NCBI GenBank assembly: GCA_951406725.2
Contig: OX597825.1
Coordinates: forward strand, 56,420,001 to 56,484,000
Reading direction: 5' to 3'
DNA length: 64,000 nt
From: Octopus vulgaris
Taxonomy: Eukaryota
Position numbers and translations under genes: made by a program. Positions within the stretch are counted from its first letter, which is position 1. Each line of letters opens with the position of its first letter. Shown here piece after piece: positions 1-64,000 of this stretch. The notes below the pieces were generated by a model, which was not told the origin of the DNA, did no database searches, and saw nothing but the letters and a program-made list of their open reading frames with translations.

Positions 1-1800
1 AACGCTGAGATCCATAATTAAGCTTACGCTGTGGTCTGACACACTAGATATTATTCCTTGGTTTAAAAGCCTGGACAATAAAAATAGCTGCAAGTTTATA
101 CATCTAGATATCTCTAATTGCTATTCCAATATCAATCCGATTAAACTTAATAAGGCACTTATATTCGTGAAGCGCAACTCTAATTTATCCAGACATGAGA
201 TAGATATTATACTAGTTGCCCGTAATACAATAATTGCTTACGATAATAAGTCAGGGATGAGATCCAATACAATGGATTGTTTTAACATAACGATGGGATC
301 AAATGACCAGCGCAGGTCACTGATCTCGTCGGCTTTTACATTCTTTTCCAGATGGAATCCTGGTTTCCTAGGTTAAGCGGGAATGACGTTATTTTTCTAG
401 CAGAAGATTGTAGCTAAGTGGAAATGGGACGATATGGGAAAAAATATTAAAGTTCTTCAAAAAAATTTAGAACAGTCCATTACAATTGAGAATGATCACA
501 AAGACGTGCGTTTTCTAGACGTAACACTTAATTTAAACACAGAGATTTTTGAATCATACTACAAACCAACTGAGAATCTAAGGTTTAAAAAAAATTATAT
601 CATACGCACTCTGTATTTAAAAGCATTTTGAAACGTATATCCAATAGGATTTGCAGGTTATCTGCAAATGAAAAATATTTAATCACACGTTAGGTATTAC
701 CATGCGGCACTGGCCAGTGCTAGATACAGTAGAAAAACTTAAGTATTCACTTAGCTATGTTATAATTAATCAATATAAAAATGAAAATAAGGAAAAGAGA
801 AGAGATGTAGAGATAGTTCTACTAGTGAACATAAATATGGTGCAAATCTTAGGTAGATATCCAGGAAAGAAAAGCATACATTTAGAATCAGAATCTGATA
901 GTTTGATTAGAATGAATACAAAAGTAATAAAGATAGAAGAAAGGCAGTTTGAAATAGGAACACAATGCCTACTTTTATTCTATAAGTAATGATTCTACTA
1001 AGGAAGATAATGATTACACCAAACTTAATATCAAATCTAATTAAGGTGACATCTTATAGTTCAGTGTTTGGACTACACGTAGCATCTAAAATTTTCCTCT
1101 GCATTTTCCTCTGACAGGCATATGGTGAAATTGTCATATGAAACATAATAAAAACCTTGAATACAAAATTCATAAAGTAGATAATAGAAAGTTGAATATG
1201 GTAAGCGTAAACTCTAAAAAATATCGTCTGGAATAGCGTATCTCCAAGGAGTGGAGAAGATAATAATGCTGGGAAACGGAGGATAAATCTGTTCAGATAA
1301 TCTTAATGTAAGTATAAATGTCGACATTAGGATTGATAATAGGAGTAACAACGAGAAAGGATTCAACACTAATAATAGTAGTGCTGTCAATAACAATAAT
1401 AATCACAATAAGAGGAAATATATGAAAACAAATATAAGGCGAAAACTGGTTGCAAATAATAAAGTAAAAATGTAATTGTAGGAATAAATAAGTATGTCCT
1501 TTGGCGAATGAATGTCTACGTAGAAACATATAAATGCACCGTAAAACCAAATGCCCATATATATGCATATATAGTTGCAACTAGCTAAACATTGAAGAAC
1601 TGCTGGAAGAACCATGCTGCATTATTTACAGAAAGCTGCAAGCGAAAATGCGTATCACTCGCAGACCTTATACTGGAACTCAAACGGAAAAATACAGCAC
1701 GGTTTCGACAAAACTACGGAATGCAAAACCATAAAACGTATACTCAAAAGTATGTAATGTAACTTCTGCATGGAAATGACACTTGAAATAATATTATGTA
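1..1800 (+). pseudogene. Decayed Penelope-like retroelement (RT palm/thumb and GIY-YIG remnants); runs off the window start
   Basis: Frameshifted pieces translate to IILVARNTIIAY..CFNITMGSND, VRFLDVTLNLNTEIFESYYKP, and near 1495-1800 CPLANECLRRN..YKCTV and CN.C..E.LEI. They align by eye with the longer PLE at 44140-46760. Confidence 0.75.
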
Positions 1801-2610
1801 GTGATTGTTTCGACAGGCATGATTATAATGTTGTTCACCTGAATTAGGTCAAATTTGTCATAATTTCTATGTATCTATGGTCATTTAGTTATATCAATCC
1901 GTCATTTACTCAGAAATGCTATTATAATGTTACAGTATATTTATTGGTATGTTTAAATGATATTATTTGTATTGCTGTCCACCTAAATTGTATAATGCCA
2001 TGATAACTGATTTGCTCGGTACAGTTGTTTAGGAGAATGGAAAGTGACTGCTAGAGTGACATGGAGAAATGCATATGGTTGAGACCAAGAGTGACGACAT
2101 ATATAGATATATGCATTTTAGTGTGAAATAAAAGAATATGAATATGTGTATAATGAATGTGTGGGAGTGAAAACTATTGATTTAACCTAACGCTGTCAAG
2201 CGAGAGAAATCGTCAATTATATGAAGGTATATATATGTATATGTTCATGAGTATAAATATGTGTATGTAAGGAATGCTGGGATATAAATCTATAAATGTA
2301 TGTATATCGGTGGAAGTGTATGTATGCGCGTGTGTGTGTGTGCGCGCGTGTATTTGTGCGTATGTATCAATATATACATATATATATATATATATGAGTG
2401 TGCATATATATGTATTGCATATATAATTGAAGAAATTATTGTTTCCACCCAACGTGGTTCTCCAAAAGTAGAGGTATTTAATTATGCGCTTGTATGTTTA
2501 CATAATGAGATCCAGTTGTGATTGATTCAAAATCTTCGACGTCAAGGCCATCCCATCCGTCTGTCTTGGTTTAAATTTTGTAGTAGTTGGGATATTCATG
2601 TAGTTTGAGT

Positions 2611-2968
2611 CGTCGAAGGCAGTTGCTCCCGTAAGTACCAAAATAAAATTTGGGATTTATGGAGGGTCGAAGTTGGGAACAAAAACAGGACACTGGAGAC
2701 ATACAAGGAAACCGAGCGAAAACAAACTATTTTACCAGAACGTGGGTAAAATAGCGAACGCTGGAGAAATATTTTCTTTGACAAAAGAAAACATAAATAA
2801 GAGAGATACAATACATCCAGTCCTTAGAACAGTCGTGAAAGAAAAGGAAGATGATCACGTGAGGAAAAGAAAGATGTATGTCTCCAGTGTTCTGTTTTTG
2901 TTCCCAACTTTGACCCTCCATAAGTCCCAGATTTTATATTGTTATTTATGGGAGCAACAGCTTTCGAG
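2611..2968. repeat. Inverted repeat, arms about 94 bp (2611-2704 / 2875-2968), in a short non-coding element
   Basis: gttgggaacaaaaacaggacactggagacataca pairs with tgtatgtctccagtgttctgtttttgttcccaac, and pairing extends on both sides. Confidence 0.85.
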
Positions 2969-3152
2969 AACTCATATAGTCGTTCAATGATCGAAATGAG
3001 GAGTAGATAGACAAACGACAGCTGATGAAGTGTCGTTCTTTGTGTTACTTGTCTTGTTTTCCATTTGTTTCTCTCGTTGTTTGCGTATTGAACTCATTTA
3101 TCTTCTTATTTCCAGCTGTTTACTGTTGGTGACGTCTTGTACCCATATATGC

Positions 3153-3328
<176 letters not shown>

Positions 3329-3631
3329 ATAGTTATAGTTATATGCATATATATATATGCATATATGTATGTATGTATATATATATGTATCTATGTATGT
3401 ATATACATATATATACTTGCATATACATTGATTCATGGATATGCATATATTATTATAAAAATCATTTTTTATAATAATATGATTTTAAACCGAAACTTTT
3501 TTATTTTATGCAACTGGTTATTGAAAAGATCGTTAGTTGAAAGGATCAATAAAACAAAACCATTTCCCAGTGTGTAGCTATCAAAGTAATTGTATTTCTG
3601 CATATAACTTTATCTTGCTCCATTCTAAACA

Positions 3632-3675
3632 AGACTGTCCGACAAACGGAACCGTGAAACACTGAGTAACAGTTT
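3632..3675 (+). ncRNA. Minimal type I hammerhead-like motif with variant core
   Basis: actgt-CCGACAA-acgg(aa)ccgt-GAAA-cactgag-TA-acagt. Stems I and II pair perfectly; the core differs from CUGANGA at U4 and G8. Confidence 0.55.
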
Positions 3676-4459
3676 CTGTGATATTTTTTCTGCTTTTTAA
3701 TATATATATATATATATAATCAAAATATGCAACGGGATATCAAGTAGTGATGCAGAACGACCGTTTGAAGTGGCTCCATTTAATTGAACAATGCAATAAT
3801 TACATCAATTTAAATGCAGTGCACAAATAAATAATGAGAATTTTAACCAGTAGGACACAATATAATTTTTCTTAAATATTTTAACAGAGCAATATGTATG
3901 TGTGTGTGTGTGTGTGTGTGCACGCGCGCTTGTGTGTGTGTGTGTGTGTGTAATTAGCACGAAGCGTAAGGATGCAGTAAGCATCAACCTATTTAGAAAT
4001 GAGAGCTAAATTCAACCGCCTGAAGGCATCTAATAGAAAATATCAGTAGGTCAGGAAACAGATAAAGAATTAAAAAGCATACCTATAAAGATTATATGAG
4101 TTACTGGGCAACATTGGAATGTTTTGCTCAAATAAGGAAGAGAGACAAAAGTTAGCTTACCAAAATATACTGTGTTGTGAAATCATATGCATCACATCAT
4201 GTGCTAAAAATATACAGGCATATAAGCATACTCAAAATATATTAATAATACGTTAAAGATATATAGATACAAATATATATAGATATGTTAAGAATATATT
4301 AAGAATATACAAAAATATAGTCCTACTTACTTTTAAAAAACGATATTAGATATATTAAAAATACTTAAAATATTGTAAATCCATAAGCTTTATAATTCGC
4401 TTAAAATCAAAATATAAAAAATATAGTAAATCCGTATAGAAGTTGAAAATCCAGAGGTT

Positions 4460-5230
4460 TATATCCGATGGCCGATTCTAGGTGCATAGTGGTGCAAAGA
4501 TGAACCTAAATTTTATTCTATACCCTCGCCCCCTTCATCAAGGAAGATTCGGTTGTTAAGTTTACAAGTTGTTATTAGCTATTGTGAAATCCGTTGCTGA
4601 CAACCGTTTATAAAGAGCTACATTTATTACTCTAGCAGATGGCTTTTTAAAAATATTTTTATACATAGCAGATGGAGTTGATATTAAACTAGTATTAAGA
4701 AGAAGCTATAAATAACATGAGAGGTGGTGGCTTGAAGAAGGCCTCAGCCAAGTTTTATATTTCAGATTTAATGGAATCATGGTCTTATTGTGTAGTTATG
4801 AAGATGCTTAAGAGCTAAAAGATACTTGTGTCAACAAGAAAATCTATTCAACATTGAAGAGTTTTGCATACGCAGAATAGTACGAGATTCGCTAATACAA
4901 AGATTACATTTACGCGTGCGTCAATTATAAGCGGGGTACTTCTGTTACTATTGACCAAGATAAATTATACTGTATATTTTGCGCTTTAAGGTTGTGAATA
5001 TGCGTTGCTAAAGATGTAGATAATTTGGTTTTAGTATTGATAAAATAACTTATATGTGCGCGGTATCTACGCTTAAATCTACAGTACTCCCTACATATAT
5101 CAGTACTTGGGGTTGTGCATTTGTATATGACATTTTTTGCGTAGGCAGAATCCTTCGAGAGGGCATAAATTGAGCACACGTTGATTGGAAGTTTTCTTTT
5201 ATTATTATATATAGAGATTCGCCCTAGTGG
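4460..5230 (-). pseudogene. 3' fragment of a Penelope-like element (GIY-YIG region and 3' UTR with a degenerate HHR at about 4463-4545)
   Basis: ORF 4925-5374 contains NVIYKCT...FKRRYRAH...STSLATHIHNLKAQNIQYNLSWSIV, followed by a C-x2-C motif. Downstream on the same strand: tcc-TTGATGA-aggggc...gcacct-aGAAtcggccATC-gga. Confidence 0.7.
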
Positions 5231-5486
5231 GTTTAATCCCGGTCGACAAGTCATCGGCAGGGTTAAGTCCAAGTCTGAGACTACAACACAACCGGACTGG
5301 ATGACTCCGCCGGAACTAGCATTCACCACTGGGCGATCAGGATTTCGAAGATATTTCCATCCCTCAAGAACCACCTAGCATATGAGAGCTAGCAGCAGCC
5401 ACGGCGCCACCAGCCCTCGGATTCGTTAGGGGCGCCGTCCAAGGATTCACACGTTCCATCCTTGGCATTTGTTATCATTGTTATAT

Positions 5487-5557
<71 letters not shown>

Positions 5558-5576
5558 ATATATATATATATACATA

Positions 5577-6431
5577 CTAGCTTAAGGTGACCCGCTCTAC
5601 GCGCGGGTAAGAGTGTGGTTGTTACTTTCTGTTGCTTCCTTTCTGTTTTTTATCACCACATTCTGCCTCTTTTTTTCTCTCTCCTTTCTCTCTCACTTTC
5701 CCTCTCTCTCTTACTCTTCCTTTCTCTCGGACTCTCCCTCGCTTTCTCTTACTCTCTATCTTTATCTATCTATCTCTCATTTATAAACAACAAAAGATCT
5801 TAAGTAAGTTGAGAAAGGAAATATTTTGAAAGATCAATCATAGATATCAGGCTGTGACAACGGAAAGGTCTGCTTCAAGGCAGAAGCAAAGCACTAACAT
5901 TTAAAAGGGACAGCTGAACTTGCGAGCTGAATAAAAATTAAAAAAATATTGGAAACCAAAGTTTGAATGGATAGAATCTGAGGGTAGTAGACTCATCATG
6001 GCTGACATTTCTTAACGACGGACAGCAATGTAGTGGCAGTTTAACGACTGGCGAAAAATTTTGAACTTGATATAAAAGAAAATTCCTAAACACCAAGTTT
6101 TGAAGTGATTCTTTCTTACGGCAGTAGACTCACCATGGCAAGCATTCAAAACTTCTTCATCATGGACGGCAACACATTGAAGATTTAAAGGCTGACGCAA
6201 ATTTTTTAGCTCGATGTAACAGAGAATTCCTAAACACACGCTCCTATAAATTTTAATCCCCTTCCAGCCCCATTTAGACCTCTTTTCACATTTTGGTTAA
6301 TATAACCCAATTTCATTCGGGTCTACTCGGGCCACATCTTATAAGATGAGGAATTTTGTCCTCGAGGTCACGACTTTTATTTGAGGAAAAAAGTAGTTGC
6401 CATGCAGATTCTCCAGCACTTTTAACATAGA
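5577..6431 (-). mobile_element. Non-autonomous Helitron
   Basis: Minus strand begins A^TCTATGTTAAAAG and ends with the hairpin acccgcgcgtagagcgggt followed by CTAG^T. This gives an A/T insertion site with no TSD. Confidence 0.7.
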
Positions 6432-7141
6432 TGTGCATATTTTCAGCTCAACCGACCACATAATGCACACATTATATATATATATATATATACGCATTAA
6501 ATATATATATATATATGTACATATATACGCATTATATATATATATATATATATATATATAACTACAGATATATACACTTTGTATATATACATTATATATA
6601 CATATTTATATATAGAACACACTCACACACACATATATAAATTAACCCAATAAATATCTGATTCATAATATTTGTTCTCATGATTGCGTGGTGGTGGTGG
6701 CAATAATAATTCTCTCTATGAATGCAGACAGACGTAGAGAGAGAGAGAGAGAGGACGTGGGAAAAAGTGCGAAGGAGGCGGAGAATGATAGTAGACGCTG
6801 TCAAACGACGTTATAGAGAGAAAGTGAAAGGAAGACAGGCAGATAAGAGAATGAGAGAAGACTTGTCAAAGTGTGCGTTTTTTGCCCTAGTATCCACATC
6901 TTTTAAGATAGGGATTTTTAACCTAACCCACTCACATCCTCACCTCATTTTACATGTCCCTGTAAATTTTGGAGTCAATCCGACGGGATCTAGTGGCCTT
7001 TAACCCGTTCCAATGCCAAAACCAGACAAACAAACTTTTCGCATTTCAGATTTATAGATATTGATATATATGTATATTATGTACATATATACATATAGAT
7101 GTGTGTGTATATATATATATATATAAAATATATATATGTAA

Positions 7142-7233
<92 letters not shown>

Positions 7234-7332
7234 TAATAATAATAATAGGGAATATAATTCCAAACTTACAGGGAAAAATTCTATTTAGTAATTCTAAATC
7301 AAATTTCCCAATATATAATGTATGTATATAAT

Positions 7333-7500
7333 TAAGAGAAATAATCTCTATTAATATCTATATTAAATCATATACAAAAATTTTAAAGTATTTAAAAAAT
7401 ATTCTAAAAATCACTTTATTTAATTTAGTGATTTAAATTTTTTCTATATGATTAATATAGATATCTCACTATTGAATTACTTAATAGAGGTTATTTCTCT

Positions 7501-7502
<2 letters not shown>
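7333..7502. repeat. AT-rich foldback (imperfect palindrome)
   Basis: taagagaaataatctctattaa pairs with ttaatagaggttatttctctta; inner arms atatctatattaaatcatata and tatatgattaatatagatat also pair. Confidence 0.7.
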
Positions 7503-7573
<71 letters not shown>

Positions 7574-7745
7574 ATGCGTGTGTGTGTGCGTGTGTGAGTG
7601 TATGTATGTATGTATGTATGTCTTTATATGTATATGTATATGTTTATATATATGTATGTATGTACATGTATATGTATATATATATACTTACATATAAGTG
7701 ACCAAAGTGTACGTACGCCGCTATATTTTTTTTAAGTATAAAAAA

Positions 7746-8277
7746 TACAAAAATGGGACAAGAACGCAAAACCTCCTGACAGGTGATATAAAAAATGGGA
7801 CAACAAAACATCCAGATGGACGATACAAAGAAAACAAGGACGGGTCATTCAGGCTTTTCTATCCTTAGTCGAGTTCCAGATTATCTTTGCGATTTCGGCT
7901 GGTTATATGCGAGATTTCTCCAATCTAGCCAGCCCCAAGGAAAAGCTAAGTTAAGAGCACTAGATTCCTTGGAAGAAAACAGCGAATGTGTACGAAAACA
8001 AGGACGGAAAAAAATGGAGAAATGTTGCACAAATACAAATGCAAATAACAGGACATACCATCAGGTGTCTTCCGACTAAGGACGAATTAAATTAAGCTGG
8101 AGTGTGTGTAAGTAAAGCCCTACGGCAGGGACATAAGATTTAACGGGCACTGGGAAGAATATAGATGTTGCACGGGTAACTCGTCCTTGTTTTCTTCGTA
8201 TCGTCTGTCTGGATGTCTTGTTGCACTTTTTGTATCACCTGTCTGGATGTTTTGCGTATTTGTCCCATTTTTGTACA
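7746..8277. mobile_element. Short non-coding element with about 100-bp inverted ends, flanked by microsatellite
   Basis: acaaaaatgggacaa...catccagatggacgatacaaagaaaacaaggacg (7746-7845) is inverted at 8172-8277; there is also a small internal direct duplication at the left end. Confidence 0.7.
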
Positions 8278-8487
<210 letters not shown>

Positions 8488-9247
8488 TAATCATTTCTTT
8501 GTATACACAATGCGAATGAAGATGTAAGGGTGCGGGCGAATAAACTTCATCCTGTATGATAGAAGCTGTCCATGACTTATTATACGGTTGTGATGGGAAT
8601 CAAAGTTATCTGGTATTAAGTATTCCGAGCGGATGGCAATAAGTTGACCGCGCATACTTTGAAAAAAAAACGCATATAGACAAAACAGATAACGAATCTA
8701 TCTAGTTTTTAATTTTAAATCTTAGAGTGTTAATCTATATTAATAAAAGGCGAGACAAGTTTATGTTTAAAAAGAGCCAATTTGAGCTTTTGTTCATTTA
8801 TATTGTTCGTGAGCTTTTGTTCATTTATATTTGTTTGTGATTTTTATTTCCATTGACTAGATTTAATCTATTTGTTTAATAATTTATATTTTTGATTTTT
8901 ACTTTCATTAGTTTATTTTGGTATCTTTTATGACTTCTGTCTGTTTGAATCTTCATGTTAGTCTTTATCAAAAGAACGCTCAAATTAGAATATGGGTATG
9001 AAACAATGGGATACTAGACATGATCCAGCAGTGCTCTTAGAGCCACTCACCTGATGACATGCGAGTACACAGATACAACTGGATCATATTTATATAATCT
9101 TTATACGATAATATGTAATTGTGAAAAACTTAGCAGTTAACAGCAGTTAGTAATGCCTTGTCACGTTTTATAAATTTTTATACGAATCCTGCGTATTTAC
9201 GGATCTCCACATGTATATGTAGTAAAAGGAATATTCCTGATGCATGA

Positions 9248-9268
9248 TAACCCTAACCCTAACCCTAA
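9248..9268. repeat. Short interstitial telomere-type repeat (TAACCC)3
   Basis: taaccctaaccctaaccctaa. Confidence 0.8.
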
Positions 9269-9659
9269 CTTTATATTTTACTACACAGGAATAGCATGGT
9301 AAGAGTTTACATTTTAAGCAGCTTTCTACTTAAGTGACCATGAATTGCGAGTTCGTGCTGGACGAGTTTTAATATATAAAACTACAGTATTATATTATTC
9401 ATAATATTTGAATATATGACAATAGATTTGTACATTTTTTTATATATTATGAAGGGTATCACCATACTATATTGACACCGCATGTACGGGTTGCGGCGAA
9501 AATCTCCCAGATTAACCACTCCTGCTAGACGTTTCAGCGGTAAACATCGATTCAAATGGTACAATATAAATTTCACAGACTCCGTTAGCCTAGCCTATCT
9601 AATACCAAACCAATGGCCACGTAAAGTATATAATTTTTGTTATTTTTTTGTCGTAGCCA

Positions 9660-10330
9660 CTATGATATCAACTGTATTGTTGTGTAAAGTGTGATGTAAA
9701 ATATATGATATCACAATATTTCTATCTACTATGGTGATTATGCATGATATCACTATAATATTACAATCTGTGTGATATTGTATGTATGATGTCACCATTA
9801 TTTTGTGTTGTAGTGATATTGTTTTTGTATCGTCATAGTGTTGTAGGTTGTAGTTATATAGTATATGTGTGATATCGCCTTGGGTGTCTTGTGGAGATAG
9901 TGGATGTATATCAAAATAGGGTATAGGATGTGGTGACATTATGAATGCATGATATTGTGGTGATATTGTATAATATCAATATAGTTTCTGGAAGTGTGAT
10001 ATTGTTTGTATAACACTATAGGGTGCTGTGTTCTGTTGATAAAGTATATGTATGATATCATCATAATATTTGGCAATGCAGTTATTATAAATGCATGATA
10101 TCAATAAAATTTTGCTTGTCGTGGGATATTGTTTATATATCACAGTAGTGTTGCTTCATATATTGTAGTGCTATTGTATGTGTGATGTCATTATAATGTT
10201 TTATATTGTTTTGGTTATATGTGATGTCATCATAGTGTTGTACTGTTGTGGTATTGGAGATCTGCCAATAATATAGCAATAAAGATAGACACATTAAAAT
10301 GGTAAGATATATTGAAGTAATTTGAAATTA
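9660..10330. repeat. Old degenerate minisatellite
   Basis: Recurring tgtatgatatcac(t/c)atnatatt...gtgatattgt motifs at irregular spacing of tens of bp. Confidence 0.6.
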
Positions 10331-10340
10331 TTGGCTTTGT

Positions 10341-10379
<39 letters not shown>

Positions 10380-10576
10380 GCACACAGATATATATGCAAA
10401 CACACACACACATATATATATATATACATACATATATATAGATGCATATATACATATATATATTTATGCCTACAGATGTAGAAAACTATTGTCTCACAAA
10501 CACAAAATCACATAAAAATGTACATATACGGAGACATCTATAGACCTCATACACACTTATATATATATATGCACAT

Positions 10577-10668
<92 letters not shown>

Positions 10669-10927
10669 ATATATATATATATACATATATACATACATAT
10701 ATATATACACACACTGAGATATACTGGCAGGCAAGCACCATTAAACACAGACACAAACACACACACACACACACAGACGGATGTCCTCTCATATATGTAC
10801 ATTTACACATCGTATACAGGCATAGACATTGAAGTACCAGATGCAGAAACACAAAATAAACGCACATACTAAATACACATACATGCACATATATGCATAC
10901 ATATATATATATATATATATATATGTA

Positions 10928-10967
<40 letters not shown>

Positions 10968-11354
10968 TATGGATGTGTGTGAATATACATATATACATTA
11001 CATATGTATGTATATATACATATATATAATGTATAAATGTATATATGAATATATATATGTATTTATATATATGTGTGTGTGTGTGTGTGTTTGTGTGTGT
11101 GTGTATAGGGAGAGAATGATAGAGGTATATACACATACAAAACACAGCATTCAGAGACTTAATAGATAGTATAAACTAGATTAAGTATTCAGTCTGATTA
11201 TTATTAGTCATTAACGATATTTAATTAATAGCGTCTAATAAAAATGACATTAAGTATAGCAACAACAACAAATTGAATTAAAATCTACACTCAAACTCTG
11301 CGAGCGACTGACGAAGACAGAATCATACAGATATACTAAAATATAAATGCATAC

Positions 11355-11394
<40 letters not shown>

Positions 11395-11429
11395 ACACAG
11401 ATTTGCACATGTATATATATATATTCTTT

Positions 11430-11580
11430 TCTACTCAAGGCACGAAATTCTGGGTGAGGAGGCCAGTCGACTGGATCGACCCCAGTACGCAACTGTTTCT
11501 TAATTTATCAACCCCGAAGGATGAAACGCAAAGTCGACCTCGGCGGAATTTGAACTCAGAACATAACGGCAGACAAATAC
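11430..11580 (-). mobile_element. tRNA-derived SINE family A (partial)
   Basis: Minus strand: gttctgagttcaaattccgccgaggtcgactttgcgtttcatccttcggggttgataaattaag. It carries a B-box-like GTTCAAATTCC and matches copies at 16880, 31460 and 52009. Confidence 0.8.
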
Positions 11581-11607
11581 CTATATATATATATATATAT
11601 ATATATA

Positions 11608-12348
11608 TAAGCAAGGAAAAATTGTAAAAAGGCGGAATGCTAAATTGAAAGAAAATTTTAATGAAAATGGGTGTATGAAAAAAGTTTTTGAAAAATTGAT
11701 AAAATATATAAATATATATTAATTCAAACCGATTTTCGTCATAATGTGACTTTTCAAGAATTGTAAAGGAAAACATTTTTTTAAATGTGAGGAGGGGGGA
11801 AAAAGAGAATTACATTGTTTTTTTGCAAAAAAATAATAATAAATATATACAAAAATTAAAAAATAAGTACTCCGATACATTGTAAAATCTTTGTGTATCT
11901 TGAGTTTAATGATTGTTCACGAAAAAATTACCTTGAAGTATTAGGATCCAATGGGATTAAAACCATGTGTTATTTAGTTTAATTAAGGGTGTTGGCAAAA
12001 CAGGAAGTAGTAGTAGTAGTAGTTCTTCAGTTCCTGTGTTGTGAATAAGGGGAGACAAATCTATGGGTTTTAAGCTCTTCAATTTGTGTTTATCAATTTT
12101 TTGTAATAAAGGGTGTTAATAAACCTTAAATTATAAAATTATCATTTTAGCTTCATTTGCATTATCTTTTTTATATAATTGTTTGCTAACTCAACATTCA
12201 GATTTTAACACTATGTCGAAAACCGGTTTTAATTAATATATATTTATATATTTTATCAATTTTTCAAAAACTTTTCCTATACACCCATTTTCATTAAAAT
12301 TTTCTTTCAATTTAGCATTCTGCCTTTTTACAATTTTTCCTTGCTTAT
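11608..12348. mobile_element. Non-coding element with about 140-bp inverted ends carrying a degenerate HHR (11721-11762, minus)
   Basis: 11608-11750 is inverted at 12208-12348. Minus strand: aattc-TTGAAAA-gtca(catta)tgac-GAAA-atcggt-TT-gaatt. The other arm keeps GAAA-accggt-TT, a palindromic stem III. Confidence 0.65.
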
Positions 12349-12435
12349 CATTTCTCCACGTGCGGTCAACACAACCCCACCATTTATTGATCTATATATA
12401 TATATATTTATATATATATATATATATACTACTAC

Positions 12436-13100
12436 TACTACTACTAATATAGGATGAAGTTTTTTTCTTTACAGAAAAAAATTCCGTCAAGAAATGTGGC
12501 AGCATATTAAAATACCTTTACGGTTAAAATTATAAACAACTTATAAGTAAGGGCTAAAGAAACTAATTTCAAAGCCAATATGCTGATAACAGACTATTAA
12601 ATCGTCAATTTCCACATATAATCTACACGCTACAGCAAAAAGAATCGAAGAACTGAAGTCGGGCAAGCTGGCCGATAGAATTTTTAAAATTCGTTATCTC
12701 TGTATTGAATCAATTTCGGAATTAATCTCATAAAAGATTTATTCCTCTTCAGTAGAGCTTACGAGAGAATATAAATAAGATACTTACATGCGCCCATAGA
12801 AAAAGCCGAAGCAAAAAACATGTGTACATTTAAGTACCCCAGTTATATCTAAAAATTAAAATTCTTTGGTCAGCCTCAGTACAACGTGTTGACTGTTCGC
12901 CACTACAGGTTATAGTGGTTACCAGTCCCTATAGCGAGTAGTAATAAGTCTACTACTAATATAGGATGAAGTTTTTTTCTCTTCAGTTCTTCGATTTTTT
13001 TGCTGTAGCGAGTAGATTATATGTGGAAATTGACGATATAATAGTCTGTTATCAGCATATTGGCTTTGAAATAATTTTCTTTAGCCCTTACTTATAAGTT
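12436..13100 (-). mobile_element. Non-autonomous PLE-like mini-element: 515-bp unit with partial tandem repeat plus inverted segment
   Basis: tactactaatataggatgaagtttttttct occurs at about 12436 and 12951 (direct); 12538-12660 is inverted at 12980-13100. Confidence 0.75.
12698..12757 (-). ncRNA. Type I hammerhead ribozyme motif, intact core
   Basis: ctcta-CTGAAGA-ggaataaatctt...agattaattcc-GAAA-ttga(t)tcaa-TA-cagag. AUA cleavage triplet; one mismatch at the base of stem I. Confidence 0.75.
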
Positions 13101-13301
13101 ATATATATATAAACCTGCAGATAGGTCCGTGTGCGCGTATTTCATAGAGAAGCAAATACATGGGCGCATAATTATATAAAAACCAAGAGAGACAGAAATG
13201 GTGAGCGAATGTGATGAAGAGGTATACACAAACATACAAAATACACGCGCACATATATGTATATAAACATCTATATATATATATATATGTATATATAGCA
13301 A

Positions 13302-13343
<42 letters not shown>

Positions 13344-13538
13344 CAAGTGTATATATCAAATGTATATAATGTGCATATATACGCACGTATACATACACGT
13401 ACATATGTATAGATAGAGAGAGATTGAGGCCGCAATTCGGCACATAGACGGGAAACACTCAGCAGCATACATATCGTGGACGTCCACACATGCACTCACA
13501 GACATACACACACACACGCACACACACACACACACACA

Positions 13539-13578
<40 letters not shown>

Positions 13579-13713
13579 GTAATGTATACAGACCGTACAA
13601 AGCATATCCCAAACAATTTCATTTTATGCATACGTGAATACATGCATGCATACATATATATACACACACATAAATATTCGTTTGTGTGTGTGTGTGTGTG
13701 TGTGTGTGCGTGC

Positions 13714-13748
<35 letters not shown>

Positions 13749-14059
13749 ATAATTAAGAAACACACAAAAAGGTCTGTAAAATTCAGCTACCCAGGGTTTC
13801 CTGACCAAAATATTAAATTTATTTCGACATTTCTCAGGCTGATAAAGTCAACAAGTCTGCGTTTGATATAATCGACGTTTGAAGAATCACGTATACTTTG
13901 AAAAAGACAGAAAGTAATCACGGGGTGGTAATTAACTGCACAGCAATTATTGACAGTCTTTTAAGAAAGTTGTAAATGTCACAAACCAAGTCTAGAATGA
14001 GTTATGGTTTGTCCAGTGTTTTGTGTCTAATTCCCGCTAAGATGTATTTTGTAACATGC

Positions 14060-14870
14060 AGTTATTATTAAAATATCTCGTTTATTCAGTCCCAAGAGTT
14101 CCTTAGATGTTTTGAAAGAGAATATATGGAATAATATTTTGAGCCGTTAATATGAGATCTGGTCTTAAAAAGGAACTTCTATTTGATATGGTGTTGACGT
14201 TTGCCTCCTTAAGTCTCCAAATTAATACCGTGAGGGTTATTATGTTTTCTGCTCGAGATGCCTAAAGCTAGAAAGATAGTTGTTTTATTTAGGTTTAAAT
14301 TTCCCATCATGGATCCTATATAGCGTTTGGTCTCTGTCCGGCCGGTGCCGTAGCTTGCTGTTACTTCTGTAATATAAACAATGGAATATATATCGCGTTA
14401 CCAGCCCTAGAGAATATCTAGGTTTATATCTACTGGTGCATCCTGGAATTGTCCGAGTCTTCGGTTGCTTATCGATGTAGTTCTTTACATTATGGGATAG
14501 AAATATGCAATTTTAGTTCAGTCTATTAGATATTTTATCATACCTAAGAGTGAGACTCTTCTGCCTATATTTTTCCTAGCATTTAAGAAGAAACCCAGGT
14601 CGAACCATATGATAATGCGAGATCTATTTTTAAATCTAGATTGTTGAGAAGGCGGAGGAGGATTATCACAGATTTTATCGGTGAAGCTGCTTTCCAGCAA
14701 TGCCTTATTATAAAATGGGGTAGTCTTTTCTAATATTTTTCTAGATGAAACAAGGCATGTGATTCTACGGATAATGTTAGGAATTAAGTTCTTAAATACA
14801 ATATGTGGATAGTAAGAGTTCTTATTTATTTTACATTTTCCTTTATAAGAACTTATCTTGAGTTAATATA
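14060..14870 (-). pseudogene. Decayed Penelope-like element, thumb/linker and GIY-YIG
   Basis: Minus-strand translation gives INKNSYYPHIVFKNLIPNIIRRITCL..FYNKALLESSF..KNRSRIIIWFD..KNIGR, then SIVYITEV...TKRYIGS (GIY/YIG pair). Confidence 0.75.
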
Positions 14871-15475
14871 AATAGAAATTCTAGGTTCTAAAGAACTAAG
14901 AGTGGAAATCAACTACTTGGTGAAGAAATCTATAGTGAAGCCATCACAATTGTGTGATACTGCCGAAGCGTCATTCAGGTATATACCAATGTTGTGGTTG
15001 GGAATTTTTACAATAGATTCTTAATGTGTGTAAACCAACCAAAACACATGTGGCCAAAGAAATGTATATATACATATATACGTATGTACACACACACACA
15101 CATACATAGACATACACATACACACTCATACACACACATACACAGACATATATAATGAACTATTGCAATATGGTTATAATGAATATAATACCTCCATATA
15201 CTTTTTAGCCACATCATATGGTTCTTGTCATTAGAATATGCAACACTACAATGCTATCATACAGCATCATATATCCCTATTCACAATGGAACTGATGGTG
15301 ACGGCGGCGACGGTGGCGACAACGGTGGCGGCGACGGTGGTGGTGACGGTGGAAGCGGTGGTGGCAGTGGTGGTGGAAGCAGCGTCGGTGTGATCATTGT
15401 GGTGAAAGTATTGGTGATAAGCATTATGACAACCATGATGATGATCTTGATTGTGACGATGTTGATTATTATTAC

Positions 15476-15560
<85 letters not shown>

Positions 15561-16097
15561 GAGTGAGAGAGCAGTTCATGCCATCAAAGTGACACTGGGG
15601 TAAAATATACGAAGCCCAATATACCCATGATGACTACCCGTCTGATAAGGGTAACCAGGCACATGCATCACAACCATATGTGCGCGACATGGTGATCTCA
15701 TATCAAGATAAACAGCACATGACCTTGCAGGTGGAGCCCAGTTAGAATTTTCTTCAGGTTGAGTAGCCCATCCAGCTCAAAAGGTCCCTGAATAAGGGTT
15801 GTTTAAGGATGTTGAATGAACCACCCATATTTCCAGAGGTGAATTATTCAAACCCCAAAGAATCCCTCTCAACACATGGCTATGATGCTCCCCCACTACT
15901 TCTGCCCGTGATCAGAGATGCACATATCGTCAGCCACTAAGGGACATGCTCAACTGGTTATGGTCAAAAAACTGACAAGCAAATCTGTGGTATTGAGCAG
16001 AATATTTGCTGTAGCCCATCTTTTATACCAAGACAAAACAATGTACATGATAACACTTCCAATCAGTTAAGATCAGAAGCCATGAGAGCCACTGCCT

Positions 16098-16098
<1 letters not shown>
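15561..16098 (-). mobile_element. About 540-bp non-coding interspersed repeat embedded in (ATT)n; partial second copy at 21990-22175
   Basis: Both flanks are (ATT)n arrays. The segment ttagaattttcttc...aaaaggtccctgaataagg...ggctatgatgctcccccacta...atcagagatgcacatat recurs at about 21990-22175. Strand is inferred from the (AAT)n tail. Confidence 0.65.
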
Positions 16099-16497
<399 letters not shown>

Positions 16498-16879
16498 CAT
16501 AATGATGATGGTCAAGGTTATCATGATGAAGAGAAACACCCATCTTCAAATCGGTTTTTTCAAGGTCCCAAGTTAAAATATTCGTCATGCTCTTTTTCTT
16601 TTGATCATTTTTCATTTTTTATCCATTTGCTTTCTGTTTGATGTGAGAGGGCGGTGCCACAAAAACCAGTGTCATAAAACCAAAGTCACACAAACTAAAG
16701 ATGACTATTGAGTTTACCTTCTGTTTCTTGTGACAGGACATTGTCTCAGAAACTAGTGCCACAAAAATAGAAAGATGACCTTAGTTATCTTTGGTTTGCC
16801 TTCTGTTTCATCTGATGAGGTGATATCACAGAAAAAACTGCGTTTTGACTATACTAGAAACATTTTTAAATGTGTTAGA

Positions 16880-17065
16880 TTAGCAGATCGTTAGAACCTT
16901 GGACAAGATACTTAGCAACATTTCGTTCCGCTTTACGTCCCGAGTTCAAATGCTACCGAAGTGGACTTTGCCTTTAATCATTTCGGAATTGATCAAATAA
17001 GTGCCAGTCAAGAATTACGGCTGATGTAATCGACTAGCCCCCACTTACCAACAAATTTCGGGTTT
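16880..17065 (+). mobile_element. tRNA-derived SINE family A (diverged copy)
   Basis: tagcagatcgttagaac...gagttcaaatgctaccgaagtggactttgcctttaatcatttcggaattgatcaaataagtgccag. Confidence 0.7.
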
Positions 17066-17113
17066 CTTACGAAACACTACGTTTTGAGGTTGTCATGCGC
17101 TGAAAATAGTGCG

Positions 17114-18108
17114 CAGACAATTCGGCGACAGACAATTCGCCGACAGACATTCGCCAACAGACAATTCGCCGATTGGACAGTTGGCTTATTGGACAATAAG
17201 TCGACATGCAAAAATATCAACCATGATGAACTGATGAAAGGAACGAGGAGACAGAAAGATTCTATACAAATGGTACGCCTATATTATTGATAGAACCAGG
17301 AAAGAAAAGACTTACTGGAGATGCGTAAGCTTTTCAGTGACAGACTGACAACGAGTGATGATGAAATTAGCACAACTCTTTCTGAACACGTACATCCACC
17401 AACGCCGATTGAAAATCACGCTGCAAAAGTTAAAGAAGAAATAAAGTTTCTTGCTGAATGAGCTGAACAATTACCGAGCTCTATAGGTGAAACTGTAGCT
17501 TCGGATATATCCTTGAGCGTTACTGGATGTTCACCGAAAATGGAATCTCTTAAACGTACAGTGCGACAGAAAAGAGCAGTTGTTAATGAGAGTGGATTGT
17601 ATAAAATGTCAAGAGGTGATAATTTTTTTACTATATAGAAATGATGAGGTTTCTATGTTTGGCACTGTGAAAAAGTTAGAAATTTTAGCCAAGAAAAGTG
17701 AGTGGTTTTGTGACGGAACGTTTGACTGCGCTCCTTTAGGTAAGGGATTATACACTATCCATGACTAATTTGGAAAAGCAAAAAGTACATTCACCTTAAG
17801 GAAAGACTTAAAACCATTGTTCTTAATTGCGACGATGAAACTGGGTTGAAATTTTTAAGGGCATGTGCCCATAATTGTGATTTTTTTATTTCTATTTGTA
17901 AGACTAACAAAACTTTTTGTTCTTTTTTCATATGTTCACCTATTGTACGTAATATTTTGTAAATAAATTGTTTTATTTGTAAGTCTAATCAAACTTTTTC
18001 GTAATATTTACTTTGTTTAAAAAAAATTTCGACATAGGGTCCTTTCGGCAAATTTTCCAGTCGGTCAATTGTCCTGTCTGTAAGTTGTCTGTCGGCCAAC
18101 TGTCTGTC
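17114..18108 (+). mobile_element. Decayed Mutator-like (FLYWCH-MULE) DNA transposon with repeated subterminal motifs
   Basis: Left end has tandem agacaattcgccgac units and right end has inverted tcggncaantgtc units. Internal remnants translate to KEKTYWRC (FLYWCH) and EWFCDGTFDCAPLGKGLYTIH (MULE catalytic motif). Confidence 0.75.
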
Positions 18109-19705
18109 TACCGCGGAAATTATGGGTAACAACCGATGTTATTTTCCCACTCCCTGCAGGTATTTTTTGATGTGGAGATAAGTTACAGTGGGTGAGATGG
18201 GAGTGTTGTGAAAACCTGCATTTTCATTTCTGATAAAACATTGAAGAAAGAATTGTAAGTGAGAGGAGTTAACTTTCTCAAAAGACCACTAATGAGGCAT
18301 GGGAAGTAATTGGCTTGACCCGAGAATCGAAACTGCATCATAAAATCAATTCGTGTTGAGTGAATCTAATTATTCAGTACTGTGCCTTTACGCTATCATA
18401 TGACTCCTGGGCAACGTTATAGGGTACATTGGAGTATAAAGTTATGTCTTCAGTTTAAGGATAACATGTTCCCTTCTTTTTATGTCATATTCTCTAAACG
18501 GGATCGACATATAGCCTTTACAAAACAATGAAATGAAACAGCATTAAAATTTCTAAGATTAAACACAGAGAATAATCGTGATTAGCGATCTGAATTGCTC
18601 CAAACTTTCTCCAACATGAACATGAACTAATCAGTATTCTCCCCAAAGACATATTCGATTATGATGCCTCGCTGTTACTATGATTCAAGATTCTGCGTCG
18701 ACATTCCAGAAGATAACGCAGCTTGTTTGTTCTAATTGTCAGTTTGCAATACATTGTTAGATTTTAATAACAGTTTAACTTTGAAACAAACAAACAAAAC
18801 ACAAACACCTAATTAAAAAGTCAGCCGATTTCGTCTTTCACTGTTTTATTATATTTTTTTATTTTGTTTTATTTTTGGAGTTTCTGTATTCGTTGTAGCT
18901 GTTTCTCGAACAAATTAGTATGTTTAGTTTCATACCTTGAGTTTTATTAAACAGGAAATTGACGTCATACAAATGTAAGATGTCAACAGCAATTTTCACA
19001 TCTTTCAACTTTCTTTAATGATAACTTTGTCGTGGTGAACATCTCCTTTTTTTAATCTCAAAATTCAGTTAACCATATCGTTAAATCACTAATTTTCTTG
19101 GTATAAACATCCTGTTATCAGTATGTTTTTACATTGTTTTTGTTTTTTGTTTGTTTTTATTGAGAAGAAACAGCGCCCATAGTCCTTGTCTGCAATCCTA
19201 AATTACTGAAATTAATATGGTTAATTTATGTTCGCCTAATACACAGGTACGTTAACGTCTGTAGGAAAACGTTGGTCATGAAGAGGTTTCTGGACTACTG
19301 TAACGCTAAGAAATAATGAAATCATAGGCTTAGAGTGATGGAAGCAAGGAAGCAATGTCGAAAGCTAGAGAATGTGCCTACACGGTGTTGCTATGGTTAA
19401 CTGCAGTGCGAGTTTCAGGAGAGATCTAAAGATTAAACAGAAAATAAGCGAGTTAGTGGCTGTAGTTTATTGGTGAGTCTTTACTAATCAACTAGACAGT
19501 GTTTTATTTTATGCGGTTTACGATATATGCTTATATCTAATGGCTGGCAGTCAAAAGTATTTTGATATTACTCCAATGTAGGCTAACAAATGATTAAAGA
19601 TAAAACAACATCTGAACCAGAAGACTAGCGTTTTATGCTCAACAACACCGACATAATAAATAAATAAGACAGACAGAAAGGTATACATACACACAAGCAC
19701 ACACA

Positions 19706-19749
<44 letters not shown>

Positions 19750-20091
19750 TGTACATACATACACAAAAAAACATACATATATACATACATAATACATACA
19801 TACATACATACATACATACATACATACATACATACATACATACATACATACATACATACATACGTACGTACGTATATCTATATATTATTGGGTGACATAA
19901 GCAGTAAGTAGTCAGACTTTTTCAGTATAATATCTGATTTTTTTTTTCTTTTCCTGTTTCATTATATATTCCATAGGACCTATAAGCACAATGCCCTTTT
20001 TCCCTTCCAGGAGGTTCAATAGATTGATGCTCAATAGAACATTAGCGTATATTCAATCATTTATATATACACTCACATGCACACACACACA

Positions 20092-21356
20092 CAGGTTACA
20101 ATGGATAAATTGTGGCCATTTTATGTTTTCAATTTCGGTTATGGGCATTGTTTGATTTTGATTTTGTCAACTATAAAGTATTCTAGGGTCAGTTAGGGCA
20201 CCGACTGTGAGAGAAAACAGCACCATGACGCAATTCACTCCGCCAGAAATTTGGAAACGACATGCTGTACTGCTTGATATTCGCGCCGAAAGCTCCAATA
20301 TGAACGTTTCAGTGTTGGGCTGTCAATCTGAGGACAGTGCAGAGGACTCGGAAAGAGTTGGATCAGTCTAATGGTGATTACGAAGGCACGGCAACTCGCA
20401 AAACTCACTCTTATTGGTCTGATAAGAACAGAACTCCTGAGTTTGTTGGTGAGATCCAGACCATGATTGACAGGATTCCATCCAAGTCAATCAGGTCCAT
20501 TGCCAGGGACATGGGAGTGTTTGAGTTACTTATTATGCAATTAGCACGTGAAGACATTTGGTATTCCTCATACAAGATGAGAAAGGGTCAATTTTTATCA
20601 AAAGCTATCGAGAATAAGAGGAAAGACCGCGCTACGAAGCTTTTAAACAAACTCAAGCATCCCCACCAACCGAACATGCTTTGGTTTTTCTCAGACGAGA
20701 ATAGTTTCTGCCAGAATCAGATGGTGAACACACTGAACAACCGATGGCTTGCCGTTTCCCCAAAACATGTACCGAGAATGATAAATTTCAATCAGTCAGT
20801 CACATCATGGCGTTTGGAGTGATCATTAGTGATAAGGACGTTATGCCTCCATTAATCTTCCCACATGGCTTCAGATTCGACCCAGAAGCCTAGAGAAGTA
20901 AGTGCTACCCTGAGTCAAGAGGGTTGCTGCTGGAAGAACGTATGTCTGGCATACCAGCAGGAGAAGACAGTCATGGCTGTCAGACAATTTCTGCGACCAC
21001 TTAACCCCTAACATCTGTCGACCTAACTCCCCAGACTGCAACCTTTTTGATTATAATGTGCGGGGCGCAGTTGAGCAAGAGACCAAGTAAACTCCTTCAA
21101 ATACTAAATATGAACTGAAGACAAGGATTATGGCAGCATTCCCTAACTTAAATAAGGAAACCATCCAGAAGAGTTGCAGGAGAGTTCCGAAATCGTCTGG
21201 AGTCCGTGGGGCAAGCCAATGACTATTTTATTGAATAAATTTACTCTTAGTATTTCAAAATATTTTAATGTAATTTGGGCAAATATATCTGTTAAAATGA
21301 GATGTCAGTATTATTTTCGTTTTTGCGTAATTTAGACTATAATTCGCCGCACCCTG
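20092..21356 (+). mobile_element. IS630/Tc1/mariner element (maT/DD37D-like), near full length, transposase disrupted
   Basis: ORF 20337-20822 has PSKSIRSIARDMGV (HTH) and WFFSDENSF. Downstream the remnant .PNSPDCNLFDY.V.GAVE follows. Ends cagg...ccctg match the copy at 28497-29361. Confidence 0.85.
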
Positions 21357-21483
21357 GAGCACCCCCTTTAGTCGACCACATCGACCCCAGGAAATATTCT
21401 TTGTAAGTCTAGTACTTATTCTATCGTTCTCTTTTGCTGAACCGCGACTTTTCGGGGACGTATGTTAGTGTTATGGCGCAGCG

Positions 21484-21553
21484 CGGTCACTGATGAGAAT
21501 TTCGTCTAGAAATTATTTCATTTGCTAAAAAATTTGAAACCTTGGTTTGACCG
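21484..21553 (+). ncRNA. Type I hammerhead ribozyme motif, intact core
   Basis: cggtca-CTGATGA-gaattt...aaattt-GAAA-cc(tt)gg-TT-tgaccg. 6-bp stem I, GUU triplet. Confidence 0.8.
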
Positions 21554-22186
21554 GAATAAAATAACAAGGTAAAAGTTTTTAACTTACATTCTTTTTAGAT
21601 TTTGTTCTTAAATGTGGTTTTGGTCGTTTTGACTACTTCTTCGAGCGTGTAAAACTGCCTATATAATGTGTTTAAAAGTACATTATATATATATATATAT
21701 AATAAATATATGCATGTATGTATGTACATATATATATGTATGTATGTATGTATGTAGATATAATGTAATATATATATATAAACATACACTTACACAGACA
21801 CGTACGCTCACACATACAAAGATACACACACACACACACATATATATACATATACATACATATTTACATATACGTACAGTTCTACATTTAAGAGATGAGT
21901 AATTATGTGCATTATTTACATTATTTACAATTGACGGATATTTGTCATTTGTTTAGGATTTGGCATTTTGTTTGTTGCAAGAGAGGCCCACTTAGAATTT
22001 TCTTCTGGTCGAGTAGCCCATCCCGCTCAAAAGGTCCCTGAATAAGGATTGTTTAAAGATGTTGAACGAACCACCCGTGTTTCCAAATGTGAATTATCCA
22101 AACCTCTAAGAATTCCTGTCAACATACGGCTATGATGCTCCCCCACTATTTCTTCTCATGATCAGAGATGCACATATATATGTGTG

Positions 22187-22372
22187 CCATGATAGATCGT
22201 TAGCCACTACACACATTTTTTTCTCTCCTTGTTTTTTCTGTGTACCTTTCTGTAGAAGAGCGTAGGCTCGAAATGTTAAAGACTTTTCTATTCCTGAGCG
22301 CTATACTAATACATCTGCTTGTTTGTACACCACCTGCCTTCATCTTTTGTTTATTTTCGTAAACTTTCCCTT
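22187..22372 (+). mobile_element. About 185-bp repeat (family B) carrying an HHR-like motif with CUGUNGA core (22246-22281)
   Basis: cttt-CTGTAGA-a-gagc(gtag)gctc-GAAA-tg-TT-aaag. The same repeat occurs at 30836-31036 (-) and 50289-50470 (+), with a relative at 25205-25365 (-). Confidence 0.75.
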
Positions 22373-22430
22373 TATATATATATAATATAATATATAATAA
22401 ATACATGTATGTGTGCATGTATTTATGTAT

Positions 22431-22530
22431 NNNNNNNNNNNNNNNNNNNNNNNNNNNNNNNNNNNNNNNNNNNNNNNNNNNNNNNNNNNNNNNNNNNNNN
22501 NNNNNNNNNNNNNNNNNNNNNNNNNNNNNN
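22431..22530. other. Assembly gap (100 N)
   Basis: Run of n. Confidence 1.
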
Positions 22531-22610
22531 GTATGTAGATATAAAGTAATATATATACACATACACTTACACAGACACGCACGCTCACACATACAAAGAC
22601 ACACACACAG

Positions 22611-22643
<33 letters not shown>

Positions 22644-22699
22644 CATACATACATATATACATATACGTACAGTTCTATGTTTAAGAGATGAGGAATTAT

Positions 22700-22849
22700 G
22701 TACATTATTTACATTATTTACTATTGACGGATATTTGTCATTTTATTTGTTGTTAACACAACGTTTTGGCTGATATACCCTCCAGCCTTCATCATGTGTT
22801 CAAGGGAAATTTCGAACCTGGGTTCCCATTCCTAAGGTATTTTTCGATC

Positions 22850-22933
<84 letters not shown>

Positions 22934-23004
22934 TCAGTGTCTGGAATCGAACTTGGAATCTTGGGGTTAGTAGTCCGCGCTCTTAACCACTACGCCATAT
23001 GCCC
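22700..23004 (-). mobile_element. tRNA-headed SINE-like element with internal (AAT)n and HHR-like motif (22755-22800)
   Basis: 5' gggcataTGGCGTAGTGGttaagagcgcggactactaaccccaagattccaaGTTCGATTCCag (A and B boxes), then (AAT)n, then aacac-ATGATGA-a-ggctg...cagcc-AAAA-cg-TT-gtgtt. Confidence 0.8.
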
Positions 23005-23005
23005 G

Positions 23006-23352
<347 letters not shown>

Positions 23353-23376
23353 CATATAAGTGTATATATACATATG

Positions 23377-23426
<50 letters not shown>

Positions 23427-23428
23427 CA

Positions 23429-23462
<34 letters not shown>

Positions 23463-23472
23463 CATACATACA

Positions 23473-23506
<34 letters not shown>

Positions 23507-23636
23507 AGTATATCTCTTCATGCACACGTATATATAGAGAGAAAGAGAGCCAGATGAATGGATACATGGACAGGCAGAGAGACAAACAGATAGATAGATT
23601 GATAGGGTGCGAGAGAGAGATCATAAATGTATGTAC

Positions 23637-23784
<148 letters not shown>

Positions 23785-24783
23785 ATGTGTGTGTATGTAT
23801 GTATACATACATACATACATATGTATTTATGCATACAAATATATATGTGTTTATGTATTAATGTTATACTGTAAAATCCAAAACAAAGGACAATGTTTGC
23901 TAAGAAATACCAGAAATTTTATATGATATTTCAGCCGCACAAACGGCTCTAATCATGATTAGAACAAACCTTAGTCATAAACTCAATCTATTACAGGAAA
24001 CCAACTGTAAAATGAAAACATCACATAAAAACGTGGTTATGAGAGAACATTGAGCTGTAAACGTTACATTCAAACAGACTAATAATGAAAATCATGTGCC
24101 GGCTGATGGCAAGCTCTGGTTTATGGTGTTTGCTGAAGAATGAGTCTTTAGTGCTTGAGCGCCATAAAATTCAATAGGTTTGTCTTTGCCGCAGACAAGG
24201 GAATTCTAAAGTTTTAAGTTCATCTAATATAGCTTTACTCATTTCAGTTCCGACGAAGGAACCCAACTTGAAACGTAACAATTCACCTCTCTTCACGCAG
24301 ACTTCTTTCTCCGAAGTCGAGAACAAGTAACTTTTGCTGATGGATCTTATTACTTGTCTTCTTGATATAGGGTTTAAATTACGTTTACTCCAGCAGTCAT
24401 TCAACACCACTGTGGCCTTCCTGTGACACCGTTATTGTAGCTACATTCAGTATGATACATTTCATAATAGCAAATCATTTCTCTGCGTTGTTAATCCATT
24501 TCGGTCATTGTGCACAATTTGTCCACATCCTCTTTTTGCTCATTCAATTGATATTCCTTGGAAGAATGCCCGGAGTTGGCTGGTTATATATATCCAACCC
24601 TTTCTTTACAAGCCGTGAATTAAACTGAGATAAGTACTTATTTATTTAAGGGCATTCTTTTCAGGAAAAAAATCAATGTAGGTTGACATTCTTACTTTCT
24701 GAAAATCCTTTAGCATCGTTGCCTCCTTGAGTAATCGTTCGGTCATATAACACATTGGAACCATATATTTATTTATTTATTTA

Positions 24784-24854
<71 letters not shown>

Positions 24855-24859
24855 AGACA

Positions 24860-25030
24860 TACGACAGGCTTCTTTCAGTTTCCGTCTACCAAATCTACTC
24901 ACAAGGCTTTGGTTGGCCCCGGGGCTATAGTAGAAGACACTTCGAGACACAAATGTTCACGTAGTGGGACTGAACCTGTAACCATGTGGTTGAAAACGAA
25001 GCTTCTTGCCACACAGCCATGCCTGTTCCT
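24860..25030 (-). mobile_element. tRNA-derived SINE family C (CORE-SINE-like, resembles octopus OR-type SINE)
   Basis: Minus strand: ggcatggctgtgtggcaagaagc...ggttcagtcccac...tgtcttctactatagccccggggccaaccaaagccttgtgagtagatttggtagacggaaactgaaagaagcc. Other copies at 35448, 42695 and 48450. Confidence 0.8.
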
Positions 25031-25092
25031 ATATGTTTGTCCATGTATGTATATATGTATACATATACATATATATATACACACACACACAC

Positions 25093-25142
<50 letters not shown>

Positions 25143-25204
25143 ATATACACACGCACACACACACATATATATATATATAATACATAGAAATATATAGCTG
25201 AAAT

Positions 25205-25365
25205 TTAGAGAAAAACAAAAGACGAAGACTGGTGTATGAACAACAAGCAGGGAAAGTGAGAAAGACCTTTACATTTCGAGCCTACGCTCTTCAACAGAAA
25301 GAAATAAAAGAAAATAAACACAGAGAGAATAAAAAAACTCGTGGATTTAGCGATCAAGCATGGTG
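25205..25365 (-). mobile_element. Relative of repeat family B with HHR-like motif (25266-25301)
   Basis: cttt-CTGTTGA-a-gagc(gtag)gctc-GAAA-tg-TA-aagg. Confidence 0.65.
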
Positions 25366-25375
25366 ACTGGTATAT

Positions 25376-25415
<40 letters not shown>

Positions 25416-25847
25416 ACATACATGTATATATAGATATTCGTAGTTTGGTCAAAAATAATCTTAGGGTGTTAGAATTTTAGCTGTTTGTGCGGTCTCTTTC
25501 AACCCATTTTTACGGGGTATGTTGATTAAATTGTAGATTCTTGTTATACAGAATCTACAAAACTGAAAATACTTTAAACACAGACGGTCTTTGACCTTCC
25601 AAAGTGTAAACAAATCTTATCATATATACACGTATTAATAGAGCAGCCGCAGTATCTATTATAATTCAGTTACTGCTGTTGGTGCTACTAATACTAATAC
25701 TAATACTAATGCTACTAGTACTGCACACATACATACTTACATACACACACAGGTACATGCATACATATATGCCTACGTACATACATATATACATACTTAT
25801 ATGAAGTAAAAGCACCGTAAAGGCACAAAACATATATATATATATAT

Positions 25848-25893
<46 letters not shown>

Positions 25894-26179
25894 CAAAGAA
25901 GCAAACAAACAACGAAGCAAACATTGTCGCCCGATATCCATATCATGAAAATTTGACAAACCTTCAATCGGCAAAAGTCTGGATTTAAGTACCTTCTTCA
26001 CGCCGTTTTGAGTATCTATCAATATATCTATCTAACTATCTACCCACCTAACTGTCTATTGGTGTATCTATCCATTTATCTAGCTACGTATCGGTTTATC
26101 GATCTATCAGTTTATCGAACTAACCATCAATAGTTACATACACGTCTCCGCAACACCAAACTAACAAATTGCGTATTAT

Positions 26180-26769
26180 TTGCTTTTAAACATTGACAAT
26201 ATATCTGCAACGTGGATAGCCTTCTAGTTCGTGCTTTATAGTAGCTTACCTTTCGACTTAGTTTAGAACATGGTTGAGTCCATAAAAATAGGATTTGACT
26301 ACACCTCCATTTAGAGCACAGTTTAAGCTATCTTTTCGTGGAAGAAGGTTTATATTCCTATAACCTGTGTTAATTCTGTAACCCTTTATAATGGAAGACA
26401 CGAAAGTTCATCTTCGGCACTTGATGCTTTGGGAAACAGACAAAAATTGCTGCAGCTCGGCTGGGATGTGTTACCCCACCCTCCATATTCACCAGATATT
26501 TCTCCTTCGGATTTCCACTTATTCAGGTCTCTGCAGAATAGTCTTAATGGTAAAAATTTCAATTCCTTGGATGACGTAAAAAGATACCTTGATGAATTCT
26601 TTGCCACGAAACCACCTCAATTCTGGGAAGAGGGTATTTTCAAGCCAAAGATGGAGCCGCATTGTGCAACAAAATGGTTTATATTTGGTTGATTAAAAAT
26701 GTAATGGCAAGTATTTATTGACCTTTTTCTTTCCTTTAAAAATCGGCACGAACTTTCCGGACAACCCAA
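26180..26769 (+). mobile_element. Internally deleted mariner (DD34D-type) element
   Basis: N-terminus MEDTKVHLRHLMLWE is fused directly to the C-terminal RQKLLQLGWDVLPHPPYSPDISPSDFHLFRSLQN. The 3' TIR-like end aaaatcggcacgaactttccggacaacccaa is followed by TA. The left boundary is uncertain. Confidence 0.85.
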
Positions 26770-26795
26770 TATAATTCTCCCTGGTGTTTTCAAAC

Positions 26796-26850
<55 letters not shown>

Positions 26851-26851
26851 C

Positions 26852-26889
<38 letters not shown>

Positions 26890-27244
26890 ATCTATCTATC
26901 TATTTATCTTTTCTTCTCTCTGGTGGTGCCATCATACCAATATTTATTCTACGGATATCAGATTTTTATAACATGAAACTATATACTATTCATCAAAAAA
27001 AAACCTGAGCGTCTGCAATGATTATGGAAACAAGCTTTTTCTCAAATTCTTCATACCTTTCTACATTTACAATTTTATTGCTTCCAGCTAGTTGAGTGAA
27101 GGCATACTGGAGTACCAGAGTCATGGTTAGAATCTAGATGGTAGGCAGGATAATAATACGAAGAATATTTTAGTTACGTAAGCCAAATATGTGGGAAATG
27201 TATATATATATATATGTATATATATATATACCATGATGTGGGAA

Positions 27245-27285
<41 letters not shown>

Positions 27286-27413
27286 ATGATGTTTTTCATT
27301 GTCCCCATGCACATATGTATGTATATATGAAGATACACACGCACACACACACACACACACACACAAGTAAATAAGATGATAAATGAATAAAGAATAATTT
27401 TATGAAATTCATT

Positions 27414-27494
27414 AGCTTACAGATGTTTCTGCAATTAGATGGACTGGTCTCATGACTGAGTGTATGTGTAACACCTTATTGATTCATCGGAGCC
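27414..27494 (-). ncRNA. Type I hammerhead-like motif with CCGAUGA core
   Basis: ggct-CCGATGA-a-tcaataaggtg...catctaattgc-a-GAAA-catctg-TA-agct. An inverted partial copy tcgaggccCCGATGAagc lies at about 27517-27534. Confidence 0.6.
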
Positions 27495-27611
27495 TCGATT
27501 ATGAAGTACAGTACATTCGAGGCCCCGATGAAGCTATATATATATATATACTGGAGTAAACACGTAAATGTGAAACAAGGTGGAAAAAAAGAGTACTCAA
27601 ATACCACAGGT

Positions 27612-27677
27612 AGAGTACAATGCTTTATTTAAAGCAGCAGAAAATTCAACAATTTTGTTTCTGCTGCTTTAAATAAA

Positions 27678-27680
<3 letters not shown>
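27612..27680. repeat. Short foldback at the end of a truncated repeat
   Basis: ctttatttaaagcagcagaaa pairs with tttctgctgctttaaataaag. Confidence 0.8.
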
Positions 27681-27761
<81 letters not shown>

Positions 27762-27782
27762 GTGTATATATGTGTATATATA

Positions 27783-27816
<34 letters not shown>

Positions 27817-27849
27817 CATGCGACGGGTCTCTATCAGTTAGGGTCTACC

Positions 27850-27911
<62 letters not shown>

Positions 27912-28496
27912 CAATGCATACATACATACACATATATGCATACATGTATGTGCGCGCACACGCGCATATATGTGTGTATGTATCAGTATTTTTTGTTTGC
28001 GAGTGTGTCTGCGTTTTTCTGTGAGTGTGAGAAAGAGAGAGAGTACAGTTTAGATTATTATTTGATTGTATGTGAGAGAAGGAGTGGTTCCGACACTAAC
28101 CACTAGTAGCGTCTAGTTCTGATAGTTAAAAGCATTTTTATTACAAGACTGCAGTGAACCAACCGAACCATTGGACACAACAACAATTTCAACATGTAGA
28201 TCTTGTTTCTTATATTCAATTAATAATATTCTTGTTCCATATGGGGAAAATATAGAGCCAAAAAAGAGACTTTTATGAAAACATAAACAAGAGAAAGACA
28301 AATAAACAGAACATGAAAAACATATTTATATATATATATATATATATACACGCATACATATATACATATGTATGTATGTATGCATGTGTGTATGTATGTA
28401 TGTATGTATGTATGTATGTATGTATGTATGTATGTATGTGTATGTATGTATGTATGTATGTATGCATCTATGTATATATCTATGTATCTATGTATA

Positions 28497-29361
28497 CAGG
28501 GTGCGGTGAATAAGCTGTCTTCTAAATTACGCAAAAATGAAAATTACACTGACATCTCATTTTAACATATATATTTACCAAAATTACATAAAGGTATATT
28601 GATATACTAAAGAGTAAATTTAGTCAATAAAATCGCCATTGGCTTCCACCACGGACTCCAGACGAAATTGGCATCTCCTGCAACTCCTCTGGATGGCCTC
28701 TTTGTTTAAGTTGGGGAATACTGCCATAATCCTTGTCTTCAGTTCATCTTTAGTGTTACAAGGAGTTTATTTGGTCTCTCGTTTAACTGCGCCCTGCATA
28801 TAATAATCAAAGAGGTTGCAGTCTGGGGAGTTAAGTGGCCAGATTTTAGGATGATGTGATCGCAGAAATTGTCTGACTGCCATGACTGAGTTCTCCTACT
28901 TGTGTGGCATAATGCAGAGTCCTGTTACCAGTCAGAGGGACTTCCATTAGCTAATCTTTTGACTCAAGGCAACCCAACCATCTGCAGGTACTTGATGTAA
29001 GCTTCCGTGTGGAGTATGAGGCCGTGTGAGAAGATTAATGGAGACATAACCTCACCATCACTAGTGATCATTCCAAACACCTTGATGTTGACTGTATGTT
29101 TCATTTTATTACTTTCAGTACATGTCCTCAGATTGGCCCCAAAACACTTTGAAATGTTCGTATTGGAGATTCAAGCGTGATTTCCAAGCAGTACAGTTTG
29201 TCATTTCCAACTTTCTGGCAAAGTGAATTGCGCCATGGTGCTGTTTTTCTCACACATGGTGCCCAACGGAACCTACTGTTTAGTCGACAAAATCAAAAAC
29301 AAACTATGCGCATGCGCAAAATTAAGAATATAAATGGCGACAATTTGCCCATCGGACCCTG
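28497..29361 (-). mobile_element. Internally deleted copy of the same Tc1/maT-like family as 20092-21356
   Basis: TA-cagggt...accctg-TA ends. The minus strand encodes WPLNSPDCNLFDYY, and about 430 bp of the transposase middle is missing relative to the first copy. Confidence 0.85.
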
Positions 29362-29395
29362 TATGTATGTATGTATATATATATATATATATATA

Positions 29396-30762
29396 GGATC
29401 TTTTCTATTTTGAGGCCAGTTTTTTCAAATTTTTCCTACTGAACCAAACAATTTGAAACTTCGTATACTGGTAGAATGTGTCAAAAGTAAACTTAATTGT
29501 AAACCAGAATGAAAACGGAATTGTAACTTCTAAGTTTAACGTTGTTTAATAATTAGAATTTTAACCAATGATATTCCGTCATTCGGCTTTATTTTATTTA
29601 CTCCGTCTCGACCACCAATTTCGTGACGTATTTAACATCTTAAATGTAAACAAGTCAGCCACCTTCTAATAACAATATTTAAAACTAGTTAATAAGCCAC
29701 ATGTATTAAATTGAAAATGTTTCCATTCTGTATGTCTGCATGTATGTGTGTGTGTATGTATGTGTAAGTATGTGTGTGTGTGTATGTATGTGTGTGTGTG
29801 TATGTATGTATAGCCGATTCATCGTAATCGTAATTACGATGAATTGGCCATACATACATAGATACATACACACACACACATACATGCAGACATACATATA
29901 CACATACACCGAGTAAAAAATTTCAGTTATCTCTCTCTTTCACACATTACTCTCTCTGTCTCTTCACACACACTAACAGAAGCACTTCACTTACACAACA
30001 TACTGTCTCCCACACCCCATCAAACACACACACACACACATGTACATCAATGCTTCCCTAGACCAGGGGTGGGCAAACTACGGCCCGCCATAGGTTTTCA
30101 TGCGGCCCGCCGAGAGCTTTTATGAATCCCAACTTCTATGCAGATACTTCGTAACTGTACGGTAATTCACAATATTTTCAGTTGATTTTTATAAATGAGG
30201 CCCGCCAAGGTTCCAAAGACGCACTGTGCGGCCCGCGATCAAAAAGGTTTGCCCACCCCTGCCCTAGACGGTAACTTCAAAGACAAACTTCCCTCGTCAT
30301 AAAATCGCTTCCTCTTAGTCTCTTTCGCTCTCATTACTTATGTAAAAAAATAAAAGTTTTTTACGAAATCGACGGAAAACTTGTGCTACGACAAGCGAAA
30401 CTTCGCCGAAATTTAATATTAAAAAAGCAAAGAGCTGGCAGAAACGTTAGCACGCCGGGCGAAATGCGTAGCCGTATTTCGTCTGCCGTGTTTGTTTACA
30501 GTTTTCCGAACGTTAGTACGTCACAAAAGCGCTTTCTACGTCACACTAATAGAATGCAGTCAAGTTTTACACATGAAAACAAACAATCTGATTGGTTAAA
30601 ATTCGCAGTTTTAATCTACGATTAAAGTCATAAAATAGATTTTTCTCAAATAAACTAGTTCCAACCTGTGTCTTGTTTTGCTAGACTCTATCAGCATACG
30701 AAGTTTCAGATTATTTAGTTAAGTAGAAAGATCTGTGGTCCTGGCTTCAGAATAGAAAAGAT

Positions 30763-30764
<2 letters not shown>
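29396..30764. mobile_element. Non-autonomous TIR DNA transposon inserted in (TA)n, hosting nested insertions
   Basis: ggatcttttctattttgaggccag pairs with ctggcttcagaatagaaaagatcc; imperfect pairing extends about 100 bp (gaaacttcgtatactggtaga / tctatcagcatacgaagtttc). TA on both sides. Confidence 0.8.
30064..30261. mobile_element. hAT (Charlie-type) MITE
   Basis: TIRs caggggtgggcaaac / gtttgcccacccctg, perfect 8-bp TSD ccctagac, subterminal cggcccgc repeats. Confidence 0.95.
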
Positions 30765-30835
<71 letters not shown>

Positions 30836-30839
<4 letters not shown>

Positions 30840-31036
30840 AACGTTTACATGAAAATAAACAAAAGACGAAGGTAGGTGGAGTACAAACAAACAAATGTAT
30901 TAGTATAGCGCTCAGGAATAGAAATACGTTTCGAGCCTACGCTCTTCGACAGAAAGATACACAGAAAAAAAAAAAACAAGGAGAGAAACAAGGAGAGAAA
31001 GAAAATGCGTGTAGGAGCTAACGATCTATCATGGCA
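30836..31036 (-). mobile_element. Repeat family B copy with HHR-like motif (30925-30957)
   Basis: tcttt-CTGTCGA-a-gagc(gtag)gctc-GAAA-cg-TA; the 3' arm of stem I is deleted. Confidence 0.75.
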
Positions 31037-31206
31037 TCCTAGGAAAACGTTTGGGAAACAACCGGAGAAGGGAAAGATAAAATAATGATGTTTGTTGATG
31101 AAGAGCTGGGTGTAATTTGCGATAAATTACCACTCCCTAGTTACCTCTCCCTCACTCTTTCTCTCACACACACTCATGCACGCACACACACACATGCACA
31201 CTCATG

Positions 31207-31241
<35 letters not shown>

Positions 31242-31459
31242 ACGCACACACACACACGCACGCACACACAGACAGACAAATACATATTCCCGCTCCTCAG
31301 TAATATTTTATATAGTGACATCGCTCTCATTGGTCTGCCGAGAGAGGACACTTTGTAACGTTGCCCTTGTTGTGATGGTAATGACGGAGGTGGAGGACCT
31401 GATGGTGGTGCTGCCGCTTTTGTTTTATGATTTATATTATTATCATTTCTTTCGTCTTT

Positions 31460-31605
31460 ACATTCTGAGTTCAAATACCGCCGAGGTCGACTTTGCCTTT
31501 CGTTCTTTTGGGGTCAATAAATTAAGTACCAGTGAAACACTGCGGTCGATATAATTTTGACTATTGCCTCTCCCCAAATTTCAGGCCTTGTACCTTTTGT
31601 AGGAA
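31460..31605 (+). mobile_element. tRNA-derived SINE family A (partial)
   Basis: ttctgagttcaaataccgccgaggtcgactttgcctttcgttcttttggggtcaataaattaagtaccagt. Confidence 0.8.
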
Positions 31606-31626
31606 GTATTCTTCTTCTTCTTCTTC

Positions 31627-31709
<83 letters not shown>

Positions 31710-31754
31710 ATTATTATTATTATTTATTATCATTATTATTATTATTATTTATTA

Positions 31755-31839
<85 letters not shown>

Positions 31840-33872
31840 TAGTAGTAGTAGTAGTAGTAGTAGAGTAATGTTGTTGTTGTTCTTTATTGCTTCGTTTTAT
31901 ATTGATCATTTCTTGCATTTTCACAACAGATATAAATCAGTTGTTTTTAAACTACACGTATATATATTCACACATGTTGACGCAATCTCACGCGCACACA
32001 CATACACATATGAATACATATATGACTGTTTTTTTGATACACGCACTAATATATTTGTATACTAGTGCGAACACCAAATCTTTAAGATAGCATGTTTTAC
32101 ATTAGTTTGGTATCATTGTATGACATATTCATATAGTGTAGCGAGTGTTCATTACTAAACGCAACATCATTGTGGATACTGTTAACCTATTTACATTTAA
32201 TGTAGCAAAAAATTGAACTCATCTCATTCACATTATTGTCACCCTTTTGATGCAAAGCGACCGAAAGTAGTATATTCTTTGTTTATATATAACATGCAAA
32301 TATATAATTATATATTGATACATACAGAATGAAAATGAAGCAAAGCAGGCTGATATGTACCTATAAAGTAGCAATGTAATTTTAGTATTACTCATGTTAA
32401 AGTATTGGGTATACATACTCAACTGTACCCCACCGATGTTGTTTCCTCATAACTTCCAGAGAAATAGACATATTTAAGGACATTTTCCCCAAACACGCTT
32501 CGGGTGCCGCAGATTCCAATTCTATCGGAATTTGTTATGAAAAAGCATTGTTTATCGGGAGAGTGGAGAGAGGAGTGTCAGACAATTCACAAGAGTCAGC
32601 TTGCTTTCTTTATAACTTTTGGAAAAATGAGTATATTTAAAAGAAAATTTCTACAATGTTTTTTATAGTGTTAAATATTGAATATATAGGAATTTGATGA
32701 GAAAAGAAAACGGTGAGCCCGCACATGTATATACTGACACATATCAATTTTTTTTTAAATTTTAAGTTTCATTTTGTAGATATATGTGATGTGTATCAGT
32801 ATGTATGTGTGTGTCCCACCAATATTTTTTCTGATCTAATTCTGATATAACATTAATCTACACACTCTGAAATGTGTTTGATGGGGAAAAATGTTCATTT
32901 TTCTGATAGTTTTGAGAAAACGAAGGACACTTGTCAGAATTTTACGAAAATCCTCAAACTACCCTTGCAAAAATATTTCCACAATAAATCCTAATATTAT
33001 CGGAATCTACACGATGCGCAATAACTGTAGCCCGCTAATGAACACTTCGCTCATACCGGTTACTTATATTATTGCTCATGCATAATCAGAAGTTCATAAT
33101 AAGCATGTATCTTTAAAAATTATAATCGAAGATATTTATGTTAAAGCAATGGCTATACATACACAAATGTGCCCCAGTGATTTTGTGTACTCATAACTTC
33201 CACCAAAATGTATATTTTTTGAATGAAACTTTCTTCAAATATGCTTCAGATGGTCTACATTTCAAGTTATATCTGAATTTCGTTGGAAAAAGAAGTGTTT
33301 TCGGGAGGATGGGAAAAGTTTCAGAAAATTCAAACAAGTCGGATTTGATTCCTTATGACTTTCGAAATAATGTGTATTTTTAAATGAAAATTTCGATAAA
33401 TATGTTTTAGATTATGATTACATCGGATTTTAATATGAAAATAAAAATTGGTGGGACAGCACAGAAAGATATTGATACACTTGGTCTTCACAAGAAATTC
33501 TGACATAATCAGAATCTAATGTCTAAAGCATACTTTTGAAAATTTCATTAAAGAATATCAATTTTTCTGGGAGTTCTGAGGTAAAAATTCGTTGCAGCAC
33601 ATAATGGTAGTCAGGGTGCAGCTAACTACAGCCTGTTATTGTATGGGTTAGCGGAAATTCATAGGAGGCATGCATTTTTTAAATAATAATCGTACTTTTA
33701 TATGTGTGCGCGCGTGTGTGTGTGTGTGTGTGTATAGACAGAGACACACACACAGACAGACACATACATGCATACGTACATACATACATATATACGTACA
33801 TATATGCATACATACATACATACGAACGTACATACGTACATACATATATATACACATATATGCATGCATACA

Positions 33873-33904
<32 letters not shown>

Positions 33905-34183
33905 CACATATATGCATACATACATACATACATACATACATACATGCATATATATTCCTGCGAGTTTGTGTCTTTGCGCATGTCTTTATTTTCGAATGAC
34001 ATTAGTATACATGATATAATATATTTGCATACGGATGTCTGTATATTGAATTATATGCATATATATATAAATAATTTTCTAACACACACAGTTATACATG
34101 TCTGTGTGAATGCCTGTGTGTCGCAATATGTTAACATAATATAAATCTATGTAAAAGAATATATATGAAAAAGGATATCTGCA

Positions 34184-34292
<109 letters not shown>

Positions 34293-34592
34293 TATACACT
34301 CACATACATACATGTTTATTAAGAAGTAATTTTTTTAATATACATAAACCATTTCCGCCATGCTTCTTGTCTTTTGTCATCAACTCAGATGGAAGTTTCA
34401 ATATAAATGAAGAATGTTTTATCTACGGCATTCTGTACCTCGACCCTTTTAACGTAGTAATCTAAATTCACGCTTTTGGCAACTCAGCTCTTTTTCCTTT
34501 TTAATTATGCAAATATTGCCTTTAGCCAATAATATATGTAACTTTATTTTGCCAACACTTAAGCACAGAACAACTGATTTTTGCAGACTTTA

Positions 34593-34635
34593 TTCTGCTG
34601 GTGAGTTCTGAATAAACCGAAACATATGTCCATAG
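34593..34635 (+). ncRNA. Degenerate minimal type I hammerhead motif
   Basis: ttctg-CTGGTGA-gtt(ctgaata)aacc-GAAA-catatg-TC-catag. Palindromic stem III (acatatgt), GUC triplet, one core change. Confidence 0.55.
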
Positions 34636-35336
34636 TTCTCCTATTGCCTGCAGAGATTATATTGAACTTTCGTGAACTTGCCAAATTCATTGTTAATTTC
34701 ATGAAGCTAATTCCATTCTACCGTAATGCGCAACTAAACACAATCTCGAATATACACACTGTGCTTATGGTTGACTTTAACTATCCAGATGTGTGTGTAT
34801 GTATGTGTTTGCGTGTTTGTGTGTGTGTGTGTGTGTGTGTGTTTGCGTGCCTGGTAATGGTGTTTTATTCTTAATCATATATTCGACAGTTTGGTATCTG
34901 CACCACCATGTTATGGGGTGTATTCTAGAGCAGAGCAACTCATTTTGTATTGTATTAATCTACTAAGCGCAAAATAATATCGTCCAGTGGCTAACTGGTG
35001 CGGACATTTTCCTTCCAGCTTTCACAACCGCGATGTTAGGCTGGATGAAGGATAGGAGGTCCGTTCATGATTACTTAAACTGCTCAATCAATTCACGAAT
35101 GCATGATACATACTAATAGATTATGCTCGCTTGCGAGTTTGTATGAAGAGGTATAATAAATATCATTGAAATATATGTAAGACCTTCTATTTATAAATGT
35201 TCTAAAATCTTCACAGCCTTGGTTTTTATCTCATTCTGAAAAAATAATTATATATAAAAACGCTGATATATGACCTACGTTGGACTCCTTACCTGACACC
35301 TTTGGGTCTTCCTGACACCATTACCTCTCATAACCT

Positions 35337-35398
<62 letters not shown>

Positions 35399-35447
35399 GT
35401 GTGCATATAAATAGGCAGACATCCCTTTTCATATACATCTTATAGTC

Positions 35448-35605
35448 GCAGGCGTGGCTGTGTAGTTAGAAGCTTGCTTCCCAAACACATGGTTCCAAAT
35501 TCAGTCTCCACTGCGTGGCACCTTGAGCGAGTGTGTTCAACTATAGCCTCGAGCCGACCAAAGCTTTGTAAATGGATTTGGTAGACGGAAACTTAAAGAA
35601 GCCAC
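35448..35605 (+). mobile_element. tRNA-derived SINE family C
   Basis: gcaggcgtggctgtgtagttagaagcttgcttccc...ctgcgtggcaccttgagcgagtgtgttcaactatagcctcgagccgaccaaagc. Confidence 0.8.
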
Positions 35606-35865
35606 ATTCAAAAATAGTGTCAGTGTATAAAATTACTAAATGAATAAATATTTGAAAATATTTATATAGATATTATTATCAATTATTATCATTAGTAAGA
35701 TGATAATAACAACAATAATATAGGTGGGCAATAAACGAAAGCCGATAAATGGCAAATCCAAAATTTTATAATTAATTTCTAATTGTAATAGTGCACACAC
35801 GGTGCCAGCATCGCTGTGAAAATCAGAGTAGAAAAATCCTCTAAGAAAACTACCAATCACAGATG

Positions 35866-35923
<58 letters not shown>

Positions 35924-35941
35924 TATTGATGTTGATATAAA

Positions 35942-36292
35942 TTAGATAAACTTAGATAAACTTAGACATGTTTCGACCAAAGATTGGTCTAGGGCATGTC
36001 TAACTTAATAGCACCACCTGATATGATTATATAAATCCTGTTTAAGTCAAGTTTTGTTTGTGGTCCATTCAAGTAGTGAGTTTTTGTTGGGTGAGTTGTA
36101 TCCAATTATGGGTGGCTTATCTGGTATTCCTCGAAGGAATCTATCCAGACTCCGTTTAAAGTTGATGGGATCCTTTTCCTCTTTGATCTCTTTCGGGACA
36201 ATGTTCAATAGGGCAGGTCCTGTTAAGGAAAAGAAATTATGTTGCAGTGTACATATATGCTGTGATCCAGAATTGGGCAGGGGACGTATATA
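35942..36292 (-). mobile_element. 3' end of a CR1/L2-group LINE
   Basis: Minus strand translates HNFFSLTGPALLNIVPKEIKEEKDPINFKRSLDRFLRGIPDKPPIIGYNSPNKNSLLEW, homologous to the end of ORF 41472-42050. Shared 3' UTR caggtggtgctattaagttagacatg and short tandem tail. Confidence 0.85.
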
Positions 36293-36299
36293 GAGGGAA

Positions 36300-36332
<33 letters not shown>

Positions 36333-36343
36333 TAGATAGATAA

Positions 36344-36473
<130 letters not shown>

Positions 36474-36916
36474 TTCTGCTGAAAATTTTTATCATATATT
36501 TAGGATTATGTAAATATTTCTCTGGCCTGAACCATCTGGATTCCCTTCAGTCATTTTCCTTTTTATTCTTTTTAATATATTTCATCTCTAATAGAAAATC
36601 GCCCATTTCAAGTATGTATAGCAATCCTCATATCAAATATGTAATATCTCTAGTAATACACACTGAAAAGTTGAGTTTAGGCGAAACTCCAAGGTCACTT
36701 TTAACTTTCAAAAATGTTTTAGTCTACGTAAAGGATTGAGTTCTTTATATACAAATCAGAATATCTATATTGTAGCATATTTGGACATGCGTGTGACTGT
36801 CTGGAAATAGGAAATTGTGTATCTGTATATGCACATATATGTGTATTTGTGTGTGAGAAAACATATATATGTGCACACATTTATATACACATAGTGATAT
36901 ATAAATATAAATGTGT

Positions 36917-36955
<39 letters not shown>

Positions 36956-36965
36956 TTTAAGTAGG

Positions 36966-37004
<39 letters not shown>

Positions 37005-37501
37005 ACGTACATATATATATAAATATATATACGCATATATATAAATATATATATATATGATATATATATATATATATATATATAAAAAAAAAAAACATGT
37101 ACGTATCATATATGTACTATATGTACATATATATATCATATATATATGTTTATATGCATATATGCTTATATGTATATATGTGTGTATATACGTACGTATG
37201 TACGTATACATGCAGGTATGTATGTATGTATGTATGTATGTATGTATGTATGTATGTATGTATGTATGTATATAAAGCTACATATAGGAAGACATTATTT
37301 TCGGGGCATATTATTTTCTGATATTTTACATATATTTTTTTTATTTTCTTTTAGTCGTTTTAATTTCAGCTTGTTGCCATTTATAAATTTATCAATTTAT
37401 GTGTTCAACGTTAGAAGTGCTTATTATAATTTTTTGTGTATTTCTTTTTCATTATTACATTCTACCATGAACGATACCATCATCATCATCATCTTCATGA
37501 C

Positions 37502-37556
<55 letters not shown>

Positions 37557-37845
37557 GTTATCATCATCATCATCTTCATCATCATCATCATCATCATCAC
37601 CATCATCATAATCACAATAACTTTCAACGTCAATAACTAACCAGAGGAAGGAAATGGTAAAAGTAGGTAAATGTCTAACATATATTTTGAGGACAACAAA
37701 TGCATAGACATACACAAACACACACACACACACATACACATATACATGTATAGTTATGTATATATGTGAGTAAATATATATCCATATATATATGTGTGTG
37801 TGTGAGTGTGTGTGTAAATACACACATATTTATGAATATATATAT

Positions 37846-37886
<41 letters not shown>

Positions 37887-37996
37887 ATATGTTATCACAA
37901 AAACACTCATGAACTCACTTGCAATATGTATGTATCCGTATGCTTGTATGTATGTATATATTTATATATATGTATATATATATGTATGTATATATG

Positions 37997-38036
<40 letters not shown>

Positions 38037-38429
38037 ATTGCCTATATATTGCAGAGACAATATAAATGCTTACATATACACATAAATGGAATGGTACAGA
38101 CAGTAATAATATACCAGTAACTTGATCGCAGCCCTCCCCGCGCCCAAAAAACCCTCCTCAGGGTCACACAATGCTAAAGACGACTACAATTCTATACATG
38201 CTGTTGTCCTTGCTATCGCTGTTGCTGATGATGATGCACTTGCTTTTGTTGTTGATGGTGATGATGATGGTAATAATCAGGGGAAGGGGGACGGGGTGAA
38301 TGGAAAGCTTAACGTGAAGGATGTGAATTATAATTTTTTTCTTTTTTTTTTCGAATTTATGTTTCAATGGATAGACTATAAACTTCCGTTTGTAGTTGAA
38401 TTTTACTATTGTTACTGAAATAAATATTT

Positions 38430-38462
38430 TTATCACAATTATTATTATTATTATTATTATTA

Positions 38463-38509
<47 letters not shown>

Positions 38510-38631
38510 GTTGTTATTATTATTATTATTATTTTTATTTTTATTATTATCATCATTATTTTTATTATCATCATCATTATTATTATCATTATTATTCCTG
38601 TTATTATTATTGTTATTATTGCTATTATTAC

Positions 38632-38665
<34 letters not shown>

Positions 38666-38935
38666 ATTATTATTATTAATATTATTATTATTATTGTTAT
38701 TATTATTATTATTATTTCCATTATTATTACTATTCTTATTGTTGTTAATGTTATTCTCATAATTATTAGTACTAGTAATATTATTATTATTATTATTATT
38801 ATTATTTTTGGTCTTATTATTACTCTTATTAATATTATTATTATCATTATTATTATTATTACTATTATTAATATTATTATTGTCATTATTACAATCATTA
38901 ATTTTATTATAATTATTATCTTCATTATTATTATT

Positions 38936-38979
<44 letters not shown>

Positions 38980-38984
38980 CATCA

Positions 38985-39031
<47 letters not shown>

Positions 39032-39153
39032 GTAATTATTATTATTATTGCTGTTATTACTATTAATATTATTATTGATATTATTTTCATTATTATTACT
39101 ATTCTTATTGTTGTTAATATTATTCTCATAATTATTAGTACTAGTACTATTAC

Positions 39154-39223
<70 letters not shown>

Positions 39224-39225
39224 AT
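38430..39225. repeat. About 800-bp degenerate (ATT)n array with an internal higher-order duplication
   Basis: cattattattactattcttattgttgttaat(g/a)ttattctcataattattagtactagta occurs at about 38720 and about 39090. Confidence 0.9.
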
Positions 39226-39494
39226 TTTCATTTTTGTATATGTTACACTTCTTTGTATTTTAGACTTATTTTTGATATTCTACTGAGGTTGAATACTTTT
39301 ACAAACATTTAAAATTTTTCAAAACCTAGACTCTCTCAAAAGCACAGGAAAACCACACGCACACGACACCCACTCTACTACAGGCAAACAGACTCCGTCT
39401 CCCTCACTTTCACTCCATCTCTATCTATCTCTTTCTCCCTCTCTATCTCTCTCGCACGTTTTCTTTCATCTCACTTACATACGCATGAACATAC

Positions 39495-39554
<60 letters not shown>

Positions 39555-39698
39555 ATGGGAAGATATATAGAGCTGTGTTTAAACTTAACTGTGTTCATTT
39601 TTTAATCAATAATTCACATCACTTTTATGTGGTTTAAAGTCGAGATTTTACGTGAGGCGGGTATGGGAGACATTTGAATCAGCCCATTATCTAATCCG

Positions 39699-39731
<33 letters not shown>

Positions 39732-39734
39732 ATG

Positions 39735-39781
<47 letters not shown>

Positions 39782-40003
39782 GTATATATATATGTATATA
39801 TATACATATATATACATAAGTACATGTATATATATTTATGTAAATATATATATTTGTATATATATGTATATATATATATAGATATATAGATATGCACATA
39901 TGTATATATATATATATTTATGTGTGCGTGTGCGTGTATGTATATCTATATGTATATATATATAACTCTATATATACGTATATCTACATATGTGTATATA
40001 TAT

Positions 40004-40059
<56 letters not shown>

Positions 40060-40234
40060 ATATGTATATATCGTATGCAAAATAACATGTCACTTGAATA
40101 ATTATACTCATATCATATGTATATATGCATATATACTTGTGTCGCGAGACAGAGGTTCAGACAGATACAACCACACACACACACACACACACAACAAACG
40201 CACACACACACACACACACACACACAGACATGTG

Positions 40235-40277
<43 letters not shown>

Positions 40278-40358
40278 ATAACTTTTCACATGTAACTCAT
40301 TTATATATAATGGTGCAATGAATGCTATGATTTTGAACAATATTCCAAAGGTAGATTT

Positions 40359-40403
<45 letters not shown>

Positions 40404-40718
40404 TTTGATAGATACATACATACATATATATATATATACATACATATAAATATATATATATATGTACATATACATATATATATATATTTATATATATATA
40501 TAGTATCATATATATAACATGTATAGCAGAAGGTTATACATATGCACATATTAATATGTGTGTGTATGTTTCTAAATCCACATATGTATTTATACATATA
40601 CATGTATAACTGCATATAAACTCCCACGTACTAATATGTTTTATTCTTCGCGTATTTCATTTGTGCAGATACAAATAATTGTATATATACGTATTTATGT
40701 GTACGTATGTACATACAC

Positions 40719-40764
<46 letters not shown>

Positions 40765-40805
40765 CCCGTACATGTTCAAAGTAGTTCAAGAATTTTATAC
40801 TCGTA

Positions 40806-40862
<57 letters not shown>

Positions 40863-40986
40863 CGTATGTATATATGCATTTATATGTCCGTATGTGCATA
40901 TCGATGTTTATATACATGTGTGTTTATCTATATAGCTATATATATATATATATATCTATATGTATATATATATATATATATGTATA

Positions 40987-41074
<88 letters not shown>

Positions 41075-41390
41075 AAATAGAGAAATAGATAGAAACATAT
41101 ATAGATTATAGATATGTACATCCATAGATTTCTTTTAGGTTGTCAGACTATAGCTTCATCTGACATACTATACATGTATATGAGTGTACTTATATAATAT
41201 ATGATAATGTACATTAAGTCAGTTATTTATTCGTTTCTATACTGTTCTTCATTTAATGAATCCCAGAGTGAAGTGAATACTCTGTCAAAGGAGTTCTATT
41301 ACTCTTAGAAAGAAGCGTATTTTATTTCGTTTCGTTTGTTTACATTCTATTTTCAGCATTTCTGTGTATCCATAACATATATATATATAT

Positions 41391-42130
41391 CAGAGACTTG
41401 GGAATAACAGTGGACAACAACATAAGCTTGGCTACACATATAAGCAGCAAAGTTGACATGGCCCGCAGAATGTGTTCCTGGATTCTCAGAGAGATTCCCA
41501 CACTATTATCCATCTCTTCTCCACTTTTGCCCGACCCCACTTTGAATACTGCTGTCCACTGTGGTCTCCCTACACAAAACAAAATATTATGAGAATTGAT
41601 GCTCCCCAAAGGTCAAGCACAAAAAAGATAGATGGCATGTCAGACCTTGACTACTGGGGTAGACTAGAGAAGCTGAAACTGTATTCACTCCAACGACGCC
41701 GTGAACGCTACATTATCTGTATGATGTGGAAAATATTCCATCAGCACTGTCCGAATGATGTTGGCATCACCTTCAAAATACATCCAAGGCTTGGACCGCG
41801 TGCCATCCGTCCACAACAAAAATCTAAATCGCGTCACATAACGACAATACGGCACAATTATTTCACCTCAATTGGACCCGCTCTCTTCAACATTACACCA
41901 GGACACGTCAAAACGGAAACTGACCACACAAAATTCAAGAAGTCTTTGGACAAATTCCTTCAAACAGTCCCGGACAAACCACCCACACCCGGATATGTCT
42001 CCGCAAACAATAACTCTCAGCTCGAATGGGCCTCAGTGCCCAAATCCTGAATTGAAAGACTTCGCCAGGTGGTGCTATTAAGTTAGACATGGCCTGGGCC
42101 AATACTGGCCAAAATCTTTATAAGTTATTC
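41391..42130 (+). mobile_element. 5'-truncated CR1/L2-group LINE (C-terminal post-RT region of ORF2 and 3' UTR)
   Basis: RDLGITVDNNISLATHI..., one frameshift, then RPHFEYCCPLWSP...QRSSTKKIDGMSDLDYWGRLEKLKLYSLQRRRERY. Confidence 0.9.
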
Positions 42131-42261
42131 TAAGTTATATATATATATATATGTATGTATGTATGTATGTGTGTATGTATGTATGTATGTATGTATGTAT
42201 GTATGTATGTATGTATGTATGATTGTATGTATGTATGTGTGTGTTTGTGTGTGTGTGTATG

Positions 42262-42292
<31 letters not shown>

Positions 42293-42391
42293 GTGTATGT
42301 ATATATATGTATATGTATATATATGTGTGTATATATGTATATATATATATATATATCTGTATATATATGTGTGTATATATGTATATATATA

Positions 42392-42443
<52 letters not shown>

Positions 42444-42694
42444 CATAGAGAGAGAGAGAGAGCGAGAGAGATGTATACATATTCTTTTATACTACTGCTT
42501 GTTTTTGGTAATGTGACTACCACCATGCTGGAGCACTGCTTTTAATCGAAAAAATTGAACTTAAGTGTTAGTCTTTGTACGCCTAGTGCTTACTCTATCG
42601 AACCGCAAATTGACAGGGACGTAACCACGCCGAAATCCGTTGTCAAACGATGGTGGGGGAAAAGAGGGACAGACAAATACATATATATATATCC

Positions 42695-42855
42695 TACGGT
42701 CTTCTTCAGTTTCCGTCTACCAAAATCCATTCAGACGGATTTGGTCGGCCCAAGGCTACAGTATAAGACACTTACCCAACGTGTTACGTAGTAGGACTGA
42801 ACCCGGGACCATGTGGTCGGGAACCAATCTTCTTACAACCCAGCCATTCCTGTGC
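42695..42855 (-). mobile_element. tRNA-derived SINE family C
   Basis: cttcttcagtttccgtctaccaaatccattc...ggtcggcccaaggctacagtataagacacttacccaac...ggactgaacccgggaccatgtgg. Confidence 0.8.
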
Positions 42856-42957
42856 GTATATATATGGATATGTTTGTGTATGCATTTGTATGTATCTATA
42901 TATAAAAACATATGATATATATATATATATTATAATTATGATCATAATTATATTTTG

Positions 42958-43731
42958 AGTTCAGCCAAAAAAATCTTTGCTTCACCACATACCGAAATTT
43001 AGAAATAGCAGCCAAAGTGACTAGCTATTTTTTCTACCGTAACAAATCTCCCAGATAACACATGCTCAAAAACAATTCACGTAGGCAGAGAAGAACGAAA
43101 TTCACTCGGCATCTGATTAACTGTGGACGCGTTTCGGAGTTAGATAGATATGAAAAATGCAAGAATCGCATTTCCATTCCAACCATTCTCGCTCTTCAGC
43201 ACAGTATTTCAGGATTTTAAATTTGAGAGCACTGAAAATATTGAACACCTATCCGATTCAAGTAACATTAGACAAACTATATCCAATGACCAGTACCAAC
43301 GGATTCAAAACATACGAATGAGGTCTCGTATTCTCCCTCTTCCACCCACGTGTGTTGTCGAGTAAAAAATTCTACAGAAAAAACAGTAGTTCATTATCAG
43401 GGAGAGAATTATATTATCAATAATAATAAAGGGTAAAATTAATTAATTTATTAATTAATTAATAATTAATAATTCCACCAAGTAGTATTCGGCATGTTAA
43501 AAGGGATCATTATCGGTAAACTTAAACAATATTTTTATAATTATGAGTATAATTATAATTAGGGTTCAGCATTCACCACATACCGAAATTTAAGAAATAG
43601 CAGCCAAAGAGACTAGCTATTTTTTCTACCGTAAGAAATCTCCCAGATAACACATACTCAAAAACAATTCACGTAGGCAGAGAGGAAAAACAACGAAATT
43701 CACTCGGCATTTGATCAACTATGGACGCGTT
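42958..43731 (-). repeat. Partial tandem repeat (unit about 598 nt), pLTR-like, directly 3' of the PLE coding region
   Basis: ttcaccacataccgaaattta...ggacgcgtt is present at about 42980-43132 and about 43572-43731. Confidence 0.85.
43120..43205 (-). ncRNA. Minimal type I hammerhead ribozyme, intact core
   Basis: actgtg-CTGAAGA-g(c)gag...long stem II...ctcc-GAAA-cgcg-TC-cacagt. 6-bp stem I, palindromic acgcgt stem III, GUC triplet. Confidence 0.85.
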
Positions 43732-44139
43732 AGTTGGTGGCCAAGATAATATGAGGGGGTAGGAGAGGAAAGGGGGGGATAGGAAGAGATAAGAATGTAT
43801 GGAGAATGTATGAGAAGTGGGATGTGGGGTGATGTTTGAAAGGAACTAAGGTGGAGGGATGGGTGCAGAAAATGGTACGGGGAGTTACTAATGTGAGTAG
43901 TAAACCTCAAAAAGGAAAGGAAGAATAAGATATAACGGCCAAGTTTCTGAAAATAGACGGAGGTGTTTATTGTAGTAGCTAATGTGATAGTGAGGATTGA
44001 GGAATCAGAGAGAGAGAGAGAGAGAAAGAAAGCAGTGTATACTGACATACGCAATGGAGATTTCCTAAGGGGTGGTCGGAATATGTACTGTGCGGCAACT
44101 TGGGTTGCATTTAGATTTGTGATAAAATTTGAAGTTATG

Positions 44140-46760
44140 AAAAAAAGCGGTGGATGAATGTACCTAGAGCCTCATTGTATTTATTTAAAAGTATTGAAGA
44201 GTTGTGCTTTAATATGTGGAATGCCTCTTTTAGGCATAATTTAGAGCTGAGTGTTGACACTGCTATGGAAACCCTAAATCTATTATGCACCATGACAAGG
44301 TATATGGAATATTTCTATTTTTAAGATGATGTATGTGGCTGGCGAGTGTTGTGGATTTACTGTTTCTCATATCTAAAAGAACTGAGATGCACAGCGTATA
44401 TATATGTGGTTGTAGAATTGTGTAACATGTTGAGGACGGTGCATTTATAAATTACGTTAAACCTTCTGCAATGGGTTTGTAGAGAGCAAATAGTCAGAGG
44501 GCGGAGGTTACATGGTAGTGCATTGTGGGGATTATTCTCAGGAATGGAGAAGGTAATACTGTCTAAGGAGAGGTTAGAGATGGTGTAGATTGGTCTATGT
44601 TATTAACATTATTATTACTATTATTAATACTATTTCTACCGTTGTTATTTACCGTATCTGTAATAGTGGTAGAAGTTGAGGTAGTAGTATTCTCATTAGT
44701 GTTAGTGGGATTGTTTGGGTTTTCATTGTGGTCTAAAATATGGGGTTCGATACTGGAGCTATGTATATGTTGGGCGCTCGTGTATTCAGGGTTGTTACAG
44801 TGTACGTTTTGACAATAGAAAGTTTTCGTCTATTAGAGGCTTTTATGATAGACTTAAAGTTTGGCGGGGAGGAGTAGGATAGCTTTAAGTTAGATCTATT
44901 AAACATAGAGTAATATTTATGTTGATGAGGTAAGTTGGAGTCCAGTATATTAAAAAAGAATTCAGCGAAGTTCTTAACCTTTAGAGAGAAGGGTAGGTGT
45001 ATACCATAGAATAGAGCGCCCACTGCATTTTTAGGTTACTTAGGGGTAGTGTAATCTATATTTTTAAAAATTCCTGGTGGGTTATATAGCCCGTTATTGT
45101 TAGCTGTATTAGCATTTGACTTAGTGTTATGTGTGTACCTATGGGGTCTAAGCTGTCTTAATCTGGGTTTTTCCGATTTCTAGTATAGTGTGTGTGTAGT
45201 CTGTTGTGATTCTGATGGTTGGCATGTCTTTATAATGTGATTTGAGATATATGTTACTTGAGCCTAGTATTAGAGATGTATTTTATTTGTTGGGAGAAGC
45301 TGCTGGCAGCGAGTGCTTGATTGTAATATGGGGCGTGGTTATAGAGTATTTCCTTAGTGGATGAGAGGTCTGAAATGCGAATCGAGATACCCTTAACTAT
45401 ATTATCAAAAGTGGAATTGTGGTTATTGGAATTAATGTTTAAATACTTAAGGTAGTAGTTAGGTTTGTGATATGAGGAGTATTGGGAGGTTTCTACGTTT
45501 CAAGTTACGTCTAAAAAAATTACGTGTTTTGTGGGAATTTTCAAAAGTAATAGAGAACAATTTGTGTAAATCTTTCATAACTCGTTTTAAAGAAGATTTA
45601 TTAACGCCCTTGGTAACTATCAAAGCGTCATCTCTGTAGAGGTCTCCCTTGATGTTACGGAAATGTATTTGGAGCTGTTGTATAGTCCAACAAGGTTGCT
45701 GACTTGGGCGGAGTCAGATGATCCCAGGGTAGTGTCAAATAAGTTGCTATGGTTATTGTTATTGTTATAGTGGTTAGCCCAGCACCAAAGTTTATCCCCG
45801 AAAGAAATAATGGTTTTACGGGCATTAAGAATGATGTTAATTTTTAGTGGGGTTAGGTTTGTTAGATTCCTAGCTAGAAGGAGAGCTTGATTAAGAAGTT
45901 TGGGAGAACTAGAAGAATAGTAATTAGTCATATCGAATTGTAGGAAAGAAGATGAGTTTTTGTTGTTTAAGAGATGGATCCATGTTATGATTTCACCTGT
46001 ACAGGACCATAATTTGACGTTCAATTTCTCCTTGACGATTGGTATTATTTTATCCAGAATATTTTTGCTTATTCCCCCCAGGTCGGATTTAATAGGGCAT
46101 ATGAGGTGTATAGATGGTTTAGTTATGAAGTCCTTCTTATGATCCTTAATGTTGAAGTGTGAAGATGTAGGACAGTAGTGTTCTGTGCGATGGTTTACGT
46201 GTAGTTTGTTCATAAGCTTACATTGGTTGGTGTTGATATTGACAATGGTAGATGTCGGTACCAGCTTATAAGACTTGTATAGTTCCTTCTTGACGAACTT
46301 GGTGTATTCCTCGATAGTAATAGGATGCATATTTCCCGTTTATCTGAGAAGACGTGCAATATAGGTGATGAAGTGATCCGTTTTACAGTTTAGGAAATAT
46401 TTTTTGGAAGGTGGGTTTATATTTAGAGAATTTAATGTTCCAAATCATATGAAGTATATCTGCTTCGAACTTGTCAAGTTGGGGATTGTCTGGAGTATGT
46501 TTATAGGATCGAAGATTGTATGTGTTGTTATTAACACTCCGGTTGTTACGGTTGCCGTGGAAGAAGGCTTTCCTACGCATTCTTCAGATGAGGTGAGTAG
46601 GAGTAAGAGGAAGGTTTGTTTTGAAGGAATATGTATGCCCTTAAAGGAGATGTCAAGGATTCGTTTATCCATTATATAAGTGTTACCTGTTACAAGTGCT
46701 TGTATTAGTAAGGAAGCAAAGGTATGGGAGGCATTGGTATTCAGAAGATCCAAGGTGGCA
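44140..46760 (-). pseudogene. Near full-length decayed Penelope-like element ORF (RT + linker + Cys motif + GIY-YIG), probably Naiad-type
   Basis: In order: MRRKAFF, FSDK(T)GNM (one-base frameshift), IKDHKKDF..PS..LICP.KSDLG.ISK.ILD, FLQFDMTNYY, FDTTLGSSDSAQVSNLVGLY, LYRDDAL, FLDVT, APYYNQAL, KLSYSSPPNFKSII, C..NVIYKCTV, STTLASHIHHLK. The clade call rests on recalled DKT/KDHK motifs and is inference. Confidence 0.9.
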
Positions 46761-46927
46761 GGTAAGGCGATGTAGCGCTATGGAAGAACCGTAGTTAAAC
46801 TCTCAGTTTGATAATAATACGAGTGAGGAGTCTAATGCGGGTCTTGTATGAGCATGTATATGTTAAATAAAATGAGACAACAAAGCCAAGGTTGTGTGGA
46901 ATTTTCAGGATATTATGTATATATATG

Positions 46928-46988
<61 letters not shown>

Positions 46989-47108
46989 CAATATAAGGAG
47001 TGGCCCTAATAGGCCATTCGACTCATTAGAAAGAGCAGCCAAACTCAAATCGCTAAATAGTTGTAATTCTGAAACTGAAAGAGAAATAAAAACATTTACC
47101 CTTTTTCA

Positions 47109-47203
47109 TCTCTGGACTATGCATAGTTTCGACAAACTTTGGTAAACAAATTAATTAAATTAAATTAAATTTATTTATAACCGGCGTCTCTCGTCAGCAG
47201 AGA
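47109..47203 (-). ncRNA. Type I hammerhead ribozyme (downstream copy)
   Basis: tctctg-CTGACGA-gaga...tgtc-GAAA-ctatgcatag-TC-cagaga. Confidence 0.85.
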
Positions 47204-47577
47204 AGCCGAGGACGAGTATATGTCCACGAGGCGACGGCAAAGAAGCCTCCAGTCTATATGCTCTAAATTTTCAAAATCCACTGCCACCGCGCGGTCTTCT
47301 CAGCAGCAAATATAAACTGCTGATTTAATTTCAAACTTAGCCAAAAAATCATTAATTAATAAATATAAGGGTAGCAAAAAAATTCTAGAAAAATTCTCCG
47401 CTACCAGCGGTCTAGTGAGAAAGAAAAGATAGTCAAAAACTATATAATATACATTCAACAACATAAGGAATGGCCCTAATAGGCCATTCCACTCACTAGA
47501 AAGACCAGCCAAACTCAAACCGCTAAATAGTTGTAATTCTGAAACTGAAAGAGAAATAAAAACATTTAGCCTTTTCA

Positions 47578-47672
47578 TCTCTGGACTATGCATAGTTTCG
47601 ACAAACTTTGGTAAACAAATTAATTAAATTAAATAAAATTTATTTACAACTGGCGTGTCTCATCAGCAGAGA
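47578..47672 (-). ncRNA. Type I hammerhead ribozyme (upstream copy), fully canonical
   Basis: tctctg-CTGATGA-gaca...tgtc-GAAA-ctatgcatag-TC-cagaga. Stem III actatgcatagt is a perfect 12-nt palindrome. Confidence 0.9.
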
Positions 47673-47802
47673 AGCCGAGGACGAGTATATGTCCACGAGG
47701 CGACGGCAAAGAGGCCTCCAGTCTATATGCTCTAAATTTTCAAAATCCACCGCCATCGGTAGAGGAGAATTTTTTCTAGAATTTTTTTGCTACCCTTATA
47801 TT

Positions 47803-47895
<93 letters not shown>

Positions 47896-47921
47896 TATTA
47901 TATACGCTCCTAAATGTGTAA

Positions 47922-48209
47922 AAGAAGAGGATAACTAGATCCAGCCGAAAAGCCATACGGAGAGAAGGGCTAGACATACAACTAGCCCACTACGGCCCCT
48001 CTCTGAGAGGACAACTCACTAAAAAACAAATAAGGGATAGCAATCAATGTACACTCACAAACTGTCCCATCCGTGACACAGATTTATGCCAACGGGTAAA
48101 TGCTGTGTATAGAATACAATGTAACGAATGCAGCAAGTTCTATGTGGGTAAAACGGCAAGACCGTTACACGTCCGCATCAAAGAACATCTGAACACGAGA
48201 GCTTCCTAG
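47922..48209 (+). pseudogene. GIY-YIG endonuclease fragment of a second PLE lineage (absent from the ORF track: no start codon)
   Basis: Stop-to-stop frame: RKAIRREGLDIQLAHYGPSLRGQL...CTLTNCPIRDTDLCQRVNAVYRIQCNECSKFYVGKTARPLHVRIKEHLN. Confidence 0.85.
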
Positions 48210-48408
48210 AAAACCGATTATAACAGCGACTCCATCTAAGAATATCGGAAGAAGGAATACAATTCCGAAATATCACATCAGACTATGGATAACTAAATTA
48301 CAACAGGTAAATAGCCCATTGCCTATATTATAGTGCATCGTTGTACCATTCAAAATTTTTTATTCTTTACAAACAATACACAATGCTTCAAGCGAACTAC
48401 AATACTCT

Positions 48409-48449
<41 letters not shown>

Positions 48450-48450
<1 letters not shown>

Positions 48451-48612
48451 ACGGCCTTCTTTCAGTTTCCATCTACCAAATCCACTCACATGGCCTTGGT
48501 CCGCCCGAGGCTATAGTAGAAGACACTTGCCCAAGGTACCACGCAGTGGGACTGGACTCGGAACTATGTGGCTGGTAAGCAAGCTATTTACCACATAGCT
48601 ACTCCTGTGCCT
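48450..48612 (-). mobile_element. tRNA-derived SINE family C
   Basis: Minus strand contains cccactgcgtggtaccttgggcaagtgtcttctactatagcctcgggcgg (CORE-like accttgggcaagt). Confidence 0.8.
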
Positions 48613-48885
48613 ATATACTTATAAATTTGAGTGTGCATGTGTGTGTGTATGTCTAATTTTACGTTTGTGCGTGTCTCGCTTCATACAGCAGACTTAGCGT
48701 TTTGGTATATATACTGTGATCAGTTTTGAATGTTAATCCAGATAAATGCGTATTCTATTTGCTATTGTATACGTGTGTATGTGTATGATATATCAGAGAA
48801 TATCAAACAGACAAACAGACAACCAGACAGAAACGCAGAGACACTGGCAGATAAACAGACAAAAGACAGTCAGACAGACAGATAC

Positions 48886-48964
<79 letters not shown>

Positions 48965-48987
48965 TACATACAGACAGACAGACAGAC

Positions 48988-49214
<227 letters not shown>

Positions 49215-49314
49215 AAAAATAAGAGGAATGCAGAGAAATGAATCTGATTGACCGAGATATAGACAGTAAGAGACTGAGGGAAGGGCAATTCTTGTATTGA
49301 GTGTTTGTGTGTTA

Positions 49315-49354
<40 letters not shown>

Positions 49355-49373
49355 TGTGTGTGCATGTGTGTGT

Positions 49374-49410
<37 letters not shown>

Positions 49411-50009
49411 TGTTTGTAAGCGATTAAACGAATGTTTGTTTATACGAAACAATATTCATTTTTTATTTTTCTAATGATAGACATAGAATATATGCAAATA
49501 GAACGGAATAAAAGAAAATCTGGCCCGCTTACCACAATGAAAAACAAAATATAACACAGACCTCCATCACATATATCTGTTATGGTCATGCTTAAATAGT
49601 TATACACTTGAATAGCAGCATTAAATGTCCTTTTCTGTTTGAATTTTTTTTTCTTATTTTTCATGATTGTCTATTGAATTTTTTTTCATCTGTTATTTGA
49701 GGGAAAATATTTATTGCGTATAACTATAGGCACATATAATGTACTTATATTCATATGTATTCGGATGCGTGAGTGCTATACTTATACAAGGAAAGAGAGA
49801 GAGGATATGAGGAGTTTTCGTCAGGATGACTCAACCTTAATAGGTATGCGTTCTGAGTGCTCAAATAGGTATGCCATCAAAATTCCAGTTAGACCAGCAT
49901 TTGAAGTTGGGGTTGCGTGATTCTCTTGTTTAAAAAAAGACTAATGATGGCTCCCCTTTCAGTCATTAGGTATTGGTTAAATCAGTGATGAAAAGCAAGC
50001 AATTCGTCA

Positions 50010-50160
50010 AGGCAGGGCAGAGACATTTGATTTCGTTTAATTCAATCTAAAAAGTTTTGCTACATAACGGAGTGGTAAAAATAGTACCACTCGTTACGTA
50101 CCAATATTCTAAGAATATTTTAGATTCAGGTAAATAAAATCAAATACGTTTGTCCTGCCT
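50010..50160. repeat. About 150-bp imperfect foldback
   Basis: aggcagggca..atttgattt..aatctaaaa..tacataacggagtggta pairs with taccactcgttacgta..ttttagatt..aaatcaaat..tgtcctgcct. Confidence 0.75.
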
Positions 50161-50204
50161 TTCTTACCTTTCCTCACTACTTTAACCTGTACATATATGT
50201 GTGC

Positions 50205-50269
<65 letters not shown>

Positions 50270-50288
50270 TGTCTGTGTGAAGTCAAGA

Positions 50289-50468
50289 CGCCATGATAGA
50301 TCGTTAGCTACTACACACATTTTTTTCTCTCCTTGTTTTTTCTGTGTATCTTTCTGTCGAAGAACGTAGGCTCGAAACGTAAAAGACTTTTTCTATTCCT
50401 GAGCGCTATACTAATTTTGTTTGTATTCCCCCTGCCTTCGTCTTTTGTTTATTTTCGTAAACTTTTCC

Positions 50469-50470
<2 letters not shown>
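50289..50470 (+). mobile_element. Repeat family B copy with HHR-like motif (50349-50386)
   Basis: tcttt-CTGTCGA-a-gaac(gtag)gctc-GAAA-cg-TA-aaaga. Confidence 0.75.
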
Positions 50471-50509
<39 letters not shown>

Positions 50510-50551
50510 TAAATGAAAAATGGAAGATGGAATATATGAGAATTTATCATT

Positions 50552-50648
50552 AATCACAATTGTTTTGACACAGCTAGCATCGATCCCTCACAGGTGGGAC
50601 ACTGGTTCAGGAGCATCCGGCGGTGTAGATGTGTCTCATCGGGTGATA
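50552..50648 (-). ncRNA. Degenerate hammerhead-like motif with CCGAUGA core and long stem II insert
   Basis: atcac-CCGATGA-gacac...gtgtc-AAAA-caattg-tgat. G12 is mutated and the cleavage triplet appears deleted. Confidence 0.45.
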
Positions 50649-50834
50649 AATAGACAAAATTGGTTAAAATAACAGTTCCGCAATGTATCTTCTCATTTCG
50701 TAGAAAGAAAAGCAGTAAAACGAACGAAATGTGTGTGTGTGATTATATATACACACACCCACATGCATACATAAAATACATACATATTATATATTTACAT
50801 ATATACATGCATATATAGTGTGATAGATAATCTG

Positions 50835-51430
50835 TAATGTTGTTTGTACTGACAGAGAACGCCTTGTCAACCCTCTTTATAAAATGCCAAGGCTACACTT
50901 TAGGATATACAGAAAAGAATAAAATTAATATCACTCGCGAATTTTTTTTTTTTTTTGATGACCTAAAGTTGTTTTCTGGTAATATGATCAACATCAAGAG
51001 AAAGAACAAGCTCCAACATTGTTACGTGATATAAGAATGTAGTTGGGGCAAGATAAATGCTCACGCATGTTACTCAACCGAGGAAAGATTGGTGACAAGA
51101 CAGAGAACATCAACGGGCTCCTCTATCTCCCCTATCTTTAATGATATAAACTACAAGTACATCGGAATCGATGAGAATATAGCATACGTTGATGCTGTAA
51201 CTAAAGCAAGAATACCGTTAGACTACTTATGTAGGCTCCGGAAACTATGGAACTCAGAGCTATCTGCATTTTACAAGACTATATCTTACAATGGTTTTGC
51301 AATGCCTGAACTAATACCAACGTTTGAGATACTGGACCAGGCACTCAATAAGATGCGCAGCCCGACATTAAAACCAGAAAGGTACTGACCACCACTGGCA
51401 ACTTCCACTTTAGCTGTCTCTATGTACGCT
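50835..51430 (+). pseudogene. RT fragment of an R4/Dong-like non-LTR retrotransposon
   Basis: LFVL..NALS.L..K..GYTLG..NIT..FFFDDLKLF, GQDKC, YKYIGIDE, RLRKLWNSELSAFYKTISYNGFAMPELIPTF. Confidence 0.7.
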
Positions 51431-51752
51431 TGCATAATATTCAGAAACGAAGATATCGCTTAAAACCAAATATGAAACGACTCGATGACTCGCACCTCAC
51501 AGAGAAGATTTATTTAGCTTTTATTATGAGAAGTACTTGACAAATCCCACTGAAGTTATTCTCTGCTGTCTATCAAGAAAGGTAATGTAGAAAAGTAGGA
51601 AGTTGAACTGAAGCTGTTCTTAAATTCTTTCTTTTCCTTTTCTCATTTCTTCTGAGAATAACGGTATATAGATTATGTGAACTTGCGTTCAAGGGAGAGG
51701 AATGATTGCGGTGGTATATCTGAGTGACGTCGAACACTTTTCCTCTTTGCAT

Positions 51753-51815
<63 letters not shown>

Positions 51816-51923
51816 TTATCTATCTATCTATCTATCTTTCATTCTCTCTCTATTTCCCACTCTTTCTCTCCCTCTCTCTTACATAATTGGATAGACACAA
51901 AGCATGAAAAAACACATCAAGAA

Positions 51924-52008
<85 letters not shown>

Positions 52009-52010
<2 letters not shown>

Positions 52011-52195
52011 CGAGCTGGCACAAACGTTAGCACGCCGGGCGAAATGCGTTGCCGTATTTCGTCTGCCATTACGTTCTGAGTTCAAATTCCGCCGAGGTCG
52101 ATAAATTAAGTACCACATACGCACTGGGGTCGATGTAATCGACTTAATTCGTTTGTTTGTCCCCTCTGTGTTTAGCACCTTGTGGGTAGTAAAGA
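52009..52195 (+). mobile_element. tRNA-derived SINE family A (with 5' head)
   Basis: ggcgagcTGGCACAAACGTTAGcacgccgggcgaaatgcg...gaGTTCAAATTCCgccgaggtcgataaattaagtacc. The head alone recurs at about 30432-30488. Confidence 0.85.
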
Positions 52196-52250
<55 letters not shown>

Positions 52251-52757
52251 AGAGAAAGTATGGATTCAAGTAAAAGGGAGAGATGGCAGTGGTTTGAAAT
52301 CCAGATCATATGATCAGTGGAGGTAAGAGACTGTAAGGAGAGCTGAACAGCAGAAGAACCCCCTCATGCAAATGTTCCTGCCCTTAACTCCTCACACACT
52401 AAGAGGGCCGGACCGCTTCCAAGTTATGACCCCTAGATTCCACTGCTGCTTCATGACTCCCAGGTCTCATCGTTATGCTATTATCTACATTGCAACCTTG
52501 TTGCATAGTTAAGGTACCCCTGGTCCATGGTAGTTTGAATGTTATAAACAGTCAGTTAAAGACACCAGTTGAATGTATTGCAAAGTATATCTTTTGAAAT
52601 TCACTTCCCTTCTTCCGTGACTAGATGCGGTTGGAACTCTTCTTAGTTGCTTCTGCCTTTATCTTAAGAGATCTGGTTCTCTTTCTCTCAGAAGTTCGGA
52701 GCCGCTTAATGAGATCAGATGCAGATTTACCCGCAAACTCTTTCTTTTGTATTAAAT

Positions 52758-52999
52758 AAGTGGTTCTCAGGCATTTTTTGTCTGTGAATCCCTTTGATTC
52801 CTATATTACTCTCGTGAGCCATTCAGCGTTTTAAAAATCCTATTATATTTTTAAAACTGATTATTATGAGAAATTATATAAAAATATAAAAATATTTTGT
52901 TTATTGTTCATGTATGATCAATGTATTACACATGATGTTTTACGAATTATTCTTGTATGAAACCCGAAGGGCCTTATGGACCCCTGTTGAGAAACACTA
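52758..52999. mobile_element. Old hAT MITE
   Basis: Ends agtggttctca / tgagaaacact; 8-bp flanks tattaaat / tattaagt. Confidence 0.65.
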
Positions 53000-53452
53000 T
53001 ATTAAGTGAATAAATGAACTTAGATTTTCTCTATTACTTAATGTAAGCAATATTGAAAATGCTTCATTCATATTAATATTAAATAACATGCTATTATATG
53101 TTAATACACTGTTTGTCTCTAAATTGCAAACGACTGGTATTTAGTGAGAGTCCATGTGTTCGTTATGCATCCATCTGCTAATCTCCTGTGATATATTTAT
53201 GTATAATATATGTGTGTGTGCGTGTGTAAAAATATTGAATGAGTTAGAGTCACAAGAAGGAATACATCTTCCTTCCTGTTGACTCTAACTTATGCAATTT
53301 CATTATCACACATTACGTGTGTCAAAGTCTAGACTTAGAAGTATATCGTAATACTTCCAGCTATTCGGTAATTCTTAGGGTGAAAGAGCTATATTACTGT
53401 ACTCTGCTACGTTCTTAACGGAATATACTTTATTTATATGCGTGTGTGAATG

Positions 53453-53563
<111 letters not shown>

Positions 53564-53817
53564 GTATGCGTGTGTTATTCTTTAACAAGAATATTATTTA
53601 TAGTGGCTTCGACGTTTTAGCCACCTACTTCAAAATCACAATCAATGCTATTCTTGCTAAAGAATAATAAATTTGTAGTGTACCAAATATAAAATTGCTT
53701 GTATTGTAACATGAGAACAAAGATATATATATATATAAATATGTATACATACATGCATATAGATTGATAGATAGACATAAATATATATACAAATATAAAT
53801 ATATATATATGTGTGTA

Positions 53818-53902
<85 letters not shown>

Positions 53903-53903
53903 A

Positions 53904-53971
<68 letters not shown>

Positions 53972-54309
53972 ATATATACATATATAAACCGCTAACGATT
54001 TTCTGATTTCCACAACAAAATTTCTGATGATTTTGGTAACGACTGCTTTTAAAATAATTTTAATTATTTAATTATTTAATTATGCATCATATTAATATTG
54101 TTAAAACATTTAATAATGTTTATCTTAATAAAACACCTGTCGAGCATAATTAAAGAAATGAACTACGTAAAATTTGTTTTTGCTATGTTGCCTATTATGC
54201 GTATACATATATATATATATATAGACATATACATATGTATACAAACATATACATACATATATATATATACATATATAACATATACATGTATACATATGCA
54301 TGCATACAT

Positions 54310-54392
<83 letters not shown>

Positions 54393-55295
54393 GTATGTAT
54401 GTATCTATATATATATGTATGTATCTGCAAGTCGATCCCTCTTAGATTTACTGCAAAGTAATAACATAGCAGAGTTTAACGACCTGCAATTAACTGAGCT
54501 CTTAATTACCGTTGATATATTTTTTTGATGTTTATACACCAATACTTTGTATGAATACATATCTGCGTGTATGTATGTATGTATGTATGTATGTATGCAT
54601 AAGGGTTTTTATATGTATGTTTGTGTGTGCATGTGTGTGTGTATGTATGTTTTTAATTTTTTTTTAACCGGTATAGAAGAACAAGCACATAAATACACTT
54701 CGTTACAATGTTTTTCTTGAAGGACCTTGTATGAAACATCATAGTGAATTTAATTATGTGGGAGTGTCTTCGGCATTTCATGTGGATTTCTGCCATTTCT
54801 TAAAAGAATATTTTGTACGACTTAATTATTAAACTATAAAAAACAAGGATTTCACTAAACAAATTTTGTGTAATTATTGCCAGAGGTATTACCAGTAATA
54901 CACTTAATTTCTTTGGTCTATTAGTTTTCATTTGTACATGTAGGTGTGTCAGTCTGCACATATACATACAGACACGTACACGCACAAACACACACACACG
55001 CACATACGTATGTATCTATATTTGTATATATGCATACATTTTATAAGTGTGTGTTTATATATATTTTCTTTTCACATCAAAGAATATATAAAAAGGCCAA
55101 ATTGAAATATCGATCTATAACTGAACATCTTTAATTTTGAAGAGGGAAGGATTGACAGTGACTTCGAAATTTTTACTCCCTAACCGTCATTATTCGGATT
55201 TATAAGATGAAACCTCGAGGTCGTTGTTTACATTTTCCTTGAGAAAATTATGTACACGTGTATGTGTGCAGTGTTGCAAATAAATAAGTAACAAC

Positions 55296-55386
<91 letters not shown>

Positions 55387-55387
55387 T

Positions 55388-55506
<119 letters not shown>

Positions 55507-56205
55507 TATTTGATTCGGCCTTTTATTTCTTGATCATGAATGTTTCTTCTGACAAATGTAACAGTTTATGACAAAGAGAGATAATTCCGTTATGTAATAT
55601 TACATTAATAATCTTTGAATCCGTAGGTTCTAAGAACAAGGCTCTAAATAAGGAATTCTTCTTCTAAAGTGCACATTTGTTTAGTGGATGTTGCAAACAG
55701 GAAGTGACGTTTAGACATAATCCGAGAGTCTACTTTATTATAACTTACTTTAATATTGTAGAACAATTAAATTACTGTTCTAATATGATTTACTGAATAC
55801 GATATATATTTTTGTAGACGGCTTACACCATAATTGTAACAAAATACCATTTTTAAAAATTGTTAAATTAAATTATGTCAAAGTAAAATCTTTGTAATGG
55901 TAGATTTTTTTAAACTTTTAACAATGTAACGTAAACTAAATTTGTTATATTTTGCAAAATAATTAACTCTATAGGTTTTTCTTGCTTTTTTATTTAGGTT
56001 TGTTTCCATTTTTCTATGTTTTCTTTTAATAAATCTTTCTTTCTATTTCACTCATTAAATAATATAGTATTTAGCTTTAATTTTTATAGAAGACTTTGTT
56101 TAGAACAGATTAATGAAAATAAATTGTCTACAAAAGAAACAAATGCACGCCTCGTTGTCTGATTCAGCGGTCAATTTGATTGCTGTTTTCCCGAAATTAT
56201 TCCTT

Positions 56206-56250
<45 letters not shown>

Positions 56251-58221
56251 CTGCTTCTGATGTTGTTGCAACCGTAGTTGTTGTTGCTGTTGTCTTTTTT
56301 TCGTTGCTGTAGATGTCGTCATTGTTGTTGCGATTCTTGTCATCGTTCCTGTTGTGGTTGTTTAGCTCAGAGCCAGCTTTCATCCATCAGACTTATAATG
56401 AAAAACATTCCATCTGTGACCATCCAATTATTGCCTTCATTTGTTTGTTTGTTTTTATTTATTTTGTATTTTTGTATTGTTTTTGCTTGTTGTTTTTGTT
56501 GTTGTTCTTGTTTTCTCCAGCATGATTTAGGCATGATTTGCCTGCTATTTCTAGCAGGTCATACGATCACTCCATTATTAAATTGCTTTACCAAAGTGAT
56601 CCACCAAAATTGAAGCGTGTAACTTATAGAAAAGTACCCTAATGTAAATCATTAAAATCAGCCGATATTTTCTTCTCCAGTCTGTAACTCGGGCAAAAAT
56701 CAATGAGATATTAAAACAAAACTTATTTGACGAATAAGATTCATTTTTGACAGCAACGGTACACTGTTGTTCCAATGGAATCTTTTATCGGGTATTTACG
56801 CTCAGAAATTCTGGTCCATAATTTTACCAAATTCAATCCAGCAAAAGAACCCTTTTAAATTTCAGTTTCTCATTATCTCTACGAAGATTCTATTGTTGCA
56901 GTGGTTTCGTCCGGCTCATAACTGTCTCATTTACACTTAATTTATGGTTTTATATTAACTACTACATTACATAATCGCCATTACACTGCATCAGTAATGT
57001 CAATTTTCAAAGTCAAAATTGGTGGTGGACGAGTTGATGGCGCTTTGCTTTGTAAGGAAGAAATTTCACTTGGGGGCTGTGAAGAATGGATATACAGATA
57101 AATATACAATAAATGAATAAATAAATAAATTTTAATAGAGGGAGAGAGTGAGAACCCTGTCGATATATGATAAGGAAAGCAAAAGGGTCTGTCAACTGAA
57201 TGCAAATATCAATATGTCATCTAAACTCAATTCGACTTTAATTCACGGCAGACATATTTTTCAATATTTGTAAATTTCTATTGAGACTTTAGTTACTACT
57301 AAATTTAGTAGGAATATTTCTTTCTTTCTCTCTCTCTCTATCTTTCTCTCACTCTCTCTCTCTCATTCTCTCTATCTTTCTCTCACCCTTTCTCTCCCAC
57401 TCTCTCTTTCACACACACGCATACACCTATACCCTCTCCCTTATCTATCGCTTTCATTATATATGCGCCACTCATTCTCTTTCCTTTTTCATCTGCATCT
57501 CTCTCTCTCTCTCTCTTTCTCTCCCTAACATCTCTAGATTATCGATATTTTCAATATTATATTTATATTTCACACAATCCAACTAAAAGCCCAACTGTGT
57601 AATCTATTTATACTAATGCACAAATCTATAGATTTTAAGACTTCACTGGTTTTTCGGCAATTTCTGTGAATTAAGGTACGTGCGTATGTGTAGATTTTAT
57701 GTGTGCATGTCTGTTTCATATCTACGTATTCCATATACATGTGTTTGTGTGCGTGCGTGTGTATGTGTATGTGCGTGCGTATGTGTGTGCATGTGTGTAC
57801 GTATGTATGTGTAAAGGTATATCTAAAGTAGTATGGCAGGGAGCGGGGATTGATAACGTGGGCATATATGTGTACGTGGGTACTTCTATAAATCGATGTG
57901 TGTCGTATTGATGAGAAGAAAATAAACTCTGTTCGGCAGTGATAACAGAGGTTTAAGTGTCGAAACACCTTAAGTAGTTGTTATATTTATGGCGGCAGCT
58001 TAAGGTGATACTGTTGGATCATATAAAAAAAAAGACCTGCTAAGGTATTAGGGTTTGCATATTCCTTATTTACTTGCGGTTCGTCTTCGCTCTGCGACAC
58101 ACAGCCTGTGGTCAGAAAAGGTATGATATTCAAGGAATCATCTCTTTGGCGAACACAGATTAATGAATCAAATGAATAAATTTTCATGTATATGTATATA
58201 TATGTGCGGGGGGCGGTGTAC

Positions 58222-58299
<78 letters not shown>

Positions 58300-58300
58300 G

Positions 58301-58401
<101 letters not shown>

Positions 58402-58566
58402 TTATAAATACACGAGTTGTTTGAAAATTGAGCCCTAAGTTATATGGTAACTTATGCACCTGGGCCCAAATCAGCTAACAGCAGTTTTTCTCCAAAGATT
58501 TCCATAAGAAAGGATCCTAATCTTCTGGTCTTCTTATTAATGTAACTACCATTGTTTTGGCATCTA

Positions 58567-58609
<43 letters not shown>

Positions 58610-58669
58610 ACATTGACCTACATCAGTTTTGACTACAGCGAGACTGTACATTGCTCTGTACAGAATATA

Positions 58670-58678
58670 TCTATATAT

Positions 58679-58731
<53 letters not shown>

Positions 58732-59608
58732 TATATCAGTGTGTGTAAACCCGCAAACCTTCTGAAGTTTGCAACTGATTTTCTTGAAACTGGAGACTCT
58801 TAAATTTTTTCACATAATGTGTAATGGGGCCTCTGGGGCCAGAAAATCCCATTTCCTGGAATAAGCACTACTACTGTACAGAAAGAGGTACCTCTTTGAG
58901 ATGTAACTTTTCTTAACATTTGTTAAGATATTGATATATTTACTTTTTTATTGACACTTCATTATTAACGCACATTTGTCATCTTAGTTTATTACGTCAT
59001 ATTTCTTGACATAATGTCTCTAAAGAAGAGGTCCTCCATTGGTCGAAAAACAGAGGTAGAAAAATTGAAAAGAAGGAGAGCAAATGAATTGTTACATGTG
59101 ACTTAAAATCGACAATCACAGAATGCTGCATGTACAGCTTCTGCAAGAGCAATGGGAAGCGATGAGTAGCGTTAGTATTCACCTGGCCAGGAATGTTGCA
59201 TTAACAGCTTCAGCCAATCCCCACCCCTTACTACGTAATTTCTTTCATGTAGATTTCTTTCGTGTGGTGCTTTTGAGCGCACCTACAGGCTTAATTTATC
59301 ACATAGATATAGTTCCTATGTCTCCTGATTGTTCCACGTGGACAACCGCAAAAGAGAGTACATTTACTCAGAGCTTTTTCGTGCGCTCTAAAATGACAAT
59401 TGCCCCACCCATTTTTTTACAAGGTTAGGGCCTGGAATCATTAAAATGGACACATGACCTGTCACTTCGTCGAATAAACACTTCATTTATTCCACAAATA
59501 TTTTGTCGTCAATTTTGTACTTGCCTGTATCACATCTTTCAACTAAACTGTACCATATATACAGACTATGCCTTTTAAATGCCGGGCAACGCCGGGCATG
59601 TCTGCTAG
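58670..59608 (+). mobile_element. Non-autonomous Helitron
   Basis: A^TCTATAT... start (approximate); 3' hairpin ccgggcaacgccggg followed by CTAG^T. Confidence 0.7.
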
Positions 59609-60293
59609 TATATGTGTGTGTGTTTGTATGGGTGGATGTGTGTGTGTTATTTCAACAATGCCCATCCTTTCTTTTAATGTATTTTGTTTTACTAATTACT
59701 GCTCGATTCTTTAGATTGTGCTTCTTCTCTGATAAATGTTTTATTGACTATATATACATATATAATTATATATATACATATATATGTAAGTATATTTATA
59801 TGTATATACTTATACTCACACATGCAAACATACACACATACATATATATAAATATATATATAAGCACACGATCTTTGCTCATCGAAGTAATGCAAGTCTA
59901 GTTCTACTCATGCAGATTATGTATAAATAACAACAGTTAAGGATTGAGAACTATTGAAGACTGGTAGCAACCCTGATATCATAGGTTAGAAGTAAATCGC
60001 TGATATAATTAGAGAAGAGAATGGTATATGATCGTAACCAAACCGAATTACTGTATAGTTGAAGACTTTGTGAACAAGGATGGAATATTCTAATAGAAAC
60101 TCTGATGCAAAAAAAAGTCAATAATAGAACCGGAGATGTGAAAATTAATTAGGTCGTTCTGGTATCAGACATGGGTGAAATGTTTTCTGGTTTTGTCGAC
60201 AATACTGCACTTGCCTGTATTACATGTTTAACTATACCATATATACAAACTATGCCATTTAAAAATCCCGAGCAACGCCGGATATATCTGCTA

Positions 60294-60351
<58 letters not shown>

Positions 60352-60589
60352 GTATGTATACATACATATATGTATATACGTATGTTTCTTAACCCGAGGT
60401 GATCCTGCTTAGATCAGATATATTATCAGTTATTTTAACAATGCCCATCCTTTCTTTTCATGTTTTAATAATTACTGGTCTATTCTTTAGATTGTGCTTC
60501 TTTTCTGATAAATATTTTATTGTTTTATTGACTATATATACATATATATATGTATACATATATAAATATATATATACATATACATGTAA

Positions 60590-60659
<70 letters not shown>

Positions 60660-60671
60660 GCATACACAGAC

Positions 60672-60708
<37 letters not shown>

Positions 60709-61050
60709 AGTACACGTTCTTTGCTCATCAAATTAATGCGACTTATGCAGGTCATGTGTAAATAACAATAGTTAAGGATTGTGAACGATTGAAGACTGGT
60801 AGCAACCCTGATATCATAGGTTAGAAGTAAATCGCTGATATAATTAGAGAAGAGAAATGATATAAGACCGTAACGAAACGGAATTACTGTATATTCGAGG
60901 ACGTTGTAAACAGGGAACAGTTCTAATACACTCAAGGATGGAATATTCTAATAGCAACTCTGATGCAAGAAATGAGTCAATAATAGAACCAGAGGCGTGA
61001 AAATTAATTAGGTCGTTCTGGTATCAGACATGGGTGAAATATTTTCTGGT
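59530..61050 (+). repeat. Diverged tandem duplication containing the Helitron 3' terminus plus downstream flank
   Basis: About 59530-60190 repeats at about 60220-61050, including a second hairpin + CTAG (60291-60294) and the block ttgaagactggtagcaaccctgatatcataggttagaagtaaatcgctgata. Confidence 0.85.
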
Positions 61051-63126
61051 TTCCAAGGCAAGAACATTGCATTCACTTTCAATAATGACAGGAAGGTTAT
61101 AAGTGAATGAAAGGTCCTCTATGTGTACGTTCGACCTCATAGAAAAAGCAGCCATTTGTAATCATAAATTACTACACTATTTAATGTAGTATGGAATATA
61201 TTAAGCTGAGGTGGTCATATCTCAAACGTCACTGATCGTACGTTTATTTGGTCTGAATTGATATAAAGCTAAACAATAGGGTAAGAAGCTTTTAGTGTAT
61301 GTTGTAAAAAGGTTGGAAATTGTTTAACCCGAGGTGATCGTTCTTAGATCAAATATGTGATCAGTTATTTTAGTAATAGCCATCCATTCTTTTCATATAT
61401 TTTTTTTTTCCAAAATACATTATCAAAATACCTTTCATTTCACTGAAAGAAAAAAAAATGTTATTTGGGAGAAATTTAAGTTTTTCTAACATATGAAGCG
61501 CTAACGTTGAGGTTCCCTCATTAATCGAAGGAAGCAAGATGTACTTGGTTCAAAGACGTCTTCCTACGGTAATAGGAAGTTTACTGAAGTGGGTAAAGAT
61601 ACTTGTAACAAGATGGTAAAATAATACTAACAGGATGAATGAGTAGAACACAGTTGTTTATTATATATTCATTGTGAATTTAGAAAAAAGCACACCAGAT
61701 GCGAAGGTTCGATACAGCCAAATAGAAAGAATTAAAAATGAGTGTTCACTTCACAATATCAGTAGATGCAATTTTTTCTTTATACTATGGTTCTTGTGGT
61801 GTTTTTTCTTTTGTGGAAGGTTAATAGTATGGGATTTTTTCTTCCGTGTGGTGAGGAATGTTGATATATTGAAATGGTTAGTTAATGTTAGCGTACAAAT
61901 CGGCTAATAGAATCACTCGAAATTTTTGGCATGACAAAAGTTTCGATTGCAGTCATGGTTCGTTGCTCACGATTCAAACTATTAGCTTCAATTGTCTTTA
62001 CTTGTTGATCATATCTTGTCACCCAGACTTCTCACCGGACACACATCTCAGCTCGCTGCTAACTGAACGTATCAGTAGTTAGCCTTACCCTTCTTCATAT
62101 CACCGACACTTGGTTGATAACAAAATATCTTATTGGACAAATCTGGTCTCAGGTCAGCACTCATGCGAATTGTTTTAATCAGATTCCAAGAATTTTCATT
62201 CGTTTATTTTATTTTACAAAGAAAACTATTGGTCAGATTGCTGCTGGTATCGTTCAAAGTATTTGATGTATAGTTCATGGACGGCATTAGTTAGACTTTT
62301 CATGACGTCATCACTCAATTTGAAAAATATCTTATTTTGCTGTTTATTAATTCTTCCAACTGAAAAACAATCTAGGTCGATTTAGAAGCAGAGAGCTGTA
62401 ACATACACAAGGTGATTATTTACAAATGTTTTAATCGTTTTTCAGATGCTGAGAGTGGAATTAGACTGGCAATCGGCAGCGGTTCAAGGATTGGTTGTAC
62501 GTATTTCTGACGTTAGAATTCACTAAGGCGTCCTTTCATTAGACGGGTGAGTTGTAAATACATATGAAGGAAAGCGGTTGGGAGAGTTTGGAATAAATAG
62601 CCGACACGTATTACAACTCTTGAGAAGGTCGAAAGAGTCACTGAAAGTGTAAGGTGTTTTCCTTAGCTCAAATAACAGATTGTGCCTCAGTGCGGTATCA
62701 TAAAGGAAGATACAGAATGAAGTTTTTCTTTCATGTTATATTTATATTCTTTAAAAATACTAACTGCGCAATAATATTATCCACTTTAAAATTTTATTGA
62801 ATTTTTAAAAAAATTTTATAATCTACTGTTTAAACTATGTTTGACTTAGTGATGTGTGTGTATGTGAGCATGTGTGTGTGTGTGTATGTAGATTTGTGCA
62901 AATAGAGATAAAAAAGAGAAGAGAGTGAGAGAGCGAGAGAGAGAGAGAGAGAGAGAGTAGATAAAAGAAACGAGACAAAATATAGAGTTTGATGAACAAT
63001 ATTTCCCTGACGTAGCTGTCTCTTCGAATTCTATTATTTAAAACTAAATATACTCAACCACACATGCGCTCACAGACACACACGCACAGATGCACATAAT
63101 ATAACAGTGAATATATATGTATATGT

Positions 63127-63178
<52 letters not shown>

Positions 63179-63191
63179 ACATGTATGTATG

Positions 63192-63274
<83 letters not shown>

Positions 63275-63481
63275 GCATATATATATGTGTGTATGTGAGG
63301 TGTGTCTATATATATATATGTACATATCTATGTGTGCGTGTGTGTATACATATACATATATGTCTATACACACCTATACACGTATATAAATATATATATG
63401 CACTAAGTAAAGAGATTGGTATATGGTAAGGCAGAGGAGATGAGAGAGCGCTGAATAAGTAGATAAAACACAGATTATCAT

Positions 63482-63515
<34 letters not shown>

Positions 63516-63516
63516 G

Positions 63517-63580
<64 letters not shown>

Positions 63581-63961
63581 CATAGATAGATACATTGATA
63601 GATAGCGTATGAAAACCCATAAATTCTAGATCAAGGTAGCAAATCTCATCAAGAACCCCACTTAATATATACAAACACACATCAATACACACATGCTCGT
63701 ACACACTCACACACACACACACACTCACACACACACATATACACACACACACTGGCGCCAACCCTCACCATCACGATCAAACTTATAATCCCTTCCGTTA
63801 TTTTAAAGGGATCGATGCGAAAAAAATCAAAGACTCCTGAATATCTGCTAGTACGGTCGCGAGTGAGCGTGCGTATGTGTGTATGTGTGTATGCATATGC
63901 ATATATATATGTATATGTGTGTATATATATATATATACGTAGATATATATACATATATATG

Positions 63962-63995
<34 letters not shown>

Positions 63996-64000
63996 ACGTA

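Follow-up and report, generated by a model that had tools for sequence, protein, structure and literature searches.

A 64,000-nucleotide stretch of Octopus vulgaris DNA (assembly GCA_951406725.2, contig OX597825.1, positions 56,420,001 to 56,484,000 of the forward strand; hereafter the window) carries on its minus strand what is probably an insertion, 1.66 units long, of a dispersed ~470-nt hammerhead repeat that encodes no protein, copied into a (TA)n microsatellite by a Hydra-clade RT/endonuclease that likely primed at two sites. The element fits a non-LTR retrozyme, i.e. a non-autonomous Penelope-like element (PLE), and was likely moved by the intact Hydra-clade PLEs of the same genome. The element itself is no surprise: hammerhead-bearing non-autonomous repeats of animals have already been described, and animal non-LTR retrozymes together with their PLE origin are in print (PMC7229834; 10.64898/2026.07.22.740005).

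Two type I hammerheads (HHR1 and HHR2) were located by motif scan as direct repeats on the minus strand of the window, with predicted cleavage sites 469 nt apart, as the first-pass annotation had proposed. Both follow the type I order of CUGANGA core, GAAA, UH and stems I, II and III, and both have a 6-bp stem I (tctctg/cagaga) and, in stem III, the 12-nt palindrome ACTATGCATAGT, which that annotation had also picked out. The locus is laid out as follows.

47578 to 47672, minus strand: HHR1, type I hammerhead (motif scan, constrained fold, covariation)
47672 to 47667 with 47583 to 47578, minus strand: stem I of HHR1
47666 to 47660, minus strand: core CTGATGA of HHR1
47659 to 47600, minus strand: stem II region of HHR1, 60 nt, followed by GAAA
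47596 to 47585, minus strand: palindrome of HHR1, with C17 at 47584
47109 to 47203, minus strand: HHR2, laid out as HHR1, with core CTGACGA at 47197, C17 at 47115 and a G-G mismatch in stem II
47584 to 47758, minus strand: first unit, 5'-truncated, unit positions 295-469, stopping at the first of the predicted cleavage sites
47115 to 47583, minus strand: one full 469-nt unit between predicted cleavage sites, GC 35.8%, fold z -5.6
46983 to 47114, minus strand: 3'-terminal piece, stopping at the S end (+132 past the cleavage site), then (TA)n
47467 to 47490, minus strand: predicted hairpin 1 (fold), with its end 14 nt ahead of the S (short) end position at unit +131
47370 to 47405, minus strand: predicted hairpin 2 (fold), stopping 15 nt before the long (L) end position at unit +229
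47355 to 47452, minus strand: optional tail of ~97 nt, from the S to the L end position (end mapping, 66 insertions)
47758 to 47807, plus strand: inverted arm, unit positions 179-227, with hairpin 2 and the long (L) 3' end (BLAST, fold)
46910 to 46984, unstranded: (TA)n target, lower flank
47797 to 47904, unstranded: (TA)n target, upper flank

The strict hammerhead pattern occurs twice in the window and in none of 200 block shuffles. Both hammerheads had been called intact, which is exact for HHR1 but not for HHR2, whose third stem II pair is a G-G mismatch (GAGA/TGTC) found in 2 of 60 hammerheads of the family. The active fold lies 0.6 kcal/mol above the local minimum for HHR1 and 6.9 kcal/mol above it for HHR2, and within the whole transcript the active folds are 11-23 kcal/mol less stable than the minimum-energy fold. 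The 60-nt stem II region of the two hammerheads, a feature absent from the first-pass annotation, likely accounts for their being missed by Rfam: the five matches to the element at E<=10 include no hammerhead, and over the whole window only microsatellite matches appear among the 150 of 322 matches listed.

The 1.66 units of the locus include two complete hammerhead cores. Its direct repeats (47758-47453 and 47289-46970) are 94-95% identical. They differ at 14 of 288 sites, near the family average of 3.9%, which makes this copy probably neither a recent insertion nor a source copy; a 469-nt period is absent among the matches listed by Tandem Repeats Finder. The inverted internal segment reported earlier at the 5' end is present at a length of 46-50 nt rather than 40 (96% identical to 47361-47405 by BLAST), with its 3' end facing outward into the upper (TA)n, and (TA)n does flank the element on both sides. 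The earlier view that there is no credible ORF also stands, since neither of the two stop-to-stop frames of >=100 aa that overlap the element has a Pfam match. The locus combines a lack of protein-coding capacity and a GC content below the 45% of retrozymes with tandem units bearing one type I hammerhead each.

The surroundings are rich in related debris, and three PLE-type insertions share the (TA)n site of the element. A decayed, nearly full-length Hydra-clade ORF (~46640-44140, minus strand) lies just below the lower (TA)n on the same strand as the element and shares no sequence with the unit. On the other side, between two (TA)n runs and adjoining that of the element, is a 5'-truncated PLE fragment (47904-48410, plus strand) with a GIY-YIG domain (Pfam E 3e-5) of the CCHH type, belonging to another PLE group. 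Elsewhere in the window a 5'-truncated copy of a further related family, ~65% identical to the sister unit described below, lies at 21455-21690 (plus strand) and has one hammerhead (core at 21490), a damaged palindrome and an S-type end in (TA)n. Further Hydra ORF debris is found at 17-586, 4822-5254 and 14671-14829, and a degenerate hammerhead-like stretch at 43410-43330 (minus strand) follows a duplicated segment at ~43740-42980.

Across the 2.8 Gb of the genome searched, there are 744 exact copies of the 16-nt stem III motif (control 1) and 208 of a 22-mer version (control 0). Identity among the best 29 full units averages 91%, and both the layout and a unit of ~450-490 nt are retained in subfamilies at 69-87% identity; unit size and layout also persist in a sister family at 63-67% identity (4186 candidates; L141-L170, with 2 of 30 loci dropped as duplicates). 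In the sister family the third core position is mostly U rather than C and the stem III palindrome has 8 nt; the family may be less active, and Hydra matches occur in 2 of its 30 loci. Arm pairs that are nearly identical within some insertions (1 of 236 sites different at L031, 0 of 115 at L048) suggest recent activity or conversion. A single insertion at L045-L047 has been copied along with its flanks into a local tandem of ~1.5 kb. Family-like assembled contigs were found in four public runs, contigs of this kind carrying no strand, end or circle information. By eye, the unit has a GT at +14 and a pyrimidine tract and AG near +175, which would suit an intron; no GT-AG joint was seen in the run contigs.

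The ribozyme stems appear to have been under selection. Among 30 copies, 97.3% of stem cells are paired and 19 double changes are seen as against 6.1 when shuffled (0 of 500), and a further 19 copies of greater divergence show changes on both sides of three stem I pairs. These counts were made among related sequences and therefore correspond to about six independent changes. Compensatory change thus backs stems I and II, while stem III is invariant, in part because the copies were picked by its motif. In addition, the cDNA passes the cleavage site without a scar, an observation towards which the motif-picked set is biased, and this requires that the template was either an uncleaved multimer or a religated circle. 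For the family as a whole the chances of a circular template appear about evenly balanced.

In the classical retrozyme cycle, which the first-pass annotation had in view for this locus, both hammerheads would cleave, perhaps as a double hammerhead formed through the palindrome, and the 469-nt monomer would be circularised to serve as template. Such a cycle would be compatible with Hydra-driven copying into (TA)n and would add further steps to it; covariation in the stems, scar-free junctions and insertions of up to ~2.5 units (locus L231) favour it, as does a double-hammerhead fold that costs 12.3 kcal/mol versus 23.1 for two monomers, and circles have been demonstrated for other animal retrozymes (PMC7229834). 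Rare variants common to the tandem copies of one insertion also number 47 in direct pairs against ~0.4 expected, although many of them occur in rare, under-sampled subfamilies that inflate the count and could reflect lineage or gene conversion, and the window locus has none. However, same-strand motif pairs 446-486 nt apart number only 22 in the genome against the 744 motifs, so that most copies are unable to release a monomer, and the full core is present in both copies in only 8 of the 22 pairs (by eye); L233 and L247 carry undamaged pairs. HHR2 is moreover the damaged member at the window locus, only one of nine predicted dimers cleaved in vitro in the work of 10.64898/2026.07.22.740005, and cleavage was dispensable for insertion in the experiments of PMC11167929. 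The full cycle running from this locus is accordingly conceivable but doubtful, and production of a 469-nt circle from it would be a similarly tentative proposal.

Evidence on how the copies were inserted comes from their ends, which were mapped in 66 insertions taken, following the order of the genome, among the first 100 motif matches listed (70 loci minus 4 duplicates). Arms end at S (+131) or L (+229) past the cleavage site in 74 of 88 mapped cases, (TA)n adjoins 70 of the 88 mapped ends, and a hairpin is predicted 14-15 nt before each of the two end sites. Hairpin 2 is kept in the subfamilies and the sister family, and hairpin 1 is only partly conserved across subfamilies. Just over half of the insertions (34 of 66) are inverted with their 3' ends outward, and wherever both ends of these could be classified they comprise one S and one L end: 22 of 22 are S+L, with no S+S and no L+L (p <= 2e-7 against 0.5), and the remaining 12 of the 34 have one end at neither site. 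The window copy is itself S+L. The 32 non-inverted insertions end at S in 22 cases, at L in 4 and elsewhere in 6. Inverted sister insertions are S+L in 15 of 19 cases with no L+L, in a set that was selected for an L end. The family as a whole shows the partial tandems, 5' inversion, optional tail and microsatellite target of a non-autonomous PLE, which bears out the earlier assignment to a non-autonomous, hammerhead-bearing element of PLE type.

In 10 of the 22 S+L insertions the two arms are mutually non-contained, even when whole-unit shifts are allowed, and such non-nested pairs cannot be made by fold-back of a single cDNA. Taken with the S+L rule, this speaks for separate, independent priming at each of the two DNA ends. 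A Hydra protein would bind the unit RNA in trans and its endonuclease would cut the (TA)n, after which one DNA end would prime at S and the other at L, and the two cDNAs would meet head to head to give the inversion; were only one arm kept, the outcome would be a simple 5'-truncated copy, mostly with an S end. The rule could instead be the product of a single priming, after which fold-back synthesis or endonuclease resolution of an intermediate took place, and for this there are precedents in the ascription of the tail to EN-mediated resolution (PMC8557442) and in a proposal of self-priming (PMC3846280); the 12 of 22 arm pairs that are nested could be fold-backs, and junctions at L192 and L206 are symmetric. 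Single priming is nevertheless unlikely, given the non-nested pairs and the two initiation sites that were mapped in vitro for another PLE (PMC11167929).

The case for two-site priming by a Hydra-clade enzyme is strengthened by the autonomous elements of the same genome. Many uninterrupted Hydra-clade ORFs of 730-1090 codons are present, intact ones at L082 and L123 among them, with the RWK/RW, DKT and CxCX5C marks that define the clade (PMC8557442, section 11), and among the loci sampled they form at least six families (L081-L140, L171-L190), several with near-identical intact ORFs and asparagine-rich inserts between RT and endonuclease; Pfam recognised neither of two intact ORFs submitted to it. 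The hammerheads of these families have a stem II region of 47-60 nt and an 8-nt palindromic stem III, and the ends of the families lie in (TA)n at a shorter and a longer distance from the cleavage site, with a tail of ~70-160 nt between. Of their same-family inverted insertions with both ends mapped, 11 of 12 are short+long, the exception being the short+short L090 (3 of 15 loci, whose two ends came from different families, are omitted). The motif TTTTGCTACCC / TTTTGCT(A/G)CCC before the long end is common to the unit and to Hydra families C and D. A hairpin before the ends of the autonomous families is clear at some long ends and weak at short ends, and is not uniform.

At the DNA level a parent was sought among Hydra candidate loci scored as the best 150 of 5902 and the best 150 of 2124. 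The unit is a terminal repeat at none of 100 Hydra-ORF loci (L061-L140 and L171-L190; 20+20+40+20), nor does it resemble the pLTR of an autonomous family at any of them; the matches at L061 (the window), L062, L124 and L175 are independent insertions rather than pLTRs, and a tail-plus-ORF-start pattern gave no matches in the search for an autonomous parent. Conversely, with flanks searched using Hydra-type proteins, Hydra matches occur near 2 of the 66 sampled insertions and neither is joined as a pLTR, so that the copies joined to a PLE ORF that the earlier annotation had taken as the mark of a detached pLTR were not encountered. That annotation had left the choice between arrays of the unit and the pLTR of an autonomous PLE; the family is instead dispersed, at no more than ~2.5 units per insertion and with no long arrays seen. 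Without a DNA-level parent in these 100 loci, the Hydra link rests on shared architecture. At L142 (oriented 1820) the long end of a sister copy directly abuts, with no (TA)n between, a Hydra ORF that is 5'-truncated near residue 75, and the junction shows 4-nt microhomology; this single case represents a template switch or an insertion, and the pLTRs of the adjoining Hydra family do not match the unit.

The missing parent, the CCHH-type fragment at the same (TA)n and the report that Naiads likewise target (TA)n could all point to mobilisation by a PLE outside the Hydra clade or by a LINE. This is rather improbable, since the long stem II, the palindromic stem III, the two-end layout and the TTTTGCTACCC motif are shared by the unit with Hydra families of the genome, the sister copy at L142 is fused directly to a Hydra ORF, and Naiads are without canonical hammerheads. 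The reading of the copies as pLTR fragments that have become detached from an autonomous PLE and lack an independent existence is largely refuted and very improbable, for although most copies are shorter than one unit, like 5'-truncated PLE ends, and the locus lies 73 bp upstream of the decayed Hydra ORF on the same strand, longer copies continue into a previous unit and not into an ORF, the adjoining remnant is unrelated in sequence and set apart by (TA)n, and the unit is retained across 63-98% identity.

Among titles and abstracts, with subscription papers and supplements outside that scope, no published account was found of the family or of a two-site priming rule for PLE inversions; related elements may stand in the hammerhead table of PMC8557442 (file S2) or in repeat databases. 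What is new is the 22 of 22 S+L count together with the non-nested arms, which yields a testable model of two-site priming, and the short unit RNA and the intact Hydra ORFs of a single genome form a ready in vitro pair. Hammerheads with stem II regions of 47-60 nt are also the rule in the sampled Hydra families, and the two in the window escape Rfam. A bolder and more speculative proposal, with the odds against it, is that the family is a long-lived, ORF-less RNA-circle lineage with an extended-stem-II hammerhead that parasitises Hydra elements, and that a dimeric enzyme priming both ends of a (TA)n break at two hairpin-marked sites is a general rule of PLEs. If this were true, dimeric two-site priming would explain why inverted pLTRs carry a tail at just one end, and the 470-nt unit would be a minimal substrate for the PLE integration rule.

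In the twin priming of L1, both DNA ends prime on the RNA to give a head-to-head inversion. The window family differs in that both priming sites are fixed and internal, and because its arms frequently have sequence in common, either a second template or strand displacement would be needed, unlike in L1 twin priming.

Animal non-LTR retrozymes (Cervera and de la Pena 2020, PMC7229834; Li et al. 2026, 10.64898/2026.07.22.740005) resemble the window family in their non-coding tandem unit, one type I hammerhead per unit, low GC and coexistence with PLEs, and the unit falls within the 51-972 bp range of the latter work, in which retrozyme and non-autonomous PLE are equated and an element counts as active when two full consecutive units are found as a tandem repeat. 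Unlike those retrozymes as described in these sources, the window family forms dispersed PLE-style insertions with inversions and tails and no long arrays (at most ~2.5 units), has a 60-nt stem II region and has a circle that is conjectural; and whereas many retrozymes of the preprint match a known pLTR, no parent was found for this family in the sampled Hydra loci.

Closer in its priming is the Poseidon element PAc of Anolis (Frangieh et al. 2024, PMC11167929), in which two internal start sites downstream of the hammerhead define the tail and targets are AT-rich. The purified protein of that PLE, a predicted dimer, both cuts and extends the two strands, starting at the two internal RNA sites that bound the tail. 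PAc is, however, autonomous, its start sites, both in an AC-rich stem-loop, are separated by a few tens of nt, and in that paper's treatment of them the two sites are not tied, as here, to the two ends of inverted insertions.

The Hydra clade itself (Craig et al. 2021, PMC8557442) shares the (TA)n target, partial tandems, 5' inversion, optional tail and a hammerhead upstream of the 3' ends. That one of two inverted pLTRs bears a tail was already recorded in PMC3846280 and PMC8557442, and the latter named the origin of the tandem and inverted structures of PLEs as an open question. The window family departs from the clade as described there in having no ORF, no alignable pLTR among 100 loci, and a tail of ~97 nt as against 30-40 bp (PMC8557442); the hammerheads of the Hydra ORFs in this genome are, for their part, built like those of the window family.
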